A stretch of 64,000 nt of DNA from an uncultured Acidobacteriota bacterium (GCA_963701315.1 OY969603.1:2896394-2960393); one strand, 5' to 3'. Counted from the stretch's first letter, positions 1-64,000 are shown. Program-made: numbers and translations. The notes: generated from the sequence alone by a model not told the origin.

Positions 1-273
1 GTGTCCCTCGACGGGCACCAGTCGGTGGTGTTTGCCTTCCTCCAGGCCCAGCAACACGGGCGGCCCCAGCCCGCCGTCGCCCTCGACGGCCTGGACCCCA
101 CCGCCGTGTACCGGGTGCAGCCGCTCGACGGCAAGCTGGCCGAGAAGCTCGAGACGGCAAGCGGCGCCTACCTCCGGTCGCACGGCCTGACCTTCGAGCT
201 CACGGGCGACTTCGATAGCACCGCCGTGGTGCTGGAACGTGTGACGGACCTGGCCGGCAAATCGGGCCAGTAG
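1..273 (+). CDS. C-terminal end of a glycoside hydrolase, probably GH36 alpha-galactosidase-like (5' partial at window edge)
   Basis: The ORF runs in from the window edge. The tail ...LDGLDPTAVYRVQPLDG...SGAYLRSHGLTFELTGDFDSTAVVLERV resembles GH36 C-terminal beta-sandwich tails. Family assignment is from memory only. Confidence 0.45.
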   Translation: MSLDGHQSVVFAFLQAQQHGRPQPAVALDGLDPTAVYRVQPLDGKLAEKLETASGAYLRSHGLTFELTGDFDSTAVVLERVTDLAGKSGQ

Positions 274-337
274 GGGGGTCTCCCCGCCGGCACGGCGACG
301 CGGCCGGGAGGAAGGCGAGACGACACGGAGAGTGTTG

Positions 338-1600
338 ATGACCTCGCGCGAGCGCATCCTGGCAACCTGCGCCCACACGGAGCCGGACCGGGTGCCCGTC
401 GATTTCGGCGGCGGGTTCCAGACCGGCATGCATGTCAGCATCGTCTACCAGCTGCGGCAGGCGCTCGGGCTGGACCCGCCCGGCACGCCGGTCAAGGTTG
501 TCGAGACCTACCAGATGCTCGGCGAGATCGCCCCCGACCTGGCGCGTCAGCTGGGTGTCGACACCGTGAGCTTGTGCGGCCCCGGTACGATGTTCGGCTT
601 CCCGCAGCGGGAGTTCAAGGCGTGGCAGATGGCTGACGGCACACCGGTCCTGGTGCCCGTCGAGTTCAACACGACGTACGAGACCGAGGGCGATCTGCTC
701 CAGTGGCCTGGAAACGACCGCCGCGTCCCACCGAGTGGGCGCATGCCGGCCGGCGGGTACTTCTTCGACGGCATCATCCGTCAGGACCCCATCGACGAGA
801 CCCGCCTCGATCCGGCGGACAACATGGAGGAGTTCACGCTCGTCACCGACGATGAACTCGCTCACTACCGGGCGGAGGCGCGGCGCCTGCACACGATGAC
901 CGACCGCGCCCTGTTCTGCACCTTTGGAGGCCTGAGTTTCGGGGATGTCGCGCTCGTGCCGGCGCCGAGCCTCCCGCACCCGAGGGGCATTCGCGACATC
1001 GAGGAGTGGTACGTCAGCACGGTGAGACGGCCGGCCTACATCGAGGCGGTCTTCGAACGGCAGACCGAGGTGGCGCTCCTCAACCTCGCGCGCCTGTACG
1101 AGGCCATTGGCGATACGGCCGCCGTCATCCAGACCAACGGCACGGACTTCGGCACGCAGAACGGGCCGTTCTGCAGCCCAGCCCGCTACCGCCAGCTCTA
1201 CCTGCCCTACCAGCAGCGGGTGAACGGCTGGATCCACGCACATACGCCGTGGAAGACCTTCATGCACTGCTGCGGGGGCGTCGAGCCCCTGCTCGAGAGC
1301 TTCGTGGACGCCGGATTCGACATTCTTAATCCCGTGCAGTGCTCGGCGCGCGGCATGGAGCCGGCGGCACTCAAGCGCCGCTTCGGAGACCGGCTGGTGT
1401 TCTGGGGCGGCGGTGTCAACACGCAGCAGACGTTGCCCTTCGGCACGCCCCGGGAAGTTCGTGACGAGGTTCGGGCCCGGATCGACACCTTCGCGCCGGG
1501 CGGGGGGTTCGTCTTCTGCACGATTCACAACCTCCAGGCCCGGACGCCGATCGGCAACGTCCTCGCGATGTTCGAGGCGCTGGCGGAGTACGGGAGGTAG
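338..1600 (+). CDS. uroporphyrinogen decarboxylase (URO-D)-like family protein
   Basis: 420-aa ORF. GGAG lies 7 nt upstream of the ATG at 338 (GTG 332 is also in frame). The N-terminus SRERILATCAHTEPDRVPVDFGG and the overall length are typical of URO-D/MtaA-like proteins found in sugar loci. Confidence 0.75.
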   Translation: MTSRERILATCAHTEPDRVPVDFGGGFQTGMHVSIVYQLRQALGLDPPGTPVKVVETYQMLGEIAPDLARQLGVDTVSLCGPGTMFGFPQREFKAWQMADGTPVLVPVEFNTTYETEGDLLQWPGNDRRVPPSGRMPAGGYFFDGIIRQDPIDETRLDPADNMEEFTLVTDDELAHYRAEARRLHTMTDRALFCTFGGLSFGDVALVPAPSLPHPRGIRDIEEWYVSTVRRPAYIEAVFERQTEVALLNLARLYEAIGDTAAVIQTNGTDFGTQNGPFCSPARYRQLYLPYQQRVNGWIHAHTPWKTFMHCCGGVEPLLESFVDAGFDILNPVQCSARGMEPAALKRRFGDRLVFWGGGVNTQQTLPFGTPREVRDEVRARIDTFAPGGGFVFCTIHNLQARTPIGNVLAMFEALAEYGR

Positions 1601-1613
1601 CCCCGAGGCGTCC

Positions 1614-3065
1614 ATGAAGGAAACCGACACGGCGCACGTCCACCTGGCCTACCTGTGGACGATCTCTCTCGTCGCGGCGATGGGCGGCCTGCTGTTCGGG
1701 TACGACTGGGTCGTCATTGGCGGCGCCAAGCCATTCTTCGAGGAGCACTTCGCCCTGACGGGTCCCGCACAGGTGGGCTGGGCCAACTCCTGCGCGCTCC
1801 TTGGCTGTCTCCTTGGGTCGCTCGTGACCGGCACGCTCAGCGAGCGATTCGGGCGCCGCACGCTGCTGCTCGCCTCCGCGATCCTCTTTGCGGTGTCCTC
1901 GGTCCTGACGGGCTGGGCGCCGTCCTTTGCGACCTTCGTGGTGTGGCGGATCGGCGGCGGGCTGGCGATTGGCATGGCCTCGAACCTGTCACCGGTGTAC
2001 ATCGCCGAAGTATCGCCGGCGCGCCTGCGCGGCAGGCTCGTGGCGGTCAACCAGCTCACGATTGTGGTGGGCATCCTCCTCGCCCAGATCGTGAACTGGT
2101 GGATCGCCGTCAGGATGCCGTTCGGAGCGGTCGGCGCTGCCGAAACCGTCCGGCACGCCTGGAACGTCACGGTCGGCTGGCGGTGGATGTTCACGGCGGT
2201 CAGCGTGCCGTCTCTGCTGTTCTTCGCCGGGGCGATCTTCGTTCCCGAAAGCCCTCGCTGGCTGGCCGCCCACGGCGGCGCCGATCGCGCTCGGCGAGTC
2301 CTGGAAAGAATCGGTGGTGGCGCCTACGCCGAAGCCGAAACCGTGGCGGTGCTTCGAACACTGAAGGACGAGGCGACGGCGCGGACAACCGTGGCGGCGC
2401 TGACCCAGCCGGGGATGCGGAACATTCTGCTCATAGGCGTCACCCTGGCCGTGTTGCAGCAGTGGAGCGGCATCAACTCGATCTTCAACTACGCGGAGGA
2501 GATCTACCGTTCGGCCGGGTACGCCATCAACGACATCATGTTCAACATCGTGATTACTGGCGCGATCAACCTGGGCTGCACGCTGATCGCCATCGCGACC
2601 GTGGACCGGCTCGGGCGCCGAAAACTGATGCTCGTGGGGTGCGGTGGAATTGCCGTGTCGCACCTCCTCCTCGGTGCGGCGTATGCCGGGGGGCTCCGCG
2701 GCAGTGCCGTTCTCACGCTCACCCTCTCGTCGCTAGGGTGTTACGCCTTGTCGCTGGCCCCGGTCACCTGGGTGCTGATCGCCGAGATCTTCCCCAACCG
2801 CGTTCGGGCTGCGGGAGTATCCGTCGCAGTGTCCGCCCTGTGGGTGGCGTGCTTCGTTCTGACGTTTGCGTTCCCGCTGCTTCAACGCGCAGTCGGAATC
2901 GCCGCGACGTTCTGGACGTATGCGGCGATCTGCCTGGCAGGATTTGTTTTCGTGTGGCGGAGGGTGCCCGAAACGAAAGGTCGGAGCCTGGAACAGATCG
3001 AGCGCGACCTCGGCGTTCTTCCCCCAAGCACCGGCGATGTGGCGAGAACGCGCGGGATCGTGTGA
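1614..3065 (+). CDS. MFS sugar porter (sugar:H+ symporter, XylE/GalP-like)
   Basis: ATG at 1614 follows the upstream stop. Motifs GGLLFGYDWVVIGGA, GRR, PESPRWL and PETKGRSLEQIE are hallmark sugar-porter signatures. Multiple hydrophobic segments are present. Confidence 0.88.
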   Translation: MKETDTAHVHLAYLWTISLVAAMGGLLFGYDWVVIGGAKPFFEEHFALTGPAQVGWANSCALLGCLLGSLVTGTLSERFGRRTLLLASAILFAVSSVLTGWAPSFATFVVWRIGGGLAIGMASNLSPVYIAEVSPARLRGRLVAVNQLTIVVGILLAQIVNWWIAVRMPFGAVGAAETVRHAWNVTVGWRWMFTAVSVPSLLFFAGAIFVPESPRWLAAHGGADRARRVLERIGGGAYAEAETVAVLRTLKDEATARTTVAALTQPGMRNILLIGVTLAVLQQWSGINSIFNYAEEIYRSAGYAINDIMFNIVITGAINLGCTLIAIATVDRLGRRKLMLVGCGGIAVSHLLLGAAYAGGLRGSAVLTLTLSSLGCYALSLAPVTWVLIAEIFPNRVRAAGVSVAVSALWVACFVLTFAFPLLQRAVGIAATFWTYAAICLAGFVFVWRRVPETKGRSLEQIERDLGVLPPSTGDVARTRGIV

Positions 3066-3138
3066 ACCGGCGAGCCGTGCTATAGTCAGAGGTCTGGGAC
3101 CGCTCGGGAACACCACCTTGATTCAGAAGGAGCAGCGC

Positions 3139-3468
3139 ATGAAATCCATCATGCTCGGCGCCCTGGCAGTCGTCCTCGTCCTCGGCCTGGTCGGGTCCGC
3201 GACTGCGGCCGACAAGACGTTGACTGGCAGCATCATGTGCGCGAAATGCGCGCTGAAGAAGGCCGACGCCAAGGTATGCCAGGACGTACTCGTCGTCAAG
3301 GGCGAGGGGGACAAGACCACCGAGTACTACCTCACCAAGAACGCCGTGGCCGAGAAGTTCGGGCATGTGTGCAAGGGTGAAAAGGCGGTGACGGTTACGG
3401 GCGCGGTGTCGGAGAAGGACGGGAAGACCTGGCTCGAGGCGACGAAGATCGAGGAAGCCAAGAAGTAG
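3139..3468 (+). CDS. small secreted Cys-containing protein (DUF6370-like)
   Basis: AAGGAG RBS at 3127-3132. Signal peptide MKSIMLGALAVVLVLGLVGSATA. The mature part has CAKC and C...C pairs. 109 aa. Confidence 0.6.
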   Translation: MKSIMLGALAVVLVLGLVGSATAADKTLTGSIMCAKCALKKADAKVCQDVLVVKGEGDKTTEYYLTKNAVAEKFGHVCKGEKAVTVTGAVSEKDGKTWLEATKIEEAKK

Positions 3469-3487
3469 GGTCGACTCAGGTCGCGGG

Positions 3488-3509
3488 GGCCGGGGCGCAT
3501 TCCCCGGCC
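3488..3509 (+). terminator. GC-rich hairpin downstream of the small secreted protein gene
   Basis: 8-bp perfect stem GGCCGGGG / CCCCGGCC with a 6-nt loop, 20 nt after the stop. There is no U-tract, so it is only terminator-like. Confidence 0.35.
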
Positions 3510-3578
3510 TCGCCGACGATTCTCACAGGGTTTCGGCCGCGATCCCCGTCACGATATACTCAAGCTGCTCGGTTCGGT

Positions 3579-3665
3579 GCCGGAGTGGCGAAACTGGCAG
3601 ACGCGCGGGACTCAAAATTCCGTGTCCGCAAGGACGTGTGGGTTCGATTCCCTCCTCCGGCACCA
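3579..3665 (+). tRNA. tRNA-Leu (anticodon CAA), type II with long variable arm, CCA encoded
   Basis: Folds by hand as GCCGGAG/TG/GCG-AAACTGGCAGA-CGC/G/CGGGA-CTCAAAA-TTCCG/variable arm/GTGGG-TTCGATT-CCCTC/CTCCGGC-A-CCA. There is one T:T mismatch in the T stem. Confidence 0.9.
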
Positions 3666-3746
3666 TATAAACACCAGCTGAACAAGTGTTTCCGGCTGAT
3701 ACCCGTGGACAGGCATGTACCTGACCGCGTTCATGTCTGACACAGA
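3610..3746 (+). repeat. attL-like copy of a 137-bp direct repeat (tRNA-Leu 3' 56 nt plus about 80 nt flank)
   Basis: Repeats at 17055-17191. The tRNA part differs at 1 nt. The first 22 nt of flank (TATAAACACCAGCTGAACAAGT) are identical, then identity is roughly 85-90 percent. Confidence 0.8.
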
Positions 3747-4086
3747 ACTGACACAGTCAGCTCGCCGCAAGGAGTACAGACAGTTGTACTCTCTGTACTT
3801 GTCGGTACCCGCCCCACCGGCACCGGTGGAGCTCCGCGCTGACGCGATCCACGTCGGCCGGCCCGGAGACCGAAACCGCACGCGTCTGCTCCTGGCCTCT
3901 CGTCACGGGCTACGCGTGAGCGAGGTCGTGGCACTGCGCGGTGACTCGGTCGACGTCACGGCCGGGCGCTGGACGTCGTGGGCCTACGAACGAGTGCCGT
4001 CGAGGCATCCGCTGCGGGGCGACGAAGCGCCGGATCCCCGGGTCTCGTCAGAACGGCATCCGGGCATTACCTCGCCGCCCTTGTAG
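3715..4086 (+). pseudogene. 3'-truncated small tyrosine recombinase/integrase (FimB-like)
   Basis: ...RNRTRLLLASRHGLRVSEVVALRGDSVDV...SRHPLRGDE matches the N-terminal half of small integrases (HGLRxSE...W.D.D...HPL). The catalytic C-terminal half is absent and the ORF runs into the antisense of the next gene. Confidence 0.65.
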
Positions 4087-5303
4087 ACTGTCAGGATCTT
4101 GTCCCGCCTGCAGAGCACCCGGATGTCGGCCAAAGGATCGCCGTCAACGACAACAAGGTCCGCCTGTTTGCTGGCCTCCAGCGTGCCGATCTGGTCCTGC
4201 AATCCGAGCACGATGGCATTGTTGCGAGTCGCGCAGACGATGGCTTCCATCGGCGAGAGGCCAATCTTGTTGACATAGGCTAGGATCTCGTCGGCATTCC
4301 GCCCCATCGGCGATGTCGTGTCCCCCACGTAATCGGTGCCGCTGCCGCAGACCACACCAGCCGCGTACGCCTTCTTGAACGACACGATGTGTGCCGCCTG
4401 GACGCTCTCGGCCTTGCGCACTGACGCTTCCAGCACACCGACCTTCCGGCGGTTCTGAACGATCGCATCGACGATCGCGAACGTCGGCACGAGCGTCGTG
4501 CCTCGCTGCACCATCAGCTCGATGACCTCGTCGTCGAGGTAGATGCCATGTTCGATATTGTCCACGCCGGCGAGGACGGCGTTCTTGATCCCGCGCGTCC
4601 CTTGGGCGTGGCTGCCTGTCCGCACACCCGCATTGCGCGCCTCTTGGACGAACGCTTCAATCTCCTCCATGCTGTACTGGCACGAGGTGGGTTTGTCCTT
4701 CTCGGACATCACGCCACCGGTCGTCATGATCTTCAGCATATCGGCGCCTTCGCGAAGCTGTTGGCGGGCCGCCTTCTGCACCTCGGCCACACCATCGGCA
4801 AGCCGACTGATTTCAAGCCGTTCCGCCCATTGGACCGGCGCGAAATGAACATCGCCGTGGCCACCCGTCTGACTCACGGCCCGCCCGGATGCGACGATGC
4901 GCGGCCCGGGCACGCCGCCCTCTTCAATCGCACGCTTAGTGTAGAGCGCGGACATGCCGCCCGCGTCGCGAATGGTGGTGACCTCGGCATCGAGGCAGCG
5001 CCACGCATCCCTGGCTGCGCGGATCGCCCGCACATGCGGTTCTTCGACGATGATCCCGACCTGGTTCAGGGACCTAATGCCGAACAGGTGGAGGTGAGCG
5101 TCAATCAATCCCGGCATCACCGTCTTGCCGGCGACATCCCTGACGGTCGCGCTGGCCGGCACTTTCACCCGACCGGCGGGACCAACGTCCTGAATCCTGC
5201 CCCCGCCGATCAGCACAACGCCGTTAGCGATGGGCGTGGCTCCGGTGCCGTCGATCACGCTGCCACCGACAAGAGCGACGACACTTGCTCCCGGGCCTGC
5301 CAT
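3984..5303 (-). CDS. amidohydrolase family metal-dependent hydrolase (cytoplasmic)
   Basis: Start at MAGPGASVVALVGG with GGAG upstream. Motifs GKTVMPGLIDAHLHL, GGHGD, HAQG and GSGTD are typical amidohydrolase metal ligands. The last roughly 25 aa are non-homologous read-through into the integrase remnant. Confidence 0.85.
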   Translation of the reverse strand: MAGPGASVVALVGGSVIDGTGATPIANGVVLIGGGRIQDVGPAGRVKVPASATVRDVAGKTVMPGLIDAHLHLFGIRSLNQVGIIVEEPHVRAIRAARDAWRCLDAEVTTIRDAGGMSALYTKRAIEEGGVPGPRIVASGRAVSQTGGHGDVHFAPVQWAERLEISRLADGVAEVQKAARQQLREGADMLKIMTTGGVMSEKDKPTSCQYSMEEIEAFVQEARNAGVRTGSHAQGTRGIKNAVLAGVDNIEHGIYLDDEVIELMVQRGTTLVPTFAIVDAIVQNRRKVGVLEASVRKAESVQAAHIVSFKKAYAAGVVCGSGTDYVGDTTSPMGRNADEILAYVNKIGLSPMEAIVCATRNNAIVLGLQDQIGTLEASKQADLVVVDGDPLADIRVLCRRDKILTVYKGGEVMPGCRSDETRGSGASSPRSGCLDGTRS

Positions 5304-5368
5304 GTGGACTCCAGTTCCGAGAAGATGTACCAAGAAGCCTCGCGAACGACCGAACGGACGTCTGTCTA

Positions 5369-6060
5369 TCAGTGGGAGTCGGTGCCGGCCAGCGCTTTCG
5401 CGAACTCGGCCTGCTTCTGCCGGATCTCCTCGTCGTGGACGCCCGGCCGCACGTGATGAACCGACCGCAGGCCCGCCGCGAGGCCGCGCGCCTGGATCGA
5501 GTGATGGTCCTCGTTGTCCATGATCTCCCACTGCACCCGGGCGCTCCGCCAGTGGCGCAGCGCGAACTGCTCTCCGACCCAGGTGACGCCGCTGCCAAAC
5601 CTCAGGAGTGCCGTGAGGGGGTCTTGACCAATTTCCACACGCCCGCAGCAGATGAAGAGATCGGCTTCTCGGTCTTCCGCACCCTGCGTGCAAGGGTGCG
5701 GGGAGTGGGTCGTTCCGCTCCACATGCCGCGACGGTGGATCTTCCCTCGTGGACTCCGCGGGCCGGGCCCGTCGTCGGCGGGCCGGCTCTCTAGCCGTCC
5801 GGAGGAGGGCGGCGTGGCGGGTATCGTTGTGAGGGCAGGCGGGTGGCCCCCGAGTCGTCGTACCTGCGGCCACAGGGTGTGCCAGCGGCTGGGAACATGC
5901 CCGACAGGAGTGTCGGTCGTCGCCGCCACACGGTCGAGACCCTGGCGGTGTCGCGCGAAATGGGTCGACGCGATGTCGCTGGTGTCGAGACTGACGTACA
6001 AGATCGTTCCGGCCCCTTGGCGGCAGCCGGCGGAAAGGGCAGCGGACCACCCGCACCCCC
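5369..6060 (-). pseudogene. degraded or multiply frame-broken ORF, possibly class I glutamine amidotransferase-like
   Basis: The C-terminal part (…DLFICCGRVEIGQDPL…GVHDEEI…) reads well in one frame. Upstream coding signal appears to hop frames, for example at CAG-GTAC near 5860. No clean start codon. Family guess is weak. Confidence 0.25.
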
Positions 6061-6071
6061 GTGTCGCGGGG

Positions 6072-8492
6072 TCAGGTTCCCAGCAGCGACAGCGCGTTGG
6101 CGGTGGCCGCCCTCCGCGCCGGCAGCCACCCGCCGGCCACGAGCACGCCCGCCACGAGGGTACCGACCGCCACATAGACTATCGGATCCGAGGGATCGAC
6201 GTCGTCGAGCATCGCGGACAGGGCGGTGGCCATCGCGCGGGCCAGCATGAGCCCCACGAGGAGTGCGCAGGTGCCGGTGGTGAGCAGACGCGTCAGCGCG
6301 ACGCGCAGGAGCGAGCGGGGCGACGCACCGAGCGCGACGCGAATGCCGAACTCGCGGTAGCGCGTGCGGACCGAATACGCGGCGAACCCGTAGATGCCGA
6401 GGGCCGCGATCGCGAGCGCGAGCGCCGCGAAGGCGGAGAACCACTGTCCCCACAGCACGGGCAGCCACACGAGACGCTGGAGCACGGCCTCGAGCGTCAT
6501 CAGGTCGAAGATCGGCGCGTCGGGCACCTCGCGCTGAAGGGCGGTGCGCAGCGCCGCCGCCACCGCCTGGGGATCACCAGTCGTGCGAACGGCGAGGACC
6601 GGTGATTGCGAGGCGGCGGCGATTCGGGCCATCGGCACGTAGACCTGCGCGTCGGGCCACGCATCGATGCCTTTCAGCTGATAGGGGCGCGCCACGTCCG
6701 ACACGATGCCCGCCACCGTGAGCCAGTCGTCGGCTGACGTACTGCCGGCCGGCCGCATCCGGCGGCCGACAGCCTCCGCTCCCGGCCACAGGCGATGAGC
6801 CAGCGTGCGGCTCACGAGCGCCTGCGCGTCACCCCGTTCGATCTCCTCCTGCCGCAGCCAGCGGCCCGCGACCAACGATAGTCCCAGGACCGCTGGAAAG
6901 TCGCGTGTGCCCGCCATTCGGGACGCCAGCACGCCGGTCGAGCCCGTGCGAGGCTGCCCTTCGGCCTCGAGCAGCAGGGACGCGAACCCGACGCTGCTTG
7001 CCGGCAGCCGGTCGGCCGCGGCGGCTTGCTCGATGCCAGGGATGGACTGGCACCTGGCCAGCAAACGGTCGATGACGGCGAGCCGCTGCAGCACGTCAGG
7101 ATACCGCGCGGCTGGTAGTGAGAGGCGGAGCGTCAGGCAGTGAGCCGTGTCGAGACCGAGCGTGGCACCCCGCGACACGACCGCACTCCGGACGAGCAAC
7201 AGCGCGCCCACGAGCAGCACGATCGAGGCCGTCACCTGGAAACCGAGGAGGGCGTGCCTCAGCCAGGCGCCGCCCGAGCGCCTCTGGCTCTCGCTCTCGC
7301 CGCGTTGCACGGACACGGCATTCACCGTCGACCCGCGCAGCGCTGGCGCGAGGCCGAAAGCGAGGCCGGTGAGCAGGGCGGTGATGGCGATGGCCACGAC
7401 GCTCCGGACATCCATCGAGAGGTCGATCCACCGGGGGACCTGGAACGGCACGATGGCGACGATGGCATCGTCCAGCCACGCGGCCACCAGCAGCCCGAGG
7501 AGGCCGCCGAGCCCTGCCAAGGCCACGGTTTCGACGAGCGTTTCCCTGATCAGCAGTCCGCGCGACGCCCCGAGGGCCGCCCGGATCCCCATCTCCTGTC
7601 GGCGCCCGATGGCGTCGGCCAGGAGGAGGTTCGCGACGTTCGCGCAGACCAGGAGCAGCACCAACAGCACGCTCACCGCCAGGCCGACGAGCCCCGCGCG
7701 GGCCGCGGGCGGCAGCATCTCGTCCCGGAGCGGCCGGACGCACACGCTCCAGTCGCGGTTCGTCTGCGGATAGCGCCCGGCCAGCTGCGAGGCGACCGCC
7801 TGCAGGTCAGTCCGCGCATCGTCGAGCGACCAGCCGGGGCGGAGACGAGCCACGACGCCCAGCCACCGGGCATCGCGGGGCGTATGCCGCACGTCGAGCG
7901 CCAGCGGCGTCCAGATCTCGGTCCATTCCGGGAATTCATAGCGCCGCGGCATGACGCCGACGATGGTGTGCGGTGTGCCGTCGATCCGCAGGTGCCGGCC
8001 GACGATGTGCGGGTCCGCTTGGAAGCGACGCTGCCACAACACGTAGCTGATCACCGCGACGGGAGGCGCGCCGGCGATGTCCTCGCCCTCCTCGAACCCG
8101 CGGCCGAGCAGCGGCGCGCCGCCCAGGACGTGGATGAAGCCCGCCGTGACCCGGGCGCCGGGAACGTGCTCAGGGCGGTCGTCGCCGCCGATGCTGAAGG
8201 GCCGCGGTTCGTAGGCCGCCATCCCCGCCAGTCCCCGGTTGTTGCGCCGCCAGTCGTCGAAGTCGGGCGGCGACACCAGCGCCCAGGTCTTGCCGAGGCG
8301 GGGCTGGGACTCCCAGAGCGACACGATGCGGTTCGGGTCGCCAAACGGCAGCGGCCGCAGCACCATGGCGTCGAGGCTGCCGAACGTGTGGCCGACGACC
8401 CCGATGCCGAGTGCGAGAATGCCGACGATACTGGCCGTGAACAGGGGGTTGCGACGCCAGCGCCGGACGGCCGCGTGCAGGGTGAGAGACAT
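6072..8492 (-). CDS. ADOP-family duplicated FtsX/MacB-like ABC permease
   Basis: 807 aa from MSLTLHAAVRRWRRNPLFTASIVGILALGIG. Two FtsX-type 4-TM modules are separated by large periplasmic domains. The C-terminus ...GWLPARRAATANALSLLGT is typical of the Acidobacterial ADOP family. Confidence 0.85.
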   Translation of the reverse strand: MSLTLHAAVRRWRRNPLFTASIVGILALGIGVVGHTFGSLDAMVLRPLPFGDPNRIVSLWESQPRLGKTWALVSPPDFDDWRRNNRGLAGMAAYEPRPFSIGGDDRPEHVPGARVTAGFIHVLGGAPLLGRGFEEGEDIAGAPPVAVISYVLWQRRFQADPHIVGRHLRIDGTPHTIVGVMPRRYEFPEWTEIWTPLALDVRHTPRDARWLGVVARLRPGWSLDDARTDLQAVASQLAGRYPQTNRDWSVCVRPLRDEMLPPAARAGLVGLAVSVLLVLLLVCANVANLLLADAIGRRQEMGIRAALGASRGLLIRETLVETVALAGLGGLLGLLVAAWLDDAIVAIVPFQVPRWIDLSMDVRSVVAIAITALLTGLAFGLAPALRGSTVNAVSVQRGESESQRRSGGAWLRHALLGFQVTASIVLLVGALLLVRSAVVSRGATLGLDTAHCLTLRLSLPAARYPDVLQRLAVIDRLLARCQSIPGIEQAAAADRLPASSVGFASLLLEAEGQPRTGSTGVLASRMAGTRDFPAVLGLSLVAGRWLRQEEIERGDAQALVSRTLAHRLWPGAEAVGRRMRPAGSTSADDWLTVAGIVSDVARPYQLKGIDAWPDAQVYVPMARIAAASQSPVLAVRTTGDPQAVAAALRTALQREVPDAPIFDLMTLEAVLQRLVWLPVLWGQWFSAFAALALAIAALGIYGFAAYSVRTRYREFGIRVALGASPRSLLRVALTRLLTTGTCALLVGLMLARAMATALSAMLDDVDPSDPIVYVAVGTLVAGVLVAGGWLPARRAATANALSLLGT

Positions 8493-8981
8493 AGTCACAG
8501 ATCGCCCTCGGGTGAAGACTGCACGGCGTCCGTGCAAGGGCCGTTCCCGGCGTCCGTCTGCAGGGATCCGGTGAGCGGCGTTCCGCCCGGCTGGCCGACT
8601 GTCCGTTTCCGGGACGGGTCGATACCGCCCCCGGACGGGTTGCGCGGCGCCCCCGGTCGTCCGCCCACTTGGTGTCGCATCGCACGCGCGAGCTCTCCGA
8701 CTCGCGACACCGGTGCGCGTCTCACCCAGGTGGGAAGGACTCGTTAAGGCGGGGACAATCGACCCACTGGGGCAGGGCGGATGGAAGAACCCGCGGCGGC
8801 CCGCCAATGGATGCTTGATTGGGCCAGGCCTTCCGGAGACGATGGGAGGTTCCCGGGCGGACCCGGGGGCGGTTTTGTCGACACTCGCCGCGGCCCGCGG
8901 GCCGTCGCGGCGTCGGCGTGCTGCCGGGGCCGGTCGGGCGGCCGGTGGGACCGGGAACGCCCGCTTGGAGGAACGAACGTC

Positions 8982-11085
8982 ATGCTGATCCCGTCGAGCA
9001 GCGGATTCCACGGGTGGCGCTGGCGTGCGGCCCTGGGGGCCGCCACGGCCATCGCGTGCACGTGTTTCGTCGTCGCCGGAACCGGTGCCCGGACACAGCT
9101 GCCGTCATTCGCGAGGGGAATCGACCTCGACGGCATGGACCGCGCGGTCCGGCCGGGGGACGACTTCTTTGCGTTCGCCAACGGGACCTGGGTCAAGAAG
9201 ACCCCGATTCCCGCCGACCGAAGCGGTTACGGCATCGACACGCAGGTCGAGGAGGTGACGGCGCAGCGCACGGCCGAGTTGATCACGGCGACGGCGGCCG
9301 GGCAGGCCGCCGCCGGGTCGGAGGCGCAGAAGATCGCCGACTACTACGCCTCCTTCCTGGACGTCGCGGCAATCGACGCCAAGGGCCTCGCGCCGCTCCA
9401 ACCGACGCTGGATCGCATCGCGGCCATCGCGAGCCGGCGTGATCTCGCGCGGTACATCGGCGGCCGCCTGCGGGCGGACGTCGACATCCTCAACGCAACG
9501 AACGTCTACACCGACAACCTGTTCGACCTGTGGATCGCCCAGGACCTCGACAACCCAGCGCGCTACGTGCCCTTCCTGGTCCAGGGCGGGCTCGGCATGC
9601 CCGACCGTGACTACTACCTCGATGCCTCGCCGCGCATGGCGGAGCTGCGCAGCAAGTACGTGACCCACATCGCCGCCGTCTTCGGCCTGGCCGGCATCGC
9701 GGACGCTGGCGCGAGGGCGGAGCGCGTCCTCGGCCTCGAACACCGGATGGCCGAGGTGCACTGGAGCCGCGAGGACACGAACGAGGTGACCAAGGGCAAC
9801 AACCACTGGTCCCGGGCCGATCTGGACGCGCGCGCTCCCGGTCTCGACTGGGCGGCCGCGCTCGAGGCGTGCGGGCTGGGCGGGCAGCAGGCCTTCGTCG
9901 TCTGGCAGCCCAGCGCGATCGTGGGCCTCTCGGCGCTGGCCTCGTCCGAGCCGCTCGAGACGTGGAAGGACTACCTCGTCTTCCACGCGATCGACCACGC
10001 GGCGGCCTACCTGCCCCGCGCGTTCGACAAGGAGGCATTCTCGTTCTACGGCACGGCCCTCTCGGGCGTGCCCGAGCAGCGGGAGCGGTGGAAGCTGGCC
10101 GTGGACGCCACGAGCGCGGCGCTCGGCGACGCGGTCGGGAGGCTGTACGTCGGCAAGTACTTCCCTCCCTCCGAGAAGGCCCGCGTCGAGGCGATGGTGC
10201 GCAACATCCTCGTGGCGTTCCGCGCGCGGATCGAGCGATTGTCCTGGATGGCGCCCGAGACCAAGGCCCGGGCGAAGGCCAAGCTCGACGCGCTGAAGGT
10301 CGGGGTCGGCTACCCGGACCGGTGGGTCGACGACTCGGGACTGCGGATCGTCAGGGGCGACGCGCTCGGGAACATCGAGCGCGTGGAGCGATTCGACCTC
10401 GAGCGGAACCTGCACAAGCTGGGGCAGCCGGTGGACCGGTCCGAGTGGGTGATGACGCCCCAAACGGTCAACGCCGTGAATCTGCCCGTGATGAACGCCC
10501 TCAATTTCCCCGCCGGGATCCTGCAGCCGCCCTACCTTGACCCCGGGCGGCCGGAGGCCATGGACTACGGCGCAACCGGGGCGACGATCGGCCACGAGAT
10601 CAGCCACAGCTTCGACGACCAGGGCGCGCTGTTCGACGCCGCAGGCCGGCTGAGCAACTGGTGGACCGAGGCCGACGGGACCCACTTCCAGGCGTCGGGC
10701 GCGGCGCTCGCGAAGCAGTACGACCTCTACCGCCCGTTCCCCGACGCTGCCGTCAACGGGAGGCAGACGCTCAGCGAGAACATCGCCGACGTGGCCGGGC
10801 TCGCCGCCGCCTACGACGCCTTCGTGGCGTCGCTCAAGGGCAAGCCCGCTCCCGTCGCGCAGGGGCTGAGCGGCGACCAGCAGTTCTTCCTCGCCTTCGC
10901 CCAGAGCTGGCGGTGGAAGGCGCGTGAGGCGGCGTTGCGGCGCCAGCTCATCACCGACGTCCACGCGCCCGAGCAGTACCCGGGCCGACGCCGTCCGGAA
11001 CATCGACGCCTGGTACGGCGCGTTCGACGTGAAGCCGGGCCAGGCCCTCTACCTGGCCCCCGGTGACCGCGTCCGGGTGTGGTGA
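8982..11085 (+). CDS. M13 family zinc metallopeptidase (PepO/neprilysin-like), secreted; apparent 1-nt indel near 10978-10983
   Basis: GGAGGA RBS and an N-terminal hydrophobic anchor. HEISH zinc motif and GENIAD-like SENIAD. After EQY the frame must shift by 1 nt to recover the canonical tail RADAVRNIDAWYGAFDVKPGQALYLAPGDRVRVW*. Confidence 0.85.
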
Positions 11086-11222
11086 GGGCGGCGGGCCGCG
11101 ACTCGCGGGCTCGCCTGGAAACGACCGGTCTCCGGTCCACACGCGCGCGTCCTTCTGGTCCCAGGTGTTTTCCGGGGCGAGGCTCTCGGGCCGCCGCGCT
11201 GACCGGCAGGACACGGTCCCGG

Positions 11223-11605
11223 TCACCGGGACGTTGTGCGCACGGTCATGGCGGACGGGAGCGGATCTCGCCGCTCGCGCGACATCGGGGAGGATGATCT
11301 GCCCTTCCCGTCGCGCGCTCTTGATGACCGCGCTCTTGTCGTCTTCCTCCGACCGGTGCTTGCCACAGCAATCGGTTCGATGCGACCATCGGTGTTGGCC
11401 GCGGCCCGCCAGCGCGCCTCGCCGTCCTGACGGGTGGTCTCCTCGTCGAAACGACCGGCCAGCACCATGATGTCGATGTCGCGCCACTCGTCGGCGCTGC
11501 CCCGACCGTACGAGCCGAACAGCCCGCCCGCGCGGCGAGTCCGAACTCGCTCTGGAGGGTTCGGAGGCACCGCTTGACCGAGGCGACTACTCGCTCATCA
11601 GCCAC
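11223..11605 (-). pseudogene. MNT-type nucleotidyltransferase (minimal NTase, TA-associated), frame-broken at least twice
   Basis: GTG start MADERVVASVKRCLRTLQSEFGLAA. The core LFGSYGRGSADEWRDIDIMVL is in a second frame and EDDKSAVIKSARREGQIIL in a third. Confidence 0.6.
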
Positions 11606-11705
11606 TGGAACACCTCGCTGGCGTTGGTGATCGGCCCGCGCGCCTGTTCCGCGGTCAGCGTCGGTCCCCGGGGTCTCGGGATACCGGCCGGCCTGGTAGA
11701 AGGCA

Positions 11706-11843
11706 ATCAGGCGGGAGAGGGAACGGTGGTGGCGCGGCCGTCGGGATGGCGGTGCTGGGAATCCCGCTGGCGGACCCCGGAGAAACCTACCCGCTCGAGC
11801 ATCGCAACAACTTCACGAGGCTTGAGAACAGGCGGTTTCGTCA
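11706..11843 (-). pseudogene. HicA-like mRNA interferase toxin, interrupted
   Basis: VTKPPVLKPREVVAMLERVGFSGVRQRDSQHRHPDGRATTVP matches the HicA core (…G.H..H.HPDGR..TVP). A premature stop follows, with plausible continuation in other frames. Confidence 0.45.
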
Positions 11844-11846
11844 CGG

Positions 11847-12053
11847 TCAGGCTACCCGGACCGCCTGAATGCCGACGAATTCCGCTTCGGGTACCTGGCC
11901 ATCTTCGAGCAGTATGGAGACAACGTCACGCAGGTTGGCGTTGAGCTCATCGAGGGTTTCAGCCTGGCTGTGGGCGCCAGGCATTCCAGGCACGTATCCG
12001 ACGTACAGGCCCGCGTTCAAGTCGCGCTCGACGACGGCGGTGAACTGCTTCAT
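11847..12053 (-). CDS. HicB-family antitoxin-like protein (short form)
   Basis: MKQFTAVVERDLNAGLYVGYVPGMPGAHSQAETLDELNANLRDVVSILLED is the typical HicB N-terminal domain. It lies directly upstream of the HicA-like ORF. Confidence 0.7.
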   Translation of the reverse strand: MKQFTAVVERDLNAGLYVGYVPGMPGAHSQAETLDELNANLRDVVSILLEDGQVPEAEFVGIQAVRVA

Positions 12054-12799
12054 GAGCGTAACTCCCGTCCCCGTAACATAGCAGGAAACGCGAAGCCGGC
12101 TCCATCAGGTGAACCGGAGCTGCGTCGTCTGCGCTGCGTTCTGAATCACCCGGCCGCGGTCTGGTTCCCGGGCGCAAGGTGGGCGTAGCGCTTGCAGGGT
12201 CGAGGCGAAGGGGCCGCCTACACTCTCGCGTTACAGGTTACGGACGTGAGGGCGCCATGACTGGGGACGCGTGCGTGGGACCGGGCGAACACGTCGTTGG
12301 TGAAGGCGCCGCCCGTGGCGCCCCGTGCGGCAGATGGCGACCGAGCCGTCCGCGAGAACCAGCGGTCCCCGATGCAGAGCGCCCCCCTGTTCAGCACTTT
12401 GAATCGCTCGTGCCGGGTCCCGGCCCGACACCCCCACGGGGTCGATCCTTTACCCGCCTCGTCTGAGCGGTCGTCAGCGTCATCCCGGACGGAGAACTCG
12501 TCGGCCACCTCGTGATCCTGCTTTGTCGACTGACTGGGTGATGGGCTTGTCGACCGGCTTGTCGTTCAACTTGCTGATCGACCGGCGGGGTCCGGGTGGC
12601 GGAGCGTCGGCGGTGGTCATTCGCTGCGCGGTCGCCCCCAGCATCCCGGCAGCGTTGAGGCAGTGCCGTTGGTGAACGATGCCGGCGCATTGGACGGCCG
12701 ACAACCCGTACCGTCGTGCGATCTGCGCGGAGTTCCCCGCGGAGTTCCCCGTTGCCCGGGCGTGCCCCGGGGGCCATAATCCTCAAACAGGGTGAGGAC

Positions 12800-13569
12800 A
12801 TGCATCTTCGCAGCATGAGCGTGTTTCTTCTGGCGGCTGCCGCGACGCTGGCGGCTGCCGACAATCCCTTTGTCGGCAAATGGAAAGAGAATCTCGCTCA
12901 GGACGACTACGTCGACGCCACCGTCAGCTACGAACAGACACCCCCCGGTGAGATGCAGGTGACCGCAGAGGGTCACTCCTACAAGTTCAGGATGGATGGA
13001 AAGGAATACCCCACCGGCTTCGGCTCCCTCGTCGCTTGGAAACAGGTTGATGAGAGCACATGGGAAACGGTCCGCAAGACCAACGGCATCCTGGACTGGG
13101 TAGCCACGACCAGACTCTCGCCCAATGGCAAGACCCTGATGGTGACTGAGAAGGGGAAGCGGTCGGACGGCGAACCCTTTGAGGACAACGAACCTACCAG
13201 CGCGTCGCCGGTGGGCCTGGGCTCGCCGGGAAGTGGAAGCTGACCCAGTGGAGATTCAGTTCCGCCTTTGTGATGGAGATTGCCCCCTACGAGGGTGAGG
13301 GCATCACCTGGAGACTTCCCGGGAACGCCACCGTGAACGCCAAGTTTGACGGCATAGATTACACCGTGACCGGCCCGAGCACGCCCGCCGGCTCCACGGT
13401 GGCGCTGAAAAGGACCGGCCCGCGATCCTTCGACGAGGTCCTGAAGATCAAGGGTAAGGTCGTGTACACGGGCACCGTCACGGCTTCTGCTGACGGCAAG
13501 ACTCTGACTGAGGTCGTGACACCTTCTGGCGCCAACGAGAAGACGAAGACCGTGTACGACCGCCAGTAA
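12800..13569 (+). CDS. secreted lipocalin-like domain protein, apparent 1-nt frame break near 13190-13195
   Basis: Signal peptide MHLRSMSVFLLAAAATLAAA, then NPFVGKWKEN. A second FVG/GKWK-type repeat (LAGKWKLTQ) and the C-terminal half are in the -1 frame (track ORF 13270..13569). Confidence 0.6.
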
Positions 13570-13639
13570 TCGACAGCCCAAGGCCGCTGCCGCCGCCCGC
13601 GCCCCGTGGTCCGGACGCGGACCACGGTCACGCCCACGT

Positions 13640-14035
13640 CGCTCAGCGAGCGCGTCATGCGGCGAGGCGAGAGGCGGGCGCCGAGGGCTAACCGCGCGAA
13701 GCTGACCAGCTCGTCCGCCAGGAAGAAGGCCACTGGTTTCGACCGCATCACGCGCCCCCGCTCGGCATGGAGCGTGAGCTGGCCGGGCGGGATCGCGTGT
13801 TTGGCGATCGTCTCGGCGATGAAGGTCTCCGCCAATTCAGCGCCTTCGCGATGCGCGATCATCCACCCCACGACGTACCGGCTGAAGACGTCCAGGATCA
13901 CGTAGAGATAGAAGTAGGTCCACTTGGCCGGGCCGAGCAGCTTGGTGATGTCCCAGGACCACAGCTGGTTCGGCGCGGTGGCCAGTAACTCGGGTTTCTG
14001 GTACGCCGGATGGACCAGTTGATCGCGCCGCTCGC
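13640..14035 (-). pseudogene. IS3/IS481-type transposase (rve integrase core) fragment
   Basis: Translates to ...PNQLWSWDITKLLGPAKWTYFYLYVILDVFSRYVVGWMIAHRE...LTLHAERG, the DDE/rve core start. Both ends of the gene are missing and no IRs are present. Confidence 0.7.
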
Positions 14036-14069
14036 TCGCTCATGAATACGGGCTATTCCCCCCGACCAT

Positions 14070-15284
14070 TCAAGCTTCCAGCAAGTCGTCAACGGGCCTG
14101 GCTAGGAACTCCTCCAGCGCGATGCCGTTTCCTCCGACGAGCAGCGTGCGCCGCGGCTTGAAAGCCTCCGCAAAGGCGCCTAGCCCGGGAAGCGCGACGG
14201 GCGCACGGCCGCTCTTCACTTCGATCGCGATGACGGTGCGGCCGACACGGACCACGAAGTCCACCTCGCGGTTGCCTTCGCGCCAGTAGAACAGTTCGCA
14301 TGCGCCGCCGGCCGCCGCATTGGCGAGGTGCGCGCCTACAGCGGACTCGACCAGTCGTCCGCGGAATTCTCTGTCGGCCCGTGCCTCGGCGGGCGAGAGG
14401 CCGGATTGCGCGGTCATGAGCGCCGTGTTCAGCACCTGCAGCTTGGGGCTCGACCCGCGCTGGTGCACGGCCTCACCGGCATACTTCTGAAGGCCGGTGA
14501 GCACCCCCGCGCCGCCGAGCAGATCGAGGTAGTGCGCGAGCGTCGTCGAGTTGCCAGCGTCCTGCAGTTGACCGAGCATCTTCGTGTACGAGAGCACCTG
14601 GCCCGAGTAACGGCACCCGAGTTCGAACAACCTCCGCAGGAGCGCGGGCTTGTCCACCCGCGTCATCAGGAGGACGTCGCGCGCGATCGTGGTCTCAATC
14701 AACGCATCGAGGAGGTAACGCCGCCAACGTCGCGGGTCGTGGACGAGCGGTGCAGCTCCGGGATACCCGCCGAAGTACAGATACTGCTCCAACGAGAACC
14801 CGAAGGCCGCACGCATTTCCGCGTACGACCAATGCGGCAGGTGCACCACTTCAAACCGGCCGGCCAGACTGTCTGTCAAGCCCCGCCGCATGAGCAGGGG
14901 CGCCGAGCCGAGCAGCACCACCTTCAGCGGACGGCGGGCCCGCGAGTCCTCGTCCCAGAGCCGCTTCACGGTCTCTGACCAGCCCGGGATCTTCTGCACT
15001 TCGTCGAGGGCCAGCACCGCGCCGGTCCTGCCGGCGTCTGCCGCCGCCATCCGTGCCCGCTCCCACTGGGCGGCGAGCCAGGCAGAGTCACCCAGGGTCG
15101 GCTCGTCGGCGGAGACGAAGACGCTGGCGGCACTCAGTCGGCCCAGCACCTGCTCGACGAGGGTGGTCTTTCCCACTTGGCGGGCGCCCGCCACGATCTG
15201 CAGGAAGCGGCGTGGCTCGCCCAACCTGGCCGCAAGGATGCCGGCTTGGCTGCGCTCGAACGGGGAGCTCGTAGGGGTACTCAT
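14070..15284 (-). CDS. AAA+ ATPase with DUF4143-type C-terminal domain
   Basis: Walker A GARQVGKTTL and Walker B VLALDEVQ. The C-terminal ...ELFYWREGNREVDFVV...AIEVKSG (restriction-endonuclease-like fold) is typical of the AAA_14/DUF4143 family. Confidence 0.85.
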   Translation of the reverse strand: MSTPTSSPFERSQAGILAARLGEPRRFLQIVAGARQVGKTTLVEQVLGRLSAASVFVSADEPTLGDSAWLAAQWERARMAAADAGRTGAVLALDEVQKIPGWSETVKRLWDEDSRARRPLKVVLLGSAPLLMRRGLTDSLAGRFEVVHLPHWSYAEMRAAFGFSLEQYLYFGGYPGAAPLVHDPRRWRRYLLDALIETTIARDVLLMTRVDKPALLRRLFELGCRYSGQVLSYTKMLGQLQDAGNSTTLAHYLDLLGGAGVLTGLQKYAGEAVHQRGSSPKLQVLNTALMTAQSGLSPAEARADREFRGRLVESAVGAHLANAAAGGACELFYWREGNREVDFVVRVGRTVIAIEVKSGRAPVALPGLGAFAEAFKPRRTLLVGGNGIALEEFLARPVDDLLEA

Positions 15285-15695
15285 TGTCGTGAGTAAGTGT
15301 GCTCAACGCTCTGAGTAAAGTCAAGCCGCCGGCACCAGTTCCTGTCATTCGGTGATGACACCCATCAAGAAGGGCTCGAGCGCGAGGCCCGCGGCTCGCC
15401 GGAGGGCGTCGATGATCGGTCGGATGGGGCTGTCAAGCACGCGGGGGAGGCGCATTGGGCCGGCGGCAAGGGCACGACGGCGGGCCGGTCATCTCCCATA
15501 TTCTGACCGCCGGCGCCGAATCTCAAACCTAATATTGCGGAGCTTTCTGCTATGCTTCGGGCTCGCTGCATGGAGTCCTCACCGGGCCAGCGTGGCCACC
15601 GCCGCCGCCTTGTGTTCGGCAGCTGTTCGCGAGCGTCTGAAAGCGCGTGATTTTGGACGGCTGTCGACGGCGGCGTGAGATGGGGGCGGCCACCC

Positions 15696-15845
15696 TTACT
15701 TGGGTGGCCGTTGCTGTCTCTGGTGCGCCTGGGCGTCGCGGCGGCGGTAGCTCTCGCCGTCGATCGCGACGATCTCCGCGTGGTGCGTGAGCCGATCGAT
15801 GAGCGCGACGGCACAGCCGGCGTTGGGAAAGACGCTGTCCCAGTT
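15696..15845 (-). pseudogene. IS21-family IstB helper ATPase, C-terminal fragment only
   Basis: ...[33 protein letters not shown] matches the IstB C-terminus (AxLDRLxHHxxxxxxxGxSYR). Everything upstream is replaced by the antisense of the next gene. Confidence 0.6.
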
Positions 15846-16875
15846 GGTGGCGCGGGCCATCCACCGCGCCTCGGCGCGCGCCCGGCGGGCCTTGATCAAG
15901 GTCAACTGTGCGGCACTTGCGGAAGGGCTCGTCGCCTCGGAGCTGTTCGGTCACGAGAGAGGGGCCTTCACCGGCGCGACAGAAAGGCGCCGGGGGCGGT
16001 TCGAGCTCGCTGACGGTGGAACGATCCTTCTCGACGAGGTCGACGACCTGCCCCACCCCGTGCAGGTGTCCTTGCTGCGCGTCCTTCAGGAAGGCGAGTT
16101 CGAGCGTGTGGGCGGGAGCCAGACCCTCAGGACCGACGCTCGAGTGGTGGCGGCGACCAACCGAAACATCGAGGAAGCGGTGCGCGAGGGGAAGCGTCGG
16201 GAGGACCTCTTCTTTCGACTCAACGTGTTTCCTATCCACTTGCCGCCCCTGCGCGACCGAGTCGACGACATTCCTCTCATTGCCGAGTATTACGCGCACT
16301 TTCACGGACGCAAGATGGGGAAAGCCATCCAGCGGATCGCGCCTGAAGCCATGGCCATGCTTGTACAGTACCCGTGGCCAGGCAACATCCGAGAGCTCCA
16401 GAATGTCGTGGAACGGGCGATCATACTCGCGCGAGGCCACGTCCTCGACGTTTCCGATCTCGAGATCCCGGGCCTCCGCTCCAGCGGGCCCAGGTTGACG
16501 AGACCTCCCGGCGGACCGAACGCGGAGCGTCAGCGGATCGAGGAAGCCCTTTCCGCCAGCCGGGGCAGGGTCTCGGGCCCCGAAGGAGCCGCCGAGGCGC
16601 TCGGGATCCCACCGAGCACGCTCGAATCGCGCATCCACCGCCTAGGGACCCGGCAGGAACTAACGGTCGCCTCAACCAAACTGGTCGCGGGTTCTACACC
16701 GCGACGAGCGTTGGACCTGGCGCCAGAAGGCGGGGCATGCCCGCGGCCGCGTAGACCTTCGGTTCGTCCAGCGTCCCGTGGGCGAGGAACTCGACGACTC
16801 GCATCGAGCTGGTCGCTTCAGGCCGCCGGACGGCGAGACGAGCCGGACGGCCATCGCATCGCTCGGACAGGGTGA
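15787..16875 (+). pseudogene. sigma-54-dependent transcriptional activator, N-terminally truncated and C-terminally fused to foreign sequence
   Basis: Homology starts inside the AAA+ domain ([10 protein letters not shown]...VNCAAL, GAFTGA, ILLDEV, RVVAATN). Walker A and the receiver domain are missing. A Fis-type HTH ([20 protein letters not shown]) is present, and the ORF then reads on into a permease-tail duplicate. Confidence 0.75.
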
Positions 16876-16915
16876 GGGCGCGAACGCCCATCGCCGGCTA
16901 TTCGGGGCCAGCGCT
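16822..16915 (+). repeat. duplicate of the 3' end plus about 40 bp downstream of the APC permease gene (partner at 37342-37430)
   Basis: About 90 bp at roughly 80-85 percent identity by eye, including GGCGCGAACGCCCATCGCC(G/C)GCTATTCGG. The encoded tails [17 protein letters not shown] and AAGRRGEAGGDRIARIG* are alike. Confidence 0.65.
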
Positions 16916-17054
16916 GTGTTGACACAGAACTGACACAGACGAGGAGGCATCAGGCGGCACATGCGGGTACATGGTAGGCAGCGAATCGGCGATTTTCCTT
17001 GGATAAGCGCCTCTTTGTACCCACTGGTACCCACCCGTCCAGCGGGTGCTTCCA

Positions 17055-17191
17055 ACTCAAAATTCCGTGTCCGCAAGGACGTGTGGGTTCGATTCCGTCC
17101 TCCGGCACCATATAAACACCAGCTGAACAAGTAGTTACGGCTGATACCTGTGGCCAGCCATGTACCTGCCCGCGTGCATGTCTGACACGGC
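17055..17191 (+). repeat. attR-like partial tRNA-Leu (3' 56 nt from the anticodon loop) plus flank; direct repeat of 3610-3746
   Basis: ACTCAAAATTCCGTGTCCGCAAGGACGTGTGGGTTCGATTCCGTCCTCCGGCACCA followed by TATAAACACCAGCTGAACAAGT. The 5' half of the tRNA is absent. Confidence 0.8.
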
Positions 17192-17318
17192 AAGACTGGC
17201 GGGCGACGCCATCCACCCCCTAAGCCCCGTTGTCCGGTGAACGCCGGCTGGTATGGCGGCTTCGACTTCAGCTGTTTCTGTACCGGCGCTGACGAGGCGT
17301 GTCTTGTGTCAGCGCAGG

Positions 17319-17342
17319 ATAGCATGATAGCATGCTGGCATG
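17319..17342 (+). promoter_or_regulatory. candidate antitoxin operator: tandem ATAGCATG x2 containing palindrome AGCATGCT, abutting the start codon
   Basis: The sequence GATAGCATGATAGCATGCTGGCATG ends in the ATG of the AbrB-like gene. No separate SD is visible. Confidence 0.35.
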
Positions 17343-17660
17343 AAGCAGACGGCAGCGGCGGTTGACGATCGGGACGATCGGATCGAGATCAAGGTGGTGG
17401 GCAAGAGTGGCCAGATTTCGTTGGGAAAACGCTATGCGGGCAAGACGCTTCGCCTCGAGCGTCGGCAAGACGGGACGGTCGTGCTGACGGCCGTGGCGAT
17501 GGTGCCAGAAAGCCAGCTCTGGACGCTCCAGGAACCGCACCGTTCCCGAATCGAGCGGGCCCTTGCCTGGGCAGCTCAGACAGCAGCCGCGGAAACGGAC
17601 CTCGACGATCTCGTGAAGCCTCGCACCGCGAGAGCCGGACGCAAACGTGCCCGCGTCTGA
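17340..17660 (+). CDS. AbrB/MazE/SpoVT-family antitoxin-like DNA-binding protein
   Basis: ...IEIKVVGKSGQISLGKRYAGKTLRLERRQDGTVVL is a looped-hinge-helix (SpoVT/AbrB) motif. It overlaps the downstream gene by 14 nt. Confidence 0.7.
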   Translation: MKQTAAAVDDRDDRIEIKVVGKSGQISLGKRYAGKTLRLERRQDGTVVLTAVAMVPESQLWTLQEPHRSRIERALAWAAQTAAAETDLDDLVKPRTARAGRKRARV

Positions 17661-17964
17661 GAACCGGCTCCGCCTCGATCTCAACAGTCCGGAGTTTCAG
17701 GACGTCTTCTGTCGTCTGGAACCCGACGATCTGAAGCAGGTCGTGAGCGCGCTCCGTCGCCTGCGCGAGCTGGATTGGAACGGCCTATACCGACATCCGG
17801 GATTCCGGTGGGAAGCGATCGAGCATCTGAAGGCCGGTGGCGGTGGGAAGGTCTACTCGCTCCGTCTCAGTCAGCGCATTCGTGCTGTCGGAGTCCGGGA
17901 TGGAGATCTTCTCCGACTCATTTCCCTCCACCCGGAGCACGATTCCACGTACGAACGTCCGTAA
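17647..17964 (+). CDS. RelE/ParE/HigB-superfamily toxin-like protein
   Basis: C-terminal ...HLKAGGGGKVYSLRLSQRIRAVGVRDGDLLRLISLHPEHDSTY fits the RelE-fold pattern (YS.R...yR..f......i.......H..Y). The gene overlap is typical of a TA pair. Confidence 0.55.
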   Translation: MPASENRLRLDLNSPEFQDVFCRLEPDDLKQVVSALRRLRELDWNGLYRHPGFRWEAIEHLKAGGGGKVYSLRLSQRIRAVGVRDGDLLRLISLHPEHDSTYERP

Positions 17965-18480
17965 GCGGACCGGCGCGAGAACGAAGCTGAGTCCGAGGCA
18001 ACAAGGAGCCAGTGATTTCTTCGTTCACCCCCCAATCGGCCTCAACAGCCAGCCGCAAGCAGCAAGAACGTCACCGTGCGTCGAGCACAACACGATGCGC
18101 CGCGTGCCGTCCGGGGCACGTGCCAAGCGCAGAGGGACGCCGCCAACTGCGAGCCACCACCGCCGCCGGGCGCCGACCGCGTCCCGCCGATCAAGACGAG
18201 AGGTTCAGGCCTGCGAGAACCACAACCCGCGGGGGCTCATGATCCGGGCAGCCGCCGTCGGCTACAGGCTGTGGTGCGGCCGTTGTTATCCCGTCTTCCG
18301 GAGTTTCTTCCCGTACAATCCGCCTAATCGTGTCCGCGTCCACCGGTCTCGCGATCGGCCGAGGTATTTGAGGTGGACCCCAAAGTCTAGACAAATATCG
18401 GGGCCTCTGAAGTTAAGATCTTCTCCCCTGTAACAGGCGCGGAGGCCTCGTCAGAGGCCGACGCGCCCCCCCGTGAACCG

Positions 18481-19287
18481 CTACGCGGCCTTCGCCCCGG
18501 CGTATACCGCCCACGGCGTTCGGTAGCCGAGGGACTGGTGAGGCCGGCGGTCGTTGTAGAACTGAAAGTACCGGGCCAGCTGCCGACGCGCCTCGGGCAC
18601 CGTGCCGTAGTCCTTCAGATAGATCTCTTCGTACTTCACGGAGCGCCAGAGGCGTTCGACGAACACGTTGTCCAGCGCCCGCCCGCGGCCGTCCATGCTC
18701 ACCCGCGCCCCGGCGGCTTCCACGCGGTCCGTGAACGCCGTCGCCGTGAACTGGGCGCCCTGGTCCGTGTTGACGATCTCGGGGCGGCTTCGGCCCAGGG
18801 CAGCCTCGAGCGCGTCGACGCAGAACTGGCCATCGACGGTCACCGACAGCTCCCACGCCAAGACGTCGCGGCTGAACCAGTCCAGGATCGCGACGAGGAA
18901 CACGAAACCGTGGCGCAAGCGCACATCCGTGATGTCGGTGCTCCACACCTGGTCGACCCGCGTGATCGGGACGTCGCGCAACAGATACGGATACACCTTG
19001 TGCCCCGGATGCGGTTCACTCAGGCGCGGTGTCGGGCCGACCGCCTCCAACCCCATTTCCCGCATCAGGCGCTGGACGTGCTTCCGATTCACGGCGTGCC
19101 CCACGCGATCCTGCAAGGCCACCTGCATCCGCCGCGAGCCGTAAAACGGCGTCGCGGTGTACTGCTCGTCGAGCAGGCGCATCACGTCCAGGTCCGCCTC
19201 GCTGACCACCGCCGGCCGGTAATAGAACGAGGACCGCGGCAGCTCCAACAGGGCACACTGCTGCGCGACGCTCAGCCTCGGGTGCAT
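18481..19287 (-). CDS. IS3-family transposase OrfB (DDE/rve integrase core)
   Basis: ...VWSTDITDVRLRHGFVFLVAILDWFSRDVLAWE...NTDQGAQFT...DNVFVERLWRSVKYEEIYL carries the D, D and E motifs. Its frame is open upstream to 19338, overlapping orfA. Confidence 0.9.
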   Translation of the reverse strand: MHPRLSVAQQCALLELPRSSFYYRPAVVSEADLDVMRLLDEQYTATPFYGSRRMQVALQDRVGHAVNRKHVQRLMREMGLEAVGPTPRLSEPHPGHKVYPYLLRDVPITRVDQVWSTDITDVRLRHGFVFLVAILDWFSRDVLAWELSVTVDGQFCVDALEAALGRSRPEIVNTDQGAQFTATAFTDRVEAAGARVSMDGRGRALDNVFVERLWRSVKYEEIYLKDYGTVPEARRQLARYFQFYNDRRPHQSLGYRTPWAVYAGAKAA

Positions 19288-19309
19288 CGGGTCGACGACG
19301 GCGCGTCGG

Positions 19310-19600
19310 TCAGCGGTCGACCAGGTCGTGTTTTTTCTTCAACCAGTCCAGCTCCATCTTGAGCTGGCCAATTTCCTGACAGAGCGCCGCCTTGAGCGTC
19401 TCGTGGTCGTCGACCTCCGTGTCGCGGCGGGTGGCGAAGACCTCGGGCAGGGCCGCCACCGCCTGCTTCTTCCACTTGGCGACCTGAATCGGATGCACCT
19501 CGAAGGCCGACGCCAACTCGCTCAACGTCCGGTCGCCGCGCAACGCCGCCACGGCCACTTTCGCCTTGAACTCCGCACTCTGCAATCGTCGTTTGGCCAT
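19310..19600 (-). CDS. IS3-family transposase OrfA (HTH)
   Basis: MAKRRLQSAEFKAKVAVAALRGDRTLSELASAFEVHPIQVAKWKKQ... is the classic IS3/IS911 OrfA. An A6 run lies near its 3' end (plus-strand T6 at 19331-19336). Confidence 0.9.
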   Translation of the reverse strand: MAKRRLQSAEFKAKVAVAALRGDRTLSELASAFEVHPIQVAKWKKQAVAALPEVFATRRDTEVDDHETLKAALCQEIGQLKMELDWLKKKHDLVDR

Positions 19601-20138
19601 CGTCGAACTCCCTCTCGCGGGGCCGACGATCTTAACTTACGCGGCTGTCCAGTTTTCGGGGTCCACTATAATTCGCGCAAAGCGTCATCGATCATCACGA
19701 GCCCGCCTCGGGACAGACTCCGCGCGGTGAGCGGCCGAAATGGCGTGCACGACAAGCTCGACATACGAGACGACAGGCCCCGGAGTGGCGAACGCGGCAC
19801 GTCGAGGGTGAACGCGCGCGAGATGCGCCGGGCGGCCATCGTGTACCGCCGAAGTTCCCGCCCGGCGACGCCTCGCGGTACCTCGATCAGCGGTGAACGG
19901 CCTTGCAGCCGTAGGCGCGGATTCACGCAGGGCTGGCAGCCGATGTTCCGATCGTCCAGTCTGCAGGCGGGGCCCGTCCCGGACTCGGCTACTACAGTCG
20001 CGTCCTTCCTCCCAAGACGCACTTCACCGAACGGATACTTCCAAGTAAGATGGCTTCTCTGGTTCAGTGCTCAGGTTCGCAACCCGCTTTGAGGGCTGAC
20101 CCACTTCAGTCAAATAGACACCAACACGAAGAGCCACC

Positions 20139-22910
20139 ATGAAACCGGCCCCAACTCAAACTGCCCCCCCCTCAACCCAACGCCAAAAAGCAGTCATCGG
20201 GGCTTCTCTGATTTTGGCCGGGTTACTCCTTTGTCGTTCCCTTGCTGCACCCGCCGCCTCTCCCGTTGCAACGGACTCCCATTCGCGAGCAATCGCCGAT
20301 TTCGGCGCCTATTACAGCAGTTTGAACACGGGAGCGGACTGGGAAGCCTACTCGCGAACCGGCCCGTTTGCCGACATCGTCGTGCGGCTTCCCGACGTCG
20401 GGGGGCAACTGGTCTTTTGGCGGGGTAACAGTTACTTGCCTTATTGGAAGACCGGTCAGGGCCAGTGGAACCTGACCGAAATCGTCTCGCGCAGGGGCGA
20501 TGGCACCCAGTCCATGCCGGACCGCGTCAATGCCTATTCCCATGCTGAGATCATCGAGAGCACACCGAGCGTGGTGAGGGTCCACTGGCGTTATTGCCCC
20601 ACTTTCACCGGCGACAATCCAAACGGTGGGGTGAGCCCGGATGACTTTGTCGAAGAATTGTTCACCATCACCCCCGGCGGGCGGGTGCAACGGGAAGTCC
20701 GGCAAGGAACCGAGCGATTTGATGACTGGATGGATCCGTTGAACCGGACCCGGCAAGTGCTGCAGTTGGGCGAACACGGTGTAGTCCAAGTCAGCCTTGA
20801 AGGTTCGAAACATTCTGTTGTGACCAAGGCAGTCAAAGGTGCGCCCGTCAAGAAGGCCGGCCCGGTCGCGCCGGTCTTCTGGTTCACATTTGACGAGGGC
20901 CAGGGCGATGAAGCCCAGGAAGCAATCACCAAGTCATGGGCACCGGTTGCGGGTCAGAAGACATTTTGGAAGCGAGGCGTGTCTGGCACGGCGCTGGAGT
21001 TCGACGGCTATAACACCGCTGTCGCGGTTCCAGCCGCCAAGGCGCCGGCGCTTTCCGGGGGCAGTCTGACGCTGGAGGGCTGGTTTGCGCTGGGCGCTTA
21101 TCCATGGAACTGGGCGCCCATTGTGCAACAAGGCGACAATGACGGTTATTTCCTCGGCGTGGACAGCCATGGCTATCCTGGGTTTATGGTGAAGGTTGAC
21201 GGCGTCTGGCAAGAGCTCGGCGTCTCCAACCAACCTCCTTATACCGATGCCAACCATCTGGCGTTGTTCCGGTGGTACCACGCGGTGGGCACCTACAACA
21301 AAGGCGATGGCATGATGCGGCTATACATCGACGGAAGGGAGATCGCCTCCAGGTCAATTGGGAGAGGCGGGCTGCAGACGGTCCTGGCCGATGTCAAGGT
21401 CGGGAAGGCCGGCGTGCGGAGAGTGCCGACCGAAGCCATCCATGACACGCATCCCAGTGAATTCGGCATTGATGGGTTGATTGATGAAGTGAAGATCTAC
21501 AACGTGGCGTTGACCGGCAGTGAGGTTTCACAATCCTACGCCAATGACAACCCGGGACCCGCGTTCATCTCGGCGCCCGACATGCAGCGGCGCCATTTTC
21601 CCGTTCCCGCAACTGCCGGGAAGTTCGGGGCGGTGTACACGCATTTGCCGTATTACGAGACCTGGGATGATCTCTGGCGGTTTGGCGACTACGCGGATGT
21701 CGTGGTTGGATTCGATGGGTCGCCGGCACACTTTGTCTTCTGGCGGGGCGTCAGTTATGTTCCCATGATGGTGAACGAAGCCAACCAATGGTTCACTGAG
21801 GAATTCAATGAGACCGGCTGGACCACCACTGCGCCGGGAGACAATGAGCCGATGTCGGACAAGGCCTGCTGGGACTCTCATGTCAGAGTCATTGAAAACA
21901 ACGGCGCGCGGGTGGTCGTCCACTGGCGCTACCGTTTGGAAAACCCCGACCATCACTGGGCAAACTATGACGCCAACGGCTGGGGTGACATCGCTGACTG
22001 GTATTACTACATCTATCCCGACGGGGTGGCGGCCAAGATCATGCGCTGCTATTCCTCAGCGCCGGAGGCCTGGCATGAGTGGGACGAGCAGATCACCGTT
22101 TTGAGCGAGGGACAGCACCCCGAAAGCGTGCTTGGAAAATCCCCCGTAATGACGTTGGTGGACCTCTCCGGCAAAGCCACGAATTACGATTGGAACCCGA
22201 ATCCGCCCAAACCCCAATACCAGGGACAGGTGATTCAGAAGATATGGCTCACGGGACAGTATGATCCCTTCGCCATTCAGAATTTCGACGACGGCGATGT
22301 CATTCTGACCGAACGCACTTGGTATTCGGTGTTTCCCACCTGGAACCATTGGCCGACCGCGCAGGTAAATTCGTCCGGTCGGAACGCAAGTTTTCCGGAC
22401 CGGGCGGCGCATTGTTCCACTTCCCATTTCTTCCTGCCGCTGAGTTCGGAGCAGCGGGGAAAAGTCCCCTTTCAGGAGAAGATCTTAATGGAAGGCATGA
22501 CCAGCCAGCCGGCCGCCTCGCTGGCCGGTCTGGCCCGGTCATGGTTAAGCGCCCCGCCGGTCACCCAGGTATCCGGCGGAACCAGTCAGGGTTACCATCA
22601 GTCCCGCCGGGCCTACGCCTTCAGTTGGGCGCAGACGCCGCCGCTGCGCTTTCAAATCGCCGCCGACGCCTTCCATCCCATCCACCACTTGTGCTTCGAG
22701 GTCAAGAACTGGCCAGGGCGCATGGCCAAGGCACAGTTGGAAATCAACCACGTTACCCAGGCGGCCGGGCCGGACTTCCGGCAGGGCGTCAATCTTGACA
22801 GCGATGGAACCTATACCTTGATCGTCTGGGTTGGCCTGTCCGCCACCACCTCGCAGGAGTTCGTGATCGCCGCGACCCCGCGCAGCGTCATCTCTCCGTC
22901 GGTAAGATGA
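20139..22910 (+). CDS. large secreted LamG/concanavalin-like domain protein with duplicated flanking domain of unknown function
   Basis: Signal or anchor segment AVIGASLILAGLLLC. The central LamG signature is LTLEGWF...WYHAVGTYNKGDGMMRLYIDG...IDEVKIYNVALTGSEV. Composition is visibly AT-richer than the surroundings. Confidence 0.8.
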   Translation: MKPAPTQTAPPSTQRQKAVIGASLILAGLLLCRSLAAPAASPVATDSHSRAIADFGAYYSSLNTGADWEAYSRTGPFADIVVRLPDVGGQLVFWRGNSYLPYWKTGQGQWNLTEIVSRRGDGTQSMPDRVNAYSHAEIIESTPSVVRVHWRYCPTFTGDNPNGGVSPDDFVEELFTITPGGRVQREVRQGTERFDDWMDPLNRTRQVLQLGEHGVVQVSLEGSKHSVVTKAVKGAPVKKAGPVAPVFWFTFDEGQGDEAQEAITKSWAPVAGQKTFWKRGVSGTALEFDGYNTAVAVPAAKAPALSGGSLTLEGWFALGAYPWNWAPIVQQGDNDGYFLGVDSHGYPGFMVKVDGVWQELGVSNQPPYTDANHLALFRWYHAVGTYNKGDGMMRLYIDGREIASRSIGRGGLQTVLADVKVGKAGVRRVPTEAIHDTHPSEFGIDGLIDEVKIYNVALTGSEVSQSYANDNPGPAFISAPDMQRRHFPVPATAGKFGAVYTHLPYYETWDDLWRFGDYADVVVGFDGSPAHFVFWRGVSYVPMMVNEANQWFTEEFNETGWTTTAPGDNEPMSDKACWDSHVRVIENNGARVVVHWRYRLENPDHHWANYDANGWGDIADWYYYIYPDGVAAKIMRCYSSAPEAWHEWDEQITVLSEGQHPESVLGKSPVMTLVDLSGKATNYDWNPNPPKPQYQGQVIQKIWLTGQYDPFAIQNFDDGDVILTERTWYSVFPTWNHWPTAQVNSSGRNASFPDRAAHCSTSHFFLPLSSEQRGKVPFQEKILMEGMTSQPAASLAGLARSWLSAPPVTQVSGGTSQGYHQSRRAYAFSWAQTPPLRFQIAADAFHPIHHLCFEVKNWPGRMAKAQLEINHVTQAAGPDFRQGVNLDSDGTYTLIVWVGLSATTSQEFVIAATPRSVISPSVR

Positions 22911-23360
22911 TTCTGGGCCCGGCCGAGAGACCCGATCACGCCTCGACGAACGCGACACGATGTGTGCCCGCATGGCCCCACGCCACGGCCCGGCTGGATC
23001 GCCATCAGCGGCGAAGATCACTCGGACCCACCGACTATTTTAGTCGCGTTCGCCATCAGTATCAGTGGCCTGCGGCCGACGGTCTGACCCCGACCCGATA
23101 ACAGCGCGCCGCTTCGGTGGTCGATCTCGCCGATCATCGTCATCCTAGGGCGTTCGACGAGGGGCAGCACGTCCGTAGGAGGGTGCCACTCCTCTCCCCC
23201 CGCGGCGGGCAGGCCAAGTCCGGGACTCCCGGAATGCTGTGGAGTTCTGAGGTCCGTTGATTCGGGATCTGCTTAACGTGCCGGGGCCGACGCCAGGACC
23301 AGCTGTCGCAGGACCTTGCCTCCCGCGTCATGGGTGGTCTCACATGGTCACGTCGTGCAA

Positions 23361-24047
23361 TCAACGGCTGGTCGTCTCCGACTTCCGGAGTTCGACGGCG
23401 TACTGCCAGAGGAGGTGCCCCGAGTAATCCACGTGCTGTCGAACAACCTGCTCGGCACGATCGCCGTCGCGAGCGCCGATGGCATCGACTAAGGCGCGAT
23501 GCTCCTGCTGCGAGCGCGGAAGGTACGACGGGAGAAAGCGAACTGTTCGAAGCCGGCAGGTCTTCCCGAGCAACCCCATGGCCATCGAACGCAGCGACGA
23601 ATATGGGCAGGCGCGGAAGGTCGCCGCGTGAAACTGGTAGTTGAGTTCCGGATAGCCCAGCTCATCGGCTGCTGCGGCGGCATCCATGCGGTCAAGGAGT
23701 TCTCGGAGCTCGGTGAGGGCATCGGACCCAATATGGATGGCCGAGATCCGGACCGCCACTCCCTCCACGGCTGCCCGGATGATGGACGTCTCAAGGATCT
23801 CTTCGGGAGACAGGTCGGGAACGACCGCGCCTATGTGAGCCCTTGCCTGAAGCCAGCCCTCGCCGATGAGGCGGTCAACTGCGCCGCGCACGGGAAGCTT
23901 GCTGACGCCAAGTTGACTGGCGACCTGGTCAACGACGATGCGGGTGCCAGGTCCGTACCGACCGGCGAGAATCTCCTTGCGGAGCACGTCGTAGACCAGG
24001 TCAGTCTTGGTCCGGTAGCCGGCCAACGACCTAGGTGAGAGACCCAT
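23361..24047 (-). CDS. GntR-family transcriptional regulator (FadR/FCD subfamily)
   Basis: GGAGAGGAG RBS. Winged-HTH LVYDVLRKEILAGRYGPGTRIVVDQVASQLGVSKLPVRGAVDRLIGEGWL followed by an all-helical FCD-like domain. Confidence 0.85.
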   Translation of the reverse strand: MGLSPRSLAGYRTKTDLVYDVLRKEILAGRYGPGTRIVVDQVASQLGVSKLPVRGAVDRLIGEGWLQARAHIGAVVPDLSPEEILETSIIRAAVEGVAVRISAIHIGSDALTELRELLDRMDAAAAADELGYPELNYQFHAATFRACPYSSLRSMAMGLLGKTCRLRTVRFLPSYLPRSQQEHRALVDAIGARDGDRAEQVVRQHVDYSGHLLWQYAVELRKSETTSR

Positions 24048-24487
24048 TCGTGAACTCCTCTCCAAGCCAATCGTATCAGATGTCCGAGATCGCGCTGGAC
24101 GAATCGGCCGCCAACGTCGACCGCTGATTCGGTGACCCACTGCGCGGCTTCGGGCGGCGGCGGCGTGTCCGTCGGCCTTCGACGCAACCCCTGCGCTCGC
24201 AGCGTAGTGCCAGGCAGTGCGGCGCGGCGAATCGCCCGCGCGCTATGCGCTGCATGGGCAACATCGAGTGCGGCGTGTCGCGCCCCACCTTCCCGACGGG
24301 TTCGCAACTTGAGGTCCAGAGGCCTTCAACAACAAGGGGGTACGCACAATCTGGGCCCGCACGAGCCGCGGACGCGCGCGCACGACGAGCGTCGACGATA
24401 GGCCTGTGGCGAGCGTGGAGGTGGCGGCGACTCAGGTCTCTTGGTGAGTGCACCGGACCGCGGCGTCCGCCCAGCCTGACCATTGAG

Positions 24488-24579
24488 GAGACGTCCAACC
24501 GCGCGTGGAACGGCCCGTATAGCAGCACCGCCACTTCGCCCCATTCGCCCGAGACGTCCAACCGCGCGTGGAACGGCCC
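24488..24579 (+). repeat. two perfect 29-bp direct repeats separated by a 34-bp spacer (CRISPR-like geometry, only 2 units)
   Basis: GAGACGTCCAACCGCGCGTGGAACGGCCC occurs at 24488-24516 and 24551-24579. No third unit and no cas genes are in the window. Confidence 0.6.
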
Positions 24580-24753
24580 CTCGATTGCGCTTCAGCAGAA
24601 GATGAGCCTCAAGCTTAAACCGAATCCGATATACGACTTGCATTCAGCGCCGGATCGCGTTCACCTCCAGTCTTGCTTAATGAAAACTCATCCATGTGTG
24701 AACGAGGTCGGGGCACCGGACAACGGCCCGGGACAACGGTAGGAAGAACGGGA

Positions 24754-24782
24754 TTGACAGGAAGGCTGGGCCGTTCTATATT
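24754..24782 (+). promoter_or_regulatory. near-consensus sigma-70 promoter (TTGACA-17 nt-TATATT)
   Basis: TTGACA at 24754-24759, a 17-nt spacer, and TATATT at 24777-24782. It points toward the BNR/sortilin gene about 200 nt downstream. Confidence 0.6.
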
Positions 24783-24790
24783 CCACCGCT

Positions 24791-24820
24791 ATCAGATATC
24801 GGATACGATATCCGGATTGT
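24791..24820 (+). promoter_or_regulatory. candidate operator: tandem GATATC(C)GGAT motifs just downstream of the -10
   Basis: GATATCGGAT at 24795-24804 and GATATCCGGAT at 24807-24817. An inverted copy ATCCGATAT lies at 24624-24632. Assignment to the GntR regulator is inference. Confidence 0.4.
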
Positions 24821-24985
24821 GACGCTCCACAATGAGGGGCGGACAGGCTCCGAAGGCTGGAAACGACGCCCGGGCGCGACATGGCGCAGTGCGGAATCGG
24901 GGATCTGGCCGACCTTCAGGGCCAGCCCTTTCAGCCTCGGACGCCGGTCAGGTCGGCGCTGGTCTCTGAGAACTCGAGGCCACCA

Positions 24986-27900
24986 ATGATCTCAAACAGC
25001 GGAATCCGTACGGTGCTTGGCGTCATGTTCGCGATCGGCCTGGTCGCCGCCGTCGGTGGCGGAAGCGCGCCTCAGCCGCCACCCGACCAGGGGATCTCGG
25101 CAACGGTCTTTGGCAACTTGCGCTACCGGCAGATCGGCCCACCCGGAAACCGCGTGTCTGCCGTTGTGGGCGTTCCCGGCGACCCGAACGTCCTCTACGT
25201 TGGGGCGGCCTCCGGCGGCGTCTGGAAATCGGTGGACGCAGGCACTCACTGGCAGCCGATCTTCGACCAGCAGCCGGCGCAGTCGATCGGGGCGATCGCC
25301 ATCGCGCCGTCGCACGCGAACACGGTCTGGGTTGGCACCGGCGAGACTTTCATCCGCAGCAACATCTCGATCGGCAACGGTATCTACAAGTCCACCGACG
25401 GAGGTACGACATGGCGCCATATGGGGCTCGACAAGACCGGTCGGATCGGTCGCATTGTCGTCGACCCCCGCGACGCGAACATCGTCTTCGCGGCAGCTTT
25501 GGGCCACTGCTACGGTCCGCAGCAAGAGCGCGGTGTGTATCGCAGCCGGGACGGCGGCAGAACCTGGGAGCGGGTTCTCTTCGTCGACGAGAACACTGGG
25601 GCCTCTGAGATTGCCATGGATCCGAGAAGTCCGGACGTCCTCTTCGCAGGAATGTGGCAGGTCGACATCAAGACGTGGGGGCGGACCAGCGGAGGACCAG
25701 GCAGCGGCCTCTACGTGTCGCGCGATGGCGGCACGACCTGGACCCGCTTGAACGGCCGAGGCCTGCCCGATCCCCCGCTCGGCAAGGTCGCGGTCGCTAT
25801 TGCCCCGAGCGATAGCTCACGAGTCTACGCCCTGATCGAGACAGGGCAGCGCGGTTCTCTCTGGCGATCCGACAACGGTGGCCTCGTGTGGCGGCTCGTC
25901 AATCCGAGCCGTTTGCTGAACGAGCGCCCGCACTACTACTCGCGGATGGCCGTGTCGCCGATCGACGAGAACGAGCTCTACTTTCTCTCCAATAGCGTAA
26001 GCGTCAGCTATGACGGCGGCGAGACAGCAGAACAGCTGCGCTGGGGCGGCGACGACCACGACATGTGGATCGACTCGACCAACGCCGACCGGATGATGAT
26101 CGGCGACGACGGCGGCGCGTTGATCTCAACGACGCACGGGAAGGAGTGGGCGCGGGTCCTGCTTCCAATCGCCCAGATGTACCACGTGGCCGTCGACAAC
26201 CAGACACCGTACTTCGTCTACGGCAACAGGCAGGACGGCCAGTCGTACCGTGGCCCGAGCAACAGCCTCGACGCCCCCATCACGCCGACGGCGGGGGCGG
26301 CTATCCCACGCGGCAGTCGGCTCAGCTCGAGCGAGTGGATCAACGTGGCAGGCTGCGAGTCGGGTTTCGCGGTGCCGGACCCCGTGGACAACAACATCGT
26401 CTGGGGAAGCTGCTTCAATGGCGGCCTCGACGTCTTCGATCTCCGGACGCGTCACATGCGGTCCGTGCGTGTCTGGCCGCGCTCTGCGCGAGGTGCTGCG
26501 GCCAAGGACATGAGGTACCGCTTCAACTGGACGTTCCCGATCGCCATCTCCCCGCACGATCACAACGTCGTTTACGTCGGCAGCCAGCATGTCCACAAGA
26601 CGACGGACGGCGGCCAGAGCTGGACCGTGATCAGTCCGGACTTGAGCACCAACGATCCGAGCAAGTTGGGCGACTCCGGTGGCCTGACCGTCGACAATCT
26701 CGGCGTCGAGTACGGCGAGGTCGTCTTCGCCATTGCCGAATCGCCGGTCCAGAAGGGACTCATCTGGGCGGGAACCAACGACGGACAGGTACAGGTGACA
26801 CGCGATGGCGGCGGTCACTGGACCAATGTGACGGGCAGCATTCCGGAACTTCCGGCTTGGGGAACGATCAGCAACGTCGAACCGTCGCGCTTCGATGCCG
26901 GCACCGCCTACGTCACGGTCGACCTCCACCAGGAAAACAACCGCGACCCGTACGTCTACAAGACGTCGGACTTCGGGAAGACGTGGAAATCCATCAGCTC
27001 CAACCTGCCGCGTGACGTCTTCAGCTATGCCCACTGTGTTCGTGAGGATCCGGTTCGCAAGGGTCTGCTCTACCTGGGCACCGAGAACGGGCTGTACGTC
27101 TCGCTCGACGATGGTGCCCGCTGGGTGCCGCTGCAGCTCAATTTGCCGCACGCGCCGGTGTACTGGCTGGCGATCCAGGAGCACTTCTCCGATCTCGTCG
27201 TCGCCACATACGGCCGGGGCTTCTGGATCCTCGACGACATCACACCCCTACGCCAGCTCTCGCCAGAGGTGCTGGCCAAAGACACGTACCTGTTTGGTCC
27301 GCGCGCGACGTACCGCTTTCAACGCGTGCGCGAAAAGCAGACCGCTCCGAATGACCAGAGCACCGGCGAGAACCCACCCGATGGGGCGCCCATCGCCTAT
27401 TACTTGAAGTCCGCGCAGCCTGACGGTGTGACGGTGCAGATCGTCGACGCAGCCGGTCAGGTCGTTCGTACGCTGCGCGGTCCGGGCCGGCAGGGAATGA
27501 ACCGGATCTGGTGGGACCTCCGGCACGAAGCGCCGCCGCGACCCAAGCTGCGCGTCCGACCACCTGGGAATCCAACCGTCTGGGACGAGAAGCGCTTCGC
27601 CAGCTACGCGATGCTCGGCTGGCGGCCGCTCGTTGTCCGGGTGATCAACGGCGGGCTCGACGGGCCGCAGGCGGTCCCGGGGACGTACACCGTCCGCCTG
27701 AAGGTGGGCGCAAACGACGTGCGCGAGCCCCTCCTGATCAAGAAGGACACGCACAGCGCCGGCACTGAAGACGACATCCGGATGCAGGTCCGCACGGTGC
27801 TCGACATCCAAGCGGACTTCCGGACGGTTGTGCACGCGATCGATCGGATTGAGTGGCTGCGCAAGCAGGTGCAGGACCTGCGCGAGATGGCCTCCGAGAC

Positions 27901-28237
27901 CCAGCGGCTCGCGCCGGTAGGCGCCGCCGCGAACGCAGTGGACGAGCGGCTGGCCAAGGTCGAGGCCCTCTTCTTCCAGCCGGTTCTCGCCGAAGCGGAC
28001 GACAAGTCGTTCCGCGCCCTGCCGAAGTTGTTTACCAACTTCGCTGAACTCGCCGGGGACGTGATGTCGGCAGACTTCAAGCCCACGAACCAGCAGCTCC
28101 AGGTACACCAGGAGCTCAAGGGCGAATTGTCGGCCGCCGAGAACCAGCTGAAGCAGGCACTCGAGCGTGACCTTCCGGCGTTCAACAAGGTGCTCGCTGA
28201 GCATGGATTGGCCGGCATCAACTCGGTCGCGCAATAG
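24986..28237 (+). CDS. secreted BNR/Asp-box repeat, sortilin/VPS10-like beta-propeller protein
   Basis: Signal peptide MISNSGIRTVLGVMFAIGLVAAVGG. Repeated S-x-D-x-G-x-T-W boxes (SVDAGTHW, STDGGTTW, SRDGGRTW, SRDGGTTW, TTDGGQSW, TRDGGGHW, TSDFGKTW). About 1080 aa. An in-frame ATG at 24881 is less likely. Confidence 0.85.
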   Translation: MISNSGIRTVLGVMFAIGLVAAVGGGSAPQPPPDQGISATVFGNLRYRQIGPPGNRVSAVVGVPGDPNVLYVGAASGGVWKSVDAGTHWQPIFDQQPAQSIGAIAIAPSHANTVWVGTGETFIRSNISIGNGIYKSTDGGTTWRHMGLDKTGRIGRIVVDPRDANIVFAAALGHCYGPQQERGVYRSRDGGRTWERVLFVDENTGASEIAMDPRSPDVLFAGMWQVDIKTWGRTSGGPGSGLYVSRDGGTTWTRLNGRGLPDPPLGKVAVAIAPSDSSRVYALIETGQRGSLWRSDNGGLVWRLVNPSRLLNERPHYYSRMAVSPIDENELYFLSNSVSVSYDGGETAEQLRWGGDDHDMWIDSTNADRMMIGDDGGALISTTHGKEWARVLLPIAQMYHVAVDNQTPYFVYGNRQDGQSYRGPSNSLDAPITPTAGAAIPRGSRLSSSEWINVAGCESGFAVPDPVDNNIVWGSCFNGGLDVFDLRTRHMRSVRVWPRSARGAAAKDMRYRFNWTFPIAISPHDHNVVYVGSQHVHKTTDGGQSWTVISPDLSTNDPSKLGDSGGLTVDNLGVEYGEVVFAIAESPVQKGLIWAGTNDGQVQVTRDGGGHWTNVTGSIPELPAWGTISNVEPSRFDAGTAYVTVDLHQENNRDPYVYKTSDFGKTWKSISSNLPRDVFSYAHCVREDPVRKGLLYLGTENGLYVSLDDGARWVPLQLNLPHAPVYWLAIQEHFSDLVVATYGRGFWILDDITPLRQLSPEVLAKDTYLFGPRATYRFQRVREKQTAPNDQSTGENPPDGAPIAYYLKSAQPDGVTVQIVDAAGQVVRTLRGPGRQGMNRIWWDLRHEAPPRPKLRVRPPGNPTVWDEKRFASYAMLGWRPLVVRVINGGLDGPQAVPGTYTVRLKVGANDVREPLLIKKDTHSAGTEDDIRMQVRTVLDIQADFRTVVHAIDRIEWLRKQVQDLREMASETQRLAPVGAAANAVDERLAKVEALFFQPVLAEADDKSFRALPKLFTNFAELAGDVMSADFKPTNQQLQVHQELKGELSAAENQLKQALERDLPAFNKVLAEHGLAGINSVAQ

Positions 28238-28291
28238 GGACGCACAGCACTCATGCAGGCGGGCGCCCAGGAACACACCGGGAGGTGAACC

Positions 28292-29888
28292 GTGTCACGC
28301 AACGTCGTAGTGGTCATGCTCGACACGCTACAGTTCAACTACCTCGGTTGCTACGGCAACGCGTGGATCCACACGCCTCATATCGATCGGTTTTCCAAGC
28401 AGGGCGTGCTCTTCGAGAACGCGTACACCGAGGGACTTCCTACCATCCCGTGCCGGCGCGCCATGTTCACCGGTCGCTACACGCTGCCCGTGAAAGGTTG
28501 GTCGCAGCTCGACATCGACGACACGACCATTGCCGACCTGTGCTGGGGCCACCCTATCGACACCGCGCTGGTGGGCGACGCCGGACCCCTTCGCCTTCCG
28601 AAGTTCGGCTACTCACGCGGCTTCGATAAGGTCCATTTTATCCACGGTCACGAAACCGACCACCAGGTACCTACGCCCAGGACGAGCTTGCCGGCCTCCG
28701 GGCGGAAGACTACTTCGAGGACCACGTCATGGAGAGCGCGGACACGATCCTCGGCGAGACGGTCGTCCGTCCGCTCATGAACCAGGTGGAATGCCACCTG
28801 AAGGAGCGCCAGGTACCTGGAAGTCGGACGACGACCAGCACGCCGCGCAGGTGATGAAGGCCGCTTCGCGCTACCTGGAGAGCGCCGACCGCAACAAGTC
28901 GTTCTTCCTGTGGGTGGACTGCTTCGATCCCCACGAGCCCTGGGACCCGCCCTCGGTCTACGACCGAACCCTGCGATGTCCGTACGACCCGGACTACCAG
29001 GGCAAGGACATGTTCCTGCCGATCCAGGGGCACGTGCGGGGCCTTTACACGGAGCCAGAGCTGCACCACATCCGGATGCTCTATGCCGAAAAGGTCACGA
29101 TGGTTGACAAGTGGTTCGGCTGGTTGATGGACAGGATCCGGGCGCTCGGCCTGGAAGAGAACACGCTGGTGCTACTCGTGTCGGATCATGGCTGCCCCAT
29201 GGGCAACGGTGAGCACGGCCACGGGATCATGCGCAAATGCCGTCCGTGGCCGTACGAGGAACTCGCGCACATTCCGATGATTGTTCGCGGTCCCGGCCTG
29301 CCGCACGACGCGCGCGTGTCTGGTTTCGTGCAGTCCTGCGACGTCGCGCCGACCGTCGTCGACTGGCTCGGGATCGGCGTTCATCCCTCGATGCAGGGCA
29401 AGAGCCTGCTGCCTCTCGCGAAGGGCGAGGTCGAACGGCTGAGGGACTTCGCCCTCGCGGGGTACTTCCGCTACTCCTGGTCGCTCATCACGCCGGACTG
29501 GTCCTTCATCCACTGGCTCAAGGACGAGGAGAAGACCGTCGCCGATTCGCGGTTCGGCATGTACGGCCGCGAACTAGCGCAATCCACGGCGCACCTGCTC
29601 CAAACGAGGAGGCTGAATGCGGTGGAGGATCGAGACACGGCCTTCTACACGAGAGCGTACGAGGAATACAAGAAAGCCGCAACCCTCGATGGCGAGGACC
29701 AGTGGACGTGCACGGCGGCCAGTTCCGGAGAGGTGCCGGCACGCGACGAGTTGTACCACCGGGTAGCGGATCCGTTCCAGCTGAGGAACGTCGCAGCGGA
29801 GAAGTCGGACGTCGCCCGTGACCTGTTCGAGCGGCTTCGCCTCTTCATGGCTGAGCTGCGGGCGTCGGACAGCGGTGCTCTGTTGTGA
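28292..29888 (+). CDS. cytoplasmic sulfatase-family (alkaline-phosphatase superfamily) enzyme with Thr at the FGly position; two apparent -1 frame breaks
   Basis: No signal peptide. Motifs VVVMLDTLQ..., LPTIPCRRAMFTGRY (T-x-P-x-R-x4-TG), FFLWVDCFDPHEPW and LLVSDHG. Coding signal moves frame 2 to 1 at 28666 and frame 1 to 0 at 28812. Confidence 0.8.
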
Positions 29889-30241
29889 CCGCAGGGAGGG
29901 CGGCGCCAGTGGCCGAGAACATCAGGCTTCTCACGACGGACACGTTCGCTGATCACATCGCCACCGGCCTGAATCGGGTCGTGCTCGTGTTTCGGCAGCG
30001 CTGCCCCAATTGTCAGGTCTTGATGGCGGTCATCGACAAGTGTCGCGGGGCCTGGCCGGATCTCGACGTCGCCGGCATCGACGCAGACGAAAGCCCGGCC
30101 CTGCTCGAGCAAATGGGGGTCAGCAAGGTTCCAACCGTCCTCGTCTTCCGAAACGGCGAGTTGTCCGCGCGCAGGACCGGGGTGATGAGCCCGTCAGAGC
30201 TGCGGCGTCTGATTGCGTCGGCAGCAGCTCCACACCCATGA
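29885..30241 (+). CDS. thioredoxin-fold protein with CPNC active-site motif
   Basis: GTG start overlaps the sulfatase stop (GTGA). Motifs VLVFRQRCPNCQ and ...VSKVPTVLVFRNGE match a thioredoxin fold (WCGPC replaced by RCPNC; cis-Pro region VPT). Confidence 0.8.
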   Translation: MTAGRAAPVAENIRLLTTDTFADHIATGLNRVVLVFRQRCPNCQVLMAVIDKCRGAWPDLDVAGIDADESPALLEQMGVSKVPTVLVFRNGELSARRTGVMSPSELRRLIASAAAPHP

Positions 30242-31158
30242 GCGAGTCCGAGCGTGACCTGATCGTCGTCGGCGGGGGGATTGCAGGCATGACGGCCGCG
30301 ATCTATGCGGCGCGCGCGGGCCTCGACCTCCTGTTGCTCGAGAAGGCGACGTGCGGAGGGGTCGCAAACGCCAGTTGCAGCGTCGAGAACTTCCCGTCCT
30401 ACCGAGCCATCGGCGGCATGGAGCTGATGCAGAGAATCAAGAGCCACGTCCGCTCGTTGGGCGTTCCCATCGAGGAACTGACCGAGGTCGAACATGTCGA
30501 CCTCGAATCCAGGACGAAGACGATCACGACGGCCGACGGCCGATACGGGGCGAGGACGCTGATCATCGCGACGGGCAGTGCGCCGAACCAACTTCCGATC
30601 GAAGCCGCCTGCGACGAGCGGGTCCATTACTGCGCGCTCTGTGACGGCCCTGCCTACAAGGGAAAGGACGTGGTGGTCGTCGGTGGAGGGAATACCGGGT
30701 TCGACGAGAGCCTGTATCTCGTCAGTCTGGGCGTGCGATCGGTCGTGCTTCTGGAGTGCCTGGAGACCTGCGGCGCCGCGCAGGCCATTCAGCAAAGAGC
30801 CGAGTCCACCGGGAGAATCACGGTGAGGACGAGTTGCCGCGTTCGCGCCCTCGTTCCCGACAACGAGCGGGTACACCTAGCCGTCGACGACGCTCGAAGG
30901 GGCTCGAGCGACGCGGTCATCGCGGACGGCGTGTTCGTGTACATCGGGCACACGCCAAACAGCGCGATCGTCGCGGGGAAGCTGGATCTCGATCCGTTCG
31001 GCTCCATCGTGGCCGACGCCTTGATGCACACCAGTCGTCCCGGCGTCTTTGCGGCTGGCGACGTGGTTGCCAAGAGATACAGGCAACTGACGACTGCGAT
31101 GGCGGATGGAACGATCGCCGCCCTAGAGGCGGCGAGATACGTGCGCGAGTGCGCGTGA
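30238..31158 (+). CDS. thioredoxin reductase-like FAD/NAD(P)H disulfide oxidoreductase (TrxB-like)
   Basis: ATG overlaps the upstream stop (ATGA). Motifs VVGGGIAGMTAA (FAD), HYCALCDG (redox CxxC, compare CATCDG), VVGGGNTGFDESLYL (NADPH) and FAAGDV. Confidence 0.85.
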   Translation: MSESERDLIVVGGGIAGMTAAIYAARAGLDLLLLEKATCGGVANASCSVENFPSYRAIGGMELMQRIKSHVRSLGVPIEELTEVEHVDLESRTKTITTADGRYGARTLIIATGSAPNQLPIEAACDERVHYCALCDGPAYKGKDVVVVGGGNTGFDESLYLVSLGVRSVVLLECLETCGAAQAIQQRAESTGRITVRTSCRVRALVPDNERVHLAVDDARRGSSDAVIADGVFVYIGHTPNSAIVAGKLDLDPFGSIVADALMHTSRPGVFAAGDVVAKRYRQLTTAMADGTIAALEAARYVRECA

Positions 31159-31375
31159 GCGGAACGGTCGGGCGCTGGCTGACCGGCAGCCGCCGAGGGC
31201 ATCGATGAGGCAACGGTTGAAGCACGGGCACGGAGAGCAGACGCACGGGAGGATCAACAGCCAGGAAGCCAGTATGAGGGGCAAGCGCCAGCAACGGTGT
31301 TTGACGACGTGTCTGCCCCGGACTGAAGCACCGGGGCCAACGACGCATGTTCAGAAGCACAGTCAGGAGGTCGCG

Positions 31376-34192
31376 ATGAAAGGTGTCATAGGGCGCCCAC
31401 TTGCCGGCGCAGTATGCGTGTTGGTCTTGTTGGCGGCGACGGCAGCGGCCCAGACCGCAACAGGGACGATCGCGGGCACCGTCACGGACTCGACGGGGGG
31501 AGTGCTGCCCGGCGTCGCCGTCTCGCTTTCCGGCGAGCGATTGCTCGGCGGCATCCAGACAGAGACCACCGACGTCAAAGGCGTGTTCCGCTTCGACCGC
31601 CTCCCGCCAGGTCTCTACGACGTGAAGTTCGAGATGCAGGGCTTCAAGACGGTTCAGCGGAGCGGGGTCCGAATCAGTGCCGGGTTCACTGCCACTGTCA
31701 ACGTGCCTCTCGAGGTCGGACAGGTCGCGGAGACCGTGACGGTCACGGGGGCGTCGCCCACGGTGGACACCAAGTCCACCCTGCAACAGACGGTCATGTC
31801 CCAGGAGATTCTCGAGGGCGTGCCGACCGGCCGCGACCCGTGGTCGCTGGCCAAGATCATCCCGGGCGTTCAGGTCTCCACGTACGACGTCGGGGGGACG
31901 CAGAGCATGAATTCGAGCAACCTCAGCTCCCACGGCTCCAGCACTGACGACGTCGTCTACGCCATCGACGGGATGAACACCAACTTCGTGGGAAGCAACG
32001 GCGGCGGTAACGCCATTTACTTCGACCAGGGGATGTTCGACGAGGTCGACTACCAGACGTCCGCCCTGCCGGCGGAGAACTCCATCGGTGGCGTGTTCAT
32101 CAACATGGTAACGAAGCAGGGCGGAAACAAGCTTACCGGTGATCTCAGGGTGAACTACTCGAATCAGAGCCTGCAGGGCAATAATTGGAGCACTCCCGAA
32201 CTCCAGAAATACGGCTTCGCCGGCGGAAACCCGGTGACCAAGCTGTACGACGTCAACCTGACGGCCGGCGGCCCGATCAAGAAGGACCGTGTCTGGTGGT
32301 TCGGTTCGTACCGCCGCTGGGCGGTCACCCAGCTCACGTTGGGGGCGAGGAACCCGGATGGCAGCTACGCCATCGACGACAGCTGGATCACGAACGGCTC
32401 AGGCAAGGCCACCTGGCAGCTCACCTCGCGCCACAGAATCAACGTGCTGGTCAACTTCGATCAGAAGCGCAGGCCTCACCGGATTGATTCGGACACAGGC
32501 ATTGGCATCCCTGCCTCGTACGTCCCGAACATCGCCACCCAAAACCAGACGAGCAATCACTGGCAGGGTGGGCCGCAGTACACGGGTATCTTCGGCAACG
32601 CGGTGTTCGAGTCCCGACTCAGCATTCGGGAGGGCACCGGTTACTTCACGTACCAGGACGGCGTGAACGGCGCGATTCGCGTCCAGGATCTCGCGCTCAG
32701 CACGGCTGCCGCGGCCGGACCCTGGAACATCACGAGGCCGAACGGGCTCGAGAACTGGGAGAACAGCTTAGCGTACCACGTGCCGTCGTGGGCCGGAGAG
32801 CACAACTTCAAGGGCGGCGTCCAGATTACGTGGCAGCAATGGGAAGAGGACTATCAGATCAACGGAGACGAGTACCTCATCTACAACAACGGCGTTCCCA
32901 ACGAGGTGGTGCTCTTCAACACGCCGACCAGCGTGCGGGCCTACGAACATCAGATCGGCATCTTCATCCAAGACACCTGGACGCCCGCCAGCAGGCTCTC
33001 CGTGAACATCGGCGCTCGCTATGATCACCTGGTCGGCGGATGGCCGACATACGACGTGCCGGCCGGTACTTGGGTCCCCGACCGTCAACTGACTGCGGCC
33101 GAGCCGGTCCATCAACAGATCGGCGTCTGGCGCCTGGGCGTCATCTGGGACGTCATGGGGAACGGCAAGACGGCGCTCAAGGCGAGTGCCAGCCGCTACG
33201 GCTCCAGCGTGGGGATCCAGCGCGTGACGGCCGTGGAACCGCTGACCTACCAGAGTGGCACGAGATCGTGGACAGATCTCAACCATGATGGCATGGCCGA
33301 GCCCAACGAGCTCGGCCCCTTTTCGGGTTTCTCTGCGGCCAACGTCCGATATGCGGACGCGAACGGCGGTCCGTGGCCCTACTCGGATGAATACACGGCC
33401 GGCGTGGAGCACGAGCTGCGCAAGGACCTTCGCGTTGCGTTGATGTACTACCATCGTACGAATCGCGACGCGGTCGGGACGCGCAACATGGCGGTGCCGA
33501 CGTCGGCCTATGTTCCGGCGACTGTAACCGTGCCCGGAGCTCCACAAGGGCCAGGCGGAACCGTTACGTTCTACAACCTGCTGCCGGCGTACTTCGGTCT
33601 GCAGCAGACCGTGCTCAACGCCGACCCGCTGCTCAACACCACCTACAACGGGTTGGAATTGACCGCCGCAAAGCGACTCTCCAATCGGTGGCAGCTGGTG
33701 GCCGGCCTGACGCTGAGCAGCAACAAGGGCGGCCTGAACTTCGGGGACCTGAACGACCCGAACAATCTGATCAACCAGCAGGGGACGGTTGGCGACCACT
33801 CCAAGTATTCGGCCAAGGCCTCCGGCAGCTACATGGCGCCCTGGGGTTTCAACGTCAGCGGGGCCTTTCTCTACAACAACGGCTATCCATACCAGTCCAA
33901 GTACACGATCACGCGGTCTGCGTTCCCCGGACTCACCCGGGCGAACCAGGTGGTCTACCTGACCGAGCGTGGCACCGAACGGATGCCAAACGTCGCCATG
34001 CTCGACCTGCGGATCTCGCGTCCGATTAAGCTCGGGGGCGGCCGCCAGCTGACCCCGCAGGTCGAACTCTTCAACATCGGGAACTCGTCGGCGATCACGG
34101 CGCTGACTACAGGCGTCGGTGGGCACTACCTGTATCCATCGCAGATTCTCGGGCCGCGCATGGTGCGTTTCGGTTTCGACCTGCAGTTCTGA
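31376..34192 (+). CDS. TonB-dependent outer-membrane receptor with N-terminal CarboxypepD_reg-like domain (Oar-like)
   Basis: AGGAGG RBS and signal peptide ...LLAATAAAQTATG. Motifs TIAGTVTDSTGGVLPGVAVSL...GVFRFDRLPPGLYDV (Cna/CarboxypepD_reg). The C-terminal beta-barrel ends ...RMVRFGFDLQF (terminal aromatic). Confidence 0.85.
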   Translation: MKGVIGRPLAGAVCVLVLLAATAAAQTATGTIAGTVTDSTGGVLPGVAVSLSGERLLGGIQTETTDVKGVFRFDRLPPGLYDVKFEMQGFKTVQRSGVRISAGFTATVNVPLEVGQVAETVTVTGASPTVDTKSTLQQTVMSQEILEGVPTGRDPWSLAKIIPGVQVSTYDVGGTQSMNSSNLSSHGSSTDDVVYAIDGMNTNFVGSNGGGNAIYFDQGMFDEVDYQTSALPAENSIGGVFINMVTKQGGNKLTGDLRVNYSNQSLQGNNWSTPELQKYGFAGGNPVTKLYDVNLTAGGPIKKDRVWWFGSYRRWAVTQLTLGARNPDGSYAIDDSWITNGSGKATWQLTSRHRINVLVNFDQKRRPHRIDSDTGIGIPASYVPNIATQNQTSNHWQGGPQYTGIFGNAVFESRLSIREGTGYFTYQDGVNGAIRVQDLALSTAAAAGPWNITRPNGLENWENSLAYHVPSWAGEHNFKGGVQITWQQWEEDYQINGDEYLIYNNGVPNEVVLFNTPTSVRAYEHQIGIFIQDTWTPASRLSVNIGARYDHLVGGWPTYDVPAGTWVPDRQLTAAEPVHQQIGVWRLGVIWDVMGNGKTALKASASRYGSSVGIQRVTAVEPLTYQSGTRSWTDLNHDGMAEPNELGPFSGFSAANVRYADANGGPWPYSDEYTAGVEHELRKDLRVALMYYHRTNRDAVGTRNMAVPTSAYVPATVTVPGAPQGPGGTVTFYNLLPAYFGLQQTVLNADPLLNTTYNGLELTAAKRLSNRWQLVAGLTLSSNKGGLNFGDLNDPNNLINQQGTVGDHSKYSAKASGSYMAPWGFNVSGAFLYNNGYPYQSKYTITRSAFPGLTRANQVVYLTERGTERMPNVAMLDLRISRPIKLGGGRQLTPQVELFNIGNSSAITALTTGVGGHYLYPSQILGPRMVRFGFDLQF

Positions 34193-34226
34193 TGTGGATC
34201 AGCCGGCTCCGACAAAGGAGGCTCGC

Positions 34227-35987
34227 ATGTCCCGTCGGCTCGCGTGTTCGTTGCTGGCAGTCGCGCTCATCGTTGCACTTACGGCGACCGGCTGGGCACA
34301 GGAGAGGGCCAAGTCCCCGGCCGAGCGTCAGTGGCGATGGCCGACGACGGTTGAGCCGGCGCCGGATCGCCGGGCCGGCGAAGGGGAGGGCCCGTTTGAC
34401 CGCCTGATCATCCGGGGGGCGACGATGATCGACGGCACCGGCGCCCCGGCGGAAGGGCCGGTCGACATCGTCATCGAGAAGAACCGGATCGCGGACATTC
34501 GGGTGGTGGGCGTGCCAGGCGTCCCGATTCGCCCGGCGAATCGGCCGGGAGGGGCGACGCGGGAGATCGATGCGATCGGTATGTACGTGCTGCCCGGTTT
34601 CATCGATCTCCACGCGCACATCGGGCGCGCCGAAACGGGCGCGCCCGCCGAGTTCGTGTACAAACTCTGGCTCGCGCACGGCGTAACGACGATCCGCGAG
34701 GCGGGGTCGTTCAACGGCATCGACTGGACGCTCCGTGAACGCGACCGGAGCGCGAAGAACGCGATCGTCGCCCCGCGCATCTTCGTCTACATCGAACCTT
34801 CCGTAGGCCAAGTGCCCAAGGGGGAGGGCCTGGCGGGTGCCGCGCCGTCTTTCCTGGCATCAGCACGCGCAGGGGTGGTAGCGGCGGAAACGCAGAGAGG
34901 CAACGTACCGCCGCCATTGTCCCCCGAGGGAATGGCGCGCTACGTCAGTTGGGTGGCTGAGAAGGGCGTGGACGGATTCAAGCTGCTGACCACACTGGAT
35001 CCGGAGATCGTGGCGCCACTGCTCGAAGAGGCGAACAAGCACCATCTGGGCAGCATGGCGCACCTTGCGCAGATGGGCGTCTCGCGGATGAACGCGGTCA
35101 TCGCCGCGAGGCTCGGGCTCGGCTCGCTGGAGCATTGCTACGGGCTGCCCGAGGCGCTCTTCGAGGATCAGACGATCCAGGCATTTCCCGCCGACTTCAA
35201 CTACGGCGACGAGTCGCAGCGGTTTGCGCAGTTCGGCCGGGCGTGGAAGCAGGCGGCCCGGCCCGGAAGCGAGAAATGGAACGAGGTCATCAAGGAGCTG
35301 ATCGCGCGGCACTTCGTCCTCGATCCGACGATGACCGTCTACGAGAAGGCCCGTGACGTGAGCAGGGCCATGCACCTCGAGTGGCTCGACACCTACGCGC
35401 TGCCATCGCAGTGGCAGTCCTGGATGCCGAACCGCGAGCTACACGGCACCTACTTCGTGAACTGGACGACGGCCGACGAGATCGCGTGGAAGCAGAACTT
35501 CCGCCTCTGGATGGCCTTCCTGAACGAGTACAAGAACCGGGGCGGGCGCGTGACGACGGGCTCGGACTCAGCAGGGCCGTTTGAGGAGTTCGGCTTCCAG
35601 TACGTGCGCGAGTTGGAGTTGCTGCAGGAAGCGGGCTTTACCCCCCTCGAGGTGGTTCGTGCGGCCACGATGCTGGGCGCTCAGACGCTGGTCGAACCCA
35701 AGGGCAAACCGATTGAGTTCGGCATCCTCCGGCCTGGGCTGCTTGCGGATCTAGTGATCGTTCCGCTGAATCCTCTGGCGAACTTCAAGGTGCTGTACGG
35801 CACCGGCGCAATGCGGCTGAACGATCAGACGGGCGAGATCGAGCGTGTCGGGGGCGTCAAATATGTGATCAAGGACGGCATTCTCTACGACGCGAAGAAG
35901 CTGCTCGCTGACGTGGCGGGCATGGTCCGGGAAGCGAAGAAGAAGACGGCCGCGAAGTCGCCCTCCCCGACGGGGGCAGGACAGTGA
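34227..35987 (+). CDS. secreted amidohydrolase family protein
   Basis: AAGGAGG RBS and signal peptide MSRRLACSLLAVALIVALTATGWAQ. Motifs LIIRGATMIDGTGAP, LPGFIDLHAHI and TGSDS. Confidence 0.8.
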   Translation: MSRRLACSLLAVALIVALTATGWAQERAKSPAERQWRWPTTVEPAPDRRAGEGEGPFDRLIIRGATMIDGTGAPAEGPVDIVIEKNRIADIRVVGVPGVPIRPANRPGGATREIDAIGMYVLPGFIDLHAHIGRAETGAPAEFVYKLWLAHGVTTIREAGSFNGIDWTLRERDRSAKNAIVAPRIFVYIEPSVGQVPKGEGLAGAAPSFLASARAGVVAAETQRGNVPPPLSPEGMARYVSWVAEKGVDGFKLLTTLDPEIVAPLLEEANKHHLGSMAHLAQMGVSRMNAVIAARLGLGSLEHCYGLPEALFEDQTIQAFPADFNYGDESQRFAQFGRAWKQAARPGSEKWNEVIKELIARHFVLDPTMTVYEKARDVSRAMHLEWLDTYALPSQWQSWMPNRELHGTYFVNWTTADEIAWKQNFRLWMAFLNEYKNRGGRVTTGSDSAGPFEEFGFQYVRELELLQEAGFTPLEVVRAATMLGAQTLVEPKGKPIEFGILRPGLLADLVIVPLNPLANFKVLYGTGAMRLNDQTGEIERVGGVKYVIKDGILYDAKKLLADVAGMVREAKKKTAAKSPSPTGAGQ

Positions 35988-37393
35988 AGGAGATCGCTGC
36001 CTCGGGGTCCGGAGCCCTTAGCGAGTCTGGCGAGGCAGGGGGCCCCGGGGCAGCGAGCGAAGCGCTGTCCCGTGAGCAAGGCTCCACGCTCAAGCGCGAA
36101 CTGGGCCGCTGGGACCTGACCGCGATGGGCATCAACATCGTGATCGGCGGCGGCATCTTCTTGGTGCCCGCCCAAGCCGCTCGCGATGTCGGTCCGTGGG
36201 CGCCGCTCGTTTACCTGTTCCTGGGGTTCACTGGCCTCATCGTCGGCCTATGCTTCGCCGAAGTCGGTAGCCGATTCGTCGGGACCGGTGGACCCTACCT
36301 CTATACACGGGTCGCCTTTGGCAGATTCGCGGCGTTCGAAGTGGGATGGATGGCGTGGTTCACCAGGGCCGCAGCACAGGCATCGGTGGTGAACGGCCTC
36401 GTGCTTGCTCTCGGCTTCTACTGGCCGGCCGTTCGGGAACCTCTTGAGCGAACGCTCATACTCGTCGGGCTCACCAGCTTCTTGGCCTGGATCAATGTCC
36501 GTGGTATCAAGCTGTCTGCGTGGATGATCAACTTCCTGACTATCGGGAAGCTCGTTCCCTTGGCCACGTTCGGTGTGGTTGGTCTGTTCTTCGTGGACAC
36601 GGGACGGCTGGCGCCGTCGGGTCACGTCGGCTGGTCGGAACTCTCCAGCACTGCGCTCCTACTGCTCTTCGTCTCTAGCGGCTACGAGGTGATTGCGGTT
36701 CCGGCCGGCGAAGTCAAGAACCCGCGCACAGTCGTGCCCTTTGCCATCTTTGCGACAGTCGCCGTGATGACCGCCATCAATACGCTGGTCCAGATGTCGG
36801 CGGAGGGGACGTTGCCGTCGCTGGCGTCGTCCCAGACGCCACTGGCGGATGCGGCGTCCATCTTCATGGGGAGGCCTGGCGCGCTGCTGATCGGCGTCGG
36901 TTCCGTCCTTTCAATGATCGGCGCCAACGCGGGACAGATTCTGACCGGATCGCGGCTCTTGTACGCGTTGGGTGAGAACCGTGACCTGCCTAGATTCTTC
37001 GCCAGAGTACACCCACGGTTCCGTACACCGTCGAATGCGGTCCTGTTCTCCTCTGCCGTCACCCTGGTGCTCGCACTGTCCGGGTCCTTCGCGGCGCTTG
37101 CTGCGGCCACAGCGGTCGCTCGCCTCATCACGCACCTTGGCGTTTCTGCGGCGACCTTGCGACTTCGCCATCCGAAATTCGACAATGTCGTCCGGCCTGC
37201 GACCTTTGTCACGCCTTTCGGGCCGGTCATTCCGGTGTTGGCAATGCTGTTATCGGCTGGGATTTTGGCCGGAGTGTCTCAACAGCAGGTTGTTGCAGGC
37301 GTGCTGGCGCTGATTGGCGGCGCCGTCCTCTTTTTGATCGCGGCCGGCCGGCGAGGCGAGGCGGGTGGCGATCGCATCGCGCGGATAGGCTGA
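35984..37393 (+). CDS. APC-superfamily amino acid/polyamine permease
   Basis: GTG start overlaps the amidohydrolase stop. The motif ...LKRELGRWDLTAMGINIVIGGGIFLVPAQAA and about 12 hydrophobic segments are typical of the APC family. Confidence 0.85.
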   Translation: MKEIAASGSGALSESGEAGGPGAASEALSREQGSTLKRELGRWDLTAMGINIVIGGGIFLVPAQAARDVGPWAPLVYLFLGFTGLIVGLCFAEVGSRFVGTGGPYLYTRVAFGRFAAFEVGWMAWFTRAAAQASVVNGLVLALGFYWPAVREPLERTLILVGLTSFLAWINVRGIKLSAWMINFLTIGKLVPLATFGVVGLFFVDTGRLAPSGHVGWSELSSTALLLLFVSSGYEVIAVPAGEVKNPRTVVPFAIFATVAVMTAINTLVQMSAEGTLPSLASSQTPLADAASIFMGRPGALLIGVGSVLSMIGANAGQILTGSRLLYALGENRDLPRFFARVHPRFRTPSNAVLFSSAVTLVLALSGSFAALAAATAVARLITHLGVSAATLRLRHPKFDNVVRPATFVTPFGPVIPVLAMLLSAGILAGVSQQQVVAGVLALIGGAVLFLIAAGRRGEAGGDRIARIG

Positions 37394-37724
37394 GGCGCGA
37401 ACGCCCATCGCCCGCTATTCGGAGCAGCGCCGGTAGAGTCGAGGAAGCGCGCGGTGACGTGCAGGTCCGGCGGCGCCGAGTGCGAGCGACGTCTTTCGTT
37501 GCCACCCTCGCCGAGAAGACCATCGGTCCGTTTCGCCTCTCCGCTCATCGAACTGGACGTGCGGATTTCCCGCATCCAGCTCTCGGACGGGTTTCACGTC
37601 AAGGCATGCACGCGCGGCGCCGCGGGCCAGAGACTGGAGAGAGAATGCCCGCGGCTCGGGCTCACGTCCGACCGTCTCCGCGGTGCCGCCGTTCTGAAGA
37701 AGATGCCCGCAGCCTGCGCCGTGG

Positions 37725-37922
37725 ATGCTCCGCTTCGACCGTCAGACGCTGTACGAGGAGATTTGGTCGGAGCCAGCCGAGAAAGTGGCCGCTCGATACG
37801 GCGTCTCCGGGTTCGCGAATTCCAAGGTCTGCCGATGTCTCCGGATTCCCAAGCCGCCGCGCGGCTACTGGGCCATGAAGGCAGCCGGTTACCGCACAGC
37901 GCCACATCCCAAGCTTCCGTAG
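37725..37922 (+). pseudogene. N-terminal fragment (65 aa) of a conserved hypothetical protein
   Basis: MLRFDRQTLYEEIWSEPAEKVAARYGVSGFANSKVCRCLRIPKPPRGYWAMKAAG resembles the N-terminus of longer proteins (…LYEEVW..P…A..YGVS…K.C..L.IP.P.RGYW.K). It stops after 65 aa. Assignment is from memory only. Confidence 0.4.
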
Positions 37923-38188
37923 GTCGACGACCTGAAGCCCTCTGAGAAGCACCGATCGCGCTGACCCTGTCGGGCTGGAAACCAGCTTCGCGGTCCGGAG
38001 TGCAGATCGTCTCTGCCCTATGCACATCGTGCCGTGGAACACGAATCGGCGGTCGGCGCTGACACGCGCGAGCTTGCGTAGCCTACCTGCGCGACGTACT
38101 GCGGGCGGACGCGGTAGTGGGGCCAGGACGCGGGCGGGCAGGAACCACAGCCCGATTGTGGTGGAGCTGACCGACTGACCTCATCAGT

Positions 38189-38815
38189 TCATGACTCCGG
38201 ACGCACGCGTCCAGTGATCAGGAACACTGGATAGTCGCGGCCGTTCCGATGGTGGGTGAACGCCGTGGTATCCGCCAGTTCGTCGAAACCAGCTGCGGCC
38301 AGCAGGGTCTTCAATTCGTGGCGGTCGAAGCCCAGATGGAACACGTCGGTCGCGTCCGGTGTGTGGAACGTACCGTCTTCCCGGTCGAGGTCGGCCAGCG
38401 CTACCTGCCCGCCCGGTCGGAGGTGCGCGTGGAAACGGGCAAACAGCGAGGCGAGATCCGAGACATGGTGCAGGGACATGCTGCTGACGATCAAATCGTA
38501 GACTCCGGAGAGCGCGTAGCCATCGTCCGGCCGGAGGAACAGCGTCGTCACGGAGTTCAAGTTCCGCTCGCGCAGCTTGCCTGCCAGTACGTCGAGCATG
38601 CCCTGCGATGTGTCCGCCCCGGTCACCCGACGGACGAACGGTTGCACGGCCAGTGTCAGCAGGCCGGTGCCGCACCCGACATCCAGCACGTCCATCGCCA
38701 GGGTCAGCCCGATCTGGCGTGCGATGGCCTCGCCCACGGCGTTGGCCAGGCGTACGCGGGCGGTGTCGGCGTCCCAGGTGGACGCCATCTGATCGAACCG
38801 GCGAGTGTCAGTCAT
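38189..38815 (-). CDS. class I SAM-dependent methyltransferase (small-molecule type)
   Basis: VLDVGCGTGLLT (motif I), then DLIVSSMSLHHV and LRPGGQVAL. 208 aa. Confidence 0.85.
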   Translation of the reverse strand: MTDTRRFDQMASTWDADTARVRLANAVGEAIARQIGLTLAMDVLDVGCGTGLLTLAVQPFVRRVTGADTSQGMLDVLAGKLRERNLNSVTTLFLRPDDGYALSGVYDLIVSSMSLHHVSDLASLFARFHAHLRPGGQVALADLDREDGTFHTPDATDVFHLGFDRHELKTLLAAAGFDELADTTAFTHHRNGRDYPVFLITGRVRPES

Positions 38816-38952
38816 GGGAAGGGTCGGTCGATCGATGCGCTGACCGCTTCTTGTCTGATGCTACCATGCGGCGGGAAGGCAGTCAGGGCGGGGCCATCCG
38901 CTCTTCCGATTCGCGTGTTTGTCTGACCGCTTCGCATCGACGTTTCCACGCG

Positions 38953-38998
38953 CCTGTTAACCGGAGGGTTAGAGGTTCGAGTCCCACCTGAGGAGCCA
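38953..38998 (+). other. tRNA-Asn(GTT)-like 3' fragment (anticodon loop to CCA), not a functional tRNA
   Basis: CTGTTAACCGGAGGGTTAGAGGTTCGAGTCCCACCTGAGGAGCCA aligns base-for-base with the 3' half of bacterial tRNA-Asn (…CTGTTAA…GGTTCGAGTCC…GAGGAGCCA). There is no matching 5' acceptor strand upstream, and the 5' side of the T stem is disrupted. Confidence 0.7.
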
Positions 38999-39175
38999 AG
39001 CACATCGAACGCTCGAATCCCCAGGTTCAGCGGGGCGCGGAATACCAATACATGAGGATATTGCAAACCGAACTCCGCTGGTGATATACGTTGGCCGCCG
39101 ACCGATTCCGTCCTTCTTCGTGCCGGAAGGAACGTGGAAGATGGTGTTCGTTCGGCGATCGGAAGGAGATCGGCC

Positions 39176-40702
39176 ATGGGCTCGATTCGCAAGTGGATTC
39201 TCTTCTCATCTTCTCTCGGACTGATTGGCGCCGCAGCCTGCACGCAGAACCCCGAGCAGCAGGCAGGACAAAAGGCGCAGCCCGACGTGAAAGCCACCGT
39301 CAAATGGGACAAAACCATCGTCGTTTCGAAATCGACGCCCACGTTGCAGGTGGTCGTCAACCCTCCGCTGGAGCATGGCCAGCCGATGCAAATCGGCGCC
39401 TACGCGGCTTTGAAAGACCTGGGTGCGGACTACGTGCGCTATGTGCCTTGGCTGCCGTATCCCAAGCTGGCCGTGGCCGAGCTCGAGCCGCCGACCAAGG
39501 ACAAGACATCGTGGGACTTTTCTCTCATCGATCCCATGACCAAGGATTTTCTCGCCGCCCAGGAAGGGCACTCGACAGTGATGAACTTCTCCACGATTCC
39601 GCAGTGGATGTTCAAGACCGACAAGCCCATCGCGTATCCTGCCGACCCCGACCGGGTGACGTGGGACTACGAGAAAGGCACGGAGCTGCGCGACCCCAGC
39701 ATGAAGGAGCTGGGCGACTACTACAACCGCCTAGTGAGCTGGTACGTGAATGGCGGATTCAAGGACGAGAACGGCGTGCAGCACACCTCGGGCTACCACT
39801 ACAAGTTCCCGGTGTGGGAAGTGCTGAACGAAGTTGAGTCGGAGCATACGACCACGCCTGAAATGTACACGAGGGAATACGATGCCATCGTGGACGGCAT
39901 TCGCCGCGCCAGCCCCAGCACCAAGTTCATGGGCATGGCGCTGGGAGGGCCGAGCGATCATCCGGACTTTGTGGAGTATTTCCTCGACCCCAAGCATCAC
40001 AAGGCCGGCATCCCGCTCGACTTCATCTCCTACCACTTCTACGCGACGCCTACGCGCCGGCAGACCATCGACCAGTGGCAGTACACGTTCTTCGACCAGG
40101 CGGACGGATTCCTGCACACGGTGCGCTACATCGAGGGCATCCGCAAGCGCCTGTCGCCACCGACCAAGACGGATACCGATGAGTTGGGCGTGATTCTGCC
40201 CACCGACAACACCGATGCGGACAAAGTGGCTCCGCCACCGGAGTACTGGAACCTGGCCGGGTCGCTCTACGCCTACCTCTACATGCAGCTCTCGCGGCAG
40301 GGGATCGACATCATCGGCGAGTCGCAGCTAGTTGGATACCCGACGCAGTTTCCCAGCGTGAGCATGATGAACTGGGCGGACAACAAGCCCAACGCGCGCT
40401 TTTGGGTACTGAAGCTGATCAAGGACAACTTCCATGCGGGCGACAAGCTGGTGGATGGGAGCCTTGACGGAGCGAACTCGTCGGATGTGGAGGGGCAGGC
40501 GTTTATCACGTCGAGCGGCCGCAAGGCGCTGCTCGCCAACAAGCGCAACCAGACGATCAGCGTGGTTCTCCCAGAGGCCGACAAGGCAACCGCGGTTACG
40601 GTGGACCTGCAGACCGGCGACGGCCCGGCGCGCAGCGTGTCGGTGACCGATGGCAAAATCAAACTCGAGCCCTTTGCCGTGACGGTCGTGAGCTGGCAAT
40701 GA
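39176..40702 (+). CDS. lipoprotein glycoside hydrolase, clan GH-A (GH39-like)
   Basis: AGGAGA RBS and lipobox LIGAAAC. Motifs WEVLNEVE (acid/base NE motif) and FISYHFY. The family call is approximate. Confidence 0.7.
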   Translation: MGSIRKWILFSSSLGLIGAAACTQNPEQQAGQKAQPDVKATVKWDKTIVVSKSTPTLQVVVNPPLEHGQPMQIGAYAALKDLGADYVRYVPWLPYPKLAVAELEPPTKDKTSWDFSLIDPMTKDFLAAQEGHSTVMNFSTIPQWMFKTDKPIAYPADPDRVTWDYEKGTELRDPSMKELGDYYNRLVSWYVNGGFKDENGVQHTSGYHYKFPVWEVLNEVESEHTTTPEMYTREYDAIVDGIRRASPSTKFMGMALGGPSDHPDFVEYFLDPKHHKAGIPLDFISYHFYATPTRRQTIDQWQYTFFDQADGFLHTVRYIEGIRKRLSPPTKTDTDELGVILPTDNTDADKVAPPPEYWNLAGSLYAYLYMQLSRQGIDIIGESQLVGYPTQFPSVSMMNWADNKPNARFWVLKLIKDNFHAGDKLVDGSLDGANSSDVEGQAFITSSGRKALLANKRNQTISVVLPEADKATAVTVDLQTGDGPARSVSVTDGKIKLEPFAVTVVSWQ

Positions 40703-41055
40703 CAACTCCTCAAATGCAATCCGCCGAAGGCGAGCCGCCGAAGCGGTTTGCCTTCATCCTGCGGCTCAATCCCGGCGTGGGCGACGAGTATGACAAGGCC
40801 CACGCCGCTGTGTGGCCGGAGATGCTGGAACTGCTGAAGAGCGCAGGCATCCACGAGTATTCGATCTTCCGGCGCGACGAACTGCTGTTCCTTACGTTCA
40901 AGGCGGTGGATTTCGAGGCGACGTGGAGCCGGCTCGAAAATCACCCGGTGAACCTGCGCTGGCAGGAGTACATGGCGCCCAAGTTTGCGCCGCACGAGGG
41001 GTTGCGCCCCGGCGAGCGCTTCCCGATGATGGAAGAGGTTTTCTACATGCCGTGA
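40699..41055 (+). CDS. rhaM: L-rhamnose mutarotase
   Basis: ATGA start/stop overlap with the GH gene. Motifs RFAFILRLNPGVGDEYDKAHAAVWPEMLELLKSAGIHEYSIF... and ...NLRWQEYM are typical of the RhaM/YiiL family. Confidence 0.85.
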   Translation: MTTPQMQSAEGEPPKRFAFILRLNPGVGDEYDKAHAAVWPEMLELLKSAGIHEYSIFRRDELLFLTFKAVDFEATWSRLENHPVNLRWQEYMAPKFAPHEGLRPGERFPMMEEVFYMP

Positions 41056-41086
41056 GCGTGTATCCCGCTCGAGCCGCAAGAGGTAA

Positions 41087-42568
41087 ATGCCCAGGGAGGG
41101 TCGAGGACAGAGTTTCGATTTGGGGGGACGAGTGACGACCACGGAGAAGCGGCCGCTCCGCGTGGGCCTGTGCGGAATCGGTCTCGACGCTTACTGGCCG
41201 CAATTCGCGGGACTTGAAGGGCGGCTCAAAGGTTACGTGGCGCAAGTGGCGGCGCGGCTGGAGCGGCCCGGCGTTGAAGTGGTGAATCTGGGCCTGATCG
41301 ATACGCCGCACCGATCGCGCGACGCCGGGCACCAGTGCCGCCGCGAAGACATCGACGTGCTGTTCCTCTACGTCACCACCTACGCGCTCTCCAACACCGT
41401 GCTGCCGCTCGTGCAGCGCGCCGGCGTGCCCGTGATCGTGCTCAATCTACAGCCGGGCGCCGCGATCGACTACGACGCGTTCAACGAGCTCGAAGATCGC
41501 ACGGCGATGACCGGCGCCTGGCTCGCCTACTGCTCGGCATGCCCGGTTCCCGAGATCGCCAACGTCATGTCGCGCGCGGGAATCGCCTTCCACCAGGTAA
41601 CCGGCGTGCTCGATGGAGAGGCGACGCGGGCTCAGATCGAGCAGTGGCTGGCGGCGGCGCGGGTGCGCTCGGCGCTGTCGTCGGCGCGGCTCGGCCTGAT
41701 GGGCCACTACTACAGCGGCATGCTCGACATCATGACCGACGTGACGCTGGTCTCCATCGCCTTCGGCATGCATACGGAGATCGTCGAGGTCGACGAGCTC
41801 AGTGCGCTCGTGGCCGAGGTCGACTCGGCCGCCATCGATCGCCGCGTCGCCGAGTTCCACGACAGCTTCGACGTGCAACCCGACTGCCCCGCCGATGAGT
41901 TGCGCCGGGCAGCGCGCACATCCGTGGCGCTCGATGCCTTTGTCGCGCAGCACGAGCTCGACGCCATGGCCTATTACTATGAGGGCTCGGGCGTGCCGGC
42001 GAACGAAGACACCATGAGCTCCATCATCCTCGGCACTTCCCTGCTGACGGCGCGGCACATTCCTGTGGCCGGCGAGTACGAAGTGAAGAACGCGCTGGCC
42101 ATGAAGATCATGGACTGCCTTGGCGCCGGCGGCTCGTTCACCGAGTGCTACGCGATGGACTTCAACGACGACCTTGTGCTGATGGGTCACGACGGACCCG
42201 GCCACATCGCCATTGCCGAAGGCAAGACCAAGGTCCGCCCGTTGCACGTCTATCACGGCAAGGTGGGGCGCGGGCTTTCGGTGGAGATGAGCGTGAAGTA
42301 TGGGCCGGTCACGCTGCTCTCGGTGGTCGAAGACGCGAAGTCGCGGTTCAAGCTGCTGGCCGCCGAAGGCGAGTGTGTCGCTGGCCCGATCTTGGAGATC
42401 GGCAACACCAACAGCCGCTACCGTTTCCCGCTGGGCGCGCGCGGATTCGTGAACGCGTGGAACGCGCAGGGACCGGCGCATCATTGCGCTGTGGGCGTGG
42501 GGCATGTGGCGGCAACGCTGCAAAAAGTCGCGGCCATCATGGGCATTGGCTTCCAGCGCGTGTGCTGA
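41087..42568 (+). CDS. L-arabinose/L-fucose isomerase family sugar isomerase
   Basis: ...LRVGLCGIGLDAYWPQFAGL..., GHDGPGH and a length of about 480-490 aa. The start may instead be GTG at 41132, which is preceded by a G-rich RBS. Confidence 0.75.
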   Translation: MPREGRGQSFDLGGRVTTTEKRPLRVGLCGIGLDAYWPQFAGLEGRLKGYVAQVAARLERPGVEVVNLGLIDTPHRSRDAGHQCRREDIDVLFLYVTTYALSNTVLPLVQRAGVPVIVLNLQPGAAIDYDAFNELEDRTAMTGAWLAYCSACPVPEIANVMSRAGIAFHQVTGVLDGEATRAQIEQWLAAARVRSALSSARLGLMGHYYSGMLDIMTDVTLVSIAFGMHTEIVEVDELSALVAEVDSAAIDRRVAEFHDSFDVQPDCPADELRRAARTSVALDAFVAQHELDAMAYYYEGSGVPANEDTMSSIILGTSLLTARHIPVAGEYEVKNALAMKIMDCLGAGGSFTECYAMDFNDDLVLMGHDGPGHIAIAEGKTKVRPLHVYHGKVGRGLSVEMSVKYGPVTLLSVVEDAKSRFKLLAAEGECVAGPILEIGNTNSRYRFPLGARGFVNAWNAQGPAHHCAVGVGHVAATLQKVAAIMGIGFQRVC

Positions 42569-42580
42569 GGCGGCGGCGAA

Positions 42581-42904
42581 TCATTCGGGCGCGTCGGGAC
42601 CCAGCTTTTGCGGCGTGATCTCATCGCTGACAGCGGGTTTGTGCAGCGGCTTGGTGCTGTGGAGCTCTTGGAACATGGCCCGGGCCTCTTGCTGCGCCTC
42701 CCGGTTACCTGTGGCGCGCTCAGCCTGCGAGAGGCGGTACCAGGCCACTTCGTCGCCCGGATCCAACCGCGACTGGATGCTCTGGCTGCTCGCGGTGGCC
42801 AACCAGTATCGCATCGTCCCTGCGCCTACGATCTCCGGGACGACCCCAGACTCCATGACCTCGCCCGTCGCGTCGGCATCCCTCGCGTCTGACCAGCTAA
42901 TCAA
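42581..42904 (-). CDS. hypothetical protein, possibly the truncated C-terminus of a TPR-like protein
   Basis: 107-aa ORF with reasonable codon bias. No recognisable motif and no clear RBS. It sits between the sugar cluster and the IS1182 end. Confidence 0.3.
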   Translation of the reverse strand: MISWSDARDADATGEVMESGVVPEIVGAGTMRYWLATASSQSIQSRLDPGDEVAWYRLSQAERATGNREAQQEARAMFQELHSTKPLHKPAVSDEITPQKLGPDAPE

Positions 42905-43364
42905 CTAAGGATCATTTTAGGGGTCTTCACCGTTCCTTGTTGGTTGCACATCAAGAGAAGACACCATGGGATAGCCAACGGCCGGCACCTCCGCCGTGGG
43001 GAACCGGGCCCCGGGCGGGCCGTTCGGTCCAGCGGGATGTGGCGAACAGTCGGTGCGATGGCAACCCACGGGGCGGCGCGCGCCGACTTCCAGGACCAGT
43101 ACCCGGGAAGCCCAGGCGGGTTGCGCCCGGTGTCGGCGTTAGTTCGGTTCATTCTCCACCGGCGACGGGCGCGGGTCGTCTAGAGAAAAGCGCTAGGAGC
43201 GCGTCCGAGTATTGGCCGACGCGCTCCTCAGGAGCGTGTCCGAGCCAGTGACGGGCGTGCTCATGATTCTCGTCATCCTCGCGCGGCCTGCGATCGCGTC
43301 GCCGAGGGCGGTGACGGGCCCCGCGTCCGTGAATGACTGCTAGCCACGCGTGGCTCGCCGCTGC

Positions 43365-43943
43365 TCAGCAGGCCTGCAGGAGTCCGTGGATCTTGAGCAC
43401 GGTGTGACCGAGGCACACAAGCGCCCATTCTCGCTGGACCTTCTCGAGTCCGCGCAAGACGAATTGGCGGAAACCGCGTCCATGCTTCGTCTGACCGAAG
43501 ACCGGTTCCACGATCGCCTTGCGCCACCGATAGACGTCATGGCCGCGCTTCGTCTGCAGCTTCCGCCTCATGCGATCGGTCAGCGTCGCCGCCTTCGGCA
43601 AGGGCCCGCGGGGGCATCGCACCGGCTGCTGATCGTGGGGCTGCCGACCGGTGGCCACGTAGCCGTCGATCCCCGCACTGGCCAGGTACGCCAAGTTCGC
43701 GTCGGAGCAGTAGCCGCTGTCCGCCAAGACCTCGGCCGGCCGCTCGCCAAATTGCGTCTCGATCACCTCGACCATCGGCTGCAGTTGTTGCTTGTCGTTC
43801 GGCTCCTGCGTCACCGCCTGCCCGACGATCAGTTGGCTGACGGGCTCCACGGCGATTTGCGCGTTGTACGCGTGCACAAACCCGTCGGGCCCCGTCATGA
43901 TGCGCGACTCGGGGTCGGTGAAGTTGTACTGCGCCTTCGGATT
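43365..43943 (-). pseudogene. IS1182-family transposase, C-terminal part (DDE domain)
   Basis: …PKAQYNFTDPESRIMTGPDGFVHAYNAQIAVE…ADSGYCS…KAIVEPVFGQTKHGRGFRQFVLRGLEKVQREWALVC… is the typical IS1182/IS5-like C-terminus. Confidence 0.85.
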
Positions 43944-44121
43944 ATGGAGAGCTCTCCATAACGAAGATTATGGTGAGTGCCGCGTTATGCTGCGCGCGGG
44001 CGATGCTCGACGGAATCACGGCCATGTTAGAGGCCGTCGTCCGTTGATCTTCTTTCCATAATCCGGTCTCGGGTGCATTGTCGTTCCTCCACCAGCAGAA
44101 AGGAGGAGCGATGTTTTCGAC

Positions 44122-45360
44122 GTGGTATCCGGCGACGCGCGCGGCCGCTATCGACGCTCCCCACACAAAGCCAGGATCGATCGGATCGGCAGCAGGCTTC
44201 GCCAGCAGCAGTATCTCGATGACGCGATCCGGCATCATCTCCACGAGTGGCTGCGATTCACTCAGTACCTGGATCAACGCGGCGTGACTCGCCCGACGAG
44301 TATCGCTGATGAGTGCGTGCGCCGGTACGTGGCGCGGCGCACGCGAGGTACGAGCGGGAGCCACGGCCGGTTTGTCCGCGCATCCGTCCGTCTCTTCATT
44401 GAGGCGGACGATGACGGTCACTGCCGGCGCCGCGTCGGGACCGCCTCATGGGTGGCGCCGGGCTGGTTTGGCGAGATCCTGACCCGCTACCTCGACTTCG
44501 TTCAGCGACATCGCGGCCTTGCCCGTCGCACGGTGAGTCAGTATGCGCGCAAGCTATCGGTGTTTGCCCAGTACCTGGAGCAGGCGAAGTGCACGCGGCT
44601 CGAGGCGATCGCGCCCCGGCACGTGCGTGCATTCTACGAAAACGCCGACGGCGACCGGCCACGTCGCTCCTACAGCTCGAGCCTCCGTGCGTTCTTCCGG
44701 TGGGCGGCGACACAAGACTTGGTCTCCGCGGTGCTGAGTGATGCGGTTCCCCGTCCGCGACACTATCGGTTAGCGACGCTCCCGGACGTGCTCACCGACG
44801 AGGACGTCGAGCGCATTGTCGCGACCGTGGACCGATCCACGCCGGTGGGGCGACGCGATTGTGCGGTCTTGCTCCTGGCCGCACGGTACGGGCTGCGGCC
44901 GTGCGATATTCGTCAGCTGACGCTTGATCACCTCGATTGGCGCCAGGCATGTATTGAGATCCGGCAGGCCAAAACGGGCCGGCCGCTGGTATTGCCGCTG
45001 CTTCCGGATGTCGCCGATGCCCTCAGTACGTACATCCGGGACGGCCGTCCGCCCTCTCTCAGTCGTGCCATCTTCATCAGGCATCGAGCGCCCTTTGAGC
45101 CGTTTGTCGCTGAAAACAATCTCTCGACCATCATGCGCGCGGCGCTGCACCGAGCGGGTCTGGCTGATCGACCTGGGCGCCGCGGCCTCTACCTGTTCCG
45201 GCACACTCTCGCCACGCGTCTGCTGGCCGCCGGCCATCCGATAAAGACGATCGCCGACGTCCTGGGGCACGCCTCCACTGACACGACGTACGGCTACGCG
45301 CGGATCGAGCTCTCAAATCTCCGCACGGTCGCCATCGCGGAAGCGGAGGTGGATGCATGA
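44122..45360 (+). CDS. ritA: tyrosine recombinase, first of trio (RitA-like)
   Basis: SAM-like N-domain plus catalytic domain: ...LLAARYGLRPCDIRQLTLDHLDW...IRQAKTGRPLVLPL...FRHTLATRLLAAGHPIKTIADVLGHASTDTTYGYARI (R..H-x-x-R..Y). The start is uncertain. Confidence 0.8.
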   Translation: MVSGDARGRYRRSPHKARIDRIGSRLRQQQYLDDAIRHHLHEWLRFTQYLDQRGVTRPTSIADECVRRYVARRTRGTSGSHGRFVRASVRLFIEADDDGHCRRRVGTASWVAPGWFGEILTRYLDFVQRHRGLARRTVSQYARKLSVFAQYLEQAKCTRLEAIAPRHVRAFYENADGDRPRRSYSSSLRAFFRWAATQDLVSAVLSDAVPRPRHYRLATLPDVLTDEDVERIVATVDRSTPVGRRDCAVLLLAARYGLRPCDIRQLTLDHLDWRQACIEIRQAKTGRPLVLPLLPDVADALSTYIRDGRPPSLSRAIFIRHRAPFEPFVAENNLSTIMRAALHRAGLADRPGRRGLYLFRHTLATRLLAAGHPIKTIADVLGHASTDTTYGYARIELSNLRTVAIAEAEVDA

Positions 45361-46358
45361 CGGCTTCCGCCTACGCCACGACGTTCGGTTCGCCGCTCGC
45401 GTCGCAGCTCGAGCGATTCCTGGCGCTCAAGCGCGCGATGGGCTATCGCTACCGCGATGAATCGCGGTTGCTCCGTGAGTTGGATCATTTCCTCACGGCA
45501 CGCCTGGCGTCGATGTCTGATCCGGTTCTCACACTGGCGGTCGCGCGCGACTATGTCGCCCGTCGCGGGAAGGAATCCGATGCGACCCGCGCCCATCGTC
45601 TCACGATCATCAGAGAAGTCAGCCGATTCCTGCGGCTGGAAGACCCGCGCACGGAGGTTCCAGGGCCGAGATTCCTCGCGATTGCACGGCACACGTTTGT
45701 GCCGCGGGTGCTCAGTCGCGAGGAGGGCCGCCGGTTCCTTCAGGCCTGCGACCACCTATCCCAAGACCCCCGATCGCCGATCCGGCACGTGGTGCTGGGC
45801 ACGGCCCTGCGGCTGTTGTATCTCACCGGGCTGCGCCGCGGCGAGGTCCTCCGGCTCACGCTGGCCGACGTCGATCCGAATGCCGGCGTCTTGCAGATTC
45901 ACCACACCAAGTTTGGCAAGTCGCGCCTGGTTCCGGTCGCTCCAGATCTCGCCCGACGCCTTACAGAATGTCGACGCGTCGTCCAAGCGCGCCTCGGACC
46001 CCGTGATCCGGAGACGCCGTTCTTTCCGCGGTCCACCGGTCGTCGGTACGGACCCTCCGCACTTCGCCGGGCATTTCATCAGACTCTGGATCTCGCAGGA
46101 ATTCCTCGTGTGCGCGGTGGCCGCCGTCTCCGCCTCCACGACCTTCGGCATTCCTGGGCAGTGCTGCGCCTCACGTTGTGGTGTGAGCAGAATGTCGACC
46201 TTGGGGCGAAGCTGCCACTCCTCGCGACGTACCTCGGTCATGTCGACTTGACCAGCTCCCAGCGGTATCTGCAGCTGACGCAAGACCTCGTCGCCGAGGT
46301 GACCCGTCGCCATCAAGCGCGCTTCGGCCATCTCATTTGCGAAGGGAGGGCCTCGTGA
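45357..46358 (+). CDS. ritB: tyrosine recombinase, second of trio (RitB-like)
   Basis: ATGA overlap with ritA. ...LLYLTGLRRGEVLRLTLADVD...HHTKFGKSRLVPV...LHDLRHSWAV...YLGHVDLTSSQRYL. Confidence 0.8.
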   Translation: MTASAYATTFGSPLASQLERFLALKRAMGYRYRDESRLLRELDHFLTARLASMSDPVLTLAVARDYVARRGKESDATRAHRLTIIREVSRFLRLEDPRTEVPGPRFLAIARHTFVPRVLSREEGRRFLQACDHLSQDPRSPIRHVVLGTALRLLYLTGLRRGEVLRLTLADVDPNAGVLQIHHTKFGKSRLVPVAPDLARRLTECRRVVQARLGPRDPETPFFPRSTGRRYGPSALRRAFHQTLDLAGIPRVRGGRRLRLHDLRHSWAVLRLTLWCEQNVDLGAKLPLLATYLGHVDLTSSQRYLQLTQDLVAEVTRRHQARFGHLICEGRAS

Positions 46359-47359
46359 GGCTGCCGATGCTCTCCGCCTTGATCACCGACTTCTTTGTTC
46401 GCCATCTGGCGTCCGAGCGAAATGTCAGCGCTCACACGACGATCGCCTATCGCGATGCCGTGAAACTCTTCCTTCGCTTCGCCTCGATGCGCTGCCACCG
46501 GGAGATCGACGAGCTCACGATCAGCGACCTCAGCGCCGATGCCGTGCTGGAGTTCCTCGCCGACCTTGAGACGCATCGCGGCAATGCCGTGCGGACCCGC
46601 AACGCTCGCCTGGCAGCCCTGCAGACCTTCTTTCGGTACGTCGCGACACGCGAGCCGGTGCTGGCCAGCCACTGCCATCCGATTTTCGCGATTCCAACCA
46701 AGAAGACGAGCCGCCCCGTCCTCGGCTACCTGAGCGAACAGGAGCTGGCGCATCTCCTCGCACAAGTCGACCGCTCCGGTGTCAATGGCGAACGCGACTA
46801 CGTGCTGCTCGCCGTGCTGTACGACACCGGCGCTCGCATTCAAGAGGTCCTCGACCTCGTCCCTCAGGACTTTCACTTCGACGCTCCGGCCTATGTGCGC
46901 GTCCGCGGGAAGGGACGTCGCGAACGACTCTGCCCGCTCCTTCCGCAGACCGCCCGTCTCATCCGACGATTTCTGACCGCGCAGCGGCGGACTCCCGGAG
47001 ACGCACGCCCGTTGCTGCAAAATCGGCGAGGCGCCCGATTGACCCGACACGGTGCGCGGTACTTGCTGCTGAAGCACCTCCATCGCGCCGCCGCTTCGAT
47101 GCCGAGTCTCGCTCGGCCCAAGATCAGCCCGCATACGCTTCGCCACACCAAAGCGATGCACCTGCTACAGTCAGGCGTCCCGCTCATCACCGTCAAAGAC
47201 TTCCTCGGTCACGTCGACCTGACGTCGACCGAGGTGTACGTCCAAGCCGACCTGGAGATGAAACGACAGGCGCTCGCAGGCGCAGGCGGGCCCCATGCGG
47301 TCCCCGGTCGACGCCTGCGCTTGCCGTCAGGCCTCATCGCCTGGCTCGAGTCGCTATAG
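46355..47359 (+). CDS. ritC: tyrosine recombinase, third of trio (RitC-like)
   Basis: GTGA overlap with ritB (an in-frame ATG at 46337 is also possible). ...VLYDTGARIQEVLDL...VRGKGRRERLCPL...PHTLRHTKAMHLLQSGVPLITVKDFLGHVDLTSTEVYV. Confidence 0.8.
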   Translation: MRLPMLSALITDFFVRHLASERNVSAHTTIAYRDAVKLFLRFASMRCHREIDELTISDLSADAVLEFLADLETHRGNAVRTRNARLAALQTFFRYVATREPVLASHCHPIFAIPTKKTSRPVLGYLSEQELAHLLAQVDRSGVNGERDYVLLAVLYDTGARIQEVLDLVPQDFHFDAPAYVRVRGKGRRERLCPLLPQTARLIRRFLTAQRRTPGDARPLLQNRRGARLTRHGARYLLLKHLHRAAASMPSLARPKISPHTLRHTKAMHLLQSGVPLITVKDFLGHVDLTSTEVYVQADLEMKRQALAGAGGPHAVPGRRLRLPSGLIAWLESL

Positions 47360-47457
47360 TCCGATATGGGAAGCCGGCGATCGCCCCTGCCAGCAGATCG
47401 TTCCGGAAGATCACGATCTCCGCCGCAGCTTCCCATAACGCGGCACTCACCATAATT

Positions 47458-48177
47458 CGGATCGGGAACCGCGTCCGATTGCTCGGCCGGGGCGGCCTCG
47501 GCTTTCGCGCGCGCCTCCAAGACCCGCTTCGCTTCGCGGATCCGCGCCAGTCGAGTCTCTCGGCGCTGCAGCTCCGGGGGCAGCTCGTCCCCGCGACGAT
47601 CGCGCCCGTGCGTCGCGTCCTCTTGCGCGTCGGTCGCCTCCGCCTGGGTCAGCAGATGATGGACCTCGGTGGCCAACGTCGCTTCGCGTTCCTGCATCCG
47701 CCCGTAACTCATCGCCTGGTGTTTCGAGGCGTTCGCCTTCACCTTACTGCCGTCGATCGCGACGCGCCCGACGCTGACGGCGCCCGCTTCCCGCGCCATC
47801 TGCAAGACCTGAACGAACAGGCCTTCCAACGCGGCCAGATGGATCTTCCGAAAGTCCGCGATCGTGCGAAAGTCAGGCGTGTTGCCGGCGGCCAACACGC
47901 GAAACGCCACATCGTCCACCAAGCGGCGCGCGATCCTGCGCGACGAGAAGACCCCGGTGCAATAGCCGTACACCAGCACCTTCGTCATCATCGCCGGGTG
48001 ATAGGGCGGCTGGCCCCGATCGTCACGCTCGTAGACCGACGTGATCGCCGACAAATCCAAGACGTCCACCAGGTCGCTCACGAAGAACGCAAGATGATCG
48101 TCGGGCAGCCACTCGCGCAGGCTCGGCGGCAACAACAAGCTCTGTTCGGGCAGATACGTCTTGTACGACTTCGCCAT
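47458..48177 (-). pseudogene. IS1182-family transposase, N-terminal part
   Basis: MAKSYKTYLPEQSLLLPPSLREWLPDDHLAFFVSDLVDVLDLS...GQPPYHPAMMTKVLVYGYCTGVFSSRRIA... is the typical IS1182 N-terminus. The track ORF reads on into the RIT terminal repeat. Confidence 0.85.
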
Positions 48178-48242
48178 CTCTCTAATCCAAGATCCGATCG
48201 ATCGCTGTCAAGGCTGAGATGGCGGAATTCTCGGACACGCTC

Positions 48243-48596
48243 CTAGTGGGCGCGACGGGTTGCGGCTGGACGGCCGCCGCGGCGGCCGTTCCGGCGGGCG
48301 GCTGCCGCTTTCCGCGCTGAGCGCTGATGCCCTAGCAACGCCGCCGGGCCGACGATGGCGACGCTGGATCGCCCGCGCGACGTTGTCACCCGAGCAACCT
48401 TCACGCCGGTCTGCGGTTCGGGCAGAGTGAGGCCACGCGCCTGTCGGTCCTCGACGTAGAGCGCGAGCAGTTCGCGCACGGCGTCCTCGGCCTCGTCTGA
48501 AGTGTCGGCGGCGGCGTACACGGGAAGCCCCGGCACATATGCGCTCACGGCCCCGCTGTCTTCGGCCTCGAAGACGATAGGATACCTTGTCGTCAT
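48243..48596 (-). CDS. hicB: HicB-family antitoxin
   Basis: MTTRYPIVFEAEDSGAVSAYVPGLPVYAAADTSDEAEDAVRELLALYVED is the HicB N-domain, followed by a basic C-terminal tail. It overlaps hicA by 4 nt, and its stop codon lies inside the IS1182 terminal repeat. Confidence 0.8.
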   Translation of the reverse strand: MTTRYPIVFEAEDSGAVSAYVPGLPVYAAADTSDEAEDAVRELLALYVEDRQARGLTLPEPQTGVKVARVTTSRGRSSVAIVGPAALLGHQRSARKAAAARRNGRRGGRPAATRRAH

Positions 48597-48778
48597 TCCA
48601 ACCCCGCATCCTTCAATATGCGACGGGCGAGCCGCCCAACGTCCTTCTTGGTGTGAACGGACACCCAGACTTCCTTCTTCGTGAGGGGGTGCACAAACCT
48701 CCGGTGACTGCCCCTGCCGATCCGCTCCTCGACGAAACCCGCAGACCGAAGGCGACGGATGAGTTCTGCCCAGGTCAT
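48593..48778 (-). CDS. hicA: HicA-family mRNA interferase toxin
   Basis: MTWAELIRRLRSAGFVEERIGRGSHRRFVHPLTKKEVWVSVHTKKDVGRLARRILKDAGLE is a full-length HicA pattern (G.H....HP......V..H...D.....L..IL.DAGL). Confidence 0.85.
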   Translation of the reverse strand: MTWAELIRRLRSAGFVEERIGRGSHRRFVHPLTKKEVWVSVHTKKDVGRLARRILKDAGLE

Positions 48779-49074
48779 CGCCGATAGTATAACCGATCGC
48801 TGGGTTTATCGCGGGCGGGCCGAATCTCCTAAGAGGTCACCATCGGAAGACCAGCCTGGCGGCAGGGTGCCAAGAGATGTCGTATGCGCCTTTTGGCTGC
48901 CAGCAGAATTACCGTCACTCGCCTCGGTGTCACCAATCCGACGACCTGTCGCTGATGATGGACGGGCGCACGCCGCATAGATGGGCTAATCCGGCCCACG
49001 GGCCTTCGACACGTTCTGCACGCTGAGCTAGAATCCGCTTGCGACCGCGGCATGGACCTTCGCGGGAGGCCGTC

Positions 49075-49608
49075 ATGGCGGACCAGGACGCGCCGGCGGA
49101 CACCACGGGCGACAGCAGCCGGCTCAACGGCGTCCAACAGTTCTTCCTCCTGGCGTTCGGCCTGTTCGGATGCCTCGTCGTGTGGGGGGCGACGACCGAA
49201 TTCGTCGACGACGTCAGACTGCGGCTCTTCGGCCGTGAAACCGTGGGCGTCGTCGTCGAGCACGAATGGTCCAGCAGCACGACGATGACGCGGGGGCTGA
49301 GCGGCCCGGGGTCGACGATCACGTTCAGCCCGATCGTGGCCATCGACACACCGGACGGCAAGGCAAAGATTCGCGGGAAGGTGTTCCGTGCCCTGACGGA
49401 CGTCGCGCCGATCGGCACGAAGGTAGGGGTGCTCTATCTCGTCGGCCGTCCGGCCGACGGGGCGATCAAGAGCGAGGTCGACCTGGCCTGGATCTCCATC
49501 CTGACCGGCCTTCTGGGCTTCGCAATGGTCGCCGCCGTGGTCGCCGTCATGGTCGCCACGGGCACGTGGAAGCTGCCCAGGCGTTCGCCCCTCCGCGGCA
49601 GTCCCTGA
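49075..49608 (+). CDS. DUF3592-like membrane protein
   Basis: An N-terminal TM (FFLLAFGLFGCLVVWG), a beta-rich middle (…GVVVEHEW…ITFSPIVAIDTPDG…VGVLY…) and a C-terminal TM match the DUF3592 architecture. Confidence 0.6.
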   Translation: MADQDAPADTTGDSSRLNGVQQFFLLAFGLFGCLVVWGATTEFVDDVRLRLFGRETVGVVVEHEWSSSTTMTRGLSGPGSTITFSPIVAIDTPDGKAKIRGKVFRALTDVAPIGTKVGVLYLVGRPADGAIKSEVDLAWISILTGLLGFAMVAAVVAVMVATGTWKLPRRSPLRGSP

Positions 49609-49969
49609 GCCGTCCGGGGTTCACGCGCTTCTGCCTGACGAGAGATCGCCACTTCACGTGGCCCGGTGTCACGCTGCTGCGAGGCTCGGCCGCAACTCGC
49701 CACTCTCCTAGTCGTTACGAGTGGCTGGTTCTTTGAAGGGTGTCGAGTAACGGTGACAGGGACGGTGAAACGGTCCCCCCGCGTCAGCGCCTCCAGCCAG
49801 TCAGCGATGGCCAGCGGCTCCCACGTCCCGGCATAGCCGCGTACGCGCAGCATGTCGTGCAGCCGCGTGGCCGCAGCCGTGGATACCGCGCGAGCGCGTC
49901 GCGGATGACGGGCAAGGACGGACCGAGGGCCGTCGGGCAACAGACGCGACGGGACCAGGCTGGGAGCCG

Positions 49970-50227
49970 ATGTGCGCTCGACGAACGTCGAGAATCAGTC
50001 AGTTTCGCGCGCTCGCCGGCAATACCGTCGTCCGCTGTCACAGCCGGGCGTTCGCCCGCGCCTGGCGCTGGAAGTTCCGGTCCCGCCAAGGCCGGCCCGC
50101 CCTCGACGCCGACGTTGGGGCACTGATCCGGCAGATGCACGCCGCCAATCCGCTCTGGGGCCCTCCGCGGATTCATGACGAGATCGAGTACGTGTTCCGG
50201 TCGCCACAGATCAACAAGCGGCGATGA
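49970..50227 (+). pseudogene. transposase N-terminal fragment (IS481/IS3-type HTH region)
   Basis: ...GRPALDADVGALIRQMHAANPLWGPPRIHDEI matches the …RP.ID.EV.ALIRRMA.ENP.WGAPRIHGEL… region of integrase-type transposases. No catalytic domain follows. Confidence 0.5.
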
Positions 50228-50291
50228 GTGAGGACGGCGTGGGTGACCTGTCCATCGAACTGGATCTATCCCGCCCCCGCGTGCTGACGCC

Positions 50292-51194
50292 TCAGCCTAG
50301 CGGACCGTCGGTACCGGGACAGGTCGCGCCCCGCGCCACCTGCTGCGTCGTCGACCCGAAGAGCGCCAGTGCTGCACCGCCGCGGCCCTGGGCACCCATG
50401 ACGATCAGATCGGCGCCTTCCTCCGCCGCGATGTGGAGAATACCGTGATACGCGCGGCCGACCACGACCACGGTTCTGACGCCTCGGTTGAGTCGGGGTT
50501 CCCCTGAGACGAGGCTCTCGAGCCGCTGCCGAGCGTCCTTGAGCAGGTACGTTCGAAACTCCGGGACGTTGAAATGCGCGTACTCAAGTGGTTCTTCTTC
50601 TGCCAGGAATTCGATCGCGTGAACCAGGACGACAGACGCGTCGAAGCGGCGCGCGAGATCGAGGGCGAACCCGAATGCCTCCAACGCGGCGGACGAGAAG
50701 TCAATCGGACAGAGGATGGTTCGGAGCGTGATTTCGGACGGCGGGGTGGCGGGCGCGTGCGGCGGCACGGTCAATACCGGACACGGCGCTTTCCGCAGCA
50801 CCTTCTCGGTCACAGCCCCGAGAAAGAACCGGTCGAACCCGCTGCGGCCGTGCGTTCCCATCACCAGGAGGTCAGCACGCATCGCAAGAGCCTGGTCCAC
50901 AATTGTGGCCGCTGGTTCGCCGGCTTCGGCCATCAAGGCGACAGGGCTCGCGCCCAGGCCCGCGGCGGCCACCGTCTGCCGCAGCGCTTCGAGCACCTGG
51001 TCCCTTAGGACGGGATACACCATGCTGACAGGCTCGACGCCAGTCCGGACGTCCATCGGCGTGAACGAAGGCACCACGTGCAAGGTGGTTAGGTGGGCCT
51101 CGTACCACTTCGCGATTGCGCCGGCATAGGCGAGGGTCCGGACCGATAGTTCGCTCAAATCAACCGGACAGAGGATGCGTTTGAATTCGACCAC
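50292..51194 (-). CDS. tandem-domain universal stress protein (UspA family)
   Basis: Two USP domains: FKRILCPVDLSELS...GTHGRSG...CPVLTV and ILCPIDFSSA...GAQGRGG...ATCP. The final residues look frame-shifted at GGTACC (50310-50315). The alternative frame gives the canonical ...CPVPTVR* ending at 50297. Confidence 0.85.
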   Translation of the reverse strand: MVEFKRILCPVDLSELSVRTLAYAGAIAKWYEAHLTTLHVVPSFTPMDVRTGVEPVSMVYPVLRDQVLEALRQTVAAAGLGASPVALMAEAGEPAATIVDQALAMRADLLVMGTHGRSGFDRFFLGAVTEKVLRKAPCPVLTVPPHAPATPPSEITLRTILCPIDFSSAALEAFGFALDLARRFDASVVLVHAIEFLAEEEPLEYAHFNVPEFRTYLLKDARQRLESLVSGEPRLNRGVRTVVVVGRAYHGILHIAAEEGADLIVMGAQGRGGAALALFGSTTQQVARGATCPGTDGPLG

Positions 51195-51483
51195 GGGCCA
51201 CCTCCTTCAAGGCAACACGTGCGACCGCCGGAGACGTCTGAACCGTAGTGGGAATATCGAAGAGTGGTTTCCGTAAGTGCCAGTCCTCTGCCGAGGCGCT
51301 GATCATACGCTGCCTCGAACTCTCGGAGACGCGGCGAGGCTGGCCAGAGTGACCCGACCCGGGCCGCGGCGGACCTCCGGGGACCGGTCGGGTCGCACGT
51401 CAGGCACCCTGGCCAGCGGGGTGAGCCTCGCGCTGGGAGAGGAGGCAGCGCCGCGATTGCCATGCTCGTCCTGAAACGGGTCG

Positions 51484-51861
51484 TCAGCCCTTAAGCAGTT
51501 GGGTCTTGGCTTCCTCCCCACCTGCCTTGATGGGCACCTTCACTGCATCTTCCATCGGATCCTTGAAGGGCACCTCGATTCGCAACAACCCGTTCTCGTA
51601 GGTCGCTTCGGCCTTCTCAGGCTTTACCGGCCAACCCAACGCCAGCGCCGACACGTACTCGATGTCCCTGGCTGGCGCCAACAGGTAGACGCTGTCTTCG
51701 AGGATCTTCACATCGACGGTCGCCGTCGGTGCTCCTGGTATGGCGAATTCCACTATGAGCTTGTGGTGCTCACCGTCGGCATACGCAACGGTATCGGGCG
51801 CGACTTTCATCCGCTCTACCTGCATCTCGGCACCCTCCTTTACCCGATCTGTCCCGTTCAT
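51484..51861 (-). CDS. Hsp20/alpha-crystallin family small heat-shock protein
   Basis: ...HKLIVEFAIPGAPTATVDVKILEDSVYLLA...AEATYENGLLRIEVPFK is an alpha-crystallin domain. The start may be the internal MQVERM. Confidence 0.8.
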   Translation of the reverse strand: MNGTDRVKEGAEMQVERMKVAPDTVAYADGEHHKLIVEFAIPGAPTATVDVKILEDSVYLLAPARDIEYVSALALGWPVKPEKAEATYENGLLRIEVPFKDPMEDAVKVPIKAGGEEAKTQLLKG

Positions 51862-51932
51862 CCGCCACCTGGATGCGATGCCTCAGTCACCTGCCAGCCG
51901 CGACGAGGCGTGTCTGTTCAACGGTGGGAATG

Positions 51933-52139
51933 TCAGGCGATGACGGTTCCTCCCGTCATCAGGTGAATTGTTCCGACTCGTCCTCGAACTCCACCGGATT
52001 GCTCGCCGTCCGATCCGGGGGAAATCGGGATGAGGCCGCGCCGTATCGTGGCCCAAACCTGACGCGCCTGCTGACGCCGCCGCAGGCCGGCCTTCCGCAG
52101 CCGCTGGAATCTCGCCCTGTCGCCGTTCAGTTTCGACAT
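51933..52139 (-). CDS. small basic hypothetical protein
   Basis: MSKLNGDRARFQRLRKAGLRRRQQARQVW... resembles small Arg-rich proteins recurrent in Acidobacteria (from memory). 68 aa. Confidence 0.4.
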   Translation of the reverse strand: MSKLNGDRARFQRLRKAGLRRRQQARQVWATIRRGLIPISPGSDGEQSGGVRGRVGTIHLMTGGTVIA

Positions 52140-52328
52140 GGTGACCTCTGCTCTTCACAACAGCGCGTGTGTTCCGGTGCCCCAATGATAGGGGCCACGA
52201 CGCCCGGCGTCTGTGCACTTGAGCACACCACGCGTATCACAGGCCCTGTCGACCTCGGCCAGAGTCCTACGCCGATCGCGGTTTAAGTCTCTTACCGGCC
52301 GCCCGCGCACCAGCCAAGGGTGTCATCG

Positions 52329-52415
52329 GGGACGTGGCGGCTCGTGTCGCAGCCTGCTCAAAGAAACATCGAGAAGTCCCGCCTCGTGTGAGTTCGGGTC
52401 TCACCCCCGGCACCA
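52329..52415 (+). other. decayed tRNA-Leu-like pseudo-tRNA (3' half intact, 5' half not foldable)
   Basis: ...GTGGCGG...CTCAAAG...GTGAG-TTCGGGT-CTCAC-CCCCGGC-A-CCA. The T arm is perfect and an acceptor 3' strand with CCA is present. The anticodon stem and acceptor 5' strand do not pair. Confidence 0.6.
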
Positions 52416-53147
52416 TAGAGTCAATCGCCTACAGGCCGGACCACGCCCATCAAGGCCGTGCATCCTCGAGCGCCTACTGGACCGGCGACAGCCATCCGTC
52501 TGCGGTTCGGCGCGTTCGCAAGCGGGATTCCACGGACCGTGAGGGCCACGGAGGATCTCGACCTCCTCATCCGGGCAACACCGGATAATATGGAATGGTT
52601 GCGCGCGGCGTTGCGTCAGGTCACTCGTACGCCCTCGAGCGAAGAAGAGGTCGCCGGTCGGCGGGTGGTCGCGGACTGCCAGGGAGTCTCCAGTAGAATC
52701 GGCCGAGGGCCACTTCGAGACGGTTGAATCGGAGACACCTGCGCAGCGGCGTTGCGCGATCGGTTGAACCTGTGGGACGAGCGCAGACATGCGAGTGCAG
52801 AAGTTTCGCTCCGTCGAGGAGATGGACCGCGCTCCGGAGATCCGGCCGGCGGATTTCGAGCGCTTCCTACGCCACTGCGCCCGCACCGCGCGCTGACCTG
52901 CTGTCCCGGCGCCTGTCAGAGACCGAGTTGCCAGCCGAGTCTGACCGAGTACTGGAAGAGGAACGAGCACGTCAACTCGGAGCAGAGAGTGTCGTGATCG
53001 GGATGGTGCACCCGGTCCGACTGCTGGTCTGCCCAAGCCGGTGCCGCATCCCACGCTCACCACTAAAGGAAGCGGTCAGATCATGTACTCCCTACACCTG
53101 TGATCCACGCCCTTGACCGGAGCACGATGCCGCTCTACCCTGCCGTC

Positions 53148-53369
53148 ATGAGCCCCACACAATCGCCAACGGTGTCCCGCAGTCCCGACGTCATGAGCGG
53201 TACGCCGGTGTTCACGGGCACCCGGGTACCGGTCCAGACGCTACTCGACTATCTCGAGGGCGGAGAGTCGATCGACGATTTTATCGAGGGGTTCCCGTCG
53301 GTCACGCGCGAACAGGCAATCGCCTTCCTTGAAGAAGCCAAGGCGCTGCTTGTCGCCAAGGTGTCATGA
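53148..53369 (+). CDS. DUF433-domain protein (antitoxin-like HTH)
   Basis: …SRSPDVMSGTPVFTGTRVPVQTLLDYLEGGESIDDFIEGFPSVTREQAIAFLE is the DUF433 signature (GxPxxxGTRxxV…). The start could be an upstream ATG at 53100 or 53127. Confidence 0.75.
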   Translation: MSPTQSPTVSRSPDVMSGTPVFTGTRVPVQTLLDYLEGGESIDDFIEGFPSVTREQAIAFLEEAKALLVAKVS

Positions 53370-53685
53370 GATCCTGCTCGACGAGTGCGTGGATTGGCGC
53401 CTGTCGCGCGACCTCGTGGAACATGATGTCAAAACGGCGCGTCAGATGGGCTGGGCGACGATCAAGAACGGCGAGTTGCTCGCGCTGGCGTCCCAAACCT
53501 TCGAGGTGTTCGTCACCGTCGATCGCAAGTTGCCCGCTCAACAGAACTTGAGCACGCTCGCGATTGCGGTTGTCGTGTCGGTGGGGCGCACGAATCGACT
53601 GGCAGACCTCCGGCCACTCGTACCGACCTTGCTGTCCGTCCTGCCTTATGCGAAACCCGGGACTGCTGCCGTAGTCGGGCCGTAG
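53329..53685 (+). CDS. DUF5615-family PIN-like protein (putative toxin partner of DUF433)
   Basis: …EILLDECVDWRLSRDL…NGELLALASQTFEVFVTVDRKL fits DUF5615 (ILLDEN…D..LL..A….vlvT.D.D). It overlaps the DUF433 gene, and the true start (TTG 53350?) is uncertain. Confidence 0.65.
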   Translation: MKKPRRCLSPRCHEILLDECVDWRLSRDLVEHDVKTARQMGWATIKNGELLALASQTFEVFVTVDRKLPAQQNLSTLAIAVVVSVGRTNRLADLRPLVPTLLSVLPYAKPGTAAVVGP

Positions 53686-53859
53686 CGTGTGCGGAACGAG
53701 GGACGCCGCCGGGGCGCCTGCGTCGCTTTGTCTGACAGGGAACGTCCGGATTGGTGCGGTCACCGCTTGAAATGGCTCGTCGGCCGCTGGGCGAAGTCCT
53801 TCAGGAGACCGCCGGATCGCGCCGGAACCGACCGAATCCGAAAACCCGATCAAGAGCCC

Positions 53860-53912
53860 ACAATCCCGTCCCCTTCACGGGGAGTATGGGTTCAATCCCT
53901 CCTCCTACACCA
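53860..53912 (+). other. tRNA-like 3' fragment (variable-arm-like hairpin, T-loop, acceptor 3' strand, CCA)
   Basis: TCCCCTTCACGGGGA hairpin, then GGGTTCAATCCCTCCTCCTACACCA. The latter parallels GGGTTCGATTCCCTCCTCCGGCACCA of the intact tRNA-Leu. There is no complementary 5' acceptor upstream. Confidence 0.5.
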
Positions 53913-54211
53913 TCTCAATCACAAAAACTGATCATAGGTTAGCGCGATACAGGCCCCTGCTCTGACCGCTCCAGGAACGTCGTGTCCGCATCGCCCCGGG
54001 AGCCCCCCCAACCGTCCCAGTCTGGAGGCGCCGGATGCGTCGGGCACGGCCGCCCGTGCCGCCAGAACCGACTACGACCACTATCACCTCCGCCTGTTCC
54101 GGGCGATGCTCGACCGCGCCAACCGTGCGAACGTCACGTTCTATTCGCTCGATCCGCGCGGCCTGCCGACCTTCGACTCGCAGAGCGGCCCGGAGCGCGC
54201 GCCAACCGGTC

Positions 54212-55181
54212 TCAGGGAACCGGCCTGACGCTGTGGTCGGGGGCCCCGCCGGGTCGTTGGCCCGGACGTTTCGTCAAGTCGCCGCTCACGCGCAGGTACT
54301 GCTTCTTCGTGGCGTCCCACCGGTAGACTTCTTGGTAGCGCTCACGACGCTCCTTGGGGGCCACGCCATCGCAGTCGCGTGTGTACTCCTTCGGCGCCCT
54401 CACGACGTCGACGACGGCGACGAGATCCGGCAGCTCGCGGTCCTTCGCAGGAACCGTCTTCCACGACAGCTTCTCGGTGGCAGCCCCGTTGCACCCGTCG
54501 CCCACCGTGCTGTAGGTGAAGATCTGGGCGATCCGGCGGAGCCGACCGTCGCGGAGGTGGAAGATCGAGGTGATCGCGTACTCCTCGCCGGCGTTCAGAT
54601 GCGTGTTGAGGACGGTGAAGCTGTCGTCCGGGCCCAGCTGCGGAGTCCCCTCCGTACCGAGGTAGGTTTCTCGGTCGAGCCTGACCTCGGCGACGTCGGT
54701 CGGCTCGGCGCTCCCCTCGGGGAATACGGCCAGCACCGAGATCTCTTCACCGAATCCGCCGTCCTCCGACGGTTCCGGGCGCATGCCACCCCACATCAGG
54801 AGCGTGAAGCGGCGACCCTCGGCGCGAACGGCGCCAACCGACGGCGCATGCAGATGCGTGCCTACCGGAAGCTCGGCCCGCTCCTTGCTCGTGCCGGGCA
54901 TCCGCAACTGCTTATCGACAGCGAGCACGTACCTCGTCACCGGCGAGCTGGCCGCCCGGGAAGATGCGTTTCGCGCCGTCCACAGCGGTGTAGCCCGGCG
55001 CCAGTCGGGTCGCCCAGCCTGACGAATCGGCGGCGCCACCTGGCACGGGACACACGACCACGGCAAGCAGACTGGCGATCAGCAGGCGTCGTCGCTGGTG
55101 TCCTCGCGGCTCGGAGGAGGCGTGGCGGAACCCTCCGGGGGGTGATTTACTGAGGCCGACGGCGTTCACGGGTCCTCCCAT
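54212..55181 (-). CDS. secreted hypothetical protein, apparent 1-nt frame break at about 54930
   Basis: The N-terminal frame (RRRLLIASLLAVVVCPVPGGAAD…FPGGQLAGDE) carries a signal or lipoprotein-like segment. The body (YVLAVDKQLRMPGTS…) continues in another frame. No family was recognised. Confidence 0.5.
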
Positions 55182-55361
55182 CGACAGTGATTTCGCGCCG
55201 GGCCGCGCACGCGAAAGACGGGCGTCGACGCGTCACACGATGACGGGCGCCCGCTGGCTGATGACACTGCCACCCGCGACTCCGCCCGCCTGCCAGACGT
55301 TTGGCGACGTCCGTTCGAGAGAATAGCAGGTTCCGGCGCAGTTGTTGAGTCGCTGCGGCCG

Positions 55362-55781
55362 TTGACGCCTGACCGTCGGGCCCTCCGAGAGACGGGACCC
55401 CGCACGGGCCGGCGCGCCCGGCATTCACGATCGCGCGGTGCGTCCACCCATGGCTGGCGCTCACGGTGGGATGCGGACGTGGTCCTCGACCCATCCCGCC
55501 TTCACGACACTCCGGACCTCGTCGCCGCGTTGACCTCCGCCGGCTTCGCGAGAGGCCGTCGGGTGGGTGCGTGGACTGTCGAAAGGGACGTTGACGGGGC
55601 CCAGGTGACCATCGACATCGACCTGATGGTGCCGGAAGCGGTAGGTGGGGCTGGCCGTCGCGCTGCTCCCCTCCGTGATCATTGGGACAGACGGCCAGGA
55701 AAGCGCGTGCGTACCCGGCTTCCGCACTCTGCGGATGGACGTGGAAACGATGGCCTCCGCCCCCGCCGCGGCTCGACGCTG
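55362..55781 (+). pseudogene. nucleotidyltransferase-like fragment (AbiEii-like?), frame-broken and truncated
   Basis: …WDADVVLDPSRLHDTPDLVAALTSAGF…VTIDIDLMVPEAVGGAGRRAAPL resembles NTase-fold toxin cores. The frame changes at GTACCCGG (55711-55718), with an early stop before the converging gene. Confidence 0.4.
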
Positions 55782-55795
55782 ATCCGGCCGTTCTG

Positions 55796-57577
55796 TCAGT
55801 CCGTGCCGCTCAAGCCCAGCCGTTGTGTGGGCAGTGTGAGTGGTTCCTCGTAGACCAGAGCCTCGCACGCACGCACACGCCGTTCTCTCCAGATCGCCAG
55901 ACCGACAACGAGTAGACCGACGAGGCCGACGGCGACCCGCGCGCGGCCTGGCGACTTGAGCCCCCAGCACTCGAGGTTCCCAAGGACGGCGGTTGCCAGT
56001 ACGACGAACGTGGCGGTTCTGAAGACCAACGCACGAAACTGTGTCGCATCAGCCGAACACGTGAACGGCACGAAGCGCAGGTCGCGAAACAACCACTCGA
56101 CGGCGACCACGGACGCGAGCAGGCCGAACATCAAATGCACCGTCGCCAAGGGCAGGCCCCACGCATGGGCGTGAACGGGTAGGAGGACGCTCAGCAGCAC
56201 GGTTGCCGCCACGAAGGCGGCGCGGCGCACGCCAGCCACAGCGGGGCGCGGTTCCCGGACCAGCGCAACCCGGAACGTCCAATTCGCGCGCAGCTCGGCC
56301 GGTACGACCGCGACGAGCCGCAATGTCCCCGCGAGGGTGCAGACCAGGAATGTCTGGAGCGAGATCAAGCCCAGGACGGGTTCTGCGGAGGAACGCAGCA
56401 GACCGCCAAGGCCTCCCCCTGGAAGCAACACGACCAGACCGGCGCATCCCATGGCGAGCCCGGTGGCCAGGTACAGGCGTTGCGAGGGCGCGCGAACCAG
56501 CGTCTGGAGGGTGAAAAAGAACGTGGCGCGGGCCAGTGGATGCCGAACGACCACGGTTTCTGCCAGACCGGCTGCATACCGTGTCAGCCAGTGCGGCGCC
56601 AACCGAGTCGGCTCGACCCGAAGGGCCGCCCGGCGCAATTCAACCGCATATCCGAAAACTGCCAGCACGGTCACCACCGCGAAAGCGAGTCCGCCGGTAC
56701 GCGCCAGCCGTTCGAACTCTGCCAGGTGGGCCAGATAGCGGCGCCTATTGCCCTCTGCGTCAATCGGGACGACCCGTATCTTCCCGAGCGGTGCCACGGG
56801 CGCATCGAGGACGACCCAGTTGGTCAGCACCTCATGAAGCCCGAGGAACCACCCGGCCGGTCCAAGCCAAGGCAGGCCGGTCTCCGAGGTGCTCGCGGCT
56901 TTGGAGACTCCTGGAAGAGTGGGCAGGAGTAAGAACGCCGTCACCAGCGCCAGCAGCAGAGTCGACTGCAGCACGGCTGACAGACGACGGGCCAGCGCCG
57001 AACCCAGGATCATCGACGTCGTCTGGCGGCAGGCGAGTACGGCAAAGAACCCAAACATCCCGGCCCCGGCCGAAACCAGGGCGCGAGCAACCACCAGCCA
57101 AGCGATCCGAGCAACGCTGACTTGCAGCGTACCAAGGAGGATCGGAGGGAACAACACGCTCGGGATCAGGTTGACCGCCACCAGCACCGTCCCCACGAAC
57201 GCTCCGATGGCCTGCAATTTCGAGGTGACCAGCGCCCGTCGTGTCACCGGCAGCGGCCCGAGCACCGCGACGTCACGCGCGTCGAGCGTCAACGAATCCC
57301 ACGACAGGACCGTGGCCATTGCTGTGACGATCAGGGAAATCGACAGACCCAGCACGGTGTCGTCGAGCGCGCGCAGGAGGCGACCACCGGGCGAGAGGTA
57401 CGGGTTCATGTACTTGAGGAGGAGCGGGGCCGTAACCAAGAGTCCCGGGACCATCAGCCCGGCGTAGAGGAGGCCGACCTTCTGCTCGCCGCCGCCGCTG
57501 GGCGCGACGAGGTCATTGTCGAAGAATCTCCGGAAGAACAGCTGCCTGAGCAGCCGGACATCGGTCGTCTGGTCCAC
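55796..57577 (-). CDS. large polytopic membrane protein, putative permease partner of the adjacent ABC ATPase
   Basis: 593 aa with at least 12 long hydrophobic segments. It lies 15 nt downstream of the ATPase stop on the same strand. No soluble domain was recognised. Confidence 0.7.
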   Translation of the reverse strand: MDQTTDVRLLRQLFFRRFFDNDLVAPSGGGEQKVGLLYAGLMVPGLLVTAPLLLKYMNPYLSPGGRLLRALDDTVLGLSISLIVTAMATVLSWDSLTLDARDVAVLGPLPVTRRALVTSKLQAIGAFVGTVLVAVNLIPSVLFPPILLGTLQVSVARIAWLVVARALVSAGAGMFGFFAVLACRQTTSMILGSALARRLSAVLQSTLLLALVTAFLLLPTLPGVSKAASTSETGLPWLGPAGWFLGLHEVLTNWVVLDAPVAPLGKIRVVPIDAEGNRRRYLAHLAEFERLARTGGLAFAVVTVLAVFGYAVELRRAALRVEPTRLAPHWLTRYAAGLAETVVVRHPLARATFFFTLQTLVRAPSQRLYLATGLAMGCAGLVVLLPGGGLGGLLRSSAEPVLGLISLQTFLVCTLAGTLRLVAVVPAELRANWTFRVALVREPRPAVAGVRRAAFVAATVLLSVLLPVHAHAWGLPLATVHLMFGLLASVVAVEWLFRDLRFVPFTCSADATQFRALVFRTATFVVLATAVLGNLECWGLKSPGRARVAVGLVGLLVVGLAIWRERRVRACEALVYEEPLTLPTQRLGLSGTD

Positions 57578-57591
57578 GATGGCCTCTCGGG

Positions 57592-58356
57592 TCAGCGGCG
57601 GGCAACGTCGGCGATGTCCCTGGCGATCCGTTCGGGGTCCTCCTGGCGAACCAGCTCACCGAACACCTCCTCGAGTGAGGAGCGGGCCATCATCTCGCGG
57701 AGGTGACGGACCGAATCGTCCGCCACGACGGCCCCCCGGTGCAACACGACCACTCGCGTGCAGATTCGCTCGACGACGTCGAGGACATGCGAGCTGAAGA
57801 GGATGGTCTTCCCTTGGGCAGCCAGCGTGCCAACGAGGTGCCTGAATACCGCCGCACTCGTCACGTCGAGGCCGGACAGCGGTTCGTCGAACACCAGCAC
57901 GGCGGGGTCGTGGATCAGGGCGGCCGCGATCAGCACCTTCTGTCGCATCCCCTTCGAGTACCAGCCGAGAGCCTGGTCGCCGTCATTCCCCAGGCCGAAG
58001 AGCTGTAGAAACGCATCGATGCGTCGCTCGATCGTCGCCGCGTGGAGGTGGCGGAGCCGTCCCACCAATTGCAGATACTCGCGGCCGGACAGAAACGGGT
58101 AGAGGTTCGGCTCCTCCGGCACATAGCCGAGGCGACGTCGGAAGGCCACCAGGTCGGTCTGGACTTGCGACCCGTCGAACAGGACCTCACCGGCGGTGGG
58201 CTCGAGGAGTCCGACGATCATGTTCACGGTCGTCGACTTGCCCGACCCGTTGGGGCCCAGATAGCCGAGCACCTCGCCGGGCCGAATGGTGAAGCTCACA
58301 TCCTTTACGGCCGGTACCCCGGAGAATCGCTTCGTCAGATGGCGCACTTCAAGCAT
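57592..58356 (-). CDS. ABC transporter ATP-binding protein (ABC-2/NatA-like)
   Basis: Walker A GPNGSGKST, Q-loop, signature YSKGMRQKV, Walker B VLVFDEPLSGLD and an H-loop SSH. Confidence 0.9.
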   Translation of the reverse strand: MLEVRHLTKRFSGVPAVKDVSFTIRPGEVLGYLGPNGSGKSTTVNMIVGLLEPTAGEVLFDGSQVQTDLVAFRRRLGYVPEEPNLYPFLSGREYLQLVGRLRHLHAATIERRIDAFLQLFGLGNDGDQALGWYSKGMRQKVLIAAALIHDPAVLVFDEPLSGLDVTSAAVFRHLVGTLAAQGKTILFSSHVLDVVERICTRVVVLHRGAVVADDSVRHLREMMARSSLEEVFGELVRQEDPERIARDIADVARR

Positions 58357-58378
58357 GGGGCGGTCCTCGGTCTTTCCG

Positions 58379-61036
58379 TCACTCGCAGCGGAGCGTCACG
58401 GTCGGATCCAGCCGGGAGGCCTGGCGGGCCGGAAACCATCCGGCGGCCACGGTCGCCAACGCGAGCGCCGCGATGGAGGCGCCCAACGTCCACGGATCGG
58501 TTGGAGCCACCTCGAAGAGGAACTGGCGGACGGCCCGCCCGCTGACCCACCACAGACCGGCCCCGGCAAGCGTACCGATGCCGACCAGTCCGTACACGCG
58601 GCCGGTGATGTCCCAGCGGACCCGACGAGGCGTCGCGCCAATCGCGATGCGAATGCCAATCTCCCGGGTCCGCTGACCCACCGTGTGCGCGAGCAGGCCG
58701 TAGAGGCCAAGGACCGCCAGCGCCAGGGCCACGCCGGTGAAGAGGGCGACGACCAGGGCACACCAGCGCGTCTCTGCGCCAGCGGCCGCCACGCGCTCCT
58801 CCAGCGAAGCGGGCTGACGGAGCGCGAGTTGGGGGTCGAGCGCCCGGAGTCGTCGGCCGACCGCTGCGAGCGCCTCGGCGCGTGTCAGCGTCGTTCGCAC
58901 GAGCAGGTAACTCCTGACAGGGTCGGCGGTACCCAACGGTAGGTAGGCAGCGGGTAGGGTGAGGCGCTGCAGGCCTGGCCGTCGAATCACCCTGCCAGTG
59001 ACGGCACCCACCTCGGTGACGTCGCCCACCACCCCGACAATCTGCCTCCATTCGTCGTCAACCTGCACGTGCTGTCCGAGAACGTTCGACGGCCCCAGAC
59101 GGCGAGCGAGCGTCTCGTTGACAAGCACCACGTGACGATCCCCGACGTCCGCCGCCGTCAGGGGTCGGCCCTGGCGGAGCGGCATCCGAAGCAGCGAGAG
59201 GTACGTCTCGTCGACCTCGCTCACGACGCACCGATGCGTGACGTGATCCCTTCCCGTCATGGCGTCGAGGAGACCCCAGGTGAACGGTAGCTCGGACCCG
59301 ATGCTGGCCGCCTGAACGCCTGGTACGACACGAATCGTCTCGAGAACCCGTCGCTCGAGTGCCACCCGCGAACCAGGCCCGCCTGGTCGGTCAGGCATCA
59401 CGAGCGCGCCCGCCAGCACGCCGGACGGGTCGAATCCCCTCGGCGCCTGGTTCAGGCGCCACGTGCTCTGCCCAACCAGGCTGGCCACGCCGAGCAGGGC
59501 CAGCATGAGGGTGGCCTCGAGGGCGACCAGAACGTCTTTGACGAGCCATCGACGTCCTGTAGCAGTCAGCGTCGGACGAAGGTGGTCCCACGCGCCACGC
59601 GGGCGGGAGGCAAGCAACGCGGGGACGATCGCGACGACCACTGCGACGAATCCCGTGGCCGCTATCGCAACGACCAAGGCGGTCACATCCACCGTCGCTG
59701 ATTCGATGCGGGGGATCGACACGGGCGCGAGGCGCACCAGAACGGGCGTCAACCACAGCGCCAGCACCACGCCCCAGGCACCTCCAGCCCCCGTCATAAC
59801 GAGGTGCTCGAGCAGGAGTTGACGACACAGGCGCCACCGCGAGCATCCGAGCGCGAGCCGGGTGGCCATCTCCGGTGCGCGCCGGAGGCCGGCCGCGAGC
59901 AGCAGGTTGCCCACGTTGATCGACCCGATGGCCAACAGCACCAGCGCCGCGGCAGCGAGCACCAGAAAGACGGGGCGGGTGCGTCCGACGAGTTCCTCGT
60001 GCAAGGGGGCGACTCGAACCCCGGTGTTCGAGAACGGGAGGCCTGGGTGCGCGCGCGAGTTGGACAGAAGCACGCGCGTAATCTCCGCCACAGCCCCGGC
60101 CAGCGTAGCCGACGGCGTCGCACGGACGATGGTGAAGAAGGTCGGCGACGACCGGCCTTCATCCGTCCGGTCGGAAGGCCTGATCGTTCGCGGGAGGAAC
60201 AGGTCGGCCTTCAGGGACTTCGGGTAAAAGAACTCGAGCTCGGGAGCGACGACGCCGACGATCTCGTAGGCCTCAGGCGGCGCATCGCCAGTATCCTCGG
60301 CCTTCAACCAGAGGCGGCGGCCGACGATGCCGCGATCTGCCCCAAGGGCCCGGTGCCAGAACGCCTCGGTGAGGACGACGACGTGATCGTGGCCGGGTTG
60401 CTCCTCGTCGGGCCGAAACGTCCGCCCCAGCACCGCGCGCACGCCGAGCAGATCGAAGAGATTGGGGGTGACCCGAAAGGCGTCCGCCCACTGCGTGACG
60501 CCGGCGGTCGTCACCACAAAGCCGTCACGCACAAGGCCAGCGACGCTGGCAAGCGTCGTCGTCCGTTCTCGAAGCTCGTACAGGTCCGCGACTGCCAGCG
60601 GGGCGAAGTCCACGTCCTCAAGGGTGCGCCACACGGACAGCAGTCGGTCCGGCTGGTGGTATGGCAACGGGCGAAGCAGGACCGCTGCCGCGACCGAGTA
60701 GACCGTAGTCGCCAGTCCGACGGCGAGCCCGATGGTGAGGACCGTGGAGGCCGTGACGGCCAGGTCGCGCCGAAACCACCGGCCAGCGTGGCTCAGGTCG
60801 TGAACGACGGCATCGAGCCAAGTGGCGCGCTGGTCTCTGATGGATTCACGGGTCTGGTCGACACCCCCAAGGTCGCGAAGCGCGCACCGCCTCGCCTCGG
60901 CTGGAGTCATCCCGCGGTCAAGGTTTTCGCGCGTTTCCATCTCGACGTGGAACAGGAGTTCCTCGTCGACTTCGTGCTCGACCTCACGACGCGTGAGCAG
61001 GTTCCGCAGCCAGCCAATGATTCGACCGGACATCAC
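58379..61036 (-). CDS. ADOP-family duplicated FtsX/MacB-like ABC permease
   Basis: The N-terminus MMSGRIIGWLRNLLTRREVEHEVDEELLFHVEMETRENLDRGMTPAEARRCALRDLGG is diagnostic of PadR-linked ADOP permeases. Two FtsX modules; 885 aa. Confidence 0.9.
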   Translation of the reverse strand: MMSGRIIGWLRNLLTRREVEHEVDEELLFHVEMETRENLDRGMTPAEARRCALRDLGGVDQTRESIRDQRATWLDAVVHDLSHAGRWFRRDLAVTASTVLTIGLAVGLATTVYSVAAAVLLRPLPYHQPDRLLSVWRTLEDVDFAPLAVADLYELRERTTTLASVAGLVRDGFVVTTAGVTQWADAFRVTPNLFDLLGVRAVLGRTFRPDEEQPGHDHVVVLTEAFWHRALGADRGIVGRRLWLKAEDTGDAPPEAYEIVGVVAPELEFFYPKSLKADLFLPRTIRPSDRTDEGRSSPTFFTIVRATPSATLAGAVAEITRVLLSNSRAHPGLPFSNTGVRVAPLHEELVGRTRPVFLVLAAAALVLLAIGSINVGNLLLAAGLRRAPEMATRLALGCSRWRLCRQLLLEHLVMTGAGGAWGVVLALWLTPVLVRLAPVSIPRIESATVDVTALVVAIAATGFVAVVVAIVPALLASRPRGAWDHLRPTLTATGRRWLVKDVLVALEATLMLALLGVASLVGQSTWRLNQAPRGFDPSGVLAGALVMPDRPGGPGSRVALERRVLETIRVVPGVQAASIGSELPFTWGLLDAMTGRDHVTHRCVVSEVDETYLSLLRMPLRQGRPLTAADVGDRHVVLVNETLARRLGPSNVLGQHVQVDDEWRQIVGVVGDVTEVGAVTGRVIRRPGLQRLTLPAAYLPLGTADPVRSYLLVRTTLTRAEALAAVGRRLRALDPQLALRQPASLEERVAAAGAETRWCALVVALFTGVALALAVLGLYGLLAHTVGQRTREIGIRIAIGATPRRVRWDITGRVYGLVGIGTLAGAGLWWVSGRAVRQFLFEVAPTDPWTLGASIAALALATVAAGWFPARQASRLDPTVTLRCE

Positions 61037-61054
61037 CGACCCCCGCGTGGCCCG

Positions 61055-61381
61055 TCAGGTGTGCTGCAGGATCCGTCCCATCGACACCACGAACTGCTCC
61101 CAGCTCGCCGTCTCACGCTCGAGGTGCCGGCGCCCGGCCGCGGTCAGGGTGTAGACGCGGGCGCGGCGGTTGTGTTCGGAAGGGACCATCTCGGACTTCA
61201 GGAAGCCCTTGAGCTCAAGCCGGTGCAGGGCCGGATAGAGCGACCCTTGACTGGCGTCCAATGCCTCCAGGGACATCTGGCGGATTCGCTGGGAGATGCC
61301 CCACCCGTGGTTTGGCCCGAGGGCGAGGACCTTGAGCACCACGACGTCGAGGGTGCCTTGCAACAACTCGGCTTTCTGCAC
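61055..61381 (-). CDS. PadR-family transcriptional regulator
   Basis: GTG start with a GAGGAG RBS. LLQGTLDVVVLKVLALGPNHGWGISQRIRQMS...GSLYPALHRLELKGFL is the PadR winged helix. Confidence 0.9.
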   Translation of the reverse strand: MQKAELLQGTLDVVVLKVLALGPNHGWGISQRIRQMSLEALDASQGSLYPALHRLELKGFLKSEMVPSEHNRRARVYTLTAAGRRHLERETASWEQFVVSMGRILQHT

Positions 61382-61388
61382 GACATCT

Positions 61389-61407
61389 CCTCTCGTATGC
61401 CGAGAGG
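61389..61407 (-). promoter_or_regulatory. perfect 7-bp inverted repeat (CCTCTCG-N5-CGAGAGG) overlapping the PadR Shine-Dalgarno
   Basis: On the mRNA strand it reads CCTCTCG GCATA CGAGAGG AGATGTC GTG. The 3' arm contains the SD purines. Confidence 0.4.
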
Positions 61408-61717
61408 AATGTATACGCGCGCGGTGACCCTGTCAAGTCACTACGGAGCGGTGCATCGGACCGCACCGACGTACTCGACGCTGACCCTGCGCTCGACTGT
61501 CGTAAGTGCGACTCACATCGCGGAGTTGCGGACCGCGCTGCAGGCCGTCTGGTAGGCGCCGCGGCCGTCAGCTCCCGGTCGATCTTCAACCAACACCCGG
61601 CTTGGAACCGTGAAACCAGATGCGTGGGGGAACCCACAGGCCGGAATGTCACGCCGCTCGTTCGCGTCAATTCCCGACCGGTGGCGACAGCACGGACGAG
61701 GGTGGCCGAGGTCGGTC

Positions 61718-63271
61718 CTAGCGACGGGGTGCGCTCCGGCCTTCCCGTTTGTAGGTGTCGAGCAGGGCCTGCAGTTCCCGGACGATGTCGGGCCGCTTCT
61801 CCCAGAAGTCGTTCCGCTCCGCCGGGTCGTCGACCAGGTTGTAGAGCTGCCCGGGCGTCCCGGGCTGGGGCGGAGTGCCGGCGGGTGCCATCCATCCGCC
61901 GGACGTCTTGTTGTCGAGGACGAGTTTCCAGGCGCCGCGCCGAATGGCAAAGGTGCCGTTCTCCGAGTGCAGGACGAGCGCCTCGCGGATGGGCGTCGCC
62001 CGTCGCGCGCCGAGGAGCGCAGGCGAGATGTCGTAGCTGTCCGGCCCGGCGCTTGGAGGGAGCTGTACGCCGAGGAGGGAGGCGAAGGTGGCCATCAGGT
62101 CGACGAGGCACACGGGCTCGTTGGTCATGCCCGCGGACGGGATTCTCGACGGCCACTTGGCGATAAAGGGTACGCGGTGCCCGCCCTCCCAAATCTGCGA
62201 CTTCAGGCCGCGTAGCGGTCCGGCCGACAGATGGCCGTTGGTTCCCGGATGGGGGCCGTTGTCGCTCGTGAAGATGATCAGCGTGTTCCTCGACAGTCCG
62301 AGCCGCTCGACGGCGCCGACAATCTCGCCAACGCACCAGTCGGCAAGCACCACGAGATCGCCCCGGGGACCGTCCTGGCTCTTCCCCGTCACGAAACTCG
62401 GAGGCAGCCACGGCGTGTGCGGCGCGGACAGGCAGAGGTCAACGAAGAAGGGGGCCTGCGGAGCCACCTTCTGGTGGTTCTCCATGAAGGCGACCGCTTT
62501 CCGCGTGAACTCCAAATCGACCTCTTCGAGCTTGAAGCCGGGTGCAATCCACCCCGGGCGAGGGCTGCCTTCCTCGCCTTTCGTCATGTCGTAGAACTCG
62601 GAGACGTGACGGTTGGGCACGCCGACAGCCTTGTTCTTGTCGATGTAGACGAACGGGCCGTCCATCGTCGAGCACGCAGCGGTAAAGTACGCCTCGTCGA
62701 ATCCGTGATCGGCCGGACCGCCGGTGACCGGCTGGCGGAAGTCGGCATTGAGCCCGGTCGCGGGGTCGGCGTCCTGCCAAGAGCCAGGCCACAGGCGCTC
62801 CGCGTCGCGCCAGGTCGGTGTGAATCCGTTCGTGCGGGTCCAGCCAAGACCGAGGTGCCATTTCCCGAAGAAGCCCGTCGCATAGCCCTCGGCCTTCAAC
62901 GTGGACGCAATCGTGGCGCGACCGGGGTCAAGCAATGGAGGCGTGTACCCACCCACCACGCCGCGCTGCAGCCAGGTTCGCCAACAGTAGCGCCCGGTCA
63001 GTACGCCGTAGCGGGTCGGTGTGCAGACGGCCGACGGGGAGTGCGCGTCGGTGAACCGGATCCCGGCGGCTGCCAGCTTGTCCACATTGGGGGTCGGAAT
63101 TCTGGAGGCGGGATTGAAGCACCCCGGGTCGCCATAGCCGAGGTCGTCGGTGAGGATCAGAACGATGTTCGGCCGTGCCGGGGAATCCCGCGGAAGGCGG
63201 GCCGCGGTCGCGATGCCTGCGGCGCCTAGGGCCGCGGTTTCCAGGAAGTCGCGTCGGCTGATCTGGGTCAT
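61718..63271 (-). CDS. Tat-exported arylsulfatase (formylglycine-dependent type I sulfatase)
   Basis: Twin-arginine signal MTQISRRDFLETAALGAAGIATA. Motifs NIVLILTDDLGYGD, CTPTRYGVLTGRY (C-x-P-x-R), GKWHLG and FTSDNGP. Confidence 0.9.
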   Translation of the reverse strand: MTQISRRDFLETAALGAAGIATAARLPRDSPARPNIVLILTDDLGYGDPGCFNPASRIPTPNVDKLAAAGIRFTDAHSPSAVCTPTRYGVLTGRYCWRTWLQRGVVGGYTPPLLDPGRATIASTLKAEGYATGFFGKWHLGLGWTRTNGFTPTWRDAERLWPGSWQDADPATGLNADFRQPVTGGPADHGFDEAYFTAACSTMDGPFVYIDKNKAVGVPNRHVSEFYDMTKGEEGSPRPGWIAPGFKLEEVDLEFTRKAVAFMENHQKVAPQAPFFVDLCLSAPHTPWLPPSFVTGKSQDGPRGDLVVLADWCVGEIVGAVERLGLSRNTLIIFTSDNGPHPGTNGHLSAGPLRGLKSQIWEGGHRVPFIAKWPSRIPSAGMTNEPVCLVDLMATFASLLGVQLPPSAGPDSYDISPALLGARRATPIREALVLHSENGTFAIRRGAWKLVLDNKTSGGWMAPAGTPPQPGTPGQLYNLVDDPAERNDFWEKRPDIVRELQALLDTYKREGRSAPRR

Positions 63272-63583
63272 GGTCCGAACTCTCAAGGACGGTCGCGCGA
63301 GAGCGTCGGCAGAGATTGTATCCACATTGCGTGCACAGACAAGCTCGGACATCGCGGTGGGAACGGAACCGGAAGGGCGTCCAAGATTACGCTTGACCGA
63401 CTCTCCCACGTTGGACGTCGATCCCCGCGGGCGGAGGCGCTGACGGCAATGGAACGTTCGGGATCGGTCGAATTCGGAGATCGCTTCGAAACGTCGCAAT
63501 CGAAATCACCGGGGCAGACGCCCGCAAGCGTCCTGATCGACCAACACCGGAAACCCTCTCACGAGCTCAAGCTCCCGTGGGGT

Positions 63584-63862
63584 TCACACCCCGCGGGGTC
63601 CCGCGCGCAGAGAGGCCCGCGGGGCAACCGTGGGGCAATTCGTGGGTGCGTCATCCTCGTCGTGGCGAAGCACCGGGAGCCCGACCTGGTGGGCCAGTGC
63701 GGCGACCACTGAGAACACATGGGCAACGCCCCCGATAGGCGTCTTCCAAATGTCGAGTCCGCGCGATCCTGCGACGTCGGGTGGTGGGTGTTGTTTACTG
63801 GAGTGAATTTGTCCTGATTGGCCCATCGGCCCCGCTCCAGGGGCTTGGACCTGAGGGGCCAC
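63584..63862 (-). pseudogene. possible PIN-domain (VapC-like) remnant
   Basis: Only …VFSVVAALAHQVGLPVLRHDEDD resembles the C-terminal PIN motif (D..IAA.A...G..L.T.D.DF). The rest is unconvincing. Confidence 0.2.
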
Positions 63863-64000
63863 GGGCCGCCGATACGGTCATCAGCTCAGCGGTTGTGATC
63901 GGACGGCGGGCAGCGTAGTATTTGCCCAAACACGTCCAACCGTCGTCCCGGAGACCACGTCACTCGCGAGGGAGGCAGCCATGCGTTGTCCACCCGCCGG

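Follow-up and report, generated by a model that had tools for sequence, protein, structure and literature searches.

The window, a stretch of 64,000 nucleotides from an uncultured Acidobacteriota bacterium, contains at positions 43193–48246 a single IS1182-family insertion sequence whose transposase gene is split by a recombinase-in-trio (RIT) element with the genes ritA, ritB and ritC. RIT elements are widespread. The features given in the initial annotation were all found at the coordinates named there, and the nesting that it proposed is borne out by the homology of the trio, by the ends and by the rebuilt transposase. Very probably, a RIT of 3,514 bp (43942–47455) entered the transposase gene when tyrosine recombinases exchanged strands across a 6-bp spacer.

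The split transposase and the recombinase trio

The host insertion sequence consists of the following parts.

43193–43213, no strand: IS1182-family terminal inverted repeat, 3' end of the insertion sequence relative to the transposase (inverted repeat pair and limit of homology to relative L002)
43365–43937, minus strand: C-terminal half of the transposase, KAQYNFTDPESRIM... to the stop codon (NF033551 positions 245–485, DDE_Tnp_1 and DDE_Tnp_1_6)
47458–48177, minus strand: N-terminal half of the transposase, M1 to ...AVPDP (NF033551 profile positions 4–233, DUF772)
48226–48246, no strand: IS1182-family terminal inverted repeat, 5' end relative to the transposase (repeat pair and start of homology to L002)

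The terminal inverted repeats are 21 nt long and 90% complementary. Without the RIT, the insertion sequence is one coherent unit of 1,534 bp, and the homology of L002, which is 84% identical, begins and stops exactly at both of its ends. A direct repeat was sought outside these ends and none was found; the terminal CTAG could belong to the repeat or could itself be a duplication of 4 bp. The rejoined transposase of 430 aa contains the DUF772, DDE_Tnp_1 and DDE_Tnp_1_6 domains and reaches 368.7 bits against NF033551, a curated IS1182 model with a cutoff of 270 bits, in one stretch covering profile positions 4–485. The C-terminal half matches positions 245–485 of this profile over the span 43943 to 43365. 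As had been proposed, one IS1182 transposase is thus split by the RIT: the N- and C-terminal halves are contiguous in relatives, where the gene is uninterrupted. The closest intact relative among the homologues listed is 84% identical, and the empty site rests on relatives of at most that identity. An exact look-up of the rebuilt transposase in the protein collection, in 430-aa and 432-aa versions, gave no match. The IS1182 transposase was inactivated by the insertion.

The recombinase genes of the RIT are arranged as follows.

44122–45360, plus strand: ritA, 412 aa from GTG (Pfam SAM_1 and Phage_integrase; best match the pHG1 A protein)
45357–46358, plus strand: ritB, 333 aa, overlapping ritA by ATGA (Phage_integrase; match to pHG1 B)
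46355–47359, plus strand: ritC, 334 aa from GTG at 46355 or 330 aa from ATG at 46367 (Phage_integrase; match to pHG1 C)

These are three Phage_integrase open reading frames on the same strand (44122–45360, 45357–46358 and 46337/46355–47359), with domain E-values of 7e-24 for RitA, 4e-19 for RitB and 3e-26 for RitC; the 3.5-kb unit has no further open reading frame besides these three tyrosine recombinases. Compared with a complete pHG1 trio (L091, 13434–16608), each protein matches its own member position for position (RitA-A 1.9e-47, RitB-B 1.1e-37, RitC-C 4.9e-75). Neither of the two checks that the initial annotation named as possible refutations, on the contiguity of the transposase halves and on grouping with RitA/B/C, refuted it. 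No cross pair is better than 5e-14, and a second pHG1 trio gives the same A-A, B-B, C-C pattern. From the order of the genes and the neighbouring IS66 gene reported in PMC2864759, we infer that this trio is PHG134–136. An identical RitB protein is present on five other contigs. A search of the genome contigs with RitA alone revealed only one distant relative (L003, 27% identity).

Short overlaps of 4–8 bp between the genes, typically ATGA, are a criterion for RIT elements. The 4-nt overlaps reported earlier are certain for ritA and ritB (ATGA, 45357–45360), but that between ritB and ritC (GTGA, 46355–46358) exists only if the GTG at 46355 is the start of ritC. With ATG 46367 as the start, an 8-nt gap follows ritB, and the gene caller picked the equivalent ATG in the relatives. 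The native ATG of ritA at 44112 is out of frame through a 1-nt deletion near 44127, as compared with L001 and L085–L088. This deletion may have crippled the RIT, and the window copy may no longer be active.

The R...HxxR...H...Y catalytic set is found in all three proteins. RitB has HDLR at 261 and LGH at 293, and RitC has HTLR at 260 and LGH at 284. In RitA the first His of the box is replaced by Tyr, and its residues Y357-x-x-R360-H361, H383 and Y392 are invariant or nearly so in 35 relatives. Two sequential core-binding domains have been described for RitA, and an extra conserved C-terminal helix for RitC (PMC8138268). The AlphaFold2 model of the window RitA contains an extra five-helix domain (residues 5–94, pLDDT 73–92) before the Pfam SAM-like domain (121–197); compared profile to profile, the two domains align in register, but weakly (E 4.6e-4, probability 33%). 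Among related RitC copies that reach the C terminus, 40 of 43 end, after a variable linker, in the motif L(P/S)S.LI.WLE(S/A)L. Related endings are KLLAFLKGL in the 36%-identical L060 and ELLGFLNGL in pHG1 RitC.

Ends of the RIT and insertion junctions

The features at the two ends of the RIT are listed below.

43936–43941, no strand: left copy of the duplicated target or crossover sequence TTCGGA, 7 bp (TTCGGAT) counting 43942 (sequence; single GATCCGAAG in L002)
43942–43961, no strand: 20-bp perfect palindrome TTATGG-AGAGCTCT-CCATAA, putative outer left end of the mobile unit (homology of the copies begins at 43942)
43962–43967, no strand: inner spacer of 6 bp, CGAAGA, separating the left inverted repeat from the palindrome (comparison of related loci)
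43967–43989, plus strand: left 23-nt inverted repeat ATTATGGTGAGTGCCGCGTTATG, with two TTATG(G) motifs 17 nt apart (repeat search)
47434–47456, minus strand: right 23-nt inverted repeat; the mobile unit is predicted to end at CCATAA, 47455 (repeat search and near-identical copies)
47456–47461, no strand: right copy of the duplicated TTCGGA (sequence, L002 and comparison with near-identical RIT copies)

The loci L085–L088 carry a RIT that is 99.7% identical to that of the window and is sited in an IS21 gene. Identity with the window begins at 43942 and stops at 47456, and the differences cluster only at the three spacers. Judged by this comparison, the mobile unit would be 43942–47455, 3,514 bp from the outer TTATGG of the palindrome to the CCATAA of the right repeat. 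An integrated RIT has three spacer sites: flank-spacer-TTATGG, the inner CCATAA-spacer-TTATGG, and CCATAA-spacer-flank. The inner spacer of the window, CGAAGA, is unlike the outer ones but has exactly the sequence of a spacer common at IS21 sites; in the 99.7%-identical copies the inner spacer is CCAGGA.

The size and ends are those of a RIT, with 3,514 bp, a perfect 23-nt repeat (matched in 0 of 100 shuffles) and, 6 nt beyond one copy of the repeat, a 20-nt palindrome. The repeats had been described as perfect and terminal. They are perfect, but at the left they are not terminal, since the palindrome and spacer, which form 26 nt between the left inverted repeat and the junction, lie outside and belong to the unit. 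The palindrome is single in the window, has 0 matches in shuffles and adjoins the RIT in 42 related loci. It resembles two abutted 10-bp RIT end motifs. When the Agrobacterium Ti-plasmid RIT L090 was checked for the same end architecture, terminal repeats were not found, probably because an IS21 abuts its right end. Resolution of a hairpin end at the palindrome, as by a protelomerase, was set aside, since many palindrome centres are asymmetric and the flanking spacers carry the junction variation.

The RIT is flanked by a 6-bp direct repeat, TTCGGA, or 7 bp if the shared T is counted. The closest intact relative, L002, is uninterrupted at the site (GATCCGAAGGCC), and the true empty site is GCGCC-TTCGGA-TCGGGAAC. 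The duplication is absent in all 119 homologues readable at the junction, among 120 homologues listed. Both outer spacers differ from the L085/L086 spacer by the identical three differences. The initial annotation placed a blunt, duplication-free insertion between ...CGGATT and CGGATC..., with 43944–47457 as the insert and the 23-bp repeats as its termini. Deleting this interval does restore one open frame, as claimed, of 432 aa and close to the 429–433 aa of most homologues; Tn554-type tyrosine-recombinase transposons, moreover, insert without target duplication (cited in PMC10214605). The deletion does not yield a clean ancestral gene, however, because a 2-codon duplication, DPNPKAQ, stays (DNA GATCCGAATCCGAAG). 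This leftover tandem ATCCGA occurs in 0 of the 119 readable homologues (120 listed) and is absent from the DNA of L002, whereas PDPKAQ is present in 21 of the 120 listed. The ancestral reading needs correcting, and the transposase would have read ...AVPDPKAQYNF rather than ...DPNPKAQ. In addition, the claimed junction lies 23 nt from the left repeat, identity with the 99.7%-identical copies starts at 43942 and not at 43967, and the outer spacers are identical in 7 of 20 two-ended elements (the window copy and 19 related metagenome loci). A duplication-free insertion is thus very unlikely. The 19 loci, in which both ends are visible, also speak against the view that preserved junctions are uncommon.

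Two further explanations concern the origin of the flanks and of the palindrome. If two pre-existing RIT copies had recombined, unrelated flanks would have been joined with no insertion into the insertion sequence. Chimeric flanks are known among the relatives, where L017–L020 join two different IS21 types and L018, L068 and L078 carry two upstream-type flanks. In the window, however, the two flanks are the halves of a single transposase gene and adjoin exactly; they bear a perfect 6-bp repeat and are enclosed by a single pair of IS ends, which makes such a rearrangement extremely unlikely. The palindrome might instead be a separate miniature element, or the footprint of an earlier RIT visit, that arrived independently and lies outside the mobile unit. 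Each of its halves, TTATGG and 4 nt more, is similar to the 10 nt at the start of the inverted repeat, the centres are often hybrids of two half-types, such as GACG/CGTT, and the palindrome has a 6-bp spacer of its own on either side. Against this, the same AGAGCTCT palindrome stands beside 99.7%-identical RIT copies at two unrelated targets, intact IS1182 relatives are without such a palindrome, and the 20 elements that pair a simple end with a palindrome end each have exactly one palindrome next to the RIT. Two independent arrivals at the same off-target position are also improbable, and we regard a separate origin of the palindrome as unlikely. On six further contigs both ends carry a palindrome, which may be the result of a mis-join or a rearrangement.

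The IS21 target and orientation of the element body

Comparison of the related loci shows that the usual insertion point of the RIT clade is one codon position of IS21-family istA genes (...ETAPG/EE.QVD..., with the slash at the insertion point). When the RIT and palindrome were removed from five loci, IS21 transposases of 441–651 aa were restored, and two of these were scored, giving 223.8 and 250.3 bits against a cutoff of 160. IstA matches were found for 33 of 49 simple-end flanks and 40 of 44 palindrome-end flanks, and more of the remainder match on a second test. Most of the flank conservation at IS21 sites is in the first two codon positions, and its cause may be the encoded protein rather than recognition by the recombinases.

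By comparison with these sites, the window site resembles the IS21 site weakly, with matching register and polarity. In its exact register and strand it ranks 12th to 1,076th of about 120,900 positions, the rank depending on the flank length used in the target model, whereas registers shifted by 1–4 nt rank 22,047th or worse. Its score is about 0, compared with half-site medians of about 17 and 25 at true IS21 sites, and the highest-scoring position in the window, 39166, is unoccupied and corresponds to an ordinary gene. The target model is therefore only a partial predictor.

The gene-carrying body occurs in either orientation. The palindrome is on the ritA side in 10 elements and on the ritC side in 10, and it always adjoins the downstream target flank. 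In L019 and L020 the flanks agree but the body is turned round. Among the spacers of the 20 two-ended elements, all three are identical in 5, two agree in 13 and none agree in 2; a non-target spacer occupies one junction in 6 of the 20. L047 and L049 are one site in two versions, distinguished by the outer spacer alone. Some mis-joining is possible in metagenome contigs whose ends are repeats.

Proposed mechanism and relation to known systems

In the preferred reading, strand exchange across the 6-bp spacer, the RIT would excise as a circle when its two outer spacer sites recombine. The circle would carry a CCATAA-N6-TTATGG core site, with the junction CCATAA-N6-TTATGGAGAG. The model predicts the circle junction ...CACTCACCATAA-NNNNNN-TTATGGAGAGCTCT and, after excision, the restored site GCGCCTTCGGATCGGGAAC. 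The core site would recombine with a target that has arms similar to CCNGG and GGCGCAG; mismatches in the spacer would be tolerated, and each junction would keep carried or target sequence. The CGAAGA inner spacer of the window would have been carried over from an earlier IS21 site, and recombination between the inner site and the far-end site would invert the body.

We put forward only tentatively, as a doubtful combination of claims, that the clade is a site-specific parasite of transposons that homes to one istA codon position of IS21 and occasionally uses look-alike sites in IS1182 or IS1380 transposase genes. Its unit would end in a 20-bp "mini-end" palindrome, exchange strands across a mismatch-tolerant 6-bp spacer and invert its own body, and there would be three half-site types: the TTATGG motif and the two target arms, upstream and downstream. 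If this were true, the three half-site types would explain the need for three different recombinases, with one protein acting as two copies on the RIT sites and the remaining two acting singly, one per target arm.

The RITs of C. metallidurans CH34 and pHG1 (Van Houdt et al. 2009/2012) share with the window element the A-B-C order, the ATGA overlap, a length of about 3.5 kb, end repeats with a palindrome, position-specific homology to pHG1 and insertion into a transposase gene. The host family differs, being IS1182 here, and RitA is only about 29–33% identical to the proteobacterial references, its nearest named homologues being acidobacterial. Described RIT elements are about 3.5 kb long with inverted repeats and a palindrome, the repeat of 28-9 bp being given with an overlapping palindrome (PMC3414803). 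RITs inside transposase genes are already on record, in an IS66 tnpA of CH34 and a Tn6049-like transposase of A. ferrooxidans (PMC3414803, PMC2864759), and the window case has unusually clean junctions. RIT transposition has never been reproduced in the laboratory, and target specificity is given as "not tested" (PMC10214605).

Tn554 and the SEs are likewise tyrosine-recombinase transposons that have a site preference and carry 6 bp of the donor site to a new site; the non-target spacer at one junction in 6 of 20 RITs is similar, and the window copy also holds a non-target spacer. Tn554, however, uses two recombinases and TnpC, and SEs use four proteins including Tfp and Srap (IntA-Tfp-IntB-Srap), whereas all three window proteins are tyrosine recombinases and the Tn554/SE gene set is absent. 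The non-target 6 bp of the window are also at the internal site, and both outer junctions are target sequence. The RIT literature consulted, which did not include what is reportedly a study of RIT elements by Ricker et al. (2013), contains no statement of a 6-bp duplication, of the palindrome as a terminus, of an inner spacer or of an IS21 preference.

Elements with coupling sequences of the Tn916 and CTnDOT type resemble the RIT in a mismatch-tolerant crossover of the 6-bp class with donor or target sequence at the junctions, and L047 and L049 can be likened to two such junction alleles at one site. Those elements differ in being large and conjugative, with a single integrase and Xis and without a terminal palindrome module or invertible body. 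GInts and the "gamma-mobile-trio" recombinases of NCBIfam also represent genomic elements around three integrase-type genes, but GInts need a fourth gene and carry cargo (PMC5385486). The only match was that of the NCBIfam GmtY model NF040693 to RitC, with 19 bits against a cutoff of 340, and the window element does not belong to this group.

The window and the near-identical copies give the exact limits of the mobile unit and a 6-bp crossover duplication, and the match of the inner spacer to IS21-site spacers is most simply read as a sequence carried over from an earlier site. They also define the preferred target, istA of IS21, beside a clear off-target event. Integration or excision could be assayed with these as substrates, and sequencing reads could be searched for the specific junctions. 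With both junctions intact, the locus shows where and how a little-studied RIT cuts and joins DNA, and the disabling of one mobile element by another bears on the control of insertion-sequence loads.

An IS1182-family insertion sequence interrupted by a RIT element

The interval 43193-48246 is a single IS1182-family insertion sequence. L002, the closest intact relative (84% identity in the transposase), resembles it exactly from one end to the other and no further. The source is probably an acidobacterium, to judge by how the nearest named homologues are labelled. The initial annotation had described a transposase gene split by an insert carrying three consecutive recombinase genes, and this is borne out. 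The two transposase halves match separate parts of the NCBIfam IS1182 model. The features are as follows.

43193-43213 and 48226-48246: IS1182 terminal inverted repeats, 21 nt
48177..47458, minus strand: transposase N-terminal part, residues 1-240 (IS1182 model positions 4-233)
43943..43365, minus strand: transposase remainder (IS1182 model positions 245-485)
43942-61: 20-nt perfect palindrome, outside the left inverted repeat
43962-67: inner spacer CGAAGA, 6 nt, between the palindrome and the left inverted repeat
43967-43989 and 47434-47456: 23-nt perfect inverted repeat around the recombinase genes
44122-45360, plus strand: ritA, tyrosine recombinase
45357-46358, plus strand: ritB, tyrosine recombinase
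46337/46355-47359, plus strand: ritC, tyrosine recombinase

Deletion of 43944-47457, as originally suggested, does give one open reading frame, but it leaves a two-codon duplication. L002 reads GAT CCG AAG GCC at the insertion point, unbroken. All 119 readable transposase homologues (120 listed) carry P-x-x-(K/T/N/Q)-(A/T)-Q ahead of YNFTD, with PDPKAQ exact in 21, and none has an extra Asn-Pro at the insertion point. Because L002 is uninterrupted and no homologue contains the Asn-Pro, the pre-insertion sequence is reconstructed as ...AVPDPKAQYNF. Rejoined in this form (430 aa), the transposase matches the IS1182 model in one stretch with 368.7 bits (cutoff 270). The RIT insertion has inactivated this transposase.

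On the plus strand, the left junction reads gcgcc TTCGGA TTATGG-AGAGCTCT-CCATAA CGAAGA TTATGGTGAG..., and the right junction reads ...CTCACCATAA TTCGGA tcgggaac. The hexamer TTCGGA is thus duplicated at 43936-41 and 47456-61 (7 nt with the shared T). The 23-nt inverted repeats are perfect, as first noted, but on the left they are not terminal, since the palindrome and CGAAGA lie outside. Neither the inverted repeat nor the palindrome has another copy in the window; the former is absent from 100 shuffles and the latter likewise from shuffles. With open frames in the two halves of the IS and no mismatch in the duplication or the inverted repeats, the insertion is judged recent.

Compared with the complete recombinase trio of pHG1, each recombinase pairs with its counterpart (A-A 1.9e-47, B-B 1.1e-37, C-C 4.9e-75; cross pairs at best 5e-14), and this pairing recurs with a second pHG1 trio. 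The proposed 4-nt gene overlaps hold for ritA/ritB (ATGA), and for ritB/ritC (GTGA) only if the start is GTG 46355. RitB and RitC have the usual HxxR, H and Y catalytic residues. RitA has a conserved Tyr where the first His is expected, and a confidently modelled extra helical domain N-terminal to the SAM-like domain; the mutual resemblance of the two domains is weak. The C-terminus of RitC is formed by the strongly conserved motif ...LI.WLE(S/A)L, consistent with the extra C-terminal helix described for RitC (PMC8138268). The size of about 3.5 kb, the inverted repeat and the overlapping palindrome match the published description of RIT elements (PMC3414803), and on these sequence features the element is classified as a RIT element.

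The trio used for comparison (L091, NC_005241.1, 13250-16800) is part of a "maze" of rit genes beside an IS66 tnpA on pHG1 (PMC2864759). It sits itself in the ritC of another RIT, flanked by inverted copies of sequence encoding ...TPHTLRHYMPF, and this nesting explains the reported maze.

Relative to every close copy (L001, L085-L088), the window ritA has a 1-nt deletion near 44127 (TATTCC to TATCC; region 44103-44130). The deletion throws the native start codon (ATG 44112, preceded by a GGAGGAG ribosome-binding site) out of frame, so that the long open reading frame does not begin until GTG 44122; from this start RitA could be four residues shorter. The deletion allele recurs in L089, where the locus was assembled independently.

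Within the 3' end of the insertion sequence (43193-43244), the terminal repeat motif recurs internally at 43228-43244 with 2 mismatches, and there is also a GGAGCGCGTC/GACGCGCTCC stem. As both are kept in L002, the IS seems to have a hairpin-like subterminal structure here. At the other end, a hicA/hicB toxin-antitoxin pair (48243-48778, minus strand) adjoins the IS, with a HicA_toxin match of 6e-14 and a HicB-like match of 2e-5, slightly below the Pfam cutoff. The TAG that ends hicB falls within the terminal CTAG of the IS1182 inverted repeat, so the original hicB 3' end may have been replaced through the IS1182 insertion.

Limits of the mobile unit and its spacers

The exact window RitB protein is present on five other contigs. 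L089 represents the same locus, with 100% identity over 3,490 nt and the same spacers. In L085-L088, a RIT 99.7% identical to that of the window is located in another gene, and alignment with these copies shows identity from 43942 to 47456, with unrelated sequences beyond the outer spacers. Of ten substitutions, nine fall in the body and one in the right inverted repeat; ritA has the 1-nt indel, the inner spacer differs at two positions (CGAAGA in the window, CCAGGA in these copies), and the outer spacers show the same three differences on each side (TTCGGA versus TCCTGG). Spacers therefore vary between near-identical copies. Because identity is bounded at these positions and spacer differences are concentrated, the alignment defines the unit that moved as 43942-47455 (3,514 bp), with the palindrome's outer TTATGG at one end and the right repeat's CCATAA at the other, and the three 6-nt spacers as its exchangeable parts.

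Spacers were compared in 20 elements that have one simple end, lacking the palindrome, and one palindrome end.

Spacer patterns in the 20 elements
All three identical: 5 elements
Simple-end = inner: 5 elements
Inner = outer palindrome-side: 6 elements
Two outer identical, inner different: 2 elements (window, L049)
All three different: 2 elements

L047 and L049 occupy one site and differ solely in the outer palindrome-side spacer; this spacer has the sequence of the target in one of them and that of the element in the other. The window inner spacer CGAAGA is identical to a common IS21-site spacer.

Preferred target sites of the clade, in IS21 istA genes

A metagenome scan for RitA relatives gave 80 loci, 59-80% identical, in which the RIT ends were parsed. 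At the simple end a flank is followed by a 6-nt spacer and then the inverted repeat with its TTATGG; the palindrome end consists of flank, spacer, TTATGG-N8-CCATAA, spacer and the TTATGG of the inverted repeat. Translated flanks read ...KRFVRKL...AVIETAPG at the simple side and EE.QVDYG... at the palindrome side. Removal of RIT and palindrome from five loci restored open reading frames of 441-651 aa, two of which were scored on the IS21 transposase model and passed (223.8 and 250.3 bits, cutoff 160). With three IstA queries only, 33 of 49 simple-side and 40 of 44 palindrome-side flanks matched IstA. Four of the remaining flanks were tested against models: three match the IS21 model, and the fourth, in L034, is assigned to an IS1380-family transposase gene (NF033539, fragment score 108 bits).

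In L034 (~2274) and L038 (~217) the simple end adjoins ...LDMDSTEIPVYG; the L034 flank, which is the one that was scored, marks another non-IS21 transposase target, and L038 has the identical flank motif. In L033 (~924), L046 and L051 (~124), the simple end lies beside ...GGGCTAAAAATGC|TCTGCA, with no IS21-like coding sequence in the flank.

In all loci, the part of the target gene that borders the palindrome is the downstream one. The window copy has the same polarity, with its simple end meeting the upstream and its palindrome the downstream half of the IS1182 transposase gene. The body occurs in both orientations, with the palindrome beside ritA in 10 elements and beside ritC in 10 others; L019 and L020 have the same flanks, with the body inverted between them.

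In the contigs L017, L018, L019 and L020, assembled from related samples, one RIT occurs with four flank combinations from two IS21 types, and L018 has upstream-type flanks at both RIT ends. These combinations point to inversion, and to rearrangement between IS21 copies, through the RIT; assembly artefacts at repeats are also possible. L057 (1-4200) carries a second RIT of another lineage (ORFs 204-1460 and 2778-3839) in the same IS21 istA, about 220 nt from the first, so that one target gene holds two RITs at two positions. Beyond the end of this second RIT come, in turn, CCGAAG, the palindrome TTATGGAGAGCTCTCCATAA and CTTGGG.

A position weight matrix built from distinct IS21-type flanks (32-42 simple-side and 36-39 palindrome-side, by flank length) was used to scan both window strands with the RIT removed. 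The true insertion point, in exact register and orientation, ranked 12th of 120,894 with 14-nt flanks, and 1,076th, 204th, 158th and 180th with 5, 8, 10 and 20-nt flanks; registers 1-4 nt away ranked 22,047th or worse. The likeness lies in the arms (CCCG ahead of the spacer, GGCGCAG behind), not in the spacer, and is weak, with a score of about 0 versus half-site medians of 17 and 25 at real IS21 sites. The top match in the window (39166-39199, plus strand, score 17.8) is RIT-free and found at the beginning of an ordinary gene, a 522-aa non-IS open reading frame (39134-40702). We read the window copy as an off-target insertion guided by partial arm similarity.

Relation to earlier reports and a proposed recombination model

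A RIT within a transposase gene is not new in kind, because insertions in an IS66 tnpA in CH34 (PMC2864759) and in a Tn6049-like transposase in A. ferrooxidans (PMC3414803) have been reported. In the literature surveyed, which did not include Ricker et al. 2013, we found no earlier report of the 6-bp duplication, of a mobile unit that includes the palindrome or of an apparently carried-over inner spacer, and priority is uncertain for each. The same goes for IS21 homing of this RIT clade; a single paper names RIT and IS21 alike, in unrelated passages.

In the mechanism that we propose, the two outer spacer sites would recombine and excise the RIT as a circle. The circular intermediate is an inference, since none was observed here and Nielsen et al. 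(PMC5737581), who found RIT DNA enriched in exonuclease-resistant fractions, could not demonstrate circles. The circle junction, CCATAA-N6-TTATGG, would be a core site of the conventional kind, in which a 6-bp crossover region is flanked by two inverted binding motifs, and would then recombine with the target. Mismatched spacers would form heteroduplex junctions; these would resolve in either direction, as in Tn916, or retain bases of the donor, the outcome in Tn554 and SEs (PMC10214605). The inner CGAAGA spacer may have been carried over from an earlier IS21 site, and the body would be inverted if the inner site recombined with the far inverted repeat. Because the halves of the palindrome resemble the first 10 nt of the RIT inverted repeat, the palindrome may act like a minimal end pair, which would give the element a second full site.
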